A stretch of DNA of 64,000 nucleotides from assembly GCA_963728205.1 (NCBI GenBank), contig CAVSIV010000002.1:448001-512000 (forward strand). Direction: 5' to 3'. The notes under the pieces are model-generated. The model saw nothing but the letters and a program-made list of their open reading frames with translations. It had not been told where the DNA came from and ran no database searches. Below are positions 1-64,000 of this stretch, in pieces. How positions within the stretch are numbered: the first letter of the stretch is position 1; every line of letters begins with the position of its first letter. A program made the position numbers and the translations under genes. The stretch comes from an uncultured Chloroflexia bacterium. Lineage in GTDB: Bacteria > Chloroflexota > Dehalococcoidia > UBA2979.

Positions 1-578
1 TGCAGGTCGTCGTCGGCCTGCTGCTCGTGATCTTCGGGATGCAGTGGCTGCGCAAGGCGATCCAGCGTCGCGCCGGGCTGAAGGCGCTGCACGACGAGGA
101 CCTGATTTTCGAGCGCGACATGCGCGAGTTCGCGATCGACGGGCCGGTCGACGGCTTCGACTGGGCGGGCTTCACGCTCTCGTTCAAGGGCGTGTTCCTC
201 GAGGGGCTCGAGGTTGCGTTCATCGTGGTCACGTTCGGCGCGAACGCGCATCACGACCTGGCGGTCAACGCCTTCGTGCTCACCGGTCTCGGCGCGCTGG
301 CGGCGATGGTGCTGGTGCTCGCGGTGGGCGTGGTCGTGCGAGCGCCGCTGGCGCGCGTGCCCGAGAACGACCTCAAGTTCGCGGTCGGCACGCTGCTGAC
401 GGCGTTCGGCAGCTTCTGGATCGGGGAGGGCGTCGGCGTCCGGTGGGCCGGAAGCGACGCGATGATCCTCGGGCTCGTCGTACTGTACGGGCTGTTCGCG
501 TGGGCGGCCTCGACCATGCTCGCGCGCCGCGCGGCGCAGCCCGCGACGGCGCAGGTGGAGCCGGAGGTGGCGTCGTGA
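1..578 (+). CDS. COG4280-like membrane protein (5' partial, begins before window)
   Basis: Multi-TM ORF with motifs FGMQWLRKAI, FKGVFLEGLEVAFIV, VPENDLKFAVG and FGSFWIGEG typical of COG4280 proteins; frame is open back to the window start. Confidence 0.7.
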   Translation, partial: QVVVGLLLVIFGMQWLRKAIQRRAGLKALHDEDLIFERDMREFAIDGPVDGFDWAGFTLSFKGVFLEGLEVAFIVVTFGANAHHDLAVNAFVLTGLGALAAMVLVLAVGVVVRAPLARVPENDLKFAVGTLLTAFGSFWIGEGVGVRWAGSDAMILGLVVLYGLFAWAASTMLARRAAQPATAQVEPEVAS

Positions 579-580
579 TC

Positions 581-781
581 ATGCGCAGGATTCGCGGCTT
601 CGGCGCGTTCTGGTACGACTTCATCGTCGGCGACTCGAAGATCCTGGCGGTCGGCGGACCGGCCGTGCTGCTCGTCGCGTACCTCACGGTGCGCGGCGGC
701 GTCCCGACGCTGGGGGAGGCGCTGATCCCCCTGGGGGTCGTCGGCACGCTGGCACTGAGCCTGCGACAGGCGGCGAAGTAG
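581..781 (+). CDS. Small membrane protein (66 aa)
   Basis: ATG at 581 just after the upstream stop; MRRIRGFGAFWYDFIVGD followed by two hydrophobic helices. Confidence 0.65.
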   Translation: MRRIRGFGAFWYDFIVGDSKILAVGGPAVLLVAYLTVRGGVPTLGEALIPLGVVGTLALSLRQAAK

Positions 782-811
782 GCGCGTGTCCGCGGAACGG
801 TGGGGCCGCGC

Positions 812-843
812 CCGGAAACAGCGGACCGACGCCCCCTGCTCGC
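812..843. repeat. Single arm of intergenic inverted-repeat family A
   Basis: CCGGAAACAGCGGACCGACGCCCCCTGCTCGC matches the arms at 30950-30982 and 33635-33666; lies between convergent genes. Confidence 0.75.
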
Positions 844-850
844 CTCCGCC

Positions 851-1621
851 CTACGTGCTCAGGCCCTGGCCGCTCAGCCTGCGGTTCTTCGTCTTCGCCT
901 TGATGTAGTCGCGGTTCATGTAGGCGATGAAGTCGATGCTGATGCCCTTCGGGCACGCGTACTGGCACTCGCCGTGGCTCGTGCACGAGCCGAAGTACTG
1001 ATCCATCGTCTCGACCATCGCCTCGGTGCGCTTCCAGCGCTCGGCCTGGCCTTGCGGCATCAGGTTGAGGTGCTGGAGCTTCGCGGCCGTGAACAGCGAC
1101 GCCGCGCCGTTCGGGCACGCGGCCACGCAGGCCCCGCAGCCGATGCACTCCGCCGCGTCCATCGCCGCGTCGGAGACGTCCTTCGGCACCGGGATCAGGT
1201 TGGCCTCGGGCGCGGAGCCCGTGTTCACGGAGATGTAGCCGCCCGCCTCGATGATGCGGTCGAACGGCGAGCGGTCGACCACGAGGTCGCGGATCAGCGG
1301 GAACGACGCGGCGCGCCACGGCTCGACGATGATCTCGTCGCCGTCGCGGAACAGCCGCATGTGCAGCTGGCAGGTCGCGGTGCGGAAGCCGGGCCCGTGC
1401 GCCTGGCCGTTGATCATGACGCCGCAGGAGCCGCAGATGCCCTCGCGGCAGTCGTGATCGAACGCGATCGGCTCGGTGCCCTGCGCGATCAGCCGCTCGT
1501 TCACCACGTCGAGGACCTCGAGGAACGACATGTCCTCGGTGACCTCGGTGGCCTGGTACGTCTCGAAGCGTCCTGGGGCGTCGGGGCCGGCCTGACGCCA
1601 CACCTTGAGCGTGAGGTTCAC
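851..1621 (-). CDS. sdhB: Succinate dehydrogenase/fumarate reductase iron-sulfur subunit
   Basis: GTG start overlapping the sdhA stop; [21 protein letters not shown] and [12 protein letters not shown] Fe-S motifs. Confidence 0.93.
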
Positions 1622-3570
1622 TACTTGTAGCTCCTCTGCGTCGGGTGCACGTAGTCGAACGTGAGCGGCTCCTTGTTCAGCGCGTGCGGCTCGCCCGCGC
1701 CCTTCCACTCCCACGCCGCCACGTACGAGAAGTGCTCGTCGTCGCGCGCCGCCTCGCCCTCCTCCGTCTGGTGCTCCACGCGGAAGTGGCCCCCGCACGA
1801 CTCCTCGCGGTGGAGGGCATCGCGCGCGATCAGCTCGGCCAACTCGAAGAAGTCCGCGACGCGCCCGGCCTTCTCCAGCGAGTCGTTGAGCGTGTCGCCC
1901 GAGCCGAGCACGCGCACGTCGCGGTGGAACTCGTCGCGCAGCGCGGGGATGTCGCGCAACGCCTGCTCGAGGCCCTCGCGCGACCGCTCCATGCCGATCT
2001 GGTCCCACACGATCCGGCCAAGCTCGCGATGGAAGTGGTCGACCGAGTGCGTGCCGTTCGTCGCGAGGAAGCAGCGGGTCTGCTCGCGCACGCCCTCCTC
2101 GGCCTCCGAGAACGCCGGGTGCGACGTCGGCACCGCCGGCTGTCCGAGCAGCCCGGCGAGATAGTCGCTCACGGTGTTCGGCAGGACGAAGTAGCCGTCG
2201 GCAAGCCCCTGCATCAGCGCCGAGGCGCCGAGCCGGTTCGCGCCGTGGTCGGAGAAGTTCGCCTCGCCGCCGACGAAGAGGCCGGGGATCGTGCTCATCA
2301 GGTTGTAGTCGACCCAGAGCCCGCCCATCACGTAGTGCGACGCCGGGTAGATGCGCATCGGCGTCTCGTACGGGTCCTCGCCGGTGATCCGCTCGTACAT
2401 CTCGAAGAGGTTGCCGTAGCGCTCGACGATCTCCTCGCGGCCGAGCCGTCCGATCGCCTCGGCGAAGTCCAGGTACACCCCGTTCTTCAGCGGGCCGACG
2501 CCGCGGCCGGAGTCGACCTGCCGCTTCGCCGCCCGCGACGCGACGTCGCGCGGCACGAGGTTCCCGAACGCCGGGTACACGCGCTCGAGGTAGTAGTCGC
2601 GATCGGCGTCGGGGATCTGCGAGGGCGGTCGGGTGTCCGCCGGTTCCTTCGGGACCCAGATGCGGCCGTCGTTGCGCAGCGACTCCGACATCAGCGTGAG
2701 CTTCGACTGGTGCTCGCCGCTGGTCGGGATGCACGTCGGGTGGATCTGCGTGAAGCAGGGGTTGGCGAAGGCCGCACCGCGCTTGTGCGCGCGCCATGCC
2801 GCGGTGGCGTTGCTCTTCTTCGCGTTCGTCGAGAGGTAGTAGACGTTGCCGTAGCCCCCGGTCGCGAGCACGACCGCGTGGCCCGACTCCGACCACACCT
2901 CGCCGGTCACGAGGTCGCGCACGACGACGCCGACCGCGCGGCCGTCGACGACGACGAGGTCGAGCATCTCGGTGCGCGTGTGCAGCTCGACGGCGCCGCG
3001 GTCCACCTGGCGCAACAGCGCCTGGTAGGCGCCGAGCAGCAGCTGCTGGCCGGTCTGGCCGCGCGCGTAGAACGTGCGCGAGACCTGCACGCCGCCGAAC
3101 GAGCGGTTGTCGAGCAGCCCGCCGTACTCGCGCGCGAACGGCACGCCCTGCGCCACGCACTGGTCGATGATGTTCACCGACAGCTCGGCGAGCCGGTAGA
3201 CGTTGGCTTCGCGCGAGCGGAAGTCGCCGCCCTTCACGGTGTCGTAGAAGAGGCGATACACGCTGTCGCCGTCGTTCTGGTAGTTCTTCGCGGCGTTGAT
3301 GCCGCCCTGTGCGGCGATCGAGTGCGCGCGGCGCGGCGAGTCGTGGTACGTGATCATCGTCACGCCGTAGCCGAGCTCGGCGAGCGACGCGGCGGCCGAG
3401 GCGCCGGCCAGCCCGGAGCCGACGACGATCACGTTGAAGCGGCGCTTGTTCGCCGGGTTGACCAGCCGCATCGCGAAGCGGTGCTTGTCCCACAGCTCCT
3501 CGATCGGCCCCTCGGGGACGCGCGCGTTCAGCTCGAGTGTCGGTGTCGACGTCGACGTCATGGTGACCAT
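1621..3570 (-). CDS. sdhA: Succinate dehydrogenase/fumarate reductase flavoprotein subunit
   Basis: GSGLAG FAD motif, [13 protein letters not shown] (covalent FAD His), [17 protein letters not shown]. Confidence 0.95.
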
Positions 3571-3574
3571 GGGA

Positions 3575-4324
3575 TTACCGCACGATTCCGAATTGCACCG
3601 CGAGCGGGAACGAGACGTTGGGCCCGATCACGGCGAGCGTGAACAGGAACGCGAAGACCCGCCGCGCGCGGTTGTACTGCGGCGAGTTCACGCCGAGCGA
3701 CTGGAACAGGCTCCAGGCGCCGTGGAACAGGTGGAAGCCGAGCGCGAGGTTCGCGATCACGTAGACCGCGGCGATTGGCCAGCGTTCGAAGGAGACGACG
3801 ACGTTGTGGTAGACGTCGCCGGCGACGAAGTCCGGGTTCGCGACGCCCCAGGTGAGGTCGAGCAGGTGGAAGACGATGAAGGCGAGGACGATCGGTCCCG
3901 TCCATTTCATCGTGCGCGACGCCCAGTTCGCGGCGATGTAGTCGCGCTTCGACTGGTAGGCGGTGGGGTGCGCGCGCCGGTTCATGCGCCACAGCGTGTA
4001 GGCCGCGTGGATGTGCACGACGATCGCGAGCGCGAGGATGGCGCGCACCGCGTCCAGCACGATGCTGTAGGGCGCGAATGGCTCGCCGAAGGTGCGCAGC
4101 CCGACGGAGTAGTTGTTCACCGCCGCGGCGCCCAGGTACAGCTTGAGGTTGCCGAGCATGTGGCCGAAGACGAAGGCCATCCCCATCACCCCGGTGATGG
4201 CCATCACCCACTTCTTGCCGACGGCGGTCTGGTAGAGGTTGAGCGGCCACGGCCATGCGCGCGGCCGCGGGTTGATCGGGCGGACCGCCGCCCGCGCCGA
4301 GGATTCCGACTGCGTCTGCGTCAT
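3575..4324 (-). CDS. sdhC: Succinate dehydrogenase cytochrome b subunit (single 5-TM anchor)
   Basis: [18 protein letters not shown], conserved His residues in TM helices; first gene of sdhCAB. Confidence 0.9.
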
Positions 4325-4567
4325 GCGCCCCTCCCACCACCGGCGTCGGTGCCGCCGCTGCGCCGGACGCACACTGTCCGCTGGCGCACCCGGCGTCACT
4401 CGTACGCTAGCGCGCTGCGCGCTACGGGGCGAGAGCGACGCGCGACGTGCGGGGTGGCGATCCGGCGTATGCGGGATCGCGGAGGAGGGCGCGGGACGGG
4501 GCGGTGCGAGCGTGCGCGCGGGTGCACGGCGCGCCTGAAGCGCCCCGCGCGCCGGCAGTGCGCGCGG

Positions 4568-5023
4568 CTATCGGGCGGGCGTCGACGCGTCGGGGGCGAT
4601 CAGGGCCAGTCCCGATGCCTCGTCGTGGCGCTTGCGAAGGTGCGCGGGCGTCTCCGTGAGCACGACCTCGAGCGTCGGGCGGACGTGTGCCTCCACCAGG
4701 TGTCCGCCGCGCGTCGACGTGTCGCGTCGGGCGACGACCACGTGGCCGTGCACCGCGACCTCGCCGTCCTTGTCCGCGACGTCGCCGGCGAGCGTCAGGA
4801 CCTCGACCTGCTCGTCGAGGCGGTGACGCTCGTACTCCTTGCGCTCCCAGTCGAAGTACGCGAGCACCACGTCCTGGAACGCGCCGATGGCCGTGAACTG
4901 CGCGCCGTTGATCTGCTCGCGGCGCGCGAAGTCTTCCAGCGTCGACATCACCTCGTCGCCGCGGTCGAAGATCAGCGCGAACGTGCGCAGGCCGTCTTCG
5001 CGATGCAGGAGCGTCGATTGCAT
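4568..5023 (-). CDS. PPC/DUF296 domain protein
   Basis: FTAIGAF, EVLTLAG, HGHVVV and GGHL motifs; ATG overlaps the stop of the upstream oxidase. Confidence 0.85.
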   Translation of the reverse strand: MQSTLLHREDGLRTFALIFDRGDEVMSTLEDFARREQINGAQFTAIGAFQDVVLAYFDWERKEYERHRLDEQVEVLTLAGDVADKDGEVAVHGHVVVARRDTSTRGGHLVEAHVRPTLEVVLTETPAHLRKRHDEASGLALIAPDASTPAR

Positions 5024-8000
5024 CAGTCGTCTCCTCCGCTGCGTGCCCCACGGTCGCCCGCGCCTGCCGGCTCGGGCACGGCGCGCCGCTCGTGCACCGC
5101 CGCGGGCATGTCCGCGCGCGCGGGGCGTGTGCGCGGCGACGGCGCCGCGCCGACGCGCTGGCCGAGCGCCAGCTGGATCACCTCGCCCAGCGTCATCGCG
5201 TCGCGCGGTGTGCCCTGCCGGATCTGCTCGCGGCAGCTGAAGCCGTTCGTGATCACGAGCGCGTCGCGGTCGGCCTTGCGCACGACCGGCAGCAGCGAGT
5301 GCTCGCCCACCGCGATCGACGTCTCGTAGTGTTCGGCCTCGAAGCCGAACGAGCCGGCCATGCCGCAGCAACCCGACGCCAGCACCTCGAAGTCGAGCCC
5401 CAGCCGCTCGAGCATCTCGCGCTCGTCCTCGAGCCCCATCACCGCCTTGTGGTGGCAGTGGCCGTGCACGATCGCACGGCGGTCGAGCTGCGGCGGCCGG
5501 TAGTCGGCCTTCACGAGGAACTCGCTCAGCACGAACGTCTGCTGGCTGAGCCGCCGCGCCATCTGGTCGTGCGGGAACAGGTTCACGAGCTCGTCGCGGA
5601 AGACCGCGACGCAGCTCGGTTCCACGCCGACGATCGGCGTGCCCGCCTCGATCTCCGGGCGCAGCTCCTCGAGCGTCTGCCGCAGCAGGCCCTTCGCCGT
5701 CTCGAGCATCCCGTAGTCGTAGAGCGGGCGACCGCAGCACAGCGACGTGCGCGGAATCACGACGCAGTACCCCGCGTCGGCGAGCGCTGCCGCGGCCGCG
5801 TTCAGCGCGCCGGGATAGATGTAGTTGTTGAAGGTGTCGGGCCACAGGATCACGCGCGGCGCGCCCGCGTCGCCGGCGCCCTGGAACGCGGTCGAGAACG
5901 GCTCGTGCGCGAACGCCGGGATCTGCCGCTCCTGGGCGATGCCGGCGACCTTCTTCGCGATCCAGCGCAGGCCGGGCGTCTGGCTGAAGAAGTTCACGAC
6001 GCGCGGCGCGTGCGACGCCGCGCGCGCCCACCAGTAGATCAGCCCGAGCGAGTAGGCCGTCCGCGGCCGCAGCCGCCGCTCGTAGTAATGGGAGAGGTAC
6101 TCGGCCTTGTAGGTCGCCATGTCGACGTTGACCGGGCAGTCGTTCTTGCACCCCTTGCACGCGAGGCAGAGATCGAGCGCGTCGCGCATGCCATCGTCGC
6201 GCCAGCCCTCCGCCGGCGGCCGGCCGTTCAGCACTTCGAACAGCAGCCGCGCGCGGCCGCGCGTCGAGTCCTTCTCCTCGCGCGTCACCATGAAGCTCGG
6301 GCACATCGTGGAGCCCTCGGGCGAGTCGGCATCGAGCCGTCGGCAGCGGCCGACGCCGACGCAGCGCAGCGCGCCGCGGATGAAGGAGCCGTCGTCCTCG
6401 GGGAACTGAAAGTACGTCTTCCGCGCCGGCGGGTCGTACTCGGTGCCCAGCCGCAGGTCCGAGATGATGCCGTGCGGATCGACGACCTTACCCGGGTTCA
6501 TCTTCCAGGCCGGATCCCAGACCGACTTGAACTCGCGGAACGCGCCCACGATCTCGTGGCCGAACATCTTCGGCAACAGCTCGGCGCGCGACTGGCCATC
6601 GCCGTGCTCGCCGGAGAGCGATCCGCCCATCGAAACCACGAGGGCCGCGGCCTCGCCGACGAACGCGCGGTAGCGCTGCAGCCCCTCGGCGGTGAGCAGG
6701 TCGAAGTCGGTGCGCGTGTGCACGCACCCCTGGCCGAAGTGGCCGTAGAGCGCGCCGTGGTAGCCGTAGCGGTCGTAGAGCTGCTGGTACTCGCGCAGGT
6801 ACTCGCCGAGGCGCTCGGGCGGCACGGCGGCGTCCTCCCAGCCGGGCCAGGCGTCGGGCTCGCCCGGCACGCGCGCGGTCGCGCCGAGGCCCGACTCGCG
6901 AACATCCCACACGTCCGACTGCTTCTTGTCGTCGACCAGGATCTCGCGGGTCGGTCCGTCGTCGCCGAGCGCTTCGAGCATGTCGCGCGCCTGCTGCTCC
7001 GCTTCGTCCTTCGAGTCGGCGCCGAACTCGACGAGCAGCCAGCCGTTGCCCGGCGGCAGGTAGCCGATGTCGTCGAGGTGCAGGTGCTTCTTGCCCATGT
7101 TCTCGATGAGGCGGCGGTCGATGCCCTCCAGGCCGATCGGGCCGTGCTTCATGATCTCGGTGACGTGGTCGGCGGCGTGGAAGACGTCCTCGTAGCCGAG
7201 CACGCAGAGCACGCGCTCCTTCGGGTTCGGGACGAGCTTGAGGGTGGCCCCGAGGATCATCGCGCAGGTGCCCTCGCTGCCGACCAGGGCACGCGCCACG
7301 TTGAAGCCGTGCTCGGGCAGCAGCTCGTCGAGGTTGTAGCCGGAGACGCGGCGCGGAATGTCCGGGTAGCGGCGGCGGATCTCCTCCGCGTGGCCGTCGC
7401 GCACGTTGCGCAGGCCCCGGTAGATCTCGCCGACGCGGCCGGGCAGCGCGGCGAGCCGCTCCAGCTCCTCGGGACTCGTCGGGCCGACGGTCATGCGCGT
7501 GCCGTCGTACGTGAGGATGTCGAGCTCGTGCACGTTGTCGGCCGTGCGGCCGGCCATCACGGCGTGGACGCCGCACGAGTTGTTGCCGAGCATGCCGCCC
7601 AGCGTGCAGTGGTTGTGCGTCGCCGGGTCGGGGCCGAACGTCAGCCCGTACTGCTGCACGGCCGCGTTGCGCAGGTCGTCGAGGATCGTCCCCGGCTGCA
7701 CGCGCGCGAGGCGCCGGTCAGGGTCGATCTCGAGCACGCGGTTGACGTACTTCGAGCAGTCGATCACGACGGCGACGTTGCAGCACTGGCCGGCAAGGCT
7801 CGTGCCGCCGCCACGCGCCAGCACCGGGGCGTCGTGCTGCCGCGCGACCGCGACGGCCGCGATGATGTCCTCCTCGTCGCGCGGGATCACGACGCCGATC
7901 GGCACCTGGCGGTAGTTCGAGGCGTCGGTGGAGTACATCGCGCGCGACGCGGCGTCGAAGCGCACCTCGCCGCGCATCCTGCGGCGGAGGTCGGCCTCGA

Positions 8001-8061
8001 GCGCGGCGAGGCGGGCGGGCGAGATCGGTTCGGCGGTCGCGCTGCGGTTCGCGGTGGTCAC
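5023..8061 (-). CDS. FAD-binding + 4Fe-4S oxidoreductase (GlcD/GlcF fusion, YdiJ/D-2-hydroxyacid dehydrogenase-like)
   Basis: RGGGTSLAGQ, GSEGT, SGEHGDG, CLACKGCKNDCP, CCG and GCCGMAG motifs. Confidence 0.88.
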   Translation of the reverse strand: MTTANRSATAEPISPARLAALEADLRRRMRGEVRFDAASRAMYSTDASNYRQVPIGVVIPRDEEDIIAAVAVARQHDAPVLARGGGTSLAGQCCNVAVVIDCSKYVNRVLEIDPDRRLARVQPGTILDDLRNAAVQQYGLTFGPDPATHNHCTLGGMLGNNSCGVHAVMAGRTADNVHELDILTYDGTRMTVGPTSPEELERLAALPGRVGEIYRGLRNVRDGHAEEIRRRYPDIPRRVSGYNLDELLPEHGFNVARALVGSEGTCAMILGATLKLVPNPKERVLCVLGYEDVFHAADHVTEIMKHGPIGLEGIDRRLIENMGKKHLHLDDIGYLPPGNGWLLVEFGADSKDEAEQQARDMLEALGDDGPTREILVDDKKQSDVWDVRESGLGATARVPGEPDAWPGWEDAAVPPERLGEYLREYQQLYDRYGYHGALYGHFGQGCVHTRTDFDLLTAEGLQRYRAFVGEAAALVVSMGGSLSGEHGDGQSRAELLPKMFGHEIVGAFREFKSVWDPAWKMNPGKVVDPHGIISDLRLGTEYDPPARKTYFQFPEDDGSFIRGALRCVGVGRCRRLDADSPEGSTMCPSFMVTREEKDSTRGRARLLFEVLNGRPPAEGWRDDGMRDALDLCLACKGCKNDCPVNVDMATYKAEYLSHYYERRLRPRTAYSLGLIYWWARAASHAPRVVNFFSQTPGLRWIAKKVAGIAQERQIPAFAHEPFSTAFQGAGDAGAPRVILWPDTFNNYIYPGALNAAAAALADAGYCVVIPRTSLCCGRPLYDYGMLETAKGLLRQTLEELRPEIEAGTPIVGVEPSCVAVFRDELVNLFPHDQMARRLSQQTFVLSEFLVKADYRPPQLDRRAIVHGHCHHKAVMGLEDEREMLERLGLDFEVLASGCCGMAGSFGFEAEHYETSIAVGEHSLLPVVRKADRDALVITNGFSCREQIRQGTPRDAMTLGEVIQLALGQRVGAAPSPRTRPARADMPAAVHERRAVPEPAGAGDRGARSGGDD

Positions 8062-8100
8062 GTGGGTTCCCTTTCCTCGGCGTCGTGCGGCGGGGTCGCC

Positions 8101-9255
8101 TCAGACGCGGTAGCGGGCGGCGTCCGCGCGCTTCAGCTCGAGGCCGAGGCCCGGGCGCGTGAGATCGGGGACGAGCGCGCCGTCCCGCGGCTCGAGCGCG
8201 CCGTCGAAGAGCAGGTGCTCGATGCGGACGTGGTCGAAGAAGTACTCGAGGTGGCGCAGCGCGGGCAGCGCGCACGCGGCGTGCGCGTGGACCGACGGCG
8301 CGCAGTGGCCGGAGTACGGCACGTGCCACGCGTCGCACAGCGCGCCGCCGGCGAGAAAGCCGCTGATGCCGAGGCAGCGCGTCGCGTCCACCTGCAGCAC
8401 GTCGACGGCCTGCGCCTGCAGCATGCGCTGCACGTACCACGGGTCGTAGGCGTACTCGCCGGCGGCGACCTCCATGGCGGCGGGCGCGTGGTCGCGCACG
8501 AAGCGCAGGCCGTCGAGGTCGTCCGACGACACGGGCTCCTCGAACCAGCGCACGTCCAGCTGCGCGAAGGCGTCGGCGGCGACCAGTGCCTGGCGGCGGC
8601 CGTACGCGCCGTTGGCGTCGACGAAGAGCTCGACGTCGTCGCCGATGGCGTCGCGCGCGGCGGCCACGCGCGCGGGGTCGGCCGCCGGGTTGCGCCCGAC
8701 CTTCATCTTCACGCGCGGGATGCCCTGCTCGACCCAGCGCGCCATGTGCGCCTGCAGCTGGTCGACGTCGTAGGACGTGAAGCCGCCGCTGCCGTAGACG
8801 GGCACCGCGGCGCGGCAGCGGCCCAGCAGGCGCGCGAGGGGGAGGTCGAGCAGCTTCGCCTTGAGATCCCACAGCGCGACATCGACCGCCGCGATCGCGC
8901 AGGCGGCGACGCCGGGCCGGCCGGCGTTGCGCACCGCCCGCGCCATGGCGCGGGCGCAGTCGGGGATCGCGAAGGCGTCGCTGCCGCGGACGGCCGGCGC
9001 GAGCTTGTCGGCGACGATCTCCGCGGCGGACGCGTGCGCATACGAGTAGCCGATGCCGACGCGCCCGCCGGCCGCGACCTCGACGAGCACCATCGTCGTC
9101 GAGTCCCAGTCGAGCGTGCCGTCCGACTCCGGCGTCTCCGTCGGGATCGTGTAGGCGGCGACGTCGACGCGCTCGATCGGCGTGTCGCCGTCGACGACGC
9201 GCTCGGCGTCGTGCGCCGGCGCGGCGCGGGTGGCGACCAGGTGCGAGCCCGCCAT
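8101..9255 (-). CDS. Mandelate racemase/muconate lactonizing enzyme family protein (probable separate gene)
   Basis: In-frame ATG at 9255 shortly after the PoxB C-terminus (DKVRELI); full enolase-superfamily motif set. Confidence 0.7.
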   Translation of the reverse strand: MAGSHLVATRAAPAHDAERVVDGDTPIERVDVAAYTIPTETPESDGTLDWDSTTMVLVEVAAGGRVGIGYSYAHASAAEIVADKLAPAVRGSDAFAIPDCARAMARAVRNAGRPGVAACAIAAVDVALWDLKAKLLDLPLARLLGRCRAAVPVYGSGGFTSYDVDQLQAHMARWVEQGIPRVKMKVGRNPAADPARVAAARDAIGDDVELFVDANGAYGRRQALVAADAFAQLDVRWFEEPVSSDDLDGLRFVRDHAPAAMEVAAGEYAYDPWYVQRMLQAQAVDVLQVDATRCLGISGFLAGGALCDAWHVPYSGHCAPSVHAHAACALPALRHLEYFFDHVRIEHLLFDGALEPRDGALVPDLTRPGLGLELKRADAARYRV

Positions 9256-11007
9256 GGCTGAGATCAGCTCCCGGACCTTGTCGCCCATGGCGGTGACCGC
9301 GATCTTCACGCGGTTCGGCTCGCCGCGCGCCAGCGACTTCGCGAAGTTGATCGCCTGCGAGCGCTCGATCTTCGCCGGCAGCGGCGGCTCGAGCGGGTCG
9401 ACGACCGCCTGCACGACCACGGGTCCCGGCGTGTTGAGCGCCTGCGCCAGGGTCGCCGCGCACTCGCCCGGCTGCTCGATCGTGAAGCCGGTCCCGCCGC
9501 AGGCCTCGGCGAACTTCGCGAAGTCGATCGGTGCGAGCTGGATCCCGTACTCCGGGTTCCCGTTCATCACCATCTGCTCCCACTTGATCTGGCCGAGCGC
9601 GTTGTTCTTGATCACGATCACCTTGATCGGGAGGTCGTGCTTCACGGCAGTCACGAAGTCCGCCATCAGCATCGAGAAGGCGCCGTCGCCGACGAACGCC
9701 ACCACCTGGCGACCGGGGTGCGCGACCGCGGCGCCCAGCGCGTAGGGCAGGCCGTTCGCCATCGTCGCCAGGGTGCCGGAGCAGCTGAACATCTGGCCCC
9801 GTCGCGCCTTGATCTGGCGCGCCCACCACGTCGTGATGCTGCCGCTGTCGGAGACGACGATCGCGTCGTCGTGCAGGAGCTTGTTCAGCTCCCACGCCAC
9901 GACCTGCGGCTTCATCGGCATCTCGTCGCGCGTACCGCGCTCCTCCATCGTCTGCCACCAGTCGCTCATGCCGCTCTGCGCCTGCTCGAGGAAGGAGCGG
10001 TCGTCCTTGCGCCGCAGCATGGGGAGCAGTTGCTGGAGGACCTGCGTGCTGTCGCCGACGAGGCCGACCTCGACGGGATAGCGCAGCCCGATACGCTGCG
10101 GGTCGGCGTCGATCTGGACGCAGCGGGCCTGCCCCGGCTCCGGCAGGAACTCCATGTAGGGGAACGAGGACCCGACGATGAAGAGCGTGTCGCACTGCTC
10201 GAAGGCATCCTGCGACGGCTTCGTGCCGAGCAGTCCGATGCCGCCCGTGGTGTACGGGGAATCGTCGGGCACCGCGGCCTTGCCGAGCAGCGCCTTCACG
10301 ATCGGCGCGCCGAGCGCCTCGGCGACCTGCTCGAGCTCGTCGGTGGCGCCGAGCGCGCCGCGGCCGGCGAGGATGGCGACCTTCGAGCCGGCGTTGAGGA
10401 CCTCGGCCGCCTCGCGGATCTGCGACTCCGCCGGCTGCGGGAACGCCCACGCGCGCTGCGACGAGGTGTGATCGGCGACGTTGCGCTTCGTGCGGCGCGC
10501 GACCTCCTCCTCCTGGAAGTCCACCGGCACCTGCACGTGCGCGACGCCGCGGCCGCTGATCGCCGACCGGCATGCGATGTTCACGACGTTCTCGATGTGC
10601 GCGGGGGACATCACCCGCGTGCTGTAGATCGAGACGTCCTGAAAGACGCGATCGAGGTCGACGTCCTGCTGGGACCACGTGTCGATCAGGTCGCTGAAGT
10701 GATGGCCGGTGATCGCCAGCACCGGCTGGCCGTCCAGCTTGGCGTCGTAGAGCCCGTTCAGCAGGTGGAGTCCGCCCGGACCCGAGGTGGCGAGGCAGAC
10801 GCCGAGGCGCCCCGTGAACTTCGCGTAGCCGACGGCCGCGAACGCCGCGGACTCCTCGTGGCGGACCTGCACGAAGCGGATCTTGTCTTCGCGCTTGCGC
10901 AGGCCCTCCATCAGCCCGTTGATGCCGTCGCCGGGGAGGCCGAAGACCGTGTCGACTCCCCAGTCGATGAGCGTGTCGAACAGGATGTCGGCGCCGTTCT
11001 GTCCCAT
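8101..11007 (-). CDS. ThDP-dependent pyruvate oxidase/dehydrogenase (PoxB-like, ~9262-11007) read in frame into a mandelate racemase/enolase-superfamily domain
   Basis: FGLPGDGIN, RHEESAAF, TSGPG and GDGAF..NN ThDP motifs, then KMKVG, VDANG, WFEEP and AGEY enolase-superfamily motifs; no stop at the junction (see findings). Confidence 0.85.
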   Translation of the reverse strand: MGQNGADILFDTLIDWGVDTVFGLPGDGINGLMEGLRKREDKIRFVQVRHEESAAFAAVGYAKFTGRLGVCLATSGPGGLHLLNGLYDAKLDGQPVLAITGHHFSDLIDTWSQQDVDLDRVFQDVSIYSTRVMSPAHIENVVNIACRSAISGRGVAHVQVPVDFQEEEVARRTKRNVADHTSSQRAWAFPQPAESQIREAAEVLNAGSKVAILAGRGALGATDELEQVAEALGAPIVKALLGKAAVPDDSPYTTGGIGLLGTKPSQDAFEQCDTLFIVGSSFPYMEFLPEPGQARCVQIDADPQRIGLRYPVEVGLVGDSTQVLQQLLPMLRRKDDRSFLEQAQSGMSDWWQTMEERGTRDEMPMKPQVVAWELNKLLHDDAIVVSDSGSITTWWARQIKARRGQMFSCSGTLATMANGLPYALGAAVAHPGRQVVAFVGDGAFSMLMADFVTAVKHDLPIKVIVIKNNALGQIKWEQMVMNGNPEYGIQLAPIDFAKFAEACGGTGFTIEQPGECAATLAQALNTPGPVVVQAVVDPLEPPLPAKIERSQAINFAKSLARGEPNRVKIAVTAMGDKVRELISAMAGSHLVATRAAPAHDAERVVDGDTPIERVDVAAYTIPTETPESDGTLDWDSTTMVLVEVAAGGRVGIGYSYAHASAAEIVADKLAPAVRGSDAFAIPDCARAMARAVRNAGRPGVAACAIAAVDVALWDLKAKLLDLPLARLLGRCRAAVPVYGSGGFTSYDVDQLQAHMARWVEQGIPRVKMKVGRNPAADPARVAAARDAIGDDVELFVDANGAYGRRQALVAADAFAQLDVRWFEEPVSSDDLDGLRFVRDHAPAAMEVAAGEYAYDPWYVQRMLQAQAVDVLQVDATRCLGISGFLAGGALCDAWHVPYSGHCAPSVHAHAACALPALRHLEYFFDHVRIEHLLFDGALEPRDGALVPDLTRPGLGLELKRADAARYRV

Positions 11008-11082
11008 GGTGGCCTCCGTTCGATCTCGATGCGTGGTGTGGGGCGCAGGACGCGCCCGCGCGTGCGCGGTGAGCGGCGCCGG

Positions 11083-11466
11083 TCAGCCGGACGCGCCGCC
11101 GGCGAACGCGATCGTGCTGAGCAGCGCGTTCTCCGCCTGGCGCGAGTCGAGCCGCGTGTGCTGCACGACGACCGGGACGTCGGACTCGATCACGCTCGCG
11201 TAGTCTGTGGCCGCGGGGATCGGTTCCGGGTCGCGCAGCGCGTTGAAGCGGACGTGGCGCGTGCGCCGTGCCGGGACGACGACTTCGTACGGGCCGGCCG
11301 GCTCGCGGTCGCTGAAGAAGACGTGGATGCGCACGTGGGCGTCCGCGTCCGACGCGTTCAGGATGCAGGCGGTCTCGTGGCTCGTGAACTCGGGCTCCTG
11401 CCCGTGGCTCCAGCCCGGGATGTAGCCCTCAGCGATCGCCCAGCGCGTGCGTCCGATAGCGTCCAC
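11083..11466 (-). CDS. Anabaena sensory rhodopsin transducer (ASRT/DUF1362) family protein
   Basis: IGRTRWAIAEGYIP, SHETACILN, RRTRHVRFN, SDVPVVVQHTRLDSRQ family motifs. Confidence 0.88.
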   Translation of the reverse strand: MDAIGRTRWAIAEGYIPGWSHGQEPEFTSHETACILNASDADAHVRIHVFFSDREPAGPYEVVVPARRTRHVRFNALRDPEPIPAATDYASVIESDVPVVVQHTRLDSRQAENALLSTIAFAGGASG

Positions 11467-11640
11467 GATGCTCCGATCCGGTGCCGTGGGGGCGGCCCGA
11501 CGGCTGGTTGAACGCTACGACGCGGCGCGGGCGGGTTCGCATAACCGCGAGGACCGGTGAGTTGCAATGGGGTGTCACTCGCGGCGCGGGGTATCGTGAG
11601 GCTTCACCACGGGAGCCGAGAGAGCGGAGCAGGCGAGCCG

Positions 11641-12057
11641 ATGCCGGGCGCGAACGACTTCAACACGCAGATCATCAACGAGTTTCGGCAGAACGCCGGG
11701 AAGGTCGGCGGGCCGTTCGAGGGCGCGCCGATGCTCCTGCTGCATACGACGGGCGCGAAGAGCGGGGCGGAGCGCGTCAACCCCGTTGTCTACCAGCCCC
11801 TGGCCGACGGTGCGATGGCGGTCTTCGCGTCGAAGGGCGGCGCGCCGACGAACCCGGACTGGTACCACAACCTCGTCGCGCACCCGGACGTCACCGTCGA
11901 GGTCGGCACGGAGACGGTGACGGCGACGGCGCGGGTGGCACAGGGCGAGGAGCGCGACCGCATCTGGACGAAGCAGAAGCAGGCGGCGCCGGGGTTCGCG
12001 GAGTACGAGCGGAAGACGGCGCGGGAGATCCCGGTGGTGATCATCGAGCGGCGCTAG
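11641..12057 (+). CDS. F420H2-dependent nitroreductase/quinone reductase (Ddn family)
   Basis: LLLHTTGAKSG, ASKGGAPTNPDWYHNL, REIPVV motifs. Confidence 0.92.
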   Translation: MPGANDFNTQIINEFRQNAGKVGGPFEGAPMLLLHTTGAKSGAERVNPVVYQPLADGAMAVFASKGGAPTNPDWYHNLVAHPDVTVEVGTETVTATARVAQGEERDRIWTKQKQAAPGFAEYERKTAREIPVVIIERR

Positions 12058-12245
12058 GGCACTCGCTCTGCGCGGCGCCCGGAGGCCAGGCCTCGCGCGG
12101 AGGCGGTCCGGGCTGCGTCCCTAACATTTGCTAACGCTGGCGAGCGAGGGGTAGAGATCGCATCGGGCCGGGCCGTCAGTCGGACCGGAGGCAGACGCGC
12201 TATCCAGATCACCCCTCTCGGGGAGCAGCTCTGGAGGTCGGCCTC

Positions 12246-12614
12246 GTGGACCTCGTCGTAGTCATCGAACAGGATCCCGCGATCGGCGAGCTGCTCGAGA
12301 TCGTGCTCGGCGACGCGGGCTTCGACGTGCGTGTGCTCCCGAACCCGTCGGACCTGGTGCCCGAAGTGCGCAGCCGGACGCCGCGTGTCGTGCTGCTCGA
12401 CCTGCCGCCCGCGAAAGACGTCTACGCGGACCTGGAGCGCGTGCAGCGGGTGCTGCGAGGCAGATGTACCCGCCTGGTGGCGATGACGACGTCGCAGTCG
12501 GTGGAAGCCGACTGCCGCGAGTCGCGACACATCCCTGCGCTGTTGAAGCCGTTCGACCTCGATGAGCTTGTCGCCCTCGTGACCACCGAGGTGCCTCCGG
12601 GCGGCGCCAACTGA
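12246..12614 (+). CDS. Stand-alone response regulator receiver domain (CheY-like)
   Basis: VVVIEQD, VVLLD (phospho-Asp), AMT and KPFDLDEL receiver motifs. Confidence 0.75.
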   Translation: MDLVVVIEQDPAIGELLEIVLGDAGFDVRVLPNPSDLVPEVRSRTPRVVLLDLPPAKDVYADLERVQRVLRGRCTRLVAMTTSQSVEADCRESRHIPALLKPFDLDELVALVTTEVPPGGAN

Positions 12615-12882
12615 CGGTCGGGCGCGCGCCGCGGCTCCCCCCGTATCAGACCGGAGTGGCGCTCCAGCGCGCATGTAGCGCTGTCGTGCATGTGCTACGC
12701 CGAAGTGCATCTGATTGCATGACGAGGCGAATCGCGGCGCGATCACGGGTCCAGATGTCATGCACAGCTCGCGCCAGGCACGGCACACCAGGGCCCATCG
12801 CCATGGACGAACCAGCGCCGACCGCGGCAGACGGGATTGCGGGTGACGCCGCGTCACCCGCTACGTTCGTCCTGGGGGCTGC

Positions 12883-13583
12883 ATGGAACGACGGCTGTGG
12901 CACATCGGCGAGCTGGCGAAGGCGACGGGCCTGACGGTCCGCACGCTCCGGCACTACGAGCACGAGGGCTGCTCGTCCCCTCGGGCCGGTCGGCGGCGGG
13001 CCACCGCGTCTACGCCGAGGCCGACGTGCACCGCCTGTACGAGATCCTCGTGCTGCGGCGCATGGGGCTGCGGCTCGCCGCGATCCGCGACCAGCTCGCG
13101 CGCCCGCGCGACCTCCGCGACGTGATTCGCGACCACATCGCTGAGGCGCAGACCGAGGCGACGACGCCTCGTCGACCGGCTGCGGCGGATCGCGACCTCG
13201 ATCGAGTCGTCGGGCCGGCCCTCCTACGAGTCGTTACTGGAGGTGATGGAGCGAATGACGATGCTCGAGCGCTACCTGAGCGCGGAAGAGATGGAGCGCC
13301 TGCGAGAGCACCGGCGCGCGACGGGCGACGAGCGGATCCGGGCGTCGAGCCTGGAGCGCGATCGACTGCTGGGCGAGTTGCGCGCCGCGCACGAAGCCGG
13401 CACCGACCCGACGTCGCCGCCCGTCCGCGAGGCCGTTGACCGCGCTGTTCACGGAGTGGGCCGGCGGCGCGCAGTTCGCCGCCGGCCTCACGCGGATGGT
13501 GGAGGTCGAGGGCGGCAGAGGCCGCGTCCTACGGGCTGATGACGCAGGAGCTCGCCGAATACGTGAGGCAGGCGGCGGGGTAG
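12883..13583 (+). pseudogene. MerR/TipA-family transcriptional regulator, multiply frameshifted
   Basis: WHIGELAKATGLTVRTLRHYE in one frame, PSGRSAAGHRVY..DVHRLYEILVLRRMG in another, TipAS-like tail in further frames; about four frame changes. Confidence 0.8.
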
Positions 13584-13694
13584 ACCGGGGCGCAGTCCCG
13601 CTCCCCGGCGCCGGGGAGCGGGACCACACGCGGCGTCCGGGTTCGCCGGCGACGCCGGACCACTGCTGAGCCGGGCCCGCGGCGGTCGGTGCCC

Positions 13695-16600
13695 TCACGG
13701 CGCGGCGCCGGTTGCGCGCTGCACTCCCAACGGCAGGGTTTGAGGGTAGGTCACCACGCGTCCGTCGATGCGCAGGCGCAGTCCTGCCACGTACCGCCCG
13801 GGCTGGAGCCCCCACAGGAAGCGGTCGCCGCTGCGCCGCGCGGTGACGGGCAGGATGCTGAACCCGTCGGCCGCCTCCACCCACTCCGAGTCGCCGGGGA
13901 GCACCTCCACGAGCCGCCCGACCTCCGTGTACAGCACGACCTGGAAGGCGACCTCCGCAGCGCCGCCCCCGGCGCGCTCCACCGCGAAGGTATAGAAGTC
14001 GGTGGGCGTCCCGTCGACGGGAAGGCGCGAGGTCAGGTGGAACGTCGTCAACGACGACGCCATCAGCTGGACGAGCCGGTCGCGTTGCGCGGCGCTGAGT
14101 GGTCCCACGGCGAGCTCGCGCGCCGGCTGCCCGCCGACATCGGTGCCGCCGGGCAGTTGCAGGAAGGCGAAGCCGCGAACCGTGCTCGTCACGCTCGCAT
14201 CGATCGGCGCCGACGAGAGCACGACCCGCCCGAGCGACGCGAACGGGTTGATGGGGACGTAGCTCCGCCGCAGCGTGCGCGACACCGTCGTCTCGGTGCG
14301 GATGACGTCGCTCTGTCGGACGGTCGGCTCGAGGATCTGCGTGGATTCGGCGGCCGGGACCAGCGCGTTCGGCGGCGGCGTCACGACGTCCGGCGGCATC
14401 GGGATCGGGCCGGTGACGCCGGGGACCGGCAGATCGGGGTAGCTCGGGATCAGGATCGCGTCGCCGCGACTCACGCGCGTGAACCGAGAGGACTCGAGGA
14501 ATCGCTCCGGGAAGCCGCTCTCGTAGACGCCGAACGCGATGTGGATGCGCCCGCCGGAATAGAGATCGGCAGCCGACCGGAAGGCTTCGAGGTTGGTCAG
14601 CCCCTCGCGGCTCTGGGCGAAGTGGTGGCTCACCCAGTACTCGCCGTTGTGGATGAGCCCTTCGTCGATGCCGGTGGCGATCTTCGCCAGCTGGCTGTCG
14701 AGCGAGCGTGTGATCGAGAGTCCGTCCTCGAAGAACTTCGCGTCGAGCAGGATGCGGCGGCCGTCGCGCAGCTGCAGGAGAACGTCCGCCTCGAGCACGT
14801 TCGCGTAGCGCGTGCCCTCCGCCACGTTGAGCCGGTCGATCTCCTGGAGCCACCAGCGGCGGCCCATCACGATACGCGCGCCCTCGCGCTCGACGTCGTC
14901 GAGGATGCGCGACACCAGCAGCGCCTCGAACGCGTGCCCGCGGTTTCCGGCGACGAGCGAGTCGAACAGGCGCGGGTTGGTCCGGCTTACGCGATTCATG
15001 ACCCCGTCGATGCCCTTGATGCGATCGAGCGCGACGGCGAGGTCCATGTTCAGGCGCGGCGTGTTCAGGTACTTCGTGTAGCTGCGGTTCCTCATGATGG
15101 CGTGCAGCGCCGAGTTATCAATCTCGGGGTCCCGGAAGAGCCGGCGCAGCGGCGCGAATGCCGCGTCGTCCCAGTCGCTCACCTTCGGCACGCCGAAGGC
15201 GAAGAACCCGAACTCGAGGTCGTCGGCGGCGCCGGCTTTCGCGGCCGCCTGGCGGATCGGCTGCAGGAACTCGTCGTTGATGATGCGATCGAGATCCTCC
15301 ACGGATGCACCGCGCTTCGCCGCGGACTTGAGCCGCCCGAGGAAGCCGGCGTCGGCGCTGCCGAGTCCGCGCGGAACGCGCCGGCCCTCCAGCCGCGCGA
15401 GCAGCTTCTCGCGCAGGTCGGCGGGGCGACCGAGCAGGTGCTCCAGGGTGCCGTCGCCGACCAGCGAGCGGAAGAAGCCCTCGCGCGGCGGCGGCGGCAC
15501 CGCCTTCACTGGGAGCTCGCGGAGCCGGATGCGCTGCCAGTCCCGCGCGAACTCGTCCCAGGAGAGCGGCGAGAGGTCGCGGGCGCGCAGCTCTTCGAAG
15601 TGGCGGGCGTACGCGTCGTCGATGAGCGGCACGTAGCGGCGGTCGATCGACTGCCGGACAGCGGGCGTCGCCTGCTCGATCGCGTCGGCGGCGCTCGCGG
15701 GCGGGTCGGCGAGCCGCCGGGAGTGGGACAAATCCACGGGCGCCGTCGAGGCGTCCCCGGCGGACCGGCGCGCCGCCGCGAGGTCGACGTCGCCGGTCGC
15801 GCGACCGATGGCGTCCGCGTCGGCGGCCTCGGTGAGTCGCGCAGTCGCGCGCGCGTCGGTGACGTCTCCGCCGAGCGTGGCCAGCTCGTCCAGTGAGCGC
15901 GGCAGCGCCGATGCCTCGTCGGCGAAGTCGAGCGTGCGCAGCGCCGAGCGCGCCTCAGAGATGCCGCCCACCACGTCGACGATCGAGAAGACGACGTCGA
16001 CGCCTGCCCAGAAGGCCGACTCGCGCGCCTCCGCCTGCGTCACCAGCGTCTCGTCGACGCTCACGTCGGAGTCGCTCAGTGCGTCCTTGAAGACCGCCTG
16101 ATCGACAGAGACCACGGCGGCGAACACCCCCAGCGCGATCGATACCGGCGGACAGAAGAAGGAGAAGACGAGCGAGCCCAGTCCGAGCACGAGCTGGAAC
16201 GTCCCGGCCTGCTCCTTCAGCCGCTGCACCGCCCAGAAGTACTCAGCGTCGCCGTTGATCGCTTCGCGCTGCTCCTTCTCCACCGTCCCGACGATGCGGG
16301 GGATGCTCATGATGCGCGGTGGGACGATGGTCAGCATCCGGCGGATGTCCTCCATGTCGTCCTCGAGCATGCGGACCGCCCGCCCGTTGTCGCTCTTCAG
16401 ATCCCGCACGACGCCGAGCACCGCGTCCGCGATCTGGTCGGTGGTGCGGCTGTGGATCGTGCCCCACGACAGCCGGCCCAGCAGCGGCGTCCCCTGCCGC
16501 AGGCGCTGGAGCTTGTGATCGAGCAACTCGACGAGCTCGTCGAGCGACATCGGGTGCCCGGCAGCTGCGAGGTCCCGTTCCATCTGCGGCACGATGCGCT

Positions 16601-17372
16601 CGACGAGCGCGGTGTAGGCATCGCGCTTGCCGAGGGCGAGCGTCGTCACGTACGTGGTCGCGCTCAGGTAGCGCAGGTACGTGAGCAGGTTGAAGAAGTC
16701 GCGCAGGTTCTCGAGTGCGTAGTAGGAGGTCGCCTTCTCGCGCAGCTGCGACACCATCTGCTGGAAGGCGTCGGTCCGGTCGCGCGCAGCGGCCGCGAGA
16801 TTGTCGAGCTCGGTCTTGCTGTGTGCCAGCAGGTTGCGCGCGAGGTTAACGCAGAGGTCGATGAACAGGATCTCGCGGCTCTTCGAGTCGTCGACCTCGT
16901 AGCTGAGCACGCCGAACAGCGGCTCGGGTCGGTCGCTGTTGTTGTAGAAGAGGAGGCCACGTCCGCCGACAATCGCAGCGAAGTGGTCTCGGCTCTCGGA
17001 CGCGATCCGGGCCTCGATGCTCAGCGCGAGGAACCGCGCCTCCGAGCCCGCGAATTGGACGGCGAAGACGGGGAATTGCTTGGTCCCGGCCGGACGATCC
17101 TGGTGCGAGACGTAGTAGTAGCCGTTCGGCAGTGCGATCCCGAAGTCCTTCATGCCGGCGTCCGACGAGACCGGCTCGATTGTGAGCACGTCGGGCGTGG
17201 CCCCGGCCAGGATCGTGAGCGACGACGCCTGGAGCTCCCCGATGAGCACGTCGCCGGCGGTCGGCGCCGAGTACGGCGGCGTAATCTGGATCTCGGTCAG
17301 GTCGCGGAAGAGCCCCGGGCGGCCGAGCAGCGCCTGGAGGTTCGCCGCGACCTCAGCGTGAGGGAGCGGCAT
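13695..17372 (-). CDS. Large polymorphic-toxin-like protein: helical region, hydrophobic hairpin, PD-(D/E)xK nuclease-like domain, C-terminal beta-rich domain
   Basis: 1225-aa ORF; hydrophobic LVLGLGSLVFSFFCPPVSIALGVFAAVV; GHAFE...EADVLLQLRDGRRILLDAK...SQL restriction-endonuclease-fold pattern. Confidence 0.6.
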   Translation of the reverse strand: MPLPHAEVAANLQALLGRPGLFRDLTEIQITPPYSAPTAGDVLIGELQASSLTILAGATPDVLTIEPVSSDAGMKDFGIALPNGYYYVSHQDRPAGTKQFPVFAVQFAGSEARFLALSIEARIASESRDHFAAIVGGRGLLFYNNSDRPEPLFGVLSYEVDDSKSREILFIDLCVNLARNLLAHSKTELDNLAAAARDRTDAFQQMVSQLREKATSYYALENLRDFFNLLTYLRYLSATTYVTTLALGKRDAYTALVERIVPQMERDLAAAGHPMSLDELVELLDHKLQRLRQGTPLLGRLSWGTIHSRTTDQIADAVLGVVRDLKSDNGRAVRMLEDDMEDIRRMLTIVPPRIMSIPRIVGTVEKEQREAINGDAEYFWAVQRLKEQAGTFQLVLGLGSLVFSFFCPPVSIALGVFAAVVSVDQAVFKDALSDSDVSVDETLVTQAEARESAFWAGVDVVFSIVDVVGGISEARSALRTLDFADEASALPRSLDELATLGGDVTDARATARLTEAADADAIGRATGDVDLAAARRSAGDASTAPVDLSHSRRLADPPASAADAIEQATPAVRQSIDRRYVPLIDDAYARHFEELRARDLSPLSWDEFARDWQRIRLRELPVKAVPPPPREGFFRSLVGDGTLEHLLGRPADLREKLLARLEGRRVPRGLGSADAGFLGRLKSAAKRGASVEDLDRIINDEFLQPIRQAAAKAGAADDLEFGFFAFGVPKVSDWDDAAFAPLRRLFRDPEIDNSALHAIMRNRSYTKYLNTPRLNMDLAVALDRIKGIDGVMNRVSRTNPRLFDSLVAGNRGHAFEALLVSRILDDVEREGARIVMGRRWWLQEIDRLNVAEGTRYANVLEADVLLQLRDGRRILLDAKFFEDGLSITRSLDSQLAKIATGIDEGLIHNGEYWVSHHFAQSREGLTNLEAFRSAADLYSGGRIHIAFGVYESGFPERFLESSRFTRVSRGDAILIPSYPDLPVPGVTGPIPMPPDVVTPPPNALVPAAESTQILEPTVRQSDVIRTETTVSRTLRRSYVPINPFASLGRVVLSSAPIDASVTSTVRGFAFLQLPGGTDVGGQPARELAVGPLSAAQRDRLVQLMASSLTTFHLTSRLPVDGTPTDFYTFAVERAGGGAAEVAFQVVLYTEVGRLVEVLPGDSEWVEAADGFSILPVTARRSGDRFLWGLQPGRYVAGLRLRIDGRVVTYPQTLPLGVQRATGAAP

Positions 17373-18765
17373 GGTCGTCCTCCCCTCGCCCCGGGTCGCG
17401 CATGTCGACGAACGAGAACACCGTGTGCGCGGTCGACGGCACCGGGGGCGTCGCCGCCTGCTCCTCGGCGTCGAGCACGGTCACGCCGTCGACGACGAGG
17501 ATGTACGGCCGACTGGAGAGGTTCGCGACGCTGATCTCACCGTCGGCGGCCGTCCGGCCGTGCTCGACTGCGGTGCCGTCGAGGTCGCGCAGCTCCCAGT
17601 CGAGTCCGGAGAGCGCGCGGCCGGTGGAGTCGGCGAGCCGCATCCGCAGCGTGACGAGCAGGTCGAGCCGCGCGTACAGATGCAGGTCGGGGTGTCCTGG
17701 GACATCGTCGGCATCGGCGGCCGCGAACGGCTCGTCCATGAGCGCGACGCCGAACCCGAGGGCCGGGACGTCCTCGCCGGGAATCGCCTCGGGCACGCGC
17801 CAGTCGACGCGCATCACGCTCGCGTCGGCGAGAGGAGCGTCGACTCGCTCCAAAAACATTGAGCCGGCCGCCGTGACCGCGGAGATGTCGAACGTCACCC
17901 GCTGGCCGGCCACGCCGCCGCTCAGGATCGCGACCAGCTGCACGACTTCGCCGGCATGCGCGGACCCCCGGCTCCACCCGGCGGCGACGACGCGTCCGAG
18001 CGCTGAGGGGACGAGCGCGGCGGGGTCGTCGATGATGGCATCGGCGGCGACTGCGACGCGGTGTGCCGCCATGACGGCCGGCTGGCCGGCCGCCTGCGGC
18101 TGGAAGTGGACGAGCACCGCGCGGTCGACGCCGCCTGCATCGCTTCCGCGCACGGCGACGACGCGCTCGTCGCTTGCGCCGACGACCGGGAGCGCGCGCT
18201 GCCCGAGCGTGAACCAGTCGAATGCGCCCTCGGCCGGCGGATGGACGACCGCCGCGTATCGCACATCGGTGTCCGGCGGGACCAGGTCGGGGGCGGCGCC
18301 GACGCCGTCGGAGGCGCGGATCGCGACAACGGCCGGCACGTCCCCGACCGAGAGCGGCACGGAGTCGCGCGTCTCCCCTTCGATCTGCACGTCGAGCATG
18401 ACGTCCGGCTGCTCTCCGACCGTCGCGGAGACGCCGTACAGCGCGAGGAGCTGCTCGGTGTCGGAGGTGAGCTCCCGGCTGGTCGGCCCGTCGGGGCGGT
18501 CGAAGCGAATGTCGCCCGATGCGGCGTCCGAGCGCTTGCGCAGGGCGAGCACGACGGGCCGCGCATCCTCGGGCCGGCCCGGGGCCCCGGTGCCGCCATC
18601 CGAAGCGCGCCACCGCACCGAGACGTAGAAGGGGGAGCGCCGTCCCGCCGGGATGCGGTCGGAGCAGGCGACGACGACGGTCGCACGCCAGTGATCGCGG
18701 CTGATGGTGCCGCGCACGACCTCTCGCCCGATGGTGCGGTGGACCACGTGTGCGCATCCGCTCAC
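17353..18765 (-). CDS. Hypothetical beta-sandwich multi-domain protein with C-terminal transthyretin/carboxypeptidase-regulatory-like domain
   Basis: 470-aa ORF overlapping the start of the toxin-like gene; LADSTGRALSGLDWELRDLDG..HGRTAADGEI motif; start codon uncertain. Confidence 0.55.
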   Translation of the reverse strand: MSGCAHVVHRTIGREVVRGTISRDHWRATVVVACSDRIPAGRRSPFYVSVRWRASDGGTGAPGRPEDARPVVLALRKRSDAASGDIRFDRPDGPTSRELTSDTEQLLALYGVSATVGEQPDVMLDVQIEGETRDSVPLSVGDVPAVVAIRASDGVGAAPDLVPPDTDVRYAAVVHPPAEGAFDWFTLGQRALPVVGASDERVVAVRGSDAGGVDRAVLVHFQPQAAGQPAVMAAHRVAVAADAIIDDPAALVPSALGRVVAAGWSRGSAHAGEVVQLVAILSGGVAGQRVTFDISAVTAAGSMFLERVDAPLADASVMRVDWRVPEAIPGEDVPALGFGVALMDEPFAAADADDVPGHPDLHLYARLDLLVTLRMRLADSTGRALSGLDWELRDLDGTAVEHGRTAADGEISVANLSSRPYILVVDGVTVLDAEEQAATPPVPSTAHTVFSFVDMRDPGRGEDDHAAPSR

Positions 18766-19164
18766 GCGGGCGGACGCACGGCCGCACCCGCTCAGTCACG
18801 TCGAGCGAGCCGGCCCGCGCTGCAGTGTACAACCGCGACGCGCACCCGCCGCATGATTCGCGGAGCGGCGCGGCTCCTCGCCCTCCTCAACCCCGCGGCT
18901 CGCCGAACTCGGGCGCTGCACCCGCTCGGAGACGACGAGAGTCGTCAGGCGACTACGGCAGCCCCTTGGTTGCCCCCCAAGGCACGCGCCGTAGGCAAGT
19001 GTGCTTGAACCTTGAGAGAGCTCGACGTCCTTGATTGCCAGTGCGTTCGAAGCGGTTCGAGGGTCGCTGACATCGGGAGAGGCGCGAACGCCAGGTCGTC
19101 CGCGCTCGCGTGCGGAATTCTTGTTCGACTCGCGGCGCGGAACATCCGCAAATCAGTGAGAAGC

Positions 19165-19253
19165 TGGTGCCGAAGGAGGGACTCGAACCCTCACGGGCCT
19201 CTCGGCCCAACGGTTTTTGAGACCGTCGCGTCTGCCGGTTCCGCCACTTCGGC
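19165..19253 (-). tRNA. tRNA-Leu (CAA)
   Basis: GCCGAAG acceptor stem, anticodon arm ACGGT-CTCAAAA-ACCGT, long variable arm, GGTTCGAGTCC T-arm, encoded CCA. Confidence 0.96.
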
Positions 19254-19407
19254 GCGGGTCCTGAGTATCGGGCGGCCCGCGATCGCCGTCGACTCCGACG
19301 CCCGCGGCACACGGGGGTCATGTGCACGGCGGGACGTTTGCACGTGCGACGTTTCCGTGTACGGGCGCAGACTCTAGGCTCGATGGGCAGCCGGGCGGAG
19401 TGCGTCG

Positions 19408-20322
19408 ATGCTCGAGTTCGTCGATCTCGTGAAGCGCTACGGCGACGTCGTCGCGCTCGACGGCTGCGACTTCACCGTCGCGCCGGGGCGCATGGTGGGC
19501 TTCCTCGGTCCGAACGGCTCGGGCAAGACCACCGCGATGCGCAGCGTCTTCGGGCTCGTCGAGCCCGACCGCGGCGAGGTGCGCTGGGCCGGCCACCGCG
19601 TGCACGACGCGGACCGGTTGCGCTTCGGCTACATGCCCGAGGAACGCGGCCTCTACCCGCGCATGCGCGTCGCCGAGCAGGTCGAGTACTTCGCGCGCCT
19701 GCACGGCATGCCCGCGCACGACGCGGCGCGTGCCGCCGCGAGCTGGCTCGAACGCCTCGGCCTCGGCGACCGCGCCACTTCCCGCGTCGAGGAGCTGTCC
19801 CACGGCAACCAGCAGCGAGCGCAGCTCGCCGTCGCGCTGGCGCACGAGCCCGACCTGCTCGTGCTCGACGAGCCGTTCGCCGGGCTCGACCCGCTGGGCG
19901 TCGCATCGCTCGGCGCAATCGTGCGCGAGGAGGCGGCCCGCGGCGCGGCCGTCGTGTTCTCCAGCCACCAGCTCGACCTCGTCGAGGACCTCTGCGACGA
20001 CATCGCAATCATCGACCACGGGCGCATCGTGCTCGCCGGCCCGCTGCGCCAGGTGCGGGCGGCGTCGCGCTTCCGCTACGTGCAGGTCGCGCTCGACGGC
20101 GACGGCCGCGCGTCCGGCGGCACGCCGCGCGGCGCATGGCCTCCGGCCGGCGGCGACGTCGAGGTGCTGTGGCAGCGCAACGGCGAGACGCGCCTGCGCG
20201 TCCCCGCGGGCGCGGACCCGGAGCCGCTGCTCGAGGAGGCGAAGCGCGCCGGCGGCGTCGAGTACTTCCGGTTCGAGCCTCCGTCGCTCGACGACCTGTT
20301 CATGGAGGCGGTGGGACGATGA
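19408..20322 (+). CDS. ABC-2 type transporter ATP-binding protein
   Basis: GPNGSGKT Walker A, LSHGNQQR signature, LLVLDEP Walker B, SSH. Confidence 0.93.
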   Translation: MLEFVDLVKRYGDVVALDGCDFTVAPGRMVGFLGPNGSGKTTAMRSVFGLVEPDRGEVRWAGHRVHDADRLRFGYMPEERGLYPRMRVAEQVEYFARLHGMPAHDAARAAASWLERLGLGDRATSRVEELSHGNQQRAQLAVALAHEPDLLVLDEPFAGLDPLGVASLGAIVREEAARGAAVVFSSHQLDLVEDLCDDIAIIDHGRIVLAGPLRQVRAASRFRYVQVALDGDGRASGGTPRGAWPPAGGDVEVLWQRNGETRLRVPAGADPEPLLEEAKRAGGVEYFRFEPPSLDDLFMEAVGR

Positions 20323-21533
20323 GGCCGTTCACCGCCGCGTCGCTCGTCGCGCTGCGCGAGATCCGGGAGCGCGCGCGCACGCGCTCGTACGCCGTATGGA
20401 CGGCGGTGATCGTGGCGACGGTCGTCGGACTGGTGGTCGCGGCGAACGTGCTGCCGGGCGTGCTCGAGCCGGAGCCCCCGACGCTGGGCGTGACGCCGGC
20501 GATCTCGCAGTCGCTCACGACGCAGATCGGCGCCAGCAGCACGCAGCTCGGGATCGACGTCACGGTCGTGCGCGTCGCCGACGCCGCGACCGGCCGCTCG
20601 GAGCTGAGCGACGGCACGCTCGACGCGCTGCTCGTTGACCCGAGCACGCTGCTCTTCCAGAAGGAGACCGACACCTCGCTGGCGGCGGTCGTGAACCAGG
20701 CGGTGCAGGTCGAGTCGCTGCCGCGACGCCTCGCGGCGGTCGGGCTGACCGCGCAGCAGGCGCAGCCGCTGATCGCGCCGACGCCGGTCGACGTGCAGGT
20801 GGAGCAGCCGCCGAAGCCCGGCGCGCCGACGGGCTCGCCGTACGAGCGCGAGGGCTACCTCGTCGCCACCGTCAGCGTCGTGCTGCTCTACATGGCGCTC
20901 GCGCTGTACGGCGGGCTGGTGCTGAACGGCGTCGTCGAGGAGAAGTCGAATCGCGTAGTCGAGGTGCTGCTCGGCACGCTGCGGCCGTCGGAGCTGCTCG
21001 GCGGCAAGGTGTTCGGGATCGTGGCCGTCGCGCTCATGCAGCTGCTGGCGGCGCTGGCGGCCGGCGGGGTCGCGCTGCTCGTGGTCGGGCACGCGCACAT
21101 CCCGTCGATCGCGTTCGGCACGACGGCGATGGCAGTGGCGTGGTTCGTGCTCGGGCTGATCTTCTACAACTTCGCGTACGCCGCCGTCGGCGCGACGGTC
21201 TCGCGCCCGTCCGATGCGCAGAGCGCGGCCCTCCCCATCACGATGCTGCTGCTCGTGCCGTACCTCGCGTCGTTCGTCGTGATCCCAAACAACCCCGACG
21301 GTCCGCTCGCGACGGTGCTCTCGCTGCTGCCGGTCTCGGCACCGATGGCGATGCCGGCGCGCTTCGCCGAAGGGAACCCCCCGACCTGGGAGGTGGCGCT
21401 GGCGTTTGCGCTGATGGTGCCGGCGACGCTGGGGATGGTGTGGCTGTCCGGGCGCATCTACCGCGGGGCGGTGCTGCGCGGCGGCCAGCGCGTGAAGCTG
21501 CTGACGGCGCTGCGCGCCGGCAGGCCCTCGTGA
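20319..21533 (+). CDS. ABC-2 type transporter permease (NatB/YhaP-like)
   Basis: ATGA overlap with the ATPase; VVEEKSNRVVEVLL and LLGGKV motifs; multiple TM helices. Confidence 0.9.
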   Translation: MRPFTAASLVALREIRERARTRSYAVWTAVIVATVVGLVVAANVLPGVLEPEPPTLGVTPAISQSLTTQIGASSTQLGIDVTVVRVADAATGRSELSDGTLDALLVDPSTLLFQKETDTSLAAVVNQAVQVESLPRRLAAVGLTAQQAQPLIAPTPVDVQVEQPPKPGAPTGSPYEREGYLVATVSVVLLYMALALYGGLVLNGVVEEKSNRVVEVLLGTLRPSELLGGKVFGIVAVALMQLLAALAAGGVALLVVGHAHIPSIAFGTTAMAVAWFVLGLIFYNFAYAAVGATVSRPSDAQSAALPITMLLLVPYLASFVVIPNNPDGPLATVLSLLPVSAPMAMPARFAEGNPPTWEVALAFALMVPATLGMVWLSGRIYRGAVLRGGQRVKLLTALRAGRPS

Positions 21534-21659
21534 GCCGCCGCGCGGCGTGACGCTCCGGCGGTCGGCGGCGCGCGGTCAGCCGGGGTAGCCGGGCCGCGGC
21601 GCACGCGGAATGCGCGCCGCGGCCTCGATGCCCCGGGGCACTCCGCGGCGCTCCCGGCG

Positions 21660-22319
21660 CTAGGCGGGCGGGTCGAGGAGCGCGTGGCGGAGGGTCTCGA
21701 AGAGCCAGTGCGTGAAGCGGGTCTGGCTCCAGCCGCGCGTCATGACGAGGGACTCGTACAGGCGGCCATCGATCAGCGTCCAGATGATGTCGGCGGCCGT
21801 CTCGACAGTCATCCCGGGCGCGAGCCAGCCACGCTCGTGCAGCAACTGAGCGACAACGCGCTGCCCGCGCATGCGCTGATCGACCGAGAGGGACTTCCAC
21901 AGCGCCGCGAGCTCCGGATCGGCGCCGGCGGCGCCTTCCGCGATGCGCTGCACCGGCGCCACGCGGCGGTTGATCGCGACCATGTTCGCGGTGTGCACCC
22001 GGAGCAGCTGCACGGGATCATCGAGGTCGACGATCGCGCGGTAGAAGCTGCGTTCGCGCACCGGCAGGCCTGACGCGTCGCGTCCGGCGATCGCGCGAGT
22101 GATGAGCTCGGCGAGGATCGCCGGCTTGGTGCCGATCGCCGTGTAGATGGTGGGCGCGGCCACGCCTGCCTCGGCGGCGACGTCGGCGATCGTCGTCGCG
22201 ACGTACCCGGCTCGCGCGAAGCGGGTCATCGCCGCAGCGAGGATGCGCTCGCGGGTCTGCTCGGCCTGCTCGGCGCGACGCGGGGATCGATAGCGTCGGC
22301 GCTTGACGGCTTCGCTCAT
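21660..22319 (-). CDS. TetR-family transcriptional regulator
   Basis: RERILAAA..GYVATTIADVAAEAGVAAPTIY helix-turn-helix. Confidence 0.9.
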   Translation of the reverse strand: MSEAVKRRRYRSPRRAEQAEQTRERILAAAMTRFARAGYVATTIADVAAEAGVAAPTIYTAIGTKPAILAELITRAIAGRDASGLPVRERSFYRAIVDLDDPVQLLRVHTANMVAINRRVAPVQRIAEGAAGADPELAALWKSLSVDQRMRGQRVVAQLLHERGWLAPGMTVETAADIIWTLIDGRLYESLVMTRGWSQTRFTHWLFETLRHALLDPPA

Positions 22320-22383
22320 ATTCGATATATGCCGTTACTAATGAATCATGTCATAGCGTGATGATTATGAGGAGGGTACCAAC
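22320..22383. promoter_or_regulatory. AT-rich divergent promoter/operator region between tetR and the cupin gene
   Basis: Markedly AT-rich 64-bp spacer between divergent genes; GAGGAGG Shine-Dalgarno before GTG at 22384. Confidence 0.6.
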
Positions 22384-22878
22384 GTGAGCGCCCCGCGACA
22401 ACACAGCCACCTGCTGCCCGACCAGGGGCACGCCGTGCGTGCGCGCGGAGACATCTACGTCTTCAAGACGCGCGCCGCCGAAACCGAAGGGCATTACTCG
22501 CTCTTCGAAGCGCGCACGCTGCCGGACGGCGGCGTCCCGCCGCACTACCACACGCGCGACGAGGAGACCTTCTACGTCCTCGAGGGGCAGTACGAGATCC
22601 AGATCGGGGACGAGACCATCGTCGCGGGTCCCGGCGCGTGCCTGCACGTGCCCCGTCCGCTGCCCCACGCGTTCCGCAACGTCGGCGGCGGACCGGCCCG
22701 GATGCTCGTCGTCGTCTCGCCCGGGGGCCTGCACGAGCAGTACTTCGACGAGGCCTGGGAGCCGATCGACGACCTCGAGCAGGTGCCGCCCCCGCCGGCG
22801 ACGCCCCCGGACATGGCGCGCGTCGCGGCCGCGCTGAAGCGCGCGGGCATGGAGATGCTCCCCGAGCCCGGGCGCTGA
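22384..22878 (+). CDS. Cupin domain protein (quercetinase-like)
   Basis: PPHYH..DEETFYVLEG and PRPLPHAFRN cupin motifs. Confidence 0.88.
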   Translation: MSAPRQHSHLLPDQGHAVRARGDIYVFKTRAAETEGHYSLFEARTLPDGGVPPHYHTRDEETFYVLEGQYEIQIGDETIVAGPGACLHVPRPLPHAFRNVGGGPARMLVVVSPGGLHEQYFDEAWEPIDDLEQVPPPPATPPDMARVAAALKRAGMEMLPEPGR

Positions 22879-22991
22879 GGCGCGAACCCGGGCAGGCGTG
22901 CGCATCCACAAATGAGTTGGTCAGCGTGCGGCCGGCCGCGCCGCGAGTCGGCCCGCGCGACCGCGCCCTCGTGGGTCGAAAGGGACGTCCG

Positions 22992-23597
22992 ATGAACGCC
23001 TATCACATCGCCCTCTTCTTCCACCTGTTCGCGCTGCTGGCCGCGACGGTGGCGTCGACCCTCACGCACTTCGGCGAGCACCGCATGCAGCGCGCCGCGA
23101 CGGTCGGCGAGGCCCGGCCGTGGCTGCTGCTCGTCGCGGGCGTCGGCAAGGTGTTCCCGCTGGCCCTGCTCACGCTGCTCGCCACCGGGAGCTACATGGT
23201 GCACGGGGGGTGGACGTGGAATCTCGGGTGGGTCGACGCGGGTCTCGTCGGCGTCGTCGTGCTGTTCGTCAGCGGGCTCGCGCTCGAGCGTCACGGGCGG
23301 GGGATCGGCGCGGAGCTGGCGCGGCTGGGCGACGGTCCTCTCGACGCGCGAGCGGCTGCGGCGGTGCGCGATCCGGTCGCGGCCGCGCAGTCGTGGGCAA
23401 ACAGCATGCTCGCGCTCGCCGTGGTGTTCGACATGGCGACGAAGCCGGCACTGCCGGTCGCGCTGACGGTGCTCGCGATCGGCGTCCTCGCCGGTGTCGG
23501 GATCGCGCGCCGCGCCGCGCGCCCGACGGGCACGCACGCCACGGTCGCCGGTCACCGGTCCATTGACGAAGCCGTGGACGTCCTAATGAATTCATGA
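22992..23597 (+). CDS. Membrane protein, DUF2269-like
   Basis: ALFFH start, LLATG..M..W..GW and M.TKP motifs with several TM helices. Confidence 0.65.
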   Translation: MNAYHIALFFHLFALLAATVASTLTHFGEHRMQRAATVGEARPWLLLVAGVGKVFPLALLTLLATGSYMVHGGWTWNLGWVDAGLVGVVVLFVSGLALERHGRGIGAELARLGDGPLDARAAAAVRDPVAAAQSWANSMLALAVVFDMATKPALPVALTVLAIGVLAGVGIARRAARPTGTHATVAGHRSIDEAVDVLMNS

Positions 23598-23795
23598 TAC
23601 AAGCAGCGTCCATCGCGGACGCTGCTCCGCGGATCGTGACAGTCCCCCGCACCCGAGTGCTGGAGGCTCCCCTCGCGGGCCGGGCGACGGGATGACCGCG
23701 GGAACCCCCGAAACGAGCCACGGCCGCACCTCATGCCGACCCGCGGACTCCCGCGGGCCCGGTTCAGGTCGTGTTGCGTTCGGGAGGAATCGTCG

Positions 23796-26700
23796 ATGAC
23801 AGCAGCGATAGCCGGCGGTGTGCGCCGGTGGTGGCTCGGGATGGTCGTACTGGCGGTGTTCGCCATCGCGCCGATCGTGGCGCTCGGCGGCGGCGCGGCC
23901 GACGCGGCCGGCACGGCGATCCAGGTGCCGAGCCAGTGCACGCTCGCATCGGCGATCGCGCATGCGGATGCGGGGCAGGACTGCAGCGGCGCCGCGTCGC
24001 CCGCCCCGTACACGATCGTGCTCGACGCCGGCTCCCCCGTCACGCTGACGGCGCCGGACAACGCGATCGACGGGCCCAACGGGCTTCCGGACGTCACGAC
24101 GGCCATCACGATCCAGAGCAACTCCTCGAGCCCGGCGACGATCCAGCGCAGCGTCGCGCCGGGGACGCCGTCGTTCCGGCTCTTCCACGTCGCAAGCACG
24201 GGCAGTCTCACGCTGATCAACATCCAGCTCGGCAACGGCCTGGCGCAGGGCGGGCGCGGCGGGGACTCGGCTTCCGGCAACGCCGGCCAGGGCGGCGGCG
24301 GCGGCGGAGGCATGGGCGGCGCGATCTTCTCGCACCAGGGTGCGGTGTCGCTCAGCCAGGTCACGTTGACCGGCAACGCGGCGGTCGGCGGGAACGGCGG
24401 CTACACGAACAGCTATGACGGCCTGGTCACCGCGGGCAGCGGCGGCGGCGGCGGCATGGGCGGGAACGGCGGTAACGCCGCGTTCTACAACGGCGGCGGC
24501 GGCGGCGGCACGGGCGGCAACGGCGGCAGCGGGTCGAACTACGGCGGCGGAGCCGGCGGAGGCGGCCAGGGGCTGGGCGCGAACGGCGGACCGAACACCG
24601 GCCTGGGCGGCGGCGGCGGCGGCACACAGACCGCCGCGAGCAACGGCACGGGCGGCGTCCTCAACGGCGCCAACGGCGGCCTCAACGGCAACGGCATCGG
24701 GCAGTATGGCAGCGATGGCTACAGCGGTGGCTACGGCGGCGGCGGCGGCGGCGGCGGCACGGCCTGTGGCCAGTGTGGCGCGAGCGGCGGCAGCGGCGGG
24801 TACAACGCCGGCGGTGGCGGCGGCTACTACGGCGGCAACGGCGCGGGCGGCGGCTTCGGCGCGGGCGGCGGCGCGGGCGGCTACCACTCCGGCAGCGGTG
24901 GGTTCGGCGGCGGCGGCGGCGGCGCGGCCGGCCAGGGCGCGAACGGCGGCTTCGGCGGCGGCGCCGGCGGCACCGGCTACTACCAGGCCGGCAGCGCCTA
25001 CGGCGGCGGCTCATCCGGCGACGGTCGCTACGGCGGGGGCGGCGGCGCGGGCGGCGGAGCGGGCCTCGGGGGTGCCATCTTCGCCTACGGCGGTACGCTC
25101 ACCGTCCACGACTCCACCTTCACCGCCAATAGCGTCGCCGGCGGCGCGGGCGGCGTATCGCACTACGGCCCAAGTGGCGGGGGCGGCATCGGCCAGGCCG
25201 CGGCGGTGTTCGTCTACAGCAGCGGCAGCGCCACGGCGACGGCGCTGGTGCAGACCTCGACGGTCAACGCCAGCGACATCGCCATCTACGGCACCCTGAC
25301 CGCGGGCAGCCTGCTCGGCCCGACGGCGCAGCTCGTCTTCACGACGCAGCCGCCGGCGACCGTGGCCGCCGGCGCAACCTTCGGCGTCACGGTCGAGCTC
25401 CGCGACGCCTTCGGCGACCTGGAAACGGCCGACACGTCGACGGTCACCCTCACCGCGCAGAACTGTGGCGGGTGCGTGCTGAGCGGCAGCACGACGGTGG
25501 CGGCCGTCGGCGGGCAGGCGTCCTTCGCGAATCTCGCCTTCCCGGTCGCGGCCACGAGCGCCTCGATCCGGGCGAACGTGGGCGCCGTGCAGGCGGCGTC
25601 GAGCAACGTGGCGGTGTCGAAGGCGACGCCGGACGTCTCGCTCGCGACGAACGCGGCCTCCACCGTGTTCGGCCAGCCGGTGACGTTCACCGCGACGGTC
25701 GCGGCTCCGAGCGGCTCGTCGGCCGGCGCGCCGACCGGCAGCGTCACGTTCAGCGACGGCGCGACCGCCATCGGGAGCAGCGCGCTCAGCACCAGCGGCG
25801 GCGTGACGACCGCAACGCTCACCACGAGCGCGCTCGCGGTCGCGGACCACAGCATCACCGCCGCGTACGGCGGGAACACGGCCTTCACCTCCGCCACGAG
25901 CTCGGCGGTGGTGCAGTCGGTCGGCCAGGCCGGCAGCAGCGTTTCGCTGGCCACCTCGGTCAGCCCCTCGGTCGTCGGCCAGCCGGTGACGCTGACCGCG
26001 ACGGTCTCCACCGTCGCGCCGGGCGCCGGGACGCCGACGGGGAGCGTCAGCTTCACCGATGGCGCGACCGTGCTCGGCGGCGCCGTGCTCAGCACGACCG
26101 GCGGCGTGACGACCGCCACCCTCGCCACCTCGGCGCTCACGGCCGGGAGCCACACACTGGCGGCGACCTACGCAGGTGACGTGCACTTCGCCGGCAGCCA
26201 GGCCACGACCGGCACGGTCGTCGACCCGGCCGCGACCACGATCACCGTCGCGTCGACGGCGAACCCGTCGGTGACCGGGCAGGGCGTGTCCTTCACGGCG
26301 ACCGTGACGGTCACGGCGCCCGGGGCCGGCGCGCCGACCGGCACCGTCACGTTCAGTGACGGCGCCACGGTGCTCGGCGCGGCCCCGCTCAGCGGCGGCG
26401 TCGCGACGTTCGCGGCGCCCGGCCTCGCGCTCGGGTCGCACACCGTCACCGCGGCATACGAGGGCGACCTCGCGTTCAGCGCGAGCGCGAGCGCGGCGTT
26501 GGCGCAGGCCGTCACGAAGGCGGCGACCACGGTCGCTCTCGCCTCGAGCGCGCCGGCGTCGGTGACCGGCCAGCCGGTGACGTTGACGGCGACCGTCGCG
26601 GTCTCCCCGCCGGGCGCCGGCACGCCGACCGGTACGGTCACCTTCCGTGACGGCCCGATTGTGCTCGGGACGGACACGCTCTCGGGCGGGAGCGCGACGC

Positions 26701-29700
26701 TGACGACGGCGAGCCTCGCCGTGGCGGCGCACCCGCTCACCGTGGACTACAGCGGTGACGCCGGCTTCAACGGAGCGACGAGCAGCCCGCTCAGCCAGGT
26801 CGTCGGCCGGGGCGGCACGACGACGGCCCTGTCCGCGTCGGTCAATCCGTCCGTGTTCGGCCAGGAGGTGACGTTCACCGCCGCCGTCGACGTGACGGCG
26901 CCGGCGGAGGGCGCGCCCACGGGCGGCGTCACCTTCAGCGACGGCACGACCGTGCTCGCGACCGTCCCGCTCAGCGGCGGGTCGGCGACGTACAGCACGT
27001 CCGCGCTCGCCGCGGGCGCGCACGCCGTGACCGCGACGTACGGCGGCGACGACAGCTTCGGCGGCAGCGCGAGCGCCGCCGTCGCGCAGTCCGTCGACCA
27101 GGCGTCGACGGTCACGACCGTCGCGCCGGATCTCGGGACGACGGTCTTCGGGCAGAGCGTCACCTTCGTCGCGTCCGTCGCCGCGGCGGCGCCGGGCGCG
27201 GGTACGCCGGGCGGCACCGTGCAGTTCAGCGTCGACGGCAGCCCGCTGGGTTCGCCGGTCACGCTGGTGGGCGGCAGCGCGTCGCTCAGCGTCGCGAGCC
27301 TCGCGGTCGGCGATCACAGCGTCGGCGCGACCTACGGCGGCGACGCGAGCTTCGTGACGAGCGAGGGCGATCCGGCCGCGCTGGCGGTGCTGCCGGCCGT
27401 CACGATGACGACCGTCGGCTCGTCGGTCGCGGCCGCCGCGTTCGGGCAGCCGGTCACGCTGAGTGCCGCGGTGGCGGCGGTCGCCCCCGGCGCGGGCGTC
27501 CCGACCGGCACGGTGGTATTCAGCATCGACGGGGTCGCCGGCGCGCCGGTGGCGCTGGTCGGCGGCGCCGCCTCCACGACGACGGCAGAGCTGGCCGTCG
27601 GCGGCCACAGCGTCGTCGTGAGCTACAGCGGCGACGCGAGCTTCAGTGGGAGCGCGAGCGCGGCCTTCGCGCAGGCGGTGAGGCGCGCGACGACGACGAC
27701 GGCGGTCGTGTCCGCGGCGAGCCCGACGGTGTCGGGTGAGTCCGTCACGTTCACCGCCACGGTCGCGGTCGCGGCCCCGGGGGCGGGCATGCCCACCGGG
27801 AGCATCGAGTTCCGCGACGGCGCGACGATCATCGGCAACGTGTCGCTCACGGGCGACTCCGCGTCGCTCGATGTCTCGACGCTCGGCGCCGGCACGCACG
27901 TCGTCACCGCTGCCTACAGCGGCGACGGCGACTTCGAGGCGAGCGCCGCGACGGTCACGCAGAGCGTGGACCGCGCGGACACGACGACGGCGCTCGACGC
28001 GCCGGCCACGTCCACGTTCGGGCAGTCGGTGACGTTCACGGCGACGGTCGCCGTGGCGCCCCCGGGCACCACGGATGCGGGCGTGCCGACGGGGAGCGTG
28101 AGCTTCCTGGACGGCGCGATGGTCGTCGGCGCGGGCGCGGTGAGCACGAGCGGCGGGATCACCACCGCGACGATCACCACGAGCCTGCTCGGCGCCGGCA
28201 CGCATGCGCTCACCGCGGTCTACGCGGGGGACGCGAACTTCGCCGGCTCCACGAGCGCTGCCGCGACGCTGGTCGTCGCGCCGGCCGACACGTCGCTGGC
28301 GGTGGTCTCGTCGGTCAGCCCGTCCGCGTTCGGCCAGGCCGTCACCTTCACGGCGACGGTCGCGGTCGTGGCGCCGGGCACGATCAGCGGCGGGTCGCCG
28401 ACGGGGAGCGTCGTCTTCGCGGACGGCGCCACCACGCTGGGGATCGCGACGCTGGTCACGAGCGGCGGTGTGACCACGGCGACGTTCACGACGAACGCGC
28501 TGGGGGTGGGCACGCACGGCGTCACCGCGACCTACGGCGGTGACGCCGGCTTCAGCGGGAGCGCCGGCGCGCCGCCGCCGCAGGTGGTAGACGCGGCGGG
28601 GACGTCCGTGGCGCTCGTCGTCACGCTCACCCCGTCGATCTTCGGCCAGTCCGTCACGTTCACCGCAACGGTGGCCACGACGGCGCCCGGCACCACCGAC
28701 ATCGCGTCGCCGACGGGAACGGTGACGTTCTCGGACGGCGCCGCGTCGCTCGGGACGGCTGCGCTGAGCACCACGGGCGGTGTGACCACGGCGACGTTCA
28801 CGACGGCCGCGCTGCCCACGGGGACGCGGAGCATCACGGCGGCGTACGCCGGTGACGGCAACTTCACCGCCGCGTCGAGCTCCGCGCTCGCGCAGGTGGT
28901 GAACCGGGCGGACACGGCGACGGCGCTGACGCTCGGGACCAACCCGTCGGCGGCGGGGCAGAGCGTCGCGTTCTCGGTGAGCGTCTCGGTCATGCCCCCG
29001 GGCACGACCGCGGCGGGCTCGCCCACGGGGACGGTGCAGTTCACGGTCGACGGCGTGAACCTCGGCGGCGCGGTGGCGCTCGTCGACGGCCAGGCGACGA
29101 GCCCGGCGACGTCGACCCTGCAGATCGGCAACCACGTGGTCGTCGCGACCTACAGCGGCGACGGCAGCTTCGCGGGCAGCTCCGCCACCGCGACGCAGAC
29201 GGTGAACCCGAGCGGCGGGACGAGCGCGAACCTGCACGGCGGGAACCTCGACGGGGCGAACCTCGACGGGATCGACGTCAGCGGCTCGAACCTGTCGGGG
29301 GTCACCCTGGACGGCGCCTCGCTCGTGGACACGAACCTGTCGGCCGCGAACCTCAGTCACGCGTCGGCGACCAACGCGAACCTCAGCGGGGCGAACCTCG
29401 CCGGGGCAAACCTGTCGCACGGCACGCTGACCGGCTCGAACCTGAGCGGGGCGACGCTGAACGGGGCGAACCTGAGCCAGTCGAGCCTGGCCGGCGTGAA
29501 CCTCACGGGCGCCGATTCGAGCACCGCGAACCTTAGCGGCGTCGACCTCAGCGGGGCGATCCTCGTGGGGGCGAACCTCGCCGGGGCGAACCTGAGCGGC
29601 GCCAACCTCTCGGGTGCGGATTTGACGGGGGCGGTGCTGACCCACGCGAACCTGTCAAACGTCAGCTTCGCGAACGCGAACCTGACGAACGCGAACCTGA

Positions 29701-29771
29701 CCGGGGCCAACGTGAACAAGAAGACGGACTTCACCGGCGCGACGCTGACGGGGGTGATCGGCTACCCGTAG
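23796..29771 (+). CDS. Giant secreted/surface protein: signal peptide, Gly-rich region, one Ig-like plus 12 Big_3-type Ig repeats, C-terminal pentapeptide repeats
   Basis: GGAGG SD before ATG 23796; 12 repeats of GQxVTFTATV...PTGxVxFxDG...YxGD; about 33 A(N/D)LxG pentapeptides at ~29226-29760. Confidence 0.85.
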
Positions 29772-29798
29772 CGGTCACGCCGGCGATTGCGCTGAGAC

Positions 29799-29830
29799 GC
29801 GAGGGGCGGGGCACATGGCCCGCCCCTCGC
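29799..29830. terminator. GC-rich hairpin between the giant protein gene and convergent tRNA-Gly
   Basis: GCGAGGGGCGGG-N8-CCCGCCCCTCGC 12-bp stem; no U-tract. Confidence 0.5.
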
Positions 29831-29882
29831 CGCGTCCGGGCCAGTGCCATCCGCAGCGAACCGTGAACGGGAAGGGAGGGAG

Positions 29883-29957
29883 TGGAGCGGAAGACGAGGG
29901 TCGAACTCGCGACCTCCTCCTTGGCAAGGAGGCGCTCTACCACTGAGCTACTTCCGC
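29883..29957 (-). tRNA. tRNA-Gly (GCC)
   Basis: GCGGAAGTAGCTCAGTGGTAGAGC...CCTCCTTGCCAAGGAGG...GAGTTCGACCCTCGTCTTCCGCTCCA cloverleaf. Confidence 0.97.
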
Positions 29958-30077
29958 CCGCGGGGGCAAGGATAGCGACGGATACCCGGCAGTGTGAAGG
30001 GCGTGGGCGTCGACGAGGCGGAAACGAAGGGGGCGGGCGGGCTGCTCAGCCCGCTGACATGCTCAAGGGCGGAGTGC

Positions 30078-30779
30078 TCAGCCCGCTGACGCGGAGCCGT
30101 TCGCCGCGGTGCGCTCTGCGCGCAGCGCCGCGTGCCAGGCGGTCCAGTTCGTCGCGGGGAGCGTGCCAGCGATGAAGCGCGCCTTCGTCTCCTCGCGGAC
30201 GCGGTCGGCCTCGGCGAGGAACTCCGCGAGCGTGCCGTCGTTGTGGAAGACGTAGTCGGCGCCGCCGGCGCGGTCGCGCCAGTTGCGCGCGGAGGCGAGC
30301 CGCTGTGTCGCCTCCTCCTCGCTGAAGCCGTTGCGCTCCATCAGCCGCGGCAGCGCGATCGCGTCCTCGGCGGCGACGAGCCACGTGGCGTCGCACCACT
30401 CGGAATAGCCGGCCTCCATCAAGTTCACCGCCTCGAGGATCGCGACCTGGTCGCGCGGCAGCGTCGCGCGCCACTCGTCGATCACGCGGTGCATCTCCCC
30501 GCCGATGTCGCCGATCGCCCGGGTCAGCGCGCTCATGCGCTCGCGGTTGCCGAAGACCTTGCTCCCCAGCACCTTGCGATCGATGTAGCCGTCGTCGCCG
30601 ACGATGTCCCGGCCGAACTCCCCGACGATGCGGTCGAACGCGGGCTTGCCCGGGTCGTACATGCGGTGGACGACCTTGTCGGCGTCGGCGTGGACCACGC
30701 CGAAGCGCTCGACGAGGTGCTGGCAGAGCAGGCTCTTGCCGGTCGCGATGGAGCCGGTGACGCCCAGGACAAGCGGCAT
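30078..30779 (-). CDS. coaE: Dephospho-CoA kinase
   Basis: LGVTGSIATGKS P-loop, DADKVVH, IDRKVLG, RLMERNG motifs. Confidence 0.9.
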   Translation of the reverse strand: MPLVLGVTGSIATGKSLLCQHLVERFGVVHADADKVVHRMYDPGKPAFDRIVGEFGRDIVGDDGYIDRKVLGSKVFGNRERMSALTRAIGDIGGEMHRVIDEWRATLPRDQVAILEAVNLMEAGYSEWCDATWLVAAEDAIALPRLMERNGFSEEEATQRLASARNWRDRAGGADYVFHNDGTLAEFLAEADRVREETKARFIAGTLPATNWTAWHAALRAERTAANGSASAG

Positions 30780-30845
30780 GCGTTCCCCCTCGGGTGTGTT
30801 GAGGGCGGCGGGACCGGGACAGGCTAGCGGCGCCGCGGGGCAGGG

Positions 30846-30982
30846 GCGAGCAGGGGTCGTCAGACCGCTGTTTCCGGGTGCGGCGACCGCGCGCGCTCCT
30901 CGGCACGCGGACCGCTCGTCGGGGGAGGCGATAACGACGGCCGCTGTGACCGGAAACAGGGGACTGACGCCGCCCTGCTCGC
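30846..30982. repeat. Inverted-repeat element family A, copy 1 (32-33 bp arms)
   Basis: GCGAGCAGGGGTCGTCAGACCGCTGTTTCCGG (30846-30877) ... CCGGAAACAGGGGACTGACGCCGCCCTGCTCGC (30950-30982). Confidence 0.8.
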
Positions 30983-30995
30983 GGCGGCGCGGAGG

Positions 30996-33345
30996 CTATG
31001 GCGTCCGCGTGAGCGTCAGCGTATGCGCCGCCGCCGCCCGCGCCGCCTCCGGGGCGAGGTGCATCGGGACGCGCTCGTGGTCGCGCCACGTCGCCACCTG
31101 GTCGGCGTAGTGGGGCGTGCCGGGCAGGCCGGAGGCGCCGCCGGGGATCGACCACGTCGCCGCCTCGGGGTCGGCGAAGTCGACGACCTGGCGGTAGACC
31201 GATACCGACGCGACGCGGAAGCCGGCGGTCGGGGCCCAGCCGTAGCCGGAGACCTGAAGCGTGTCCGGGTCGCCGCCGAGCGCGATTGCCGGCGGGTCGA
31301 GATTGGCGACAAGCTCGGGGATGACGGGCGAGAGCGTGTGCGGAGCGGCGGTCTCGTGCGCGGCGTCCCAGCGCCACGCGGCCGGGTCGGCGCTGCCGGC
31401 GGTGCGCGCGGCGGCCTGCCAGGCGTCGGCGAGCACCGGGGCGAGCACGTCGTCCCAGGCACGATTGCCGGGCGCGGTCGCCGCCGCGTCGAGGGTCATC
31501 GACACGTGGAACGCCCATTCGCTCACGAGCCGCGCGCCGCCGGTGTTCGCAGGGTCGACCAGCCACGCCCACGTGTCGTCGCCGACGATCGGCGCGAAGA
31601 GCGCGCGCGCCACGCGGCGACGGAACTCCGCGTACACGAGCGCGGCGCCGCTCTCCGGGCGCAGGTCGCCGTCCCACCCGGCGAGCAGCGCGCGGGCGCG
31701 CTCGGCGTCGCCGTCGAGCGCGCGACGCGTCGCCAGGAAGCGTGCCCATGCCCGCGCCGGCACCGACAGCGTGTCGCCCTGCAGCGCCGCGACCTGCTCG
31801 GGGGTGAACGGCGCGCCGCCGTTCGCGCCCGGCCCGAGGGCTTCCGCGATGCGCGTCGAGCGCGCCGGCGTCGCGAACTCGTGCGCGAGATACGGCTCAT
31901 CGCGGTCCCACGGCCGCTGGTTCGCCGTGCCGAAGAAGCCCTCGGGCGGATTGATCGCCTGCGGCAGCGACGCGAACGGCACGTCGCCCGTCCACTCGTG
32001 CTCGCCGGTCCAGCCGGGAACGACGAACTGCCGGCCCGCCGTCGACGCCCGCACCGGCACGCGGCCGCGGTAGAGGAAGCCGACGTTCCCCTCGACGTCC
32101 GCGCTCAGCAGCGCGTTCACCGGCTCCTCCCAGCCGCGCTGCGTCTCGTGCAACGCGCCGACCGTGTGCGCGGTGAGCATCGGCCGCAGGGTCTCCCACT
32201 GCCGGTTGGGCCGGTCGGTCGCGGTGTAGCGCATCGCGATGGCGCGTCCGTCGGCGGGGTCTCCGGCGATCACCGCGCCGTGGCGGGTCACCGTCACCGC
32301 GATCGGCTCGCTCGCCGCGCCGCGCACGCCGATCTCGCCGCGCTCGACCTCCGCCGTCGCCCAGCCGGAGTCCGTGCGGTAGCGCGTCGGGTCGGCCGAG
32401 TCGAACTCTTCGAGGTAGAGGTCCTGGTAGTCGGCCTGGCCGTGCGTGATGTTCCACGCCACCGCGCCGTTGTGCGCGAAGTGCGGGAAGGCCGGGAAGC
32501 CGGGGAAGGCGCCGCCGGCGACGTTGAAGTCGGGGCAGGTCACGTGCGCCTGCCAGTAGACGTTCGGGACGTCGAGCGGGCGATGGGAGTCGTTGCAGAG
32601 CACGGGGCGACCGGTCGTCGTGCGGCTGCCGGCGACGACCCACGAGTTCGACCCGCCCTCGTCGCTGGCGAGGGATCCCAGCTCGCGCGTGGCGCGGGCG
32701 ATGTCGGCGGCGGCCTGGCGCACGACGCCCGCCGTCGCGCCACCGGGCGGCAGGATCACGTTGAGCCCGGCGGGCTGGAGGTGCTCCAGGCGCGCGTAGG
32801 TCTCGGCGCCGACGCGGCGCAGCAGCTCGGTGCGTGCGAGCTTCACGCCGTACTTGCCCATGATCGCGTGGCGCACCTTGAACACCAGCACGGAGTGCCA
32901 CGGCTCCCATGGCTCGGGCTCACTCTCGGTCAGGGCGTACTCGACCGGCCGCGGCTGGCCGGAACGCAGGAAGGCGTTCACGCCGTCCGCGTAGGCGTCG
33001 AACATCGCGCGTGTCTCCGGCGACATCGCGTCGACGTCGGCGCGGGAGGCTGCGTCGAGACGGAGGCGGCGGAAGAGCCGATCACCGTCGAGGCCGGAAG
33101 GCCCGGCGAGCTCCGACCAGCGCCCGGTGCCGCGGCGGCGGTACCACTCCATCTGCCACAGCCGGTCCTGGGCGCTCGCGAAGCCCATCCCGAACCACGC
33201 GTCGTGCTCGGTCTCCGCCTGCACGTGTGGGATGCCATGCGCGTCGCGGTGGATCGCGACGGGGCGATTCGACGCCGGGCGCCGCGAGGGTGCCGTCCTG
33301 CTGCGGGACGGCGGCGGCGAAGTCGATGGTCGTGCGGGTGGCCAT
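30996..33345 (-). CDS. Penicillin acylase family (Ntn hydrolase), with a +1 frameshift near codon 28
   Basis: IHRDAHGIPHV, AQDRLWQME, GSNSWVV (catalytic Ser), NDSH; N-terminus MATRTTIDF lies in another frame, with an extra base in the G4 run at 33261-33264. Confidence 0.85.
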
Positions 33346-33362
33346 GGGGGCGCTCCGTTCAG

Positions 33363-33666
33363 GCGAGCAGGGCCGTCAGGCTGCTGTTTCCGGCTGCGAC
33401 CACCGCGGCGGTGCCTCCGGCTGGGGAAATCGCGGGGCGAGGATACGCGGGCGGTCCACCCGCGGCATGCCTTCAGGCCGCGGGACGATCGCGGCGGGGA
33501 CACGTGCGCGGTCGAGCCGCGGCGGCCCAGGAGGGAGGCGTCTGCGGGGTGAGCAGGGAGACCCGCGGCGCGGGGACGTGTCCTCTGCCGGCAGCGCGTC
33601 CTTCGTCGCGAGGAGGCGCGGGTGATGCGGGATGCCGGAACCAGCGGCCTGACGACCCCTGCTCGC
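33363..33666. repeat. Inverted-repeat element family A, copy 2
   Basis: Arms at 33363-33393 and 33635-33666 match family A; ~240-bp interior. Confidence 0.8.
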
Positions 33667-33697
33667 CGCGGCCGTGAGGTAGGCGCGGGGGAGGCCG

Positions 33698-34813
33698 CTA
33701 CTGCAGCATGCCGGCGGCGGCGATCGGCCATACCGCCTCGACCCTGCCACCGCGGACGGCATAGAGGCGGCGGTGCAGCAGGATCGTCGAGTCGGTGTAG
33801 TGCGGGATCAGCGTGACGCGGTCGCCGGGGGTCACCGTCGTGCCCTCGTCGCGATCGAAGATCGTGTGCTCGGCGTTCAGGCCACGGACGTGCAGGCCCG
33901 CGGGCGACACGACGAGCGGCTTGCCGGTGTGCATGCCCGTCGTCTTCCAGCCGGCGTCGCCGATGGCGCGGCCGGGCGTCGCGGTGCTCACGATCTGCAC
34001 GACGAGGAACAGCGCCTGGCGATGCCCGGGCACCTTCATCGCGTCCCCATACGTCTGGTCCATGAGCACGCCGCCGCCGGCCTGCAGCTCGTTGAGCGCG
34101 CCCAGCCGCGAGGCCATCCAGTAGTTGCCGGTCCCGCCGCCGCTCATCACGCGCACCGGCATGCCGGCGGCCTCCACCTGGCGGCGCGCCTCGGCGAAGA
34201 CGTCGGCGGCCAGCGACGACTTCGCCTCCTTCTCCTCGAGATCCGCGATGCCCATGACGTGACCCTCGTAGCCCATCAGCCCGCGCAGCGCGACGCCGGG
34301 CAGGTCGACGGCGAGGCGCGCGAGCGCGGGCGCCGCGTCGGGCGTGACGCCGCAGCGGTTCGCGCCGATGTTGATGTCGACGAGCACGTCGACGGTGACG
34401 CCGGCCGCGGCGGCGGCGCGCGACAGCTCGCGGAGGTTGCGCTCGTCGTCGACCGCGACGCAGAGGGCGCGCACGCGCCCGGCGAGCGCTACGAGACGCC
34501 GGATCTTGATCGGCCCCACGATCTCGTTCGCGATCAGGATGTCGTCGATGCCGCCGTCCGCCATCACCTCGGCCTCGCCGACCTTCGCGCAGGTGATGCC
34601 GACCGCGCCGCCGGCGATCAGCCGCTTCGCGAGCTCGGGCGCCTTGCTCGCCTTGACGTGCGGCCGCCACGCGACGCCGAGGCCGCGGGTGAGCCGGGCC
34701 ATCGTCGCGACGTTGTGCTCGAAGGCGTCGAGGTCGACGTAGAGCAGGGGCGTGTCGAGCGCATCGACGGGGAGGCCGATCTCGGCGGCGGGATCGGCGG
34801 CGACCTGGGTCAT
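33698..34813 (-). CDS. DSD1-family PLP enzyme (D-threonine aldolase/D-serine dehydratase-like)
   Basis: LDTPLL, RPHVK (PLP Lys), GLMGYEGH, SGGGTG, AEH motifs. Confidence 0.85.
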   Translation of the reverse strand: MTQVAADPAAEIGLPVDALDTPLLYVDLDAFEHNVATMARLTRGLGVAWRPHVKASKAPELAKRLIAGGAVGITCAKVGEAEVMADGGIDDILIANEIVGPIKIRRLVALAGRVRALCVAVDDERNLRELSRAAAAAGVTVDVLVDINIGANRCGVTPDAAPALARLAVDLPGVALRGLMGYEGHVMGIADLEEKEAKSSLAADVFAEARRQVEAAGMPVRVMSGGGTGNYWMASRLGALNELQAGGGVLMDQTYGDAMKVPGHRQALFLVVQIVSTATPGRAIGDAGWKTTGMHTGKPLVVSPAGLHVRGLNAEHTIFDRDEGTTVTPGDRVTLIPHYTDSTILLHRRLYAVRGGRVEAVWPIAAAGMLQ

Positions 34814-34947
34814 GGGACGGCTCCTGTGCGCGCGGCGGGTGGCGATGGAGGCACGATAGCAGCGCATGCACGGCGCGCGGCGGCGTTGCCGACCATCCTG
34901 CGGCCAGACGGGCAGGTCGGGACGCCGGCGAGTAACGCGTGCCGGAG

Positions 34948-36165
34948 CTACCCGCGAGGCAGCCCCAGCCCGCGCGTCGCGATCACGTTGCGCTGGATCT
35001 CGGACGTCCCGGCGCCAATCGTCTCCGACAGCGACGCGAGGTAGTACGTCCCCCACACGGCGCGGTCCGGCGTGCGCGGGTCGTTCTCGTCGTAGAGCAT
35101 CCCGTACGGGCCGAGCGCGCGCATCGCCGTGTTCGCCAGGCGCTGGTGCAGCTCGCTCGAGAACAGCTTCTGCACGCTCGCCTCGTAGTTCGGGATCACG
35201 CCGCGGTTCTGCAGCGTGATGATGCGGTTCGAGAAGTTACGGGCGACCTCGACCTCGGTCGCCCGCTCGGCCAGCGCCGCGCGCACCGGTGCGGAACGGC
35301 CCAGCGTCGTCCGGCCGCTGCCGGCGTCGCGCTCCGCGCGCAGCAGGCCGGTGAGCGCGTCGATCTTGTGCTTGAAGCCGACCGCCGAGCCGATCGACGA
35401 GCGCTCGAAGTCGAGGTGCGTCGCGCCCACGTACCAGCCGCGGTTCACCTCGCCGACGGCGTTCGACACCGGCACGCGCACGTCCTCGAAGAACACCTCG
35501 TTGAACGCCTTCGCGCCGCTGATCTGCTCGAGCGGGCGCACGGTGATGCCCGGCGTCTGCATCGACAGCAGCAGGTAGGTGATGCCGCGGTGTTTCGGCG
35601 CATCGGGGTCGGTGCGCACGAGCGCGAACATCATGTCGGCGATCGCCGCGCCCGACGTCCAGATCTTCTGGCCGTTGACGACAAAGTCGTCGCCGTCGCG
35701 CACGGCGCGCGTCTGGACCGACGCGAGGTCGGAGCCGGCGCCCGGCTCCGAGTAGCCCTGGCACCAGAACTCCTTGCCCTCGATCAGGGGCGGGATATAG
35801 CGGCGCTTCTGCTCGTCGCTGCCGTGCACGAGGATCGTCGATCCGACGTCGTGCACGCCCGCGACGGGCGCCTGCGACTCCGAGAAGACCTCGCGCAAGA
35901 TGAACTGCTGCATCGGCGACATGCCGGCGCCGCCGTACTCCTTCGGCCACGCCGGCGCGATCCAGCCGCGGTCGAGGATCGCCTTGCGCCAGGTGTCCAT
36001 TAGCGCGCGGCGGCGCTCCGTGGGCAGCGTGCCGCGGTGCATGCCGCCGAGCGTGCCCGCGTAGCGGGCGTCGTCGCGCAGCTCCCGCGGCAGATGCTCG
36101 TCGATGAAGCGCTGGACCTCGGCGCGCCAGGCCGCGTCCTCGGGGGTGTCGGCGAAGTCGACCAT
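34948..36165 (-). CDS. Acyl-CoA dehydrogenase
   Basis: WCQGYSEPGAGSDLAS, NGQKIWTS, FNEVFF, TIGAGTSEIQRNVIA. Confidence 0.92.
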   Translation of the reverse strand: MVDFADTPEDAAWRAEVQRFIDEHLPRELRDDARYAGTLGGMHRGTLPTERRRALMDTWRKAILDRGWIAPAWPKEYGGAGMSPMQQFILREVFSESQAPVAGVHDVGSTILVHGSDEQKRRYIPPLIEGKEFWCQGYSEPGAGSDLASVQTRAVRDGDDFVVNGQKIWTSGAAIADMMFALVRTDPDAPKHRGITYLLLSMQTPGITVRPLEQISGAKAFNEVFFEDVRVPVSNAVGEVNRGWYVGATHLDFERSSIGSAVGFKHKIDALTGLLRAERDAGSGRTTLGRSAPVRAALAERATEVEVARNFSNRIITLQNRGVIPNYEASVQKLFSSELHQRLANTAMRALGPYGMLYDENDPRTPDRAVWGTYYLASLSETIGAGTSEIQRNVIATRGLGLPRG

Positions 36166-36398
36166 GCGGGGGCCTCCTCGGTGTGGAGCGCATGCTACGA
36201 CCGTTCCGGGCGCGCGGCAGGCGTCCGAGCCTGCCGTGTGCCATGGCAGGCTCATGACACGGGAGCGTGCCACCTCGCACCTGCGGAGGCTGCCACAGCA
36301 CACGGCGGGCTCGGACGCCCGCCGCGCACCGGAGCGTCCGAGCGCATCGCCGTAGAATCTCCCGCGCCACTTCGTCCACGCAGTCGCCCGGGGTGCCC

Positions 36399-37601
36399 AT
36401 GGCTCGTCTTCCGTCCTCCTCGCTCACCCACCTGCAGTGCGCCGTCTGCGGCGAGCTGCACAAGGCCGCGGTGCCGCAGACCGTCTGCACCGCCTGCGGC
36501 CGGCCGCTGTACGCGCGCTACGACCTCGAACAGGCGCGCCGCACGTTCTCGCTTGACGCGCTCGCGGGGCGGCCGTGGGACATGTGGCGCTACGCCGAGG
36601 TGATGCCCGTCCTCGACCGCACCTTCGTCGTCTCGCTCGGCGAGGGGATGACGCCGCTGCTCCACCTCCCGCGCCTCGGCGCGACCATGGGCGTGCCGCA
36701 GCTGCACCTCAAGGACGAGGGCCAGAACCCGACCGGCACGTTCAAGGCGCGCGGCCTCTCCGCCGCGGTGTCGAAGGCGGCCGAGCTCGGCATCGGCGAC
36801 GTCGGCGTGCCGACCGCCGGCAACGCCGGCGCCGCGGCGGCCGCCTACGCGGCGCGCGCCGGCATCCGCGCGCACATCGCGATGCCGCGCGACGCGCCGC
36901 CGATGGTGATCGACGAGGTGCGCGCCTACGGAGGCGAGCTGGCGCTGGTCGACGGCCTGATCACCGACGCCGGGAAGCTGGTCGCCGCCGGCGTGCGCGA
37001 GAACGGCTGGCTCGACCTCTCGACGCTGAAGGAGCCGTACCGCGTCGAGGGCAAGAAGACGATGGGCTACGAGCTCTGGGAGCAGCTGGGCGGCGCGCTG
37101 CCGCAGGCGATCGTCTACCCCACGGGCGGCGGCACCGGCCTGATCGGCATGTGGAAGGCGTTCGACGAGCTCCAGCAGATGGGGCTGATCGGCCGCGAGC
37201 GCCCGCAGATGATCGCGGTGCAGGCCGAGGGCTGCGCGCCGATCGTGCGCGCGTTCGAGGCCGGCGCCGAGCGCGCGGAGCCGTGGGAGGGCGCGACGAC
37301 GATCGCGCCCGGCATCCGCGTCCCGGCGCCGTTCGCCGACGACCTCATCCTGCGCATCCTGCGCGAGAGCAACGGCACCGCGGTCGCCGTCTCCGACGAC
37401 GACATCCTCGAGGCGATGGGCACGCTCGCGGCGGAAGAGGGTGTCGACGCCTGCCCGGAGGGCGCGGCGACCGTCGCGGGGCTGCAGCGCCTGCTCGACA
37501 TCGGACGGGTCGACCCCGACATCAACATCGTGCTGTTCAACACCGGGACGGGTCTCAAGCACCCGGAGCTGCGGGAGCGCGTGCGCGGGGAGAGTGACTG
37601 A
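36399..37601 (+). CDS. thrC: Threonine synthase (or ThrC-like PLP enzyme)
   Basis: N-terminal CxxC..CxxC, SLGEGMTPL, NPTGTFKARG, EGKKTMG, PTGGGTG. Confidence 0.82.
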   Translation: MARLPSSSLTHLQCAVCGELHKAAVPQTVCTACGRPLYARYDLEQARRTFSLDALAGRPWDMWRYAEVMPVLDRTFVVSLGEGMTPLLHLPRLGATMGVPQLHLKDEGQNPTGTFKARGLSAAVSKAAELGIGDVGVPTAGNAGAAAAAYAARAGIRAHIAMPRDAPPMVIDEVRAYGGELALVDGLITDAGKLVAAGVRENGWLDLSTLKEPYRVEGKKTMGYELWEQLGGALPQAIVYPTGGGTGLIGMWKAFDELQQMGLIGRERPQMIAVQAEGCAPIVRAFEAGAERAEPWEGATTIAPGIRVPAPFADDLILRILRESNGTAVAVSDDDILEAMGTLAAEEGVDACPEGAATVAGLQRLLDIGRVDPDINIVLFNTGTGLKHPELRERVRGESD

Positions 37602-39092
37602 TGCCGGAGCAGTTCGATTCTCGTGATCCGCGGCGGCACCGTCGTCGACGGCACGGGCGCGCCGGCCGTGCGCGGCGACGTCGCCGTGCGCGGCGACCGC
37701 GTGGTGCGCGTCGGCGACGTGTCGGCGGACGCCGACGCCGGGGAGACCGTCGACGCCGCCGGCCACGTGGTGTGCCCGGGTTTCATCGACGTGCACGCCC
37801 ACGACGACACGCTCGTGCTGATCGAGCCCGACAACGAGGGCAAGGTCATGCAGGGCGTGACCACCGTGATCAACGGCAACTGCGGCGCCGGCGTGGTGCC
37901 GCCCGCCGAGAGCCGCCGCGTCCAGGAGCGCGCGGAGGCGATCCCCGCGTGGGACTCGTATCCCGGCTACTTCGACGCGATCGCGCGACAGCCCCCGTCG
38001 CAGAACGTCGCGACGCTCGTCGGCTTCGGGACCATGCGCGCCGGCGCGATCGGCGGCGCGGCCGTGCAGCGGCCGGCGACGCCCGACGAGGTCGAGCGCA
38101 TGCGCGGCTGGCTGCGGGACGCGCTCGCCGCCGGCGCCGTCGGCATGTCGACGGGGCTGATCTACGAGCCGGACCGCTACGCGACGACCGACGAGATCGT
38201 CGCGGTGGGTGCGCCGCTCGCCGAGTACGGGGCGCTGTACGCGTCGCACGTGCGCGGCGAGGGCGAGACGCTGCTCGCGGCGCACGCGGAGGCGATGACG
38301 GTGGGGCGGCGCATCGGCGTCGGCGTCGAGATCTCGCACCACAAGGCGAGTGGCCGCCCGTGGTGGGGGCGCGTGCGCGACTCGCTGCGGCAGATCGAGG
38401 GGGCGCGCGCGGCCGGCGAGGCGGTGAGCGCGGACCAGTACCCGTACACGGCCGGCAGCACGCGCCTCGCCGCGATGATCCAGAACGGCTGGTTCGCGCC
38501 CGGCGGCGACGCCGATCGCGGCATGGAGGTGCTGCTGGCGTCGGTGCCGCGTCGCCCCGAGTGGGAGGGGCGCTCGGTCGCGGCGCTGGCCGCCGAGCTC
38601 GACCTGCCGCTCGACCAGGCCGCGCAGCGGCTCGTCGAGGAGGGCGGGCCGTCGACCTTCGCGGTGATGTTCTCGATGGACGAGGACGACGTGCGCACGG
38701 TGATGCGGCACGAGTCGACGATGATCGGCACCGACGGCATCGGCTTCGGCTCGAAGCCGCACCCGCGGCACTACGGCACGTACCCGCGCATCCTCGGCCG
38801 CTACGTGCGCGAGGCGGGCGTGCTCACGCTCGAGCAGGCCGTCCACAAGATGACCGGCATGCCGGCGGCGAAGTTCGACCTGCCCGGGCGCGGGGTGCTG
38901 CGCGAGGGCGCGATCGCGGACCTCGTGGTGTTCGATCCCGAGACGGTGATCGACGTGGCGACGTACGAGGACCCGCGGCGGCCGCCGCTGGGAATGCCGT
39001 TCGTCTTCGTCAACGGCACGGCGGTCGTGCGCGACGGCCGGCACACGCACGCGCGCGTCGGGCGACCGGTGCGGCGCGGCGTCGACGGCTGA
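37601..39092 (+). CDS. N-acyl-D-amino-acid deacylase (D-aminoacylase); apparent +1 frameshift at ~37619, or GTG start at 37623
   Basis: IRGGTVVDGTG, PGFIDVHAHDD, GNCG, HVRGE, HPRHYGTYPR; ATG at 37601 gives MPEQFD, then an extra T before CTC GTG ATC. Confidence 0.88.
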
Positions 39093-39099
39093 GGTCGGC

Positions 39100-40281
39100 A
39101 TGGGGGCGGGAGCCGGCGCGGGACCCGACGCCGTCCGCCTCGCGGTGGTGCGCGCGGCGATGGAGCGCTTCGCGCGCGGCGAAGCCGTCGCCCAGCGCTC
39201 GCCGCTGTACGCGCACCTTGCGGCGCTGGCCGCGCGCGACGACGCGCTCTGCGCGGTCGCGGCCGACGCGCGCCCGGGCCAGCCGCCGCCCAACCTCTTC
39301 TTCGCCGCGGTGCACGCGCTGTTGCTGGCCGGCGCGGGGGACGGCGACGGCGGCGGCGACGGCGACAACGACGCGGGGGTCGAGCGGCGCCTCGCCGCGT
39401 ACTACCCGAGCGTCGGCGGGACGCGCGCGCCGGACGCCGCGCTCGACGACGCATTCCGCGCGTTCGTCGACGCGCGACGCGACCCGCTGCGCGTGTTGCT
39501 GCGCACGCGGCTGGTGCAGACGAACGAGGTGCGCCGCTGCGCGCTGCTGCTCCCCGCGCTGCGTGCGATCAGCGACGACGCGGCCATCACCGGGGGCGGC
39601 GCGCCACTGGCGCTGATCGAGATCGGGCCGTCCGCCGGGCTCAACCTGCTCCCCGACCGCTATGCCTACGACTACGCCGGCACGGCCGCCGGCGACCCCG
39701 CGTCGCCGCTGCGGCTCGCGACCGAGGTGCGCGGCGAGCAGCCGCCCGTCGCGCCGGTGCCGCGCGTGGCGTCGCGCCTCGGCATCGACCTGCACGCGCT
39801 GGACGTGCGCAACGACCACGACGTGCGCTGGCTCGAGGCGCTGACATGGCCCGAGCACGACGAGCGCCGGCGCGTGCTGCGCGCGGCGGTCGGGGTCGCG
39901 CGCGCGAATCCGCCGACGGTCGTCGGCGGCGACCTCTTCGAGCTGCTCCCGGCCGCCTTCGCCGACGCGCCGCGCGACGCCGCCGCCACGCTGATCGCGA
40001 CGTTCGTGCTCAACCAGTTCTCGCGGGAGATGCTCGACCGGCTCCGCGACCTCGTGCTCGCCGCGTCGCGGCGCCGCCCGATCTGGATGGTGCTGCTCGC
40101 GGCGAACCACTGGATCGGCGCGCCGTCGCCGCCCGACGGCACGGCCGATCTCTGGCTGGTGCGCGTGCGCAACGGCGAGGGCGTCGCGCAGTCGCTCGCG
40201 CGTGTCGACCCGCACGGCTGGTGGATCGAGTGGCACCCCGGGCCGGGCCTGGCGTGGCCGCCGGGACGGTTCATGGGATAG
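39100..40281 (+). CDS. DUF2332 family protein
   Basis: SPLY, VQTNEVRRC, EIGPSAGLNL..DRY, DPHG motifs. Confidence 0.82.
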   Translation: MGAGAGAGPDAVRLAVVRAAMERFARGEAVAQRSPLYAHLAALAARDDALCAVAADARPGQPPPNLFFAAVHALLLAGAGDGDGGGDGDNDAGVERRLAAYYPSVGGTRAPDAALDDAFRAFVDARRDPLRVLLRTRLVQTNEVRRCALLLPALRAISDDAAITGGGAPLALIEIGPSAGLNLLPDRYAYDYAGTAAGDPASPLRLATEVRGEQPPVAPVPRVASRLGIDLHALDVRNDHDVRWLEALTWPEHDERRRVLRAAVGVARANPPTVVGGDLFELLPAAFADAPRDAAATLIATFVLNQFSREMLDRLRDLVLAASRRRPIWMVLLAANHWIGAPSPPDGTADLWLVRVRNGEGVAQSLARVDPHGWWIEWHPGPGLAWPPGRFMG

Positions 40282-40320
40282 CCGTCGGCCGCGCGCCGGC
40301 GCATCACCGGCGAGCGCGTG

Positions 40321-41526
40321 CTACCACGTGTGCTCCGCCTCGTACGGGACGTACTTCGTGCGCAGCGCGACGTCCCAGCGGGCGAGCGCGCGGTCGTCGT
40401 GGACGTCGAGCAGGCCGGCGCGCGCGGCGTCGGTCGCGCTGATCCGGCCCCACACCATCGACGCCAGCGTGTCCGGGGTAAGCGTGAGGTCCGGGTCGCG
40501 GCCGTCGGCGCGCGTCACCGCGCTCGCCTCGGGGTCGGTCTCGAGCTGCCAGCGGCCGGCGTTCCACGGACAGAGCTCGTCGCGCAGCTCGAAGCGGAGC
40601 GTCTCGCGCACCGGGTACGGGCGCTGGGTCAGCGCGTCCTCGACCGTGACCAGGCGGGCCATGATGCCGTCGCGCGTGTGCGTGTTGAGCATGCGCGGCT
40701 CGACCAGCATGTTCGGCAGCGGATCGTCGGGCGCGGCGTTCTCCCAGCGGATCTCCCGGACGTTGTCGTAGGTGCCGAGGATGCGCCACAGCGCCTGGTG
40801 GGCCGCCGGCGTGAGCGCGAAGAAGTCCATCACGCGCAGGTAGTGTCCCGGGCCGGGACCATCATCAAAGTTCCCGGGGCCGGCGTGGTAGATGACATAA
40901 CCCAACGGCTCGCCGGCCTCTTCGTAGGCGAGGATCGTGCGCCGGTGCCCGATCGGCGGGTCGGAGAGGGGCCCGGCGTCCCACATCGCGCGGCCGCGAT
41001 GCACGAGGCCCGTGCGGTCCTCGCGGAAGCGGCGGTAGACGTCGACGAGCAGGCCGAACTCCGTCTCGAGGTCGACCTCGCGCACGCCGCCCGTGACCTC
41101 GACCGGGTGCGCGAACTGGATGTGCCGTGGCTCGACGCGGTACGCGAAGCGCGTGTTCACGGTGCCGTAGCCGTAGCGCTGGTAGATCGCCATCCAGGCG
41201 GGGTGGAGGCCGGACATCGCGACCTCGCGCCGCTCGTGGAGCTGCTCGAAGTGCATGCGATGGATCGCGCGGAGGAAGCCGCGGCGGCGGTAGGCGGGGT
41301 GCGTCGAGACCCAGGTCACGCCGGCGACGGGCGCGGGCGGGCCGTTGAAGCGAATCTGCAGCGGCCACGCCGCGTAGGTCGTGACGACGTGCCCGTCCTC
41401 GAAGGCGCACAGCGTCCAGTCGGGGTGCATGCCCTGGAACATCTCGGGCGACAGCCCGAGCTGGCGCGACGCCTGCTGCGCGACCTCCGACAGCTCCTCG
41501 GCGCGGGCGGGGCGGATCTCGACCAT
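40321..41526 (-). CDS. Eis-like GNAT acetyltransferase
   Basis: VSTHPAYRRRG, IYQRYGYG, C-terminal SCP2-like domain (D.LCPWNAG). Confidence 0.85.
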   Translation of the reverse strand: MVEIRPARAEELSEVAQQASRQLGLSPEMFQGMHPDWTLCAFEDGHVVTTYAAWPLQIRFNGPPAPVAGVTWVSTHPAYRRRGFLRAIHRMHFEQLHERREVAMSGLHPAWMAIYQRYGYGTVNTRFAYRVEPRHIQFAHPVEVTGGVREVDLETEFGLLVDVYRRFREDRTGLVHRGRAMWDAGPLSDPPIGHRRTILAYEEAGEPLGYVIYHAGPGNFDDGPGPGHYLRVMDFFALTPAAHQALWRILGTYDNVREIRWENAAPDDPLPNMLVEPRMLNTHTRDGIMARLVTVEDALTQRPYPVRETLRFELRDELCPWNAGRWQLETDPEASAVTRADGRDPDLTLTPDTLASMVWGRISATDAARAGLLDVHDDRALARWDVALRTKYVPYEAEHTW

Positions 41527-41566
41527 GGGGGCTCCTGTCGTAGTGCGCGTGCTTCGAGCGGGGCGG

Positions 41567-41983
41567 CTACGCCGGCTTGAACTGCGGGACGAAGACGCCT
41601 GGCGCCATCTCCACGAACGTCGCCTGCACCGGCATACCCACGCGGATCGCGTCGTTGTCGACCTCGACCAGGTTCGCGTTCACGCGCGGGCCCTCGGCCA
41701 GCTCGACGACCGCGAGGTTGTACGGCACCTCCCGTGCGAACGCCGGATGGTAGACGCGGTGCATCACCCCGAACGTGTGCACGGTGCCGCGGCCCGACGC
41801 CTCGGTCCACTCGAGGTCCGACCGCAGGCACTCGCTGCACACCTCGCGCACGGGCGCGAGGTACGTCCCGCAGTCGCGGCAGCGCTGGATCATCAGCGCG
41901 CCGCGCGCGGCGCCGTCGAAGAACGGCGCGGAGGCGTCGTCCGGGGCGGGCGCGGGGCGGTCGGTCGCGGCGGGCGTCGTCAT
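41567..41983 (-). CDS. DUF35/ChsH2-type Zn-ribbon OB-fold protein
   Basis: QRCRDCG..CSEC, SGRGTVHTF, VELAEGPR; overlaps the thiolase stop. Confidence 0.88.
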   Translation of the reverse strand: MTTPAATDRPAPAPDDASAPFFDGAARGALMIQRCRDCGTYLAPVREVCSECLRSDLEWTEASGRGTVHTFGVMHRVYHPAFAREVPYNLAVVELAEGPRVNANLVEVDNDAIRVGMPVQATFVEMAPGVFVPQFKPA

Positions 41984-43194
41984 CGGTGCGCTCCGTTCGC
42001 GGTGCCGGCGGTGGCGTCCGGCGACAGGATCAGCGTCGCGTGGTGGTCGAGGATGCCGCCCTGCGTGCTCACGAGGACGACGTCGTGCTGGGGTACCTGT
42101 CGGTCGCCGGCCTGGCCGCGCGCCTGGATCACGCCCTCGGAGACCGGCGTCATGCCCCACATGTAGTAGCCGGAGAGCTGGCCGCCGCCGGTGTTGGTCG
42201 GCAGCGCGCCGCCCGGACCGAGCTTCCCGTCCTGGACGAAGGCGCCGCCCTCGCCCTTCTTGCAGAAGCCGTAGTCCTCGAGCGTCACCATCGTCGTGTA
42301 CGTGTAGCAGTCGTACAGCTCGCGCACGTCGACGTCGTCGACGCCGACGCCGGCCATCGCAAACGCGGTCTCCTTCGCCTGCACGGCGCCGGTGTTGACC
42401 TCGTTCTCGAAGCCGGCACGGCGCGGGTTGCCGGGGTGCCCCTGGCCCATGCCGATCACGTAGACGGGCGGCTGCGCGAGGTCGCGCGCGCGCTCGGCGG
42501 AGGTGACGACCACCGCGATGGCGCCGTTCGTGACGAGCGTGCAGTCGAAGAGGTGGAACGGCTCCACGATCCAGCGCGAGTTGAGGTAGTCCTCGAGCGT
42601 CATCGGCTCGCGCTGCATCGCTGCCGGGTTCATCGTCGCCCACGCACGGGTCGACACGGCGACGGCGCCGAGCTGCTCCTGCGTCGTGCCGTAGAGCGAC
42701 ATGTGCCGCCGCGCGGCGAGCGCGTACTGGGTGTTCGCGGCGCCGAAGAACCCGTACGCCGCGGTGAGGCTGGCCATGCCGGTCGGCCGGCCGCCCCCTC
42801 CGCCGTACGCCGCGCCGGCGCTCACGCCCGGCCGCAGCGGCGCGTCGGCAAAGACGCACACCACCGCAGAAGCGAGCCCCGCCTGGATGGCGAGCGACGA
42901 GAACTGCACCATCTGGCCCGCGGTCGAGCCCTGGCCGTTCATGTGGTTGACCAGCCGCAAATTGCGGAAGCCGAGCTGCGACTGCAGCCCGGTGGAGATC
43001 GCGTTCGTGACGCCCGCGTTGATCAGCAGGCCGTCGATCTCGTCCTTCTGCAGGCCGGCGTCTTCGATCGCCCGGCGGATCGCCTCCGCGGCGAGCCCGG
43101 ACGCGCTCAGGGTGTAGTCGCGCGTCATCGCGGTGATGCCGAGCCCGGCGATCGCCGCTCCGCCGCTCGGGTTGAAGCTGGCGCTGTACGTCAT
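41980..43194 (-). CDS. Thiolase-superfamily protein (SCPx/Ltp2-like)
   Basis: AIAGLG, LFDC, LYDCYT, LPTNTGGGQLS; paired with DUF35. Confidence 0.85.
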   Translation of the reverse strand: MTYSASFNPSGGAAIAGLGITAMTRDYTLSASGLAAEAIRRAIEDAGLQKDEIDGLLINAGVTNAISTGLQSQLGFRNLRLVNHMNGQGSTAGQMVQFSSLAIQAGLASAVVCVFADAPLRPGVSAGAAYGGGGGRPTGMASLTAAYGFFGAANTQYALAARRHMSLYGTTQEQLGAVAVSTRAWATMNPAAMQREPMTLEDYLNSRWIVEPFHLFDCTLVTNGAIAVVVTSAERARDLAQPPVYVIGMGQGHPGNPRRAGFENEVNTGAVQAKETAFAMAGVGVDDVDVRELYDCYTYTTMVTLEDYGFCKKGEGGAFVQDGKLGPGGALPTNTGGGQLSGYYMWGMTPVSEGVIQARGQAGDRQVPQHDVVLVSTQGGILDHHATLILSPDATAGTANGAHR

Positions 43195-43310
43195 CGGTGC
43201 CCCCTCGTCCGCCGGGCCGCGCGCCCGGTGCGCGGGGATGATAGCGCGGGAGCCCGCGGGCGCCGCTCGAACCGAATCGGTACGCTGTGCGTGAGGATCA
43301 AGGTCACGCC

Positions 43311-43463
43311 ATGTTCTGGATCCTGTTCGCGCTGATCGGCCTGAACTCCGACCGCTATCCGCGGGTCGCCGAGCACCGGCGACACGTCGTGATGACCGCC
43401 ATCGCGCTGCTCTTCCTCGTCGCCGCCGTGGCGATCTTCATCCAGGCGGCTCTCTCGAACTGA
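43311..43463 (+). CDS. Small hydrophobic protein (50 aa), not in the ORF track
   Basis: MFWILFALIGLNSDRYPRVAEHRRHVVMTAIALLFLVAAVAIFIQAALSN; GC3-rich codons; fills an intergenic gap. Confidence 0.5.
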   Translation: MFWILFALIGLNSDRYPRVAEHRRHVVMTAIALLFLVAAVAIFIQAALSN

Positions 43464-43545
43464 GCGCCCTTCCCCCGGGCGAAGCGATATGCGACGCGTG
43501 ACATACTCCGGCACGCCGGGCGGTGGTCATCCAGGGGGTGCTTCC

Positions 43546-44409
43546 ATGTTCTTCATCAGCGTCATCAAGCAGTACGAGCGGGCCGTCGTCTTCCGGCTCG
43601 GGCGCTACGTCGGCACCCGCGGGCCGGGGCTCATCATCCTCATCCCGTTCGTCGACCGCGCCCTGCGCGTCGACATGCGCGAGCAGGTGCTCGGCGAGCC
43701 GGCGCAGTCATCGATCACGCAGGACAACGCGCTCGTCGACATCGACTACGTCGTCTACATGCGGGTGGTCGACGCCGAGGCCGCGATCATCAACGTGCAG
43801 GACTACTTCCAGGCGGTGCGCAACCTCGCCACCACGACGCTGCGCTCGGTGATCGGCGACATCACCGTCGAGCAGGTGCTGTCGCAGCGCGAGCAGATCA
43901 ACCAGGTGCTGCAATCGAAGCTGTCGGCGGAAACCGTGCGGTGGGGCGTCGAGGTGAAAGCGGTCGAGATCCGCGAGATCACGCCGCAGCACGACATCCA
44001 GCAGGCGATGACGCGCCTGCTGACGGCCGACCGCACGAAGCGCGCGCTGATCACGGAGTCGGAGGGCGATCGGCAGGCGGCGATCAACCGCGCCGAGGGG
44101 GCGAAGCAGGCCGCGATCCTCGAAGCGGAGGGCGAGCGCGAGGCGTCGATCCTGCGCGCGGAGGGCGCACGCCAGGCGGCCATCCTCAACGCCGAGGGCT
44201 ACGCGATGGGCCTCGACCGCATCTTCCAGGTCGCCGCGCGGGTCGACTCGAACACGATGGGCCTCCAGTACCTCGAGATGATGAAGCAGCTCGGCCAGGG
44301 CGCGTCGACGAAGTGGATCATCCCGATGGATCTCGCCTCGGTCGCCGGTCCGCTGGGCGAGGCACTGGGCGGCATCGGGCGGGGTGCGAACGGCTCCGGC
44401 ACGGCGTAG
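43546..44409 (+). CDS. SPFH/band-7 (stomatin-like) protein
   Basis: QYERAVVFRLG, PFVD, ITQDN, TTLRSVIG, WGVEVKAVEI, AEG repeats. Confidence 0.9.
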   Translation: MFFISVIKQYERAVVFRLGRYVGTRGPGLIILIPFVDRALRVDMREQVLGEPAQSSITQDNALVDIDYVVYMRVVDAEAAIINVQDYFQAVRNLATTTLRSVIGDITVEQVLSQREQINQVLQSKLSAETVRWGVEVKAVEIREITPQHDIQQAMTRLLTADRTKRALITESEGDRQAAINRAEGAKQAAILEAEGEREASILRAEGARQAAILNAEGYAMGLDRIFQVAARVDSNTMGLQYLEMMKQLGQGASTKWIIPMDLASVAGPLGEALGGIGRGANGSGTA

Positions 44410-44549
44410 GCCGCGTTCGCCGCGGCGAGCGGCAGGCGCAAGTCCTGCCGAGCGCTGCGCCGGATGACGGCGAAGCCCACGTCAGCGCCGACGGCGACGC
44501 CCGCGCGTTCGGGTAACGGCGACGCACACGCGTTTGGTTCACGGCGACG

Positions 44550-44701
44550 CCCACGGCAGTCAGCATGCCCCGGGGCGCCGTGCGCGCATGGACGTCACCC
44601 AAAGCGGCGGCAGATATGCCGCCGACAGGACGCGGACGCAGTCCGCGGCGGGCGCCGCGCTTCTGTCGGCATATCTGCCGCCGCTTTGACGTTCCGACGA
44701 G
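44550..44701. repeat. REPIN-like element family B, copy 1
   Basis: Arms AAAGCGGCGGCAGATATGCCGCCGACAG (44601-44628) and its inverse (44663-44687, 3-bp deletion); flanks homologous to 47807-47964. Confidence 0.85.
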
Positions 44702-44721
44702 CGCCGACGGCTGCCGCCCGC

Positions 44722-45933
44722 CTACAGCAGCCGCCCGCCCGGTTCCTCCGTGCGCGCCATGTAGCCGCGCGCGACGACGACGAACGCCGCGGTCACGAGC
44801 AGCACGAGCGTGCCCGCGACGATCGCCAGCGTGGCCGCGAGCTGGCGCAGCGTCAGCGCCGTCGAGCGCTGACCGAGGATGATGCTGAGACCGATTACGA
44901 TCGCCAGCGCCGCACCCGCCCCGAGCACGCCGCCACTGGGCACGAAGAACTCCATCGCGAACAGGACGGCCCCGACGAGGATCAGCGCGATCGCCGCCTC
45001 GCCCGGGAGCAGCGTGCCGAGCCCGAGGAACGCCAGCAGCAGCGAGATCACGCCGACCGTCCCCGGCAGGATCGTCCCCGTGAGGAAGATCTCCCCGGCG
45101 ATCCCCGCGATCCCGAGCAGCAGCAGCAGCGACACCACGAGCGGGTCGCTCACCACCTGCAGCAGCCGCTCATACGCGTTGCGGCGCAACTGCACCTGCG
45201 GCGCCGCCGCGACGTCGAGCGTCACCTTGTCGGCGTTGAGCAGCGTGACGGTCTTGCCCTGGACCGCGGCGAGCAGGTTCTCGAGCGTCGGCGCCGTGAG
45301 GTCGACGACGTGCTGGTCGACGGCCTCCTGCGGCGTCGCCGAGACGGCGTCGCGTACGGCCCGCTCGGCCCAGTCCGCGTTCCGCCCGCGCAGCTGGGCC
45401 ACGCCGCGCGCGAACGCCACGGTGTCGTTCTCGACCTTGCGTCCCTCGGTGCCGGTGATGTCGCCGCCGGTGTTCGTCACCGGCGAGGCCGCGCCGATCG
45501 TCGTGTTCGGCGCCATCGCCGCGACGTGGCCGGCCATCGCGATGAACGTTCCGGCCGACGCCGCCTCCGCGCCCGGGGGGCCGACCCAGGTGATCACCGG
45601 CACGCGCGAGCGCTCGATCCGCCCGACGATCTGCTTCATCGCGCTGATCTCGCCGCCGGGCGTGTCGATACGCAGCACGACCGCCGGCGCGGACACCTGT
45701 TCCGCCTGCGCGATCGCGCGGTCGACGTAGCGCGCCATCACGCCGTCCACCGTCCCGGTGACGGGCACGACGTAGAGCGCGCCGCGCTCCGGCGCCTGTG
45801 CGCAGCCCGCGAGCAGAAGCACCGCGATCAGCGCCGGCAGCACCCTCCGGGTCGCCTTCCGGGCCGCCCGCCGAGAGGCGTCCTCGGCCGAACGCACAGG
45901 CGTCCCGGGAGGCTCGCTCGTTCCTTCTGACAT
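44722..45933 (-). CDS. nfeD: NfeD-family membrane serine protease (ClpP-like domain + TM domain; C-terminal OB fold absent)
   Basis: LAGC lipobox, IDTPGG, AASAGTFI, AMAPNTTIGAASPV, GRNADWAE; start codon uncertain. Confidence 0.8.
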   Translation of the reverse strand: MSEGTSEPPGTPVRSAEDASRRAARKATRRVLPALIAVLLLAGCAQAPERGALYVVPVTGTVDGVMARYVDRAIAQAEQVSAPAVVLRIDTPGGEISAMKQIVGRIERSRVPVITWVGPPGAEAASAGTFIAMAGHVAAMAPNTTIGAASPVTNTGGDITGTEGRKVENDTVAFARGVAQLRGRNADWAERAVRDAVSATPQEAVDQHVVDLTAPTLENLLAAVQGKTVTLLNADKVTLDVAAAPQVQLRRNAYERLLQVVSDPLVVSLLLLLGIAGIAGEIFLTGTILPGTVGVISLLLAFLGLGTLLPGEAAIALILVGAVLFAMEFFVPSGGVLGAGAALAIVIGLSIILGQRSTALTLRQLAATLAIVAGTLVLLVTAAFVVVARGYMARTEEPGGRLL

Positions 45934-46038
45934 TCGTTCACACATATCCGCAGGGTTATACTCCGCCGGAACTTCGCCCGTCCGCTTCGCGCCGCCGCCC
46001 CGGTCCGCGCGTCGAAGCCCGCGCCAGAGGGGGACTGC

Positions 46039-47673
46039 TTGCGACCGATCGCCGACGTCGCCGCCACCATGGGCCTCGCCTGGGACGACCTCGAGCCGTA
46101 CGGGCGGGACAGGGCGAAAGTCCCGCTCCACGTCTTCCCCGAATCCTCGAACCCCGCTCACCTCGTCGTCGTCACTGCCATCACCCCCACCCCGGCCGGC
46201 GAGGGCAAGACCACGACGTCGGTCGGTCTCGTCGACGGCCTCGCGAAGATCGGCAAGCGGCCGGTGCTCACGATCCGCCAGCCGTCGCTCGGCCCGCTGT
46301 TCGGCCGCAAGGGCGGCGGCACCGGCGGCGGCCGCGCCGTCGTGCAGCCGGCGAACGACATCAACCTGCACTTCAACGGCGACTTCCACGCTATCGAGTC
46401 CGCGCACAACTTCCTCGCCGCGATGGCCGACAACGGCGCCTACACCGGCGACATCGCGGGCTTCACCGGCGAGAGCATCTCGTGGCGCCGCGTCACCGAC
46501 GCCGAGGACCGCGCGCTGCGCCGCATCGTCTCCGGCGTCGGCGGCCGCGCCGACGGCCCGCTGCGCGAGACCGGCTTCGACATCTCCGCCGCCTCCGAGA
46601 TCATGGCGATCCTCGCGCTGGCGTCCGACTACGACGACCTGCGCGCGCGCCTCAGCGACATCGTGGTCGGCTGGGCGAACGACCAGCAGCCGGTGACTGC
46701 GGCCGACCTCAAGGCCGTCGGCTCGATGATGGTGCTCCTCAAGGATGCGCTGAAGCCGAACCTCGTGCAGACGAGCGAGGGCACCCCGGCGGTCGTGCAC
46801 ACCGGGCCGTTCGGGAACATCGCGCACGGCTGCTCGTCGATCGTCGCCGACCGGCTGGCACGCGCGTGCGGCGACTACGTCGTGACCGAGGCGGGCTTCG
46901 GCGCGGACCTCGGCTTCGAGAAGTTCATGGACATCAAGGTGCGACAGGGCGGCGCGAAGCCGTCGGCGGCGGTGGTCGTGGCGACCGTGCGCGGGCTGAA
47001 GTGGCACGGCGGGGTCGAGATGGACGCGATGGAGACGCCGAACGTGCAGGCCGTGCACGACGGCAGCGCGAACCTGCGCCACGCGATCTCGATCGTGAAG
47101 CGCTACGGGCTGCCCGCCGTGGTCGCGATCAACCGCTTCCCTCAGGACACGCCCGACGAGATCGCGGAGCTGAAGCGCGCGGCGCTCGAGGCCGGCGCGC
47201 TGGCGGCGGTCGAGGCGAAGGGCTTCGCCGACGGCGGCGACGGGATGACCGAGCTGGCCGAGGCCGTGGTGAGCGCGGTCGAGGGCGGCTCGGCGAACGT
47301 GCAGCTCCTCTACGACGACGGCGACCGCATCCGGAAGAAGGTCGAAACGCTGGCGTCGAAGCTGTTCATGGCGGCCGAGGTCACGTGGGGGCCGCGCACG
47401 CTGACGACGTCGCGCCGCTTCGAGCAGAACGGATGGGACTTCCCGATCTGCATCGCGAAGACGCACCTCTCGATCTCCGCGAACCCGCGCCTGCGCGGTG
47501 CGCCGGAGGGCCACATCTTTCCCGTGACGGAAATGCGCATCGCCGCCGGCGCGCGCCAGGTGATCTGCCTCGCCGGCGACATCATGACGCTGCCCGGTCT
47601 CCCCGCGACCCCGAACGCCTACGACATCGACCTCACGCCCGAGGGCGAGGTCGACGGGCTGCTCGGGACGTAG
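46039..47673 (+). CDS. fhs: Formate--tetrahydrofolate ligase
   Basis: TPTPAGEGKTT, KGGGTGGG, GPFGNIAHG, TEAGFGADLG.EKF, CIAKT, MTLPGLP. Confidence 0.95.
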   Translation: MRPIADVAATMGLAWDDLEPYGRDRAKVPLHVFPESSNPAHLVVVTAITPTPAGEGKTTTSVGLVDGLAKIGKRPVLTIRQPSLGPLFGRKGGGTGGGRAVVQPANDINLHFNGDFHAIESAHNFLAAMADNGAYTGDIAGFTGESISWRRVTDAEDRALRRIVSGVGGRADGPLRETGFDISAASEIMAILALASDYDDLRARLSDIVVGWANDQQPVTAADLKAVGSMMVLLKDALKPNLVQTSEGTPAVVHTGPFGNIAHGCSSIVADRLARACGDYVVTEAGFGADLGFEKFMDIKVRQGGAKPSAAVVVATVRGLKWHGGVEMDAMETPNVQAVHDGSANLRHAISIVKRYGLPAVVAINRFPQDTPDEIAELKRAALEAGALAAVEAKGFADGGDGMTELAEAVVSAVEGGSANVQLLYDDGDRIRKKVETLASKLFMAAEVTWGPRTLTTSRRFEQNGWDFPICIAKTHLSISANPRLRGAPEGHIFPVTEMRIAAGARQVICLAGDIMTLPGLPATPNAYDIDLTPEGEVDGLLGT

Positions 47674-47806
47674 ACCGGGCCCCGGTCCGCGCGCGGCAGG
47701 CTTCGGCCCGCCGGTCGGCGCGCGGCAGGCTTCAGGCCTGCCGTGTGCATTGGCTCCCTCCGATCACGAGAGGTGGCCACTCCGGGTCTGCGAAGCCGGC
47801 CACGAT

Positions 47807-47964
47807 CCCACGGAGTCGCCATGACCCGGTTGGGGCGCCGTCCGCGCACGATCGTCACCCAAAGCGGCGGTAGATATGCCGCCGACAGCAGCGCGGCGCC
47901 AGCCGCGGACTGCGTCCGCGTCCTGTCGGCGGCATATCTGCCGCCGCTTTGACGTTCCGACGAG
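47807..47964. repeat. REPIN-like element family B, copy 2 (spacer inverted relative to copy 1)
   Basis: Arms at 47861-47888 and 47923-47950; same flanks as copy 1. Confidence 0.85.
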
Positions 47965-47995
47965 GGCTGAACCCTGCCGCGCCGGCCGGCGCGGT

Positions 47996-49198
47996 CTACT
48001 CCGCGACCCGGATCGCGCCCTCGTCCTGCAGCGCGGCGAGCGCCTTCGTATCCAGGCCCAGCTCCGCGGACAGCACCTCCGCCGTGTGCTCGGCGATCAG
48101 CGGCGCACGGCCCTGCGGCACGGCGCCTTCCATGCGCAGCGGGTGGCGCATCAGCTGCACCCGGCCATTCTCCGGGTGGTCGACCTCCTGGATGAAGTCG
48201 CGCGCCACCAGGTGCTCGTCGGTGAACAGGTCGTAGGTGTCGAAGACGTATGAGCACGGCACGCCGGCGCCGGCAAGGATGTGCATCACCTCCTGCTTGG
48301 TGTGCTGCGCCGTCCAGTGCGCGATCTCGCCGCGCAGCGCGTCGACGTGCTCCATGCGGAATGCGGGGTTCTCGAAGCGCGGGTCGGCGAGCAGGTCCGC
48401 GCGGTCCATCGCCGCCACCATCGCGTCGAACATGCGGGTGGTGGCGGGGAAGATGAAGACCCAGTCGTTCGGCCCGCCGCCCTTGCACCGGTACAGCCCG
48501 CCGCCCGTGCGGCCGCGCTGTGAGCCGTGGCGGAGCGCCGGAGACTTGCCCCAGTTCGCGAGGTCGAGCGTGCGCATGAACATGGTCACGGCCTCCTGCA
48601 TGGAGAGCTCGATGACCTGGCCCCTGCCGGTGCGCTGCTGCTCGACGTACGCCGCCGTGATCCCGAGCGCCGCCTGGATGCCGGTGCCGGTGTCGCCCAT
48701 CGTCGGGCCGACGATCTGCGGCGGGCCGTCGGCGTCGCCGGTCGTCGAGAACGAGCCGGCCGCGGCCTGCGCCACCCAGTCGTAGACCTTGTAGTCCTTA
48801 TAGGGGCCCGACAGGCCGAAGCCCTTGATGCGCGTGTAGATGAGGCGCGGGTTCAGCGCGCACAGGACATCCGGACCGAGGTCGAGCGCCTCGATCACGC
48901 CGGGCCCGTAGTTCTCGACGAACGCGTCGAACTTCGGCACGAGGTCGAGGAAGAGCTGCCGGCCGCGGGCGTGCTTGAGGTTGAGGACGACCGAGCGCTT
49001 GTTGCCGTTGTAGTTCATGAAGTACTGCGGGTCGCCGGGATGGCCGTCCAGGCCGCGGCCGGTATAGCGGCCGGGGTCGCCGGTCGGGCCCTCCACCTTG
49101 ACGACGTCGGCGCCGAGCCACGCGAGGTACTGCGTGCACGAGGTGCCGGCCTCGTACTGGGTCATGTCGAGAACGCGCATGCCATCGAGGGCGGGCAT
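47996..49198 (-). CDS. Class III CoA transferase (CaiB/BaiF, formyl-CoA transferase-like)
   Basis: LDGMRVLDMTQYEAG, LGADVVKVE, NKRS, VENYGPG, GD..TG. Confidence 0.9.
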   Translation of the reverse strand: MPALDGMRVLDMTQYEAGTSCTQYLAWLGADVVKVEGPTGDPGRYTGRGLDGHPGDPQYFMNYNGNKRSVVLNLKHARGRQLFLDLVPKFDAFVENYGPGVIEALDLGPDVLCALNPRLIYTRIKGFGLSGPYKDYKVYDWVAQAAAGSFSTTGDADGPPQIVGPTMGDTGTGIQAALGITAAYVEQQRTGRGQVIELSMQEAVTMFMRTLDLANWGKSPALRHGSQRGRTGGGLYRCKGGGPNDWVFIFPATTRMFDAMVAAMDRADLLADPRFENPAFRMEHVDALRGEIAHWTAQHTKQEVMHILAGAGVPCSYVFDTYDLFTDEHLVARDFIQEVDHPENGRVQLMRHPLRMEGAVPQGRAPLIAEHTAEVLSAELGLDTKALAALQDEGAIRVAE

Positions 49199-49281
49199 CG
49201 AGGGGCTCCTTTCGACGCCGGGGGCGAGGGGCCGGCCGGAACGCCCGCATGGTAGCGGACGCCGTCCCGGTGCACGTCCGC

Positions 49282-50568
49282 CTACCGCCGGTCCTGCGCG
49301 GCGAACGTCGGGCCCTCCGGCAGCTCCACGCCCATCTCGCGCGCGGTGGTGTGGTAGATGCCCACCGCCATCGTGGAGCGCTCGCGGCCGGCGCGCGCCA
49401 GGTACACGCGGCCGCGCGCGGCGCGCACCGCGGCGTCGTCCGGCGCCGCGAGGTGCGCCCAGTCCGCCAGGTGGCACGCCAGCCGGTCGTCGCCCGCGGC
49501 CGACAGCGCCTCGGCGCGCGCGGACAGCGCGCCGGCCCCGCCGGCGAGCGACGCGATCTCCTCGGCCTGCGCCTGCTCCGACGCCGGCTTGAGGTGCGAC
49601 GGCTGCCCGTCGTACCAGCCGCCGTACAGCCGCCACACGTTGCGCACGATGAACTCCGGCTCGTCGTAGACCGGCTGCAGGTACGGGCGCGCGATGAGGT
49701 GCTCCGGTGGAAGCACCTGCTGCAGCAGGTCGTCGAGCGACGCGCCCTGGTTCATGAGCGCGAGCGACTGCCGCTCCAGCGACTCCAGGTACTCCGCCGT
49801 CTCCTCGAGCGCCTGCCGCACGCGGTCGCGCCCGGCGATCGGCGGGCCGTGGCCGGGCAGCAGCAGCTCTGCCTCGCGCGCCGCCATCTCGCGCAGCGCG
49901 ACGGCCCACGCCGCGGCGTAGCGCTGCACCTTCTGCGGGTTCCCGGCGTTCGGCGCGACCCAGACGAAGAGGTCGCCGGTGCACAGCACTCCGCGCGACG
50001 GCACCCACACCCACGTCGCGTCGTCGGTCTCGCCCCGGCCGTGGCGGAGGTCGAACGTTTCGCCGCCGATCGTGACGACGAGGCGGTCGCGGTAGGTGGT
50101 GTCGGGGTACCAGTAGTCGGTCGGCCACTGCGGCGCGCCGGCGCCGCCGCGGAACTGGCGCTGGTTGATGATGCCGTTCCAGCCGACGGTCTTGCGGTAT
50201 CGCTCGAACCGCGGCGGGACGGCCTCGTGGGCGATCACGCGCGGCGGCGGCCAGCCGCGCTCGCGCGACTCGGCGGCGTAGCGGTCGGCGCCCCACACGT
50301 GATCCATGTGTCCGTGGGTGTACACCGCTGTGTGCAGCGGCCGGTCGCTGACCGCGCGCACCGCCGCGTGCTTGTCGGCGGCGTTGTTGCGCGCACCCGG
50401 GTCGACCACGACGAGGCCGTCGTCGGTGTCGAAGATCGTCGAGTTCGCGAAGCCGCTGTAGAACCACGTGCGCGGCGCGACCGCCTCGAGGCTGTTCGTC
50501 GCCCGCCACGGATGCCGCTCGTTCGCGCCGGCCCACGCTTGCTCCGCCAGGTCCATGATCTCGCCCAC
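49282..50568 (-). CDS. Alkyl-sulfatase-like metallo-beta-lactamase-fold hydrolase with dimerization domain
   Basis: YTHGHMDH, GETDD, LLPGHG, YGGWYDG; GGAGG SD before GTG. Confidence 0.82.
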   Translation of the reverse strand: MGEIMDLAEQAWAGANERHPWRATNSLEAVAPRTWFYSGFANSTIFDTDDGLVVVDPGARNNAADKHAAVRAVSDRPLHTAVYTHGHMDHVWGADRYAAESRERGWPPPRVIAHEAVPPRFERYRKTVGWNGIINQRQFRGGAGAPQWPTDYWYPDTTYRDRLVVTIGGETFDLRHGRGETDDATWVWVPSRGVLCTGDLFVWVAPNAGNPQKVQRYAAAWAVALREMAAREAELLLPGHGPPIAGRDRVRQALEETAEYLESLERQSLALMNQGASLDDLLQQVLPPEHLIARPYLQPVYDEPEFIVRNVWRLYGGWYDGQPSHLKPASEQAQAEEIASLAGGAGALSARAEALSAAGDDRLACHLADWAHLAAPDDAAVRAARGRVYLARAGRERSTMAVGIYHTTAREMGVELPEGPTFAAQDRR

Positions 50569-50770
50569 CGGTGGCCCTCCCTTCGACCGCAGCGATGGTG
50601 ATGGTAGGGGCGGAGCCGCGCGGACAGTCGTGCCGAACTCCTCACCGCCCTCGCCCGAGTCCACAAGACCGCGATATAAGCCCGTCATCCGGGGCAGTCG
50701 CTCCGTTAGATCAATGCAACACTTGCATCGGGGGCCGTTGACGATCCTGCAATCATTTCAGGGGACCACG

Positions 50771-51619
50771 ATGCGAAATCGCAAGATCAGCCGCCGCCAG
50801 GCATTGCGGCTCGCCGGCGGCTCGGCGCTCGCGGCGCTGCTGTTTCCGACCGCCAACGCCGTTGCCGCGCAACTGTCCGGGTCATCGACGTCGACGGCCG
50901 GCACATCGTTTGCGCCAGCGATGCAGGTGAACCTCGACCAGGACACGGTGTTCGCGACGGCCACGGGCGGCGCGCGCGCCGAGGCGCCGTACCACGCCCT
51001 CGACACCGACTTCGGCGCGGCCGGCGTCCAGGGTCAGCGGTGGTTCGACGCCGCGAAGCGCGCCGGCTACGATGGCCTGATCACGACGCTGCACACGTAC
51101 TGGGGCGGCAACCCGGTCGCCTGGGGGTCGGCGCCGCTGGTGCTCGAACGCGCGCTCGCCGCCGGCCTGTGGATCGGCGCCTACGGGCGGCCCGCCGCGT
51201 ACTGGCGCGAGGCGCTCGCGCCGCTGCCGACGGAGCTGCGTGAGCGGCTCAAGTTCTACGCGCTCGACATCGAGGTCGAGCCCGGCAACACCCAGTTCCC
51301 GATGCAGCGTGCCTACGCGGACGGCGTCGCCGACGAGTTCGGCGTGCGGCCGGTCGTCTACACCGGGTGGGGCATGTGGGGGGACGTGATGGGCTACGGC
51401 TCCGGCGGGTTCGCCGACCTGCCGTTGTGGGACTTCTCCGGGGATCGCGCCGACTGGCCGGCAGCGCTCAGCGACGACGCGCTCGTGCCCTTCGCCGGCT
51501 GGAACACCGCCGACAATCTGCGCACGGGCTGGCAGGTGCAGATGCAGACGCCCGCGACCCTCAACGGCGTCACGATCGACCGCGACCTCTTCTCGCGCGC
51601 CTTTATCGACGCCGTCTAG
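50771..51619 (+). CDS. Tat-exported GH25-like (Chalaropsis-type) muramidase/glycoside hydrolase
   Basis: SRRQAL twin-arginine signal; ALDIE (DxE), PVVYTG..W, LPLW, GWQ, IDRDLF motifs. Confidence 0.7.
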   Translation: MRNRKISRRQALRLAGGSALAALLFPTANAVAAQLSGSSTSTAGTSFAPAMQVNLDQDTVFATATGGARAEAPYHALDTDFGAAGVQGQRWFDAAKRAGYDGLITTLHTYWGGNPVAWGSAPLVLERALAAGLWIGAYGRPAAYWREALAPLPTELRERLKFYALDIEVEPGNTQFPMQRAYADGVADEFGVRPVVYTGWGMWGDVMGYGSGGFADLPLWDFSGDRADWPAALSDDALVPFAGWNTADNLRTGWQVQMQTPATLNGVTIDRDLFSRAFIDAV

Positions 51620-51638
51620 CCGCCGCCTCCGTCGCGGG

Positions 51639-53477
51639 CTACTCGACCGTCACCGTCTTCGCGAGGTTCCGCGGCTGATCGACGTCGGCGCCGCGGATCG
51701 CGGCAACGTGGTACGAGAGCAGCTGCAGCGGCACGGCCGCCACGATCGGGACGAGGAACGGGTCGACCTCCGGTATCTCGAGGACGTCGTTCGCGAGCGT
51801 GTCGCAGGAGTGGTCGCTCTGCGTCACCAGCGCGAGCACCCGGCCGCGCCGCGAGCGGACCTGCTCGATGTTCGACAGCATCTTGTCGCGGAGGCCGTCT
51901 CGCGGGGCGAGCGCGACCGTGGCGATACGCTCGTCGATCAGCGCGATCGGGCCGTGCTTCATCTCCGCTGCTCCGTACCCCTCCGCGTGGACGTAGGCGA
52001 TCTCCTTGAGCTTCAGCGCGCCTTCGAGCGCCAGCGGATAGCCGAGGCCCCGGCCGAGGACGAAACAGTCCTCGTACTGGGCGTACCGCTGCGCGACGCG
52101 CTCGACTTCCGCGGCCGATTCCAGCGCAGCCTGGACGCGCCCGGGCATCGCCAGGGCCTCGCGCACCTGGCGCTCTTCGAGCGCCGGGTCGAGGGTTCCG
52201 CGCAGCCTCCCGAGGGTGAGCGCGAGCCCGTGCAGCATTAGCAGGGACGCCAGGAACGTCTTCGTCGACGCAACGGCCACCTCCGGGCCGGCGCGCAACA
52301 GGATCGTGCCGTCGGCGATCCGGGTCGTCTGTGCGCCGGGGGTATTGCAGAGCGTGATCTGCGGCGCGCCGCGGCGGCGTGCCTCGTCCATCGCCGCGAG
52401 TGTGTCGACCGTCTCGCCGGACTGCGTCACGGAGATGACGAGCGTGTCCCGCCCCAGGAGGGGCGCGCGATAGCGGAACTCGGCGGCGTTGTCGACCTCC
52501 GCCGGCAGCCGCGCGAAGCGCTCGATGTAGTGGCGGCCGATCATCGCCGCGTGCATCGACGTGCCCATCCCGATCAGGACGACGCGACGCAGTGAGCGCA
52601 CGCGGGCCGCGTCGAGCGGCAGGTCGTCGAACGTCGTGCGCGCGGGTGACGCGTGGTACCGCCCGCGCAGCGCGTCGGCGAGCGCCGCGGGCTGCTCGAA
52701 TATCTCCTTGAGCATGAAGTGGCGATACGGCCCGCGCGCCGCCGCCACGGGATCGTACGGGAGCACCTGGACGGACTTCTCGAGCGCCCACCCGGCGGCG
52801 TCGACGTACGTCACGGCGTCCGGGCGGACGTCCGCGACCTCGCCCGGCTCCAGGAACACGACCCGCCGCGCAACCGGAAGCACCGCGCCGACGTCAGAGG
52901 CGACGACGTGCTCGTGGTTGCCGCAGCCAATCACGATGCCGCCCGCGTTGCCCGCGCGGGCGGCGACCAGCCGCCCGGGTTGGTCGCGCGCGACTGCAAC
53001 CACCGAGAAGGCGCCCTCCGTGAGCGCGACCGTGTCCCGCATCGCGTCCAACAGGTCCTGCCCGCGCTCGAGGCACGCGGCCAGCATGTGCGCGAGGACC
53101 TCCGTGTCGGTGTCGGAAGCGAAGTCGCCCCGTGCAAACTGCGCACGCAGCGCGTCGTGATTCTCGACCACGCCGTTGTGCACGACGGCGACGAGGCCGT
53201 CGGGGTCGAGGTGCGGGTGCGCGTTTCGATCGCTCGGCTCCCCATGGGTCGCCCAGCGCGTGTGTCCGATGCCGCTATGACTGTCCGGCAGCGCACCTTC
53301 GAGGCGCTGCACGAGCGTGTCGAGCTTCCCCGCCGACCGCGCGACGTAGAAGTCCCCGTCGGCGCCCGCGAGCGCCAGCCCCGCCGAGTCGTAGCCGCGA
53401 TATTCGACGCGTCGCAACCCATCGAGGATGACCGCCCCCGCTGCCTGGTAGCCGGTGTAGCCGACGATGCCGCACAT
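51639..53477 (-). CDS. glmS: Glutamine--fructose-6-phosphate aminotransferase
   Basis: MCGIVG, EYRGYDSAG, GHTRWATHG, SQSGET-like (TQSGET), EGALKLKEI, DQPRNLAKTVTVE. Confidence 0.96.
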   Translation of the reverse strand: MCGIVGYTGYQAAGAVILDGLRRVEYRGYDSAGLALAGADGDFYVARSAGKLDTLVQRLEGALPDSHSGIGHTRWATHGEPSDRNAHPHLDPDGLVAVVHNGVVENHDALRAQFARGDFASDTDTEVLAHMLAACLERGQDLLDAMRDTVALTEGAFSVVAVARDQPGRLVAARAGNAGGIVIGCGNHEHVVASDVGAVLPVARRVVFLEPGEVADVRPDAVTYVDAAGWALEKSVQVLPYDPVAAARGPYRHFMLKEIFEQPAALADALRGRYHASPARTTFDDLPLDAARVRSLRRVVLIGMGTSMHAAMIGRHYIERFARLPAEVDNAAEFRYRAPLLGRDTLVISVTQSGETVDTLAAMDEARRRGAPQITLCNTPGAQTTRIADGTILLRAGPEVAVASTKTFLASLLMLHGLALTLGRLRGTLDPALEERQVREALAMPGRVQAALESAAEVERVAQRYAQYEDCFVLGRGLGYPLALEGALKLKEIAYVHAEGYGAAEMKHGPIALIDERIATVALAPRDGLRDKMLSNIEQVRSRRGRVLALVTQSDHSCDTLANDVLEIPEVDPFLVPIVAAVPLQLLSYHVAAIRGADVDQPRNLAKTVTVE

Positions 53478-53536
53478 GGAGCGGACCCTTCTGTCGCATC
53501 GAGAACGCACGTTCCTGACTGACTCCCCGTGGGGGG

Positions 53537-53728
53537 TTACGTGGAGGGCCACTTCCACAGTTCGAGCCACATACGCACGCGCCAATCGCGCACCCAGCGG
53601 TACCACCACGGCACCGCCGGGTGAGGTTCGGCGGGGATGTTTGCTCGACCGCTCGCGGCCAGTCCAGGACTGCGGCTTCGTTGCTCCCATCCTTGTGGGG
53701 CCTGACGACGCGTCATATGCTGCTGCAC
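53537..53728 (-). CDS. Putative small Trp/Arg-rich protein (63 aa)
   Basis: AAGGA SD 9 nt before GTG; ...PAVPWWYRWVRDWRVRMWLELWKWPST; shares its leader with the gene starting at 58590. Confidence 0.5.
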   Translation of the reverse strand: MQQHMTRRQAPQGWEQRSRSPGLAASGRANIPAEPHPAVPWWYRWVRDWRVRMWLELWKWPST

Positions 53729-53736
53729 GGTGCTTG

Positions 53737-53796
53737 TTCCTTGTCGTAAGGGGGCGATCACCGACGGGACGGCTGGTGCTCGAACACCAGCCGTCC
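53737..53796 (-). promoter_or_regulatory. Duplicated structured leader element, copy 2 (hairpin + SD-sequestering stem)
   Basis: 12-bp stem GGACGGCTGGTG/CACCAGCCGTCC, then CCCCTTACGACAAGGAA; near-identical motifs at 58598-58648. Confidence 0.6.
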
Positions 53797-53799
53797 TCC

Positions 53800-55014
53800 T
53801 CACCTCCGAATGCTGGACTGCTGGGTGTCGACGGATGGCGGACGCTGCGGCTGGCCGGCAGCGTCCGCTTCGTCGAGCAAGCGATGCGCCGCGTCGACCA
53901 ATGCTGCGTTTCCGCCGGCTTCGATATGCGGCAGTTGATCGCGCACGAGCGCGTCGATGCGCGCGACGTCCGCGCCGACGTTCTCTCCGTCGACCCGCTC
54001 GGCGAGCCGGGCGAAGGTCAGCGCGTCTTGCATGTGCAACACGAGGCTCCACGGCGCCCCGACGTACGTCCGCGCCGCGCGCGGCGAGAGGTAGAGCTCG
54101 CGCAGGGCGCGGTAGCGGGCGAGCGCCGACGTCTTGCCGTCGGTCACCCGCAGCATGTCGGCGACCAGGCCGGTCTTGAGCGCCGGCGTGTCCGCGTCGC
54201 GGCGGGGGTCGACGGCGGAGAGGGCGAGAAAGACGCGCAGGGACGGTTCGTAGCCGTTCGCGCGGCGCACGCGCGGGACGGCGCGGTCCGCGATCGTCGA
54301 TCCGTGCACGGCCGACACGCCCGACGTGTAGCGCGCGTAGGCCTCGTCGTTGGAGGTCACGTCCGGCATCGCGTAGATGCTGCGCATCACGATGGCTGCG
54401 AGCGTCACGTTCTGCCGCGGCTCCCAGATGCTCGTGGAGGCCTGGAACCCCGCGACATGGTAGGGACTGTGCGCGTCCGCCGCCCAGGCGGACGCGGTTC
54501 GCTCCGAGGCGAACGAGACCTGGCCGAGCCCGCGGTCGCCCGGCTCGGGGCCCTGCGCGAGCGGGTCGAGGGCCGACTCCGACGCCAGCGCCTGGAAGAG
54601 GAAGAGCGGCCCGATGCCGACGCGATCGGCGGCGTCGAACACGAGCGGCCGGATTGCGAGGAAGCGGCCAAACTCCACCTCGTTCCACGGACCGAGCGCT
54701 TCCGCCTGTGCGAGAAGCGCCGGACCGTCGGTCCGCGCCCACGCCTCGAGCATCGCGCCGCTCTCGACCGATACGTGGATCGGCAGGTCTCGCGCGCTCG
54801 TCACCGCCGGTCTCTCGGCCGGGCGCGCCACGAAGGGTGCCGCCGGGACGCGCAGGCCCAGCGACGTCGAACCCGGCACGCGGTCGAGGGGGCGCGCCGA
54901 GACCGCGAACCCCGTGTTGACGTGGAGCAGGGCGATGGCGATCACCGAGAGGATCAGCACGCCGGACAGCGTGCTCGCCACGCGGGACGTCGCGGAGGGC
55001 TCGAAGGCGTTCAC
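53800..55014 (-). CDS. Membrane-anchored lytic transglycosylase (SLT-domain) protein
   Basis: N-terminal TM helix; SLT motifs ASES (catalytic Glu), GLGQ, IWEPRQNV, AYARYTSG; GTGA overlap with GT2. Confidence 0.7.
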   Translation of the reverse strand: MNAFEPSATSRVASTLSGVLILSVIAIALLHVNTGFAVSARPLDRVPGSTSLGLRVPAAPFVARPAERPAVTSARDLPIHVSVESGAMLEAWARTDGPALLAQAEALGPWNEVEFGRFLAIRPLVFDAADRVGIGPLFLFQALASESALDPLAQGPEPGDRGLGQVSFASERTASAWAADAHSPYHVAGFQASTSIWEPRQNVTLAAIVMRSIYAMPDVTSNDEAYARYTSGVSAVHGSTIADRAVPRVRRANGYEPSLRVFLALSAVDPRRDADTPALKTGLVADMLRVTDGKTSALARYRALRELYLSPRAARTYVGAPWSLVLHMQDALTFARLAERVDGENVGADVARIDALVRDQLPHIEAGGNAALVDAAHRLLDEADAAGQPQRPPSVDTQQSSIRR

Positions 55015-56237
55015 GCGGCATCCGCCCGCAGCGGGCCGCCGGCGCGGGCGCGTTCCGGCGGTTCGTGCGCGGCGGCGGGGACGACCCGGCGCCGCGCGGG
55101 GCTCTCCCACGCAGAGGAGAGGTGCTCACCGTCGCCGCCGGAGGGCCGCCGCGGGAACGCATGGTGCAGCACGCTGGCGAGCGCGCGAACGCTGTTCGCG
55201 AACTCGAGGAGCATGAGCGCGACCACGAACGGCGCCAGCACCACCATCGCGAAGCGCCCCGTGGCGATCGCTCCGATGAGCACGACCGCCAGCAGGAACG
55301 CGAGCTGGATCGCCAGGTGCAGCGCCAGCGCGTCGCGGCCGCCCGGATAGGCGAACTGCGGCGGCTCGTGCGGCAGAACGAGCAGCACCGGTATCGCGAA
55401 GAGACGCAGGAAGAAGGTCGCCATCAAGACGATCACGACCGCGTTGACGATGTCGAGGCCGCTGGGGCGCAGCCGTCCCACGGGGTCGCGACGCAGCCAG
55501 CACAGGCCCACGCGGTCGATCCGCACGACCTCCCACCATGCCCGGTTCCACCGGTACGTCTGACGCACGAACGCCCGCAGGCCGCGGGGGTCCTGCGTCC
55601 ACACCACCGCGCCCGCGACGTATCTGATCCGTCCCAGGCGCTGGCGATGCGTGGCGATCGAGAGGTGAAAGTCCTCGGTCGAGAGGCGATGGTCGAACCG
55701 GATCTGGCGGAGCGCGCTGACCCGCCACGTGCTGGCGCAGCCCGGCGCGATCGCGACGGCATCGAAGACGCTCTGGAGTCGCTTGAACAATGCCTGCCAG
55801 AAGAAGTAGAGGCACGCACGGTAGATCGAGACGAGGTTGGCCCCGTCGGGGCGTGACTTCACCTGGCCCGCCGCGCACGCCACGCGGTCGTCCGCGAGCG
55901 CGGCGAGCGCGCGTTCGCGGTACCGCGGCTCCATCGTCGTGTCCGCGTCCAGGATCGTGACGAACTCGTAGCCGGACGGGTACACGTCGCGCGTCAGCGC
56001 GTACTCGAGCCCGCGCGACTTGCCGACGTTTGCGGCGTGCCGGATGACGTTGCGTGCCGGCAGATACCGCTCGGCGATGTCCGCCGTGCCGTCGTCGCTG
56101 GCGTCGTCGAAGAGGAAGACGTCGTCCGGCGCGTACGCCTCGAGCACCGACTCGAGCGTCGCCGCGATCGTGAGGCGCTCGTTGTGCGCCGCAACCAGGA
56201 CGGCGGCTCGCCCGGCGGCGACCGCCTCGGTGCTCAC
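55011..56237 (-). CDS. Processive GT2 glycosyltransferase (PgaC/IcaA/cellulose/hyaluronan-synthase class)
   Basis: AAHNE, DDAS, DAD, TED and QTYRW (D,D,D,QxxRW) motifs plus C-terminal TM helices. Confidence 0.88.
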   Translation of the reverse strand: MSTEAVAAGRAAVLVAAHNERLTIAATLESVLEAYAPDDVFLFDDASDDGTADIAERYLPARNVIRHAANVGKSRGLEYALTRDVYPSGYEFVTILDADTTMEPRYRERALAALADDRVACAAGQVKSRPDGANLVSIYRACLYFFWQALFKRLQSVFDAVAIAPGCASTWRVSALRQIRFDHRLSTEDFHLSIATHRQRLGRIRYVAGAVVWTQDPRGLRAFVRQTYRWNRAWWEVVRIDRVGLCWLRRDPVGRLRPSGLDIVNAVVIVLMATFFLRLFAIPVLLVLPHEPPQFAYPGGRDALALHLAIQLAFLLAVVLIGAIATGRFAMVVLAPFVVALMLLEFANSVRALASVLHHAFPRRPSGGDGEHLSSAWESPARRRVVPAAAHEPPERARAGGPLRADAA

Positions 56238-57217
56238 GCCGGTCCCCCGACGAGCTCGCGCGTCGCGCGGCGCGCCAGCCGCCGCGCGATGTCGTCGATC
56301 GTGTACCCCAGGCCCTCCTCGAGGGGCACGGTCGGCCGCCAGCCAAGCTCCTGCTCTGCACGCGTCGTGTCGGGAAGCCGAGCGTCGTGGTCGTGCGCGG
56401 CCCGGGGCACCTCGACAATCTCGCTGCGCGAGCCGGTCAAGGCGACGATCGTCTCGGCCAGGACACGCACGGTCTCGGACTCGTGCGACCCGAGGTTGTA
56501 CGCCCTGCCCGCCGCTCCGTCGCGGAGCACGCGTCGCAGACCATCGACCAGGTCGTCGACATACGTGTGGCAGCGCCGCTGCTCGCCGCGTCCGTGTACC
56601 CGCACCGGCGTCCCGCACAGCGCCGCGCGCACGAACGCGGGCACTACGCGCGTCTCGCGGAGCGACATCCCCGGCCCGTACGTGTTGAAGATGCGAGCGA
56701 CCTTCGCCGCTACGCCGTAGCGCTCCGCGTAGATGCCGCACAGCGTCTCCGCGACGCGCTTGCCCTCCTCGTAGCCGTTGCGCGGTCCCAGCGTGTCGAC
56801 GTTCCCGGTGTACGTCTCGGGCTGCGGCGACACGGTCGGGTTGCCGTAGACCTCGGCCGTCGAGGCCAGCACGACGCGCGCCCCGCAGGCGCGTGCGACA
56901 TCGAGGACCGCGCGCGTCCCGTCGAAGCTTGTCTCCAGCATCTCCAGGGCGAGCGGCCCGAGGTTGGGCACGCCCGTCGGACAGGCAAGGTGGTAGATCT
57001 CCTCGGCACCCGCGCGTCGAGCGATGTCGCGAAAGGCGTCGCTCGTCACGTCCAGCTCGTGGAAGTCGAAGCCCGGCTCCCGCAGCAGGGGAACGAGATC
57101 ATCGCGGTCGCTGGTGATGAAGTTGTCGAAGCCGACGACGGCGTGTCCCTCCGCGATGAGGCCGGCCACCACGTGACGGCCGATGAAGCCCGCGGCACCG
57201 GTGACGATGGCGGTCAT
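56234..57217 (-). CDS. UDP-glucuronate decarboxylase-like NAD-dependent epimerase/dehydratase
   Basis: TGAAGFIG, YHLACP, ASTAEVYG, GNV..GPR..YEEGKR, RIFNTYGP. Confidence 0.85.
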   Translation of the reverse strand: MTAIVTGAAGFIGRHVVAGLIAEGHAVVGFDNFITSDRDDLVPLLREPGFDFHELDVTSDAFRDIARRAGAEEIYHLACPTGVPNLGPLALEMLETSFDGTRAVLDVARACGARVVLASTAEVYGNPTVSPQPETYTGNVDTLGPRNGYEEGKRVAETLCGIYAERYGVAAKVARIFNTYGPGMSLRETRVVPAFVRAALCGTPVRVHGRGEQRRCHTYVDDLVDGLRRVLRDGAAGRAYNLGSHESETVRVLAETIVALTGSRSEIVEVPRAAHDHDARLPDTTRAEQELGWRPTVPLEEGLGYTIDDIARRLARRATRELVGGPA

Positions 57218-58590
57218 CGTCGGCCCTTCCCGCCCGCGGCCGACCGCGGCGCCGATGCCGGCCCGCCCGTCGCGCCGTCGGTCAGCCGGAGCGTTCGCCA
57301 GCCGCGCGACGCCATCGCCTCCGCGTCGAAGGCACGATGGTCGACGAGCATCACCGCCAGGTCGTACGCCGCCGGATCGGCCGACGCGAGGTTCACGGAG
57401 GATCGCCCCGCGAACTCCGAGACGTAGGGGTCGTGGAAATCGACACGCGCCCCGGCCTGCTCCAGGAGCCCCATGATCGCGAGGGCCGGTGAGCGGCGCG
57501 TATCTCCGATCTCCGGCTTGTACGTCACGCCGAGCAGCAGCACCCGCGCACCCTCGAGGCCCCCCTCGAGCCGCTCGGCGATCCGCTGCACGACCACGCT
57601 CGCTCGCGACTCATGGTTCGCCATCGCCGCCGCAAGCACCGGCGCGGCGACGTCGCCCTCGCGCATCGAGTCGTGGAGGAAGTAGGGGTCCTCCGCGATG
57701 CAGTGGCCGCCGACGCCGGCGCCGGCAAAGAAGGGCATGAAGCCGAACGGCTTGGTCGCGGCCAGCCGGGTGACCTCGTGCGAGTTGAGGTTGCGCGCGT
57801 GGCAGTACTCGTCGAACTCCTGCGCGAAGGCGATGTTCACGAAGCGGAACGTGTTTTCGAGGAGCTTCGTCGCCTCCGCCGCCTCCATGCTCGAGGCGGG
57901 CACCACGTCGTCCACGATCTCTCGGTAGAAGCGCAGCGTGAGAGCCGCCGCGCGATCGTCCGCGCCGCTGGTGACCTTCGGGATCTGCTCGAGCTCGAAG
58001 CGCTGGTTGCCGGGGTCGATACGCTCCGGCGAGTAGCCCACCGCGACCTCGCTCGCGGACCCGCGCGGGGCGAGAATCGGCATCACCACGTTCCGGGTCG
58101 TGCCGGGTGCGTACGTGCTCTCGCTCACGATCAGCCGCGGACGGTCGTCCGTCGCGATCTGCGAAGCAACGACCTCCGCCGCGGCCGTGACCAGGGAGAG
58201 ATCGGAGCGACGCGAGCCATCTTCGACGCGCGTCGGCGTGGGAACCGCAATCAGGATGACGTCGCAGCCCCCGAGCACGGCCGCATCCGCGGTGGCGTCG
58301 TACGGCTTGCCCGCCGCGTTCTGCGCGACGCACCGCCGCACCGCTACGGGGTCAATGTCGACACCGAACGTACGGAACCCGACGGTGGCCGCGCGCTGAG
58401 CGAGACCGAACCCCACGTATCCCTGCCCGACGACGCCGACAGTCGCGGTGTGAGAGGCAATGGCGCATTCCAGCGGGTCGGCGGGGTCCGGCCGGAGCGG
58501 CGGCCGCAGACGATCCGGTTCGGAGAGGCGCGCGCGCAGTCGAAGGGGCCCGCGCCCCGGCCGTGACGGGACGACAACTTCTCGTGGCAC
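57214..58590 (-). CDS. Nucleotide-sugar dehydrogenase (UDP-HexNAc dehydrogenase, WecC/WbpA-like)
   Basis: GQGYVG, AVPTP, ESTYAPGTT, SPERIDPGN, KLLENTFR, GVGGHCI..DP. Confidence 0.9.
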   Translation of the reverse strand: MPREVVVPSRPGRGPLRLRARLSEPDRLRPPLRPDPADPLECAIASHTATVGVVGQGYVGFGLAQRAATVGFRTFGVDIDPVAVRRCVAQNAAGKPYDATADAAVLGGCDVILIAVPTPTRVEDGSRRSDLSLVTAAAEVVASQIATDDRPRLIVSESTYAPGTTRNVVMPILAPRGSASEVAVGYSPERIDPGNQRFELEQIPKVTSGADDRAAALTLRFYREIVDDVVPASSMEAAEATKLLENTFRFVNIAFAQEFDEYCHARNLNSHEVTRLAATKPFGFMPFFAGAGVGGHCIAEDPYFLHDSMREGDVAAPVLAAAMANHESRASVVVQRIAERLEGGLEGARVLLLGVTYKPEIGDTRRSPALAIMGLLEQAGARVDFHDPYVSEFAGRSSVNLASADPAAYDLAVMLVDHRAFDAEAMASRGWRTLRLTDGATGGPASAPRSAAGGKGRR

Positions 58591-58597
58591 TGTAAAT

Positions 58598-58648
58598 TTC
58601 CTTCGTCGTAAGGGGGCTGATTGCCGGCGGCAGGTGCTCGAACACCCG
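58598..58648 (-). promoter_or_regulatory. Duplicated structured leader element, copy 1
   Basis: GGTGTTCGAGCACC ... CCCCCTTACGACGAAGGAA, with AAGGA 8 nt before the GTG at 58590. Confidence 0.6.
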
Positions 58649-59103
58649 TTTGGGCCGCGCGGTCGCTTGCTCTACTCGATAACGTCCTCCTGTGGCACGT
58701 GATCGGCGCGTGAAGTCGCCTGATTCGCGCACATCAAGCGTGGCCGGTTGACCCCGCGCTCAAATGGTATGGATTCATCATTCCTCCCCGGGGCTCACCA
58801 ACGGATCACATATGACAGCGACGAGTATCCGTTCGCTCTCATTTTCGACGTATGCAAAATTGTTCTATCCGAAGGCTCGGGGGATCTTCGAGCCACGCGC
58901 CTCGCGAGGTCCGGATGAGACGCGAGCAGCCCATTCGCTGGCGACGCTGGACGGGCCGGGGTTGTGACCGGGGCGAGCACACGACACATCCGGTGCTCGC
59001 CGTCGGTCGCGCCGCGTGCCGATGAGTCGAGGGCGCGCCGCAACCGGGCGCCGCACCTATCATCCCCGCGGCGAGACGCACCACGGAGACGAACGGGGAA
59101 CGC

Positions 59104-59904
59104 ATGGCCGTGCTCGAGACCACGCAGGACGGACACGTCCGCATCATCCGGCTCAATCGGCCGGAGAAGAAGAACGCGCTCTCCCAGGAGCTCGCGTGGG
59201 GCATCATCCACGCCGTCGAGGACGCCGCCGCGGACGACGACGCCTGGGTCGTCGCGATCACCGGCACCGACGACGCCTTCTGCTCCGGCCTCGACCTCTC
59301 GCCGGAGGACGACGGTCGCGACCACACCGGCCTCACCCCGCAGGCTGCCTACCTCGACGACCTGAGCTGGGTCAGCCGCTTCCCGCTCGTCTTGCGCGAG
59401 CGCTGCGACAAGCCGGTCGTCGCCGGCCTCAACGGCGTCGCGGTCGGCGCCGGGCTGTCGCTCGCGATGGCCTCCGACATCCGCCTCATGGCGCAGAGCG
59501 CGCGCCTGATCGCCGGCTACCCGCGCATCGGCGGCTCGCCCGACGGCGGCCTGTCGTGGACGCTGCCGCAGACGATGGGCTACGAGCAGGCGATGCGCTT
59601 CCTCCTCGAGAACCGCACGGTCGGCGCCGACGAGGCGCTGCGGCTCGGCATGGTCGGCGAGGTCGTGCCGGACGATCGCTTCGCGACGCGCTTCGCCGAG
59701 TACTGCGCGTCGCTCACGCACCTCTCGCCGATCACGGCGCGACTGACGAAGCGCGTGGTGCGCCACGCGACGGCGCTTGCCGACCCCGAGGGCCACATGC
59801 GCTACGAGCTGCTCAACATCGGCAGGGCGTTCGGAAGCGACGACGGGAAAGAGGCGCGCCGCGCGTTCCTCGAGCGGCGCGAGCCGCGCTTCGAGGGTCG
59901 CTGA
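59104..59904 (+). CDS. Enoyl-CoA hydratase/isomerase family protein
   Basis: LNRPEKKNAL, AFCSGLDL, NGVAVGAG, PDGG, FLERREPRFEGR. Confidence 0.92.
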   Translation: MAVLETTQDGHVRIIRLNRPEKKNALSQELAWGIIHAVEDAAADDDAWVVAITGTDDAFCSGLDLSPEDDGRDHTGLTPQAAYLDDLSWVSRFPLVLRERCDKPVVAGLNGVAVGAGLSLAMASDIRLMAQSARLIAGYPRIGGSPDGGLSWTLPQTMGYEQAMRFLLENRTVGADEALRLGMVGEVVPDDRFATRFAEYCASLTHLSPITARLTKRVVRHATALADPEGHMRYELLNIGRAFGSDDGKEARRAFLERREPRFEGR

Positions 59905-59930
59905 GCGGGCGCGCACGAAGGGAGACGGAC

Positions 59931-60854
59931 ATGGACATCGGACTGATCGCGCTCGGCGGACGGCTCGAGTCGCTCGTGCAGGGCGCCGCCGACGCCGAGC
60001 GGGACGGCTTCGCGTCGTACGCGATGGCAAACATCTTCGGCCACGACGCGATCGGCACGCTGACGCTCGCGGGCACGCGCACGTCGCGCATCGAGCTGAT
60101 GACGGCGGTGGTGCCGACCTACCCGCGGCACCCGGCCGCGATCGCGCAGCAGGCGCTGACCGCGGCCACGGCGGCGGGCGGGCGGTTCACGCTCGGCATC
60201 GGACTCTCGCACCAGGTGGTGATCGAGGGCATGTACGGCTACTCGTACGACCGCCCTGCACGACCGATGCGCGAGTACCTGTCGATCCTCCTGCCGCTGC
60301 TGCGCGGCGAGCCGGTGCAGGTGGCGGGCGAGCACTACACGTTCCGCGGCGGCCTGCGCGCCGCCGACGTCCCGTACCCCGTGCCCTGCGTGATCGCGGC
60401 GATGGCGCCGGTCATGCTCCGCCTCGCCGGCGAGCTGGCCGACGGCACGGTGCTGTGGATGACCGGCGCGAAGGCCGTCCGCGACCACGTCGCGCCGCGC
60501 GTCCGCGCCGCCGCGCGCGACGCCGGCCGCCCCGAGCCGCGCATCGTCGCCTCGCTGCCCATGGCGCTGACGAGCGACGTCGCCGCCGCGCGCGCGGCGG
60601 CGAACCAGCAGTTCGAGAACTACGGCCGGCTGCCGTCCTATCGCGCGATGCTCGACAAGCAGGGGGCGCCGAACCCCGGCGACGCCGCGCTGATCGGCGA
60701 CGAGGCGGCGCTCGACGCGGCGCTGCGCGAGATGGAGGAGGCCGGCGCGACGACCTTCAACGGCGCGCCCTTCGACGACGGCACCGGGTCGCTGGCCCGC
60801 ACCCACGCGTACCTCGCGTCGCGCGCACGCGAGCGGGCGTCCGCTCGTGCGTGA
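59931..60854 (+). CDS. LLM-class F420-dependent oxidoreductase
   Basis: TAVVPTYPRHP, GRFTLGIGLSH, LAGELADG, LPSYRAML. Confidence 0.88.
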   Translation: MDIGLIALGGRLESLVQGAADAERDGFASYAMANIFGHDAIGTLTLAGTRTSRIELMTAVVPTYPRHPAAIAQQALTAATAAGGRFTLGIGLSHQVVIEGMYGYSYDRPARPMREYLSILLPLLRGEPVQVAGEHYTFRGGLRAADVPYPVPCVIAAMAPVMLRLAGELADGTVLWMTGAKAVRDHVAPRVRAAARDAGRPEPRIVASLPMALTSDVAAARAAANQQFENYGRLPSYRAMLDKQGAPNPGDAALIGDEAALDAALREMEEAGATTFNGAPFDDGTGSLARTHAYLASRARERASARA

Positions 60855-61245
60855 CCCCGGCGCCGGCGACGACACGCTGCGCGTCTGGCGCGTCTACACC
60901 GGCGATGACGCGCAGACGCACGTCGAGACGCTCGACGTGCCGCTCGCCGCGACCGGTCGCGGCGGCGCGATGTCGCGGCTGCTCGCGGGCAGCGGCGTGA
61001 TCCTGCGGCGCACCGGGCTGGAGTACGACCTCGACTGGCACCCCGCGCCGCGCCGCCAGTTCGTCGTCACGATCTCGGGCCGCGGCGAGATGGAGACCAG
61101 CGACGGCACGGTGCTGCCGCTCGAGCCCGGGACGATCGTGCTGGTCGAGGACGTCGACGGCATCGGCCACCGCTCGCGCGCCGTCGGCGACGAGCCGCGC
61201 GTGTCGCTCTTCCTGCCGCTGGACGACGCGACGGAGGTGCCGTAG
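60847..61245 (+). CDS. Cupin-like small protein
   Basis: YTGDDAQTH, WHPAPRRQFV, ED..G.GH motifs. Confidence 0.75.
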   Translation: MRDPGAGDDTLRVWRVYTGDDAQTHVETLDVPLAATGRGGAMSRLLAGSGVILRRTGLEYDLDWHPAPRRQFVVTISGRGEMETSDGTVLPLEPGTIVLVEDVDGIGHRSRAVGDEPRVSLFLPLDDATEVP

Positions 61246-61280
61246 GCGCGCAGGCGGCAGGGCCCGTCGAAGGCGCGTCC

Positions 61281-61365
61281 ACCACAGCGGCGGCAGATAT
61301 GCCGCCGACGCCAACGCGACCCGGGGGCCGCGATCTGTCGGCGGCATGTCTGCCGCCGCTGTGGT
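61281..61365. repeat. REPIN-like element family B, copy 3 (unrelated spacer)
   Basis: ACCACAGCGGCGGCAGATATGCCGCCGAC ... GTCGGCGGCATGTCTGCCGCCGCTGTGGT between convergent genes. Confidence 0.8.
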
Positions 61366-61384
61366 GTCGTCCGCGGCCCACCCG

Positions 61385-62512
61385 CTACTCCGTCAGCGCG
61401 AACGCGTCCGCGTCGGTGATCGCGGCCGCGAGGCGCGCGAGGCCGACGTCGTGCACCGTGCGCATGCGGCCGCTCGGCGGCGCGCCGGCGGCGCCGATCA
61501 CGAAGGTGGCGAACGTGAGGAGCAGCCCCAGCGCGTAGTCGCGGCGCGCGGCGTGCGCGTCGTAACCGCGCACGCCGGCTGCGGCGAGCGCGTCGAGGTA
61601 GGCGGCGATCAGTGCCGCCTCGTGCTGCCGGCGCGCGTCGGGTTGCAGGTCGAGCGCGATGAAGTAAGCCACGTCGTACATCGGCCGGCAGCGCGCGGTG
61701 AACTGCCAGTCGATGGCCTTCGCGCGGCGCTCGCCGTCGCGCGTCACGAAGAAGAGGTTGTCGAGCCGGTAGTCGCCGTGGATCACGCTCACGGGCGGGG
61801 TCGCCGCCGCGGCGAGCAGCGCGGGGTAGCGCTCGATCACCGCCGGCACGCGCGCGGCGAACCCCGCGGGCTCCCGCAGCGCCGGCGCGACGACATCCCA
61901 GGCGCGCCCGAACGCGCCCTGCACCGGCCGTGCGTGGTCGAGCCCGACGGTCGTTTCCGGCAGCCAGTCGAGCGCGTCGCCGAGCTCGGGCGCGTTCCAC
62001 CAGCGCGCGTGCAGCGTCGCGATCGTCTCGACCGCCAGTCGCGCGTCGTCGGCGCTGCACCCGGCGAGCTGGTCGCCCTGCGAGCGCGCGCCGAGGTCCT
62101 CGAGCAGCAGCAGGAAGCCGTCGCTCGTCAGCTCGCCGAAGAAGCAGACCGGCATCGGGAGCGTCGCGGGCGCCGCGGGATGCGCGGCCGAGAGCGCGGC
62201 GAGCTCGCGATAGGCCCGCACCTCGCGCTCGTACCAGCGCTGGAACGCCGCGACCCCGCGCGCGGACGGCGCGCTCGCCGGGAACTTCGCGATCAGCGTC
62301 AGCGGCCCCGCCGCCGCGGAGTACCGCGGCAGCAGTCGAAAGACGTCGCCGTTCACGCCGCCGAGGTCGACCGGGCCGACGCGCACCGACAGCACGCGCG
62401 ACGCCGGGTCGAGCACGCCTGCGTCATGCAGGACGTCGGTGAGCCACGCGGGCGTGATCGCGCCCGGCGCGAGCGGGATGCGTGGCCCGAGCCCGGGTTC
62501 GTGCTGCGGCAA
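61385..62512 (-). CDS. Aminoglycoside/choline/ecdysteroid-kinase-like phosphotransferase
   Basis: LIAK, ERE..AY, LLLEDL, HGDYRLDN, IDWQ. Confidence 0.85.
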   Translation of the reverse strand: MPQHEPGLGPRIPLAPGAITPAWLTDVLHDAGVLDPASRVLSVRVGPVDLGGVNGDVFRLLPRYSAAAGPLTLIAKFPASAPSARGVAAFQRWYEREVRAYRELAALSAAHPAAPATLPMPVCFFGELTSDGFLLLLEDLGARSQGDQLAGCSADDARLAVETIATLHARWWNAPELGDALDWLPETTVGLDHARPVQGAFGRAWDVVAPALREPAGFAARVPAVIERYPALLAAAATPPVSVIHGDYRLDNLFFVTRDGERRAKAIDWQFTARCRPMYDVAYFIALDLQPDARRQHEAALIAAYLDALAAAGVRGYDAHAARRDYALGLLLTFATFVIGAAGAPPSGRMRTVHDVGLARLAAAITDADAFALTE

Positions 62513-62525
62513 CGCGGCGCCCGCC

Positions 62526-63899
62526 TCAGCCCTGCGCCGGCAGCGCGGCCGAGAGGACGTCGCCCACGCCGACCGCCCACCCGAGCAGCGCCTCGTCGTG
62601 CCCGTAGCGCGCGCACAGCTGGAGGCCGAGCGGCAGCCCGCCCTCCGCGGCGCCCGCGGGGAGCACGACCGCCGGCATGCCGGCGTGCGTCCACGGCAGG
62701 TTCATCGCCGGGTCGCCCGTCGCGCCGAGCCCCAGCGGCGCCGGGCCCGGCGCGGCGGGCGACGCCCACGCGTCGACGCCGTGCTCCGCCATGAGCGCCT
62801 CCAGCCGAGCGCGCAACTCCCCGCGGCCGGCCAGGCCGGCGCGAAAGGCGTCGTCGTCGATCGCCGGCGCGCGGTCCATCAACGTGGCGCTCCCCGGGCG
62901 GAACAGCGCGGCGTACGCGCGGAAGCGCTCCGCGTGCACCTCCGCGAACTCGCGCGTGGTCAGCGCGCGGTGGCGGGCGGTGATGGCGTCGATGTCGTCG
63001 AGCGCCGGCACGCGTCGCACCACGTAGCCCGCGGCGCGCAGCGCGTCGAGCGCGCGCTCGAAGCCGGCCAGCCCGTCGGCGGCGGCCTGCGCGAGGTAGG
63101 CGCCGTCGGGCACGCCGAGCACCGGCCGACGCGCGGTCGGCGCGGCGACCTCCGCCTCCCGCCAGCCATCGACCAGCACGCGCGCGGCGATCGGCGCGTC
63201 GGCCGCGCGCTGCACGAACCAGCCGACGGTGTCGACCGAGCGCGAGTACGGCAGCACGCCGTCGCTCGGCACGCGCCCGTAGCTCGGCTTCACGCCGACG
63301 ACGCCACAGAACGCCGCCGGCCGGATCACCGAGCCCACCGTCTGCGTGCCGAGCGCCAGCGCGGCAATCCCCGCCGCGACCGCCGCCGCGGAGCCGCTGC
63401 TCGAACCGCCGGGCGTGCGCGCGGGCGCGTGCGGGTTCGTCGTCGGACCCGGGTCGAAGTACGCGAACTCCGTGGTGACGGTCTTGCCGACGATCAGCGC
63501 GCCGGCCGCCCGCAGCCGCGCGACGACCGGCGCCTCGGGCATCGCGAAGGACGCCGCCGGCACCATCGACCCGGCGCGCGTCGGCAGCCCGTCGACCGCA
63601 ATGATGTCCTTCACCCCCACCGGAGTCCCGAAGAGCGGCGGGCGCGCCGCCGGGTCGGGCCAGCGGCGTTCGAGCGCGGCCGCGTCGCGGAGCAGCCGCT
63701 CGCGGCGGCCGGGCTCGGGCAGCAGCGCGCGCAGGCGCGGCTCGACGGCCTGGATGCGGTCGCAGAGCGCCTCGACGTACCCCGCCAGCCCCCCGGGCGC
63801 GCGCGCCGCAGCGTCCAGCGGAGCGTCCGCGAGCAGCGGCGCCTCCGTGTCAGCGGCGGCCGGGGCGGCGGGTGCGCGGTGGGCGCGAGGTGCGGTCAT
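62526..63899 (-). CDS. Amidase (amidase-signature/GatA family)
   Basis: GVKD, GKTVTTEFA, TPGGSSSGSAAAV, GTQTVGSVIRPAAFCG. Confidence 0.92.
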   Translation of the reverse strand: MTAPRAHRAPAAPAAADTEAPLLADAPLDAAARAPGGLAGYVEALCDRIQAVEPRLRALLPEPGRRERLLRDAAALERRWPDPAARPPLFGTPVGVKDIIAVDGLPTRAGSMVPAASFAMPEAPVVARLRAAGALIVGKTVTTEFAYFDPGPTTNPHAPARTPGGSSSGSAAAVAAGIAALALGTQTVGSVIRPAAFCGVVGVKPSYGRVPSDGVLPYSRSVDTVGWFVQRAADAPIAARVLVDGWREAEVAAPTARRPVLGVPDGAYLAQAAADGLAGFERALDALRAAGYVVRRVPALDDIDAITARHRALTTREFAEVHAERFRAYAALFRPGSATLMDRAPAIDDDAFRAGLAGRGELRARLEALMAEHGVDAWASPAAPGPAPLGLGATGDPAMNLPWTHAGMPAVVLPAGAAEGGLPLGLQLCARYGHDEALLGWAVGVGDVLSAALPAQG

Positions 63900-64000
63900 C
63901 CGCGCGATGATAGCGGCCGTGTCCGGAGCCGGACGTCGCGGTACCATCCCGCGATGCAGCACGCCTCGCCCGCGACCCCGCCGCCGCCCGAGCCGTTTCG

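Follow-up and report, generated by a model that had tools for sequence, protein, structure and literature searches.

Does a sugar-polymer gene cluster in an uncultured Chloroflexota genome carry one control signal at both of its ends, and if so, does that signal act as RNA or as DNA? The first-pass annotation of the window (the whole stretch of 64,000 nucleotides that was analysed) had described a duplicated leader in front of two start codons. Both minus-strand stretches do read as it gave them, in the order GGTGTTCGAGCACC, a linker of 16 or 20 nt, GCCCCCTTACGA, AAGGAA, and GTG. At site A (58646-58588, minus strand), the core GGTGTTCGAGCACC (58646-58633) and a 16-nt linker lead to box 2 (GCCCCCTTACGA / GCCCCCUUACGA, 58606..58617), the Shine-Dalgarno sequence AAGGAA (58603-58598), and the GTG (58590-58588) that starts a nucleotide-sugar dehydrogenase. 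Site B (53788-53726, minus strand) consists of the core (53788-53775), a 20-nt linker, box 2 (GCCCCCTTACGA / GCCCCCUUACGA, 53744..53755), AAGGAA (53742-53737), and GTG (53728-53726), and the gap from AAGGA to GTG is 8 nt at A and 9 nt at B, as annotated. The core is predicted to lie within a hairpin, P1. At A (58627..58658, minus strand), GCGGC pairs with GCCGC, a 6-nt bulge follows, and then G-GGUGU / UCGA / GCACC-U, while at B (53767..53796, minus strand) there are 13 consecutive pairs, GGACGGCUGGUGU / UCGA / GCACCAGCCGUCC, whose first paired base lies 3 nt past the stop codon TGA (53802-53800) of the fourth cluster gene. As modelled, the element comprises about 60 bases, a hairpin and then a masked ribosome-binding site, placed before and after the four-gene cluster.

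All four cluster genes lie on the minus strand. The first (57214..58590) was identified as a nucleotide-sugar dehydrogenase by Pfam and by TIGR03026 (288.5 bits versus a cut-off of 189.8), and it is followed by an NAD-dependent sugar epimerase/dehydratase (56234..57217) and a family-2 glycosyltransferase resembling PgaC/IcaA and NodC (55011..56240, start approximate). Every NCBIfam match of the glycosyltransferase was under its cut-off; it is a probable processive synthase. The last gene encodes P0003 (53800..55014 with the shorter, 404-aa start), a membrane-anchored protein with a transglycosylase-SLT-like core that is found in just 4 clusters among 5.8 billion proteins. Past site B lies glmS (51639..53477, minus strand; the protein begins MCGIVGY), which has its own AGAAGGG ribosome site and starts 249 nt after the site B GTG, and beyond it a gene for a secreted protein with a twin-arginine signal (50771..51619, plus strand, start approximate), for which no Pfam family was found. 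The four-gene cluster is present in 2 of 99 genomes of the family.

Within the window, the 14-mer core has 4 matches at up to two mismatches, of which the sole two exact ones are sites A and B, and CCCCTTACGAC has 2 matches at up to one mismatch, both exact and both at these sites. Across the whole genome (4,125,032 bases), CCCCTTACGAC and the core each occur exactly two times. Allowing one mismatch gave 20 matches to CCCCTTACGAC, with the hairpin present at A and B only, and 20 further rows for the core, in which palindromic matches are counted on both strands; the one locus with a core of this kind that we read was coding (VFEH-type). The full bipartite element stands at A and B alone in this 4.1-Mb genome. 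No further copies were found with a covariance model in the 99 family genomes, and pattern scans of genome and metagenome collections revealed no other true copies.

A genome of the same family but another genus (G081) contains the bipartite element at both orthologous places (A' and B'), and this recurrence is the decisive point against chance. Proteins of the present genome (G000) and G081 are 51-74% identical, and four-fold sites are saturated, with an identity of 0.465 over four neighbouring genes. Because B and B' share 47 of 50 bases despite this (binomial P ~7e-13), the element is, by sequence comparison, under strong purifying selection, its conservation greatly exceeding the neutral rate. 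Site B is closer to its ortholog B' than to its paralog A, so the identity is not accounted for by gene conversion. The core is identical in all four copies, and box 2 is likewise invariant. All four also share the direction of their genes, and in each, AGGAA is followed 6-10 nt later by ATG or GTG, an arrangement seen at only 686 of the 4204 AGGAA sites genome-wide. The motif is real, duplicated, and gene-oriented, and every copy directly adjoins a ribosome site and start codon. Other parts vary: the linker from core to box 2 measures 16, 20, 21, and 20 nt, the distance from box 2 to the Shine-Dalgarno sequence is 0-3 nt, and the lower stem of P1 differs between copies while its apical 14 nt (GGUGUUCGAGCACC) are constant. 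Given its near letter-for-letter retention at both cluster ends in two uncultured Chloroflexota genomes, the element probably represents a novel control signal with a very restricted distribution, for which we can only propose a mechanism.

We considered which starts the two copies serve. The dehydrogenase and its G081 ortholog are 67% identical in an alignment that begins at residue 30, its in-frame start codons are codons 1 and 59 only, and the A-site start codon is the real start of the gene in both genomes. The GTG of site B opens a 63-codon ORF (53537..53728, minus strand), which had been annotated as a micro-protein. This ORF is not coding-like (GC3 of 0.69 versus 0.88-0.92 for the cluster genes), matches no family, and has as its G081 counterpart a 14-codon ORF of unrelated sequence, and it is probably not a conserved protein. 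Co-regulation of a micro-protein/glmS unit, which had also been suggested, is not a conserved property, because the small ORF is unconserved and the 14-codon ORF after B' is followed by an ECF sigma gene rather than glmS; two OmpR-type regulators also follow there. The spacer between B and the next real gene (249 nt in G000, >300 nt in G081) is lower in GC.

The position of the two copies raises the potential that they are direct repeats left by, or used in, the site-specific insertion or excision of a four-gene cassette. They flank exactly the dehydrogenase-to-P0003 unit in both genomes, the genes after copy B differ between the genomes, the cluster is patchily distributed, and its GC3 of 0.88-0.92 is under the 0.94-0.98 of its neighbours. 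However, there is no integrase or recombinase among the scanned neighbouring genes, and linkage to the cluster in both genomes extends to the secreted-protein gene (56% identity over 292 residues), which the repeats do not enclose. A cassette would also leave unexplained why each copy retains a ribosome site and start codon and why the first gene uses copy A as its functional start region, and we regard this origin as very improbable.

Searches against known RNA classes assigned the element to no Rfam 15 family. The sole matches were to generic hairpin (microRNA, sRNA) models, all at site B and at 9-16 bits versus gathering thresholds of 36-535, and site A gave no match at all. The glmS ribozyme (RF00234), which the first-pass annotation had already thought dissimilar, was unmatched at E up to 10 in 50000-64000 of the window and in 53690-53815. 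Scans of 53400-54100 and 58500-59100 detected no intrinsic terminators, with no T run after P1, and no sigma-70-like promoter sites. We rejected a sigma-70 or ECF-type promoter as the nature of the element (the ECF type was judged by eye), as the varying linker, at 16, 20, 21, and 20 nt, argues against a fixed -35/-10 geometry.

We asked how well the element folds. Whole elements folded better than shuffled sequences at B (z = -3.14, with equally good folds in 0 of 200 shuffles) and B' (z = -3.22), whereas A and A' were no better than shuffles (z = -0.05 and +0.35). Against shuffled flanks, stem extension was better at B (reached by 0 of 2000) and B' (by a fraction of 0.0185), with no gain at A (0.148 of 2000) or A' (0.35). 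The P1 hairpin is significant at B, and its extension is significant at the B sites only, where the 8-pair extensions include one A-U to G-C exchange. When the four copies were aligned, 81.3% of cells were paired and 3 pairs showed changes on both sides, a result reached by 11 of 500 shuffles, and slid registers paired at 29-61%. These three two-sided changes are a minimal covariation signal, with almost no statistical power because there are only four copies from two genomes.

The proposed masking of the ribosome site appeared in the predicted folds. In all four copies, the minimum-energy fold pairs the CCUU of box 2 to AAGG or GAGG, as the first-pass annotation had suggested, in a stem of 4 pairs only with predicted loops of 6, 5, 3, and 4 nt. 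The CCCCCUU of box 2 matches the anti-Shine-Dalgarno CCUCCUU of the 16S rRNA, whose 3' end is GGAUCACCUCCUUU in both genomes, at 6 of 7 letters. Another helix that could close off the ribosome site, formed by GGUG/CACC at B and B' and by GGCA/UGCC at A, was at chance level (shuffle P of 0.64, 0.53, and 0.81), with a shuffle P of 0.04 at B' only, and A' has no such helix in the same register. When the 5' strand of P1 was forced open in the folding model, the ribosome site did not become free at A or B.

A riboswitch could in principle join these features, with the apex, linker, and box 2 forming a ligand pocket and a nucleotide sugar, GlcN6P, or a cyclic dinucleotide stabilising or opening the masked ribosome site. 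Such a reading would suit the conservation of sequence beyond pairing needs, the position beside a ribosome site within a sugar-polymer cluster, and the significant folds of B and B'. We nevertheless consider it quite improbable. Even short input at E up to 10 matched no known family, the linker (16-21 nt) and the distance from box 2 to the Shine-Dalgarno sequence (0-3 nt) vary, and so restricted a distribution would be extreme for a metabolite sensor. In addition, neither a multi-helix junction nor a pseudoknot finds support; by eye, the P1 loop can form at most 3 consecutive pairs with box 2.

Whether the element works as RNA at all had been argued from the single imperfect position of its palindrome. 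This position, T5/G10, reads as U-G, a wobble pair, in the minus-strand transcript and as A-C, a mismatch, on the opposite strand, which favours RNA for the invariant core only; with 14-nt flanks, however, the sense strand folds better in two of the four copies and the antisense strand in the other two. An invariant near-palindrome would also be expected of a DNA operator, and we count it against the RNA reading. In such an operator, the 14-bp near-palindrome would be bound by a dimeric transcription factor at A, a position downstream of the operon's promoter, and at B, the operon end, with box 2 a separate conserved feature of the initiation region. The two 7-bp half-sites of the core are invariant in all four copies, pairing beyond the core is not significant at A and A', the strand preference in folding is evenly divided, and an 8-nt block, TATCGAGT, that precedes the core by 35-37 nt in A and A' could be part of a promoter. 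Yet no regulator gene lies beside the cluster in the window, the ECF sigma and OmpR-type genes that follow B' are missing from the G000 locus, and B sits 3 nt past a stop codon, with no sigma-70-like promoter found. The T5/G10 asymmetry is kept in every copy, although a perfect palindrome should suit a homodimer at least equally well, and the 8-pair extensions at B and B', with their A-U to G-C exchange, also speak against an operator, which would not account for box 2 or its constant position ahead of the ribosome site. We judge a DNA operator to be rather unlikely.

Alternatively, the hairpin may be an RNA processing or stability signal that mimics a tRNA, imitating the acceptor and T-arm minihelix and thereby recruiting a tRNA-processing or tRNA-binding enzyme to cut or cap the transcript there. 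The first-gene and downstream messages would then receive the same mature 5' leader (linker, box 2, and ribosome site), or the 3' end of the operon would be protected. A T-arm has a 5-bp stem and a 7-nt UUCRANY loop, and a minihelix stacks 12 pairs and ends in a 3' CCA. The G-UUCGAG-C apex resembles a T-loop, and GTTCGAG occurs in the T-arm of 11 of the 67 predicted tRNAs of the genome. Below a 6-nt loop, the B stem has 12 pairs, which is the length of a tRNA minihelix, and the B' stem has 13 positions with one mismatch. The placement of a copy on either side of the four genes in both genomes, and the lower-GC spacer after B, would also fit. Against this reading, the loop has 6 nt where a T-loop has 7, and a 7-nt loop shifts the stem out of register; the hairpin lacks a CCA-like tail, ARAGORN called no tRNA at either site, and the stems of A and A' are broken by a bulge or internal loop. 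We think it unlikely that the element is a tRNA mimic.

The reading that we tentatively favor, at somewhat under an even chance, is that the operon transcript carries the element as a cis-acting RNA signal, which governs the efficiency of the adjoining ribosome site. Its action as RNA is suggested by sequence and predicted folds. Two modules, P1 and box 2, would be joined by the linker of 16-21 nt. A trans-acting factor, most likely a protein, may read the P1 apex GGUGUUCGAGCACC, the loop of which resembles a tRNA T-loop, as suggested by the invariance of the apical 14 nt while the lower stem varies. Box 2 (GCCCCCUUACGA), as a copy of the 16S anti-Shine-Dalgarno, would base-pair with the AAGG or GAGG in competition with the ribosome, the putative output being a masked ribosome site. 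Copy A is the translation initiation region of the sugar dehydrogenase, and copy B offers the same region to a short unconserved reading frame, perhaps to provide a further regulated initiation site, to act as a decoy that draws off the same factor, or to form a hairpin at the 3' end.

Several known systems provide points of comparison for this proposed translational control. ROSE and fourU RNA thermometers, in which a weak hairpin holds the ribosome site and melts with temperature, and the expression platforms of translational riboswitches are leaders that mask the Shine-Dalgarno sequence. As proposed for the present element, a short upstream pyrimidine stretch pairs with the ribosome site, at least one hairpin precedes it, and the action is in cis on the adjoining start. 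However, no Rfam model of those families matches our element, whose masking box is C-rich and copies the 16S anti-Shine-Dalgarno, whose upstream hairpin has an invariant 14-nt apex, and which occurs twice in one operon. The guanidine-II (mini-ykkC) riboswitch has two hairpins, each closed by an ACGR tetraloop, and resembles the element in its two hairpins with a variable linker, in loops that contain CG (UCGA, ACGA), and in a second hairpin that adjoins the ribosome site. We rejected this class, which gave no Rfam match: the first loop is UCGA or UUCGAG in all four copies, not ACGR, the second has 6, 5, 3, and 4 nt, and the context is sugar-polymer synthesis rather than guanidine export. Leaders of the ops/JUMPstart type with RfaH, and those of LoaP, are found on polysaccharide operons, and they share with the element a conserved leader position heading a polysaccharide gene cluster. 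Unlike them, both present leaders lack GGCGGTAG, which has 6 matches in the window, none in either leader, and the single NusG-domain gene in each genome indicates that there is no specialised NusG paralog; on these two grounds we rejected an antitermination leader.

Iron-responsive elements, which are hairpins bound by aconitase/IRP, offer an analogy of logic only, having no sequence relation to our element: they too combine a fixed apical sequence with a free lower stem, and they control translation at the 5' side with another outcome at the 3' side. CsrA (PF02599) is encoded in both genomes (66.8 and 60.4 bits versus a cut-off of 27), and the CsrA/RsmA consensus is RUACARGGAUGU, with GGA in a hairpin loop. 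The UUACGA...AGGAA of the element overlaps the ribosome site and is loosely like this consensus. In contrast to it, UAC and GGA stand 3-6 nt apart rather than 2, the GGA that overlaps the ribosome site in all four copies sits in a predicted stem rather than a loop, and the invariant apex is without GGA. Three of the four copies contain another GGA (AGGACG), located either 5' of the core or within P1, and GGA triplets precede the fourth; these upstream motifs stand at variable distances. Elsewhere in the cluster, the G081 homolog of P0003 carries PF01464.

Both copies of the bipartite motif that the first-pass annotation had described on the minus strand were located by pattern search, and within the window these are the sole exact copies of either box. 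At site A, a 14-nt core, GGTGTTCGAGCACC (58646-58633), is followed by a 16-nt linker, by a second conserved box that we call box 2, GCCCCCTTACGA (58617-58606), by AAGGAA (58603-58598) and by a GTG codon (58590-58588). Site B repeats this arrangement on the same strand with a 20-nt linker, its core lying at 53788-53775, box 2 at 53755-53744, AAGGAA at 53742-53737 and GTG at 53728-53726; the whole element spans ~60 nt. A genome-wide search for both boxes, as that annotation had suggested, found box 2 and the core exactly twice each in the source genome (4,125,032 bases in 6 contigs, 72.5% G+C, 89% complete), only at sites A and B. One further core with a single mismatch, which we read elsewhere, falls within coding sequence.

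Third-position G+C and family searches delineated a four-gene cluster on the minus strand, consisting of a nucleotide-sugar dehydrogenase (58590-57214), an NAD-dependent epimerase/dehydratase (57217-56234), a PgaC/NodC-like family-2 glycosyltransferase (about 56240-55011), and P0003, a membrane-anchored protein with a transglycosylase-SLT-like core (55014-53800). The GTG of site A is the true dehydrogenase start, since in-frame start codons occur only at codons 1 and 59 and alignment to the ortholog, which is 67% identical, already runs from residue 30. Site B begins 3 nt past the P0003 stop codon. The 63-codon frame that opens from its GTG has a GC3 of 0.69, compared with 0.88-0.92 in the cluster genes, and had no match in family searches; glmS begins farther on, at 53477 on the minus strand (MCGIVGY), with a ribosome site of its own. 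The arginine-rich N-terminus of P0003 was ruled out as an RNA-binding arm, the recorded form of the protein having a shorter start that overlaps the preceding stop by 4 nt. That the two copies are repeats flanking a cassette seems to us extremely improbable; neither a regulator nor a recombinase gene was seen among the scanned neighbors of the cluster.

The same four genes, together with a linked secreted protein, occur in a genome from another genus of the family (G081, locus L013), and both copies of the element are there in orthologous positions: A' before the dehydrogenase ATG (L013 13304-13245) and B' after the P0003 stop codon (L013 8529-8466). All four copies have the same core and the same GCCCCCTTACGA. 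Proteins of the two loci are 51-74% identical, and four-fold degenerate sites within identical residues agree at a rate of 0.465, which is saturation for this composition. Against this background, B and B' have 47 of 50 bases in common (binomial P about 7e-13), and B is nearer to B' than to A, so homogenization within a genome does not account for the identity. We therefore conclude that strong purifying selection acts on the element at both positions. B' is followed by a 14-codon frame of unrelated sequence and then a spacer of >300 nt, beyond which lie genes for an ECF-type sigma factor and for two regulators of the OmpR type; no glmS follows B' at this locus. Thus, the tie to glmS and a micro-protein that had been proposed for site B is not conserved.

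Both A sites carry a further conserved block, AGGACG, 2-4 nt, TATCGAGT(A/T)AG, located 35-45 nt upstream of the core (window 58671-58692 and L013 13331-13350, both minus) and absent from the B sites. This block may belong to the promoter of the operon or to the leader's 5' end. In G081, a perfect hairpin, GATGCCCTCGCAGTGCGAGGGCATC (L013 13453-13485, minus), follows the secreted-protein gene and is probably its terminator, in which case A' would belong to a separate transcription unit.

The core can fold into a hairpin, P1, either as GGUGU/UCGA/GCACC or as GGUG with a UUCGAG loop, and its stem is extended by flanks whose sequences differ from copy to copy. At B the stem reaches 13 consecutive pairs, an extension found in 0 of 2000 shuffles of the flanks, and at B' it has 8 pairs, one mismatch and 5 pairs (fraction of shuffles, 0.0185); the whole-element folds are likewise more stable than those of shuffled sequences (z = -3.14 and -3.22, respectively). 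The extension is broken by a bulge or internal loop at A and A', where it could arise by chance at rates of 0.148 and 0.35, and the whole element is no more stably folded than shuffled sequences (z = -0.05 and +0.35). When the four copies were aligned, 81.3% of the cells paired and three pairs changed on both sides; the same pairing was reached by 11 of 500 shuffles, while slid registers paired 29-61%. Coming from four related sequences, this pattern is no more than suggestive. A hairpin that serves in processing or stability is, in our view, distinctly unlikely. Around the ribosome site, a candidate further helix, formed by GGUG/CACC at B and B' and by GGCA/UGCC at A, showed a covariation-like pattern, was missing at A' in that register, and was not significant, since chance alone would yield helices of its size here (P values of 0.64, 0.53, and 0.81, and 0.04 at B').

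The first-pass annotation had also argued that a G-U wobble in the palindrome favors structure in RNA. This holds for the invariant core and not beyond it, where strand preference is split, the sense strand folding better at two of the four sites and the antisense strand at the remaining two. A dimeric DNA-binding regulator that recognizes the near-palindrome would account equally well for the invariance of the core; however, it would leave box 2 without an explanation, and we consider it unlikely.

The 16S rRNA of both genomes ends in GGAUCACCUCCUUU at its 3' end, and the CCCCCUU of box 2 agrees with the anti-Shine-Dalgarno sequence CCUCCUU at 6 of 7 letters. Minimum-energy folds of all four copies pair CCUU with AAGG or GAGG across loops of 3-6 nt. 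Each copy, moreover, has AGGAA followed within 6-10 nt by ATG or GTG, for which the genome-wide rate is 686/4204. The B copies, too, appear from their sequence to retain a working initiation site, even though the reading frames that start there lack conservation. Given the fixed orientation of all copies, their location directly against a start codon, a variable linker at odds with a fixed -35/-10 geometry, the placement of B 3 nt past a stop codon, and the significant hairpin at B and B', we tentatively favor the possibility that the element is an RNA-level operator of translation. Under such a model, the invariant P1 apex would be recognized by a factor, and the internal copy of the anti-Shine-Dalgarno sequence would determine how accessible the neighboring ribosome site is. 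We regard the element as most likely a novel variation on leaders that mask the ribosome site, unusual in its twin placement. A ribosome-driven switch at B, in which the ribosome site is released when the 5' strand of P1 opens, was rejected after a folding model gave barely any change: on opening P1, the modeled unpaired probability of the ribosome site went from 0.40 to 0.38 at B and from 0.48 to 0.36 at A.

The apex, G-UUCGAG-C, is the T-loop string of tRNAs in the source genome, where GTTCGAG occurs in 11 of 67 predicted tRNAs; the apex loop has six bases versus the seven of a T-loop, and tRNA prediction called none at site A or site B. A minihelix of acceptor and T arm has the length of the 12-pair stem of site B. 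We regard these likenesses as a lead rather than a finding. They raise the idea, an improbable one, that the apex is a T-loop shortened by one base on a stem of minihelix length, a mimic of the tRNA elbow at the head and tail of the operon message that is read by a tRNA-handling factor. Candidate readers would be a nuclease involved in processing, an enzyme that modifies the T arm, or the ribosome itself, with the anti-Shine-Dalgarno copy in box 2 as a built-in off state; if so, maturation or translation of a sugar-polymer operon would be coupled to the tRNA machinery.

Four relaxed Rfam scans, run on the window, on the G081 locus and on two short inputs, returned nothing relevant. The covariance-model comparison that the first-pass annotation had advised thus places the element outside all Rfam families, the glmS ribozyme included, and we consider a small-molecule riboswitch very improbable. 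Nor did the element match guanidine-II, an intrinsic terminator, sigma-70-type promoter geometry, or an ops/RfaH or LoaP leader. CsrA is encoded in both genomes, but the element sites fit its consensus only loosely.

A composite DNA pattern was found in 0 of 60 relatives. The strict form of the pattern, run on one genome per species, yielded eight loci, of which two are the G081 copies (L015 and L019); the other six, having neither stem extension nor ribosome site, were judged to be chance matches. All 19 loci from a metagenome scan with the pattern proved to be a single unrelated coding sequence. Relatives of P0003 occur in 2 of 99 family genomes, the source genome included (an order-level scan covered the same 99), and none besides the source genome was found among 401 class genomes or 401 phylum genomes sampled. 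A search of 5.8 billion proteins gave only four clusters of relatives, and a metagenome scan for a P0003 peptide pattern matched 244 stretches with none confirmed. Two of the four clusters (P0010 and P0011) both contain the scanned peptide DPLAQGPE, so their contigs probably lie outside the scanned collection, and the blank metagenome result is silent on those two loci. With a covariance model built from the four copies and run over the 99 family genomes, these copies scored 58-84 bits and the best foreign match 28.9 bits. Fourteen foreign matches were read: five are one coding sequence of one genus, two belong to a second shared stretch, whose core is GGTGTACGAGCACC, and the remainder are unrelated hairpins. 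We also observed, in another genus of the family (L047, G067:C22:26116-26177, plus strand), GATCGCCCCCTTACGG after an unrelated 10-pair hairpin; it agrees with box 2 plus the site B flank at 15 of 16 letters, and no ribosome site was seen after it. In a full-text literature search with five motif strings, none of the matches listed was to the 14-mer; those listed were only to the string 'ccccttacga', under titles on unrelated subjects. The element is real, strongly conserved, very narrowly distributed and outside Rfam.

If it acts as RNA, the element would represent a leader motif not previously described in Chloroflexota, a phylum from which, to our knowledge, few cis-regulatory RNAs have been described. 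Its layout is unusual, in that one module of hairpin and masked ribosome site both opens a polysaccharide operon and recurs immediately past the last gene, and it offers a compact test case of ~60 nt for an apex-specific hairpin and an internal anti-Shine-Dalgarno copy setting translation. Its value is limited by a known distribution of two uncultured genomes only.

Several other features of these loci were recorded. P0003 bears the core motif ESxxDPLAQGPExGDRGLGQVS (window 53800-55014, minus; L013 8544-9743, minus), its G081 homolog has a transglycosylase SLT domain (PF01464), and it comes after the family-2 glycosyltransferase in both loci seen. The secreted protein has a twin-arginine signal, SRRQALRLxGGS (window about 50771-51619, plus; L013 13526-14428, minus), belongs to no Pfam or NCBIfam family, and is 56% identical between the two genomes; its gene is linked to the cluster in both, in differing position and orientation, and the protein may act on the polymer as a glycoside hydrolase. 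Across 50468-58700, GC3 is 0.88-0.92 in the cluster genes versus 0.94-0.98 in flanking metabolic genes, and just 2 of 99 family genomes contain the four-gene cluster, which has the look of an island gained by horizontal transfer. After the cluster in G081 (L013 1742-8114, minus) lie the ECF-type sigma factor, the two OmpR-type response regulators, a family-less protein, and two FHA-domain proteins, one with a von Willebrand A domain. In the source genome, homologs of these regulators and of the VWA-FHA protein are clustered ~155 kb from the cluster (C2 about 658,700-661,600). Finally, a long GC-rich palindrome lies at 61281-61365, between a cupin gene and a kinase-like gene, and is composed of GCGGCGGCAGATATGCCGCCGAC and its complement as two inverted units. 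The source genome has 385 units of the form GGCGGCA, 3-6 nt, TGCCGCC, versus 5 for a reversed control pattern, and these often form inverted pairs about 50-150 nt apart. They are a REP-like or MITE-like repeat family that is unrelated to the leader motif and accounts for spurious Rfam microRNA matches.
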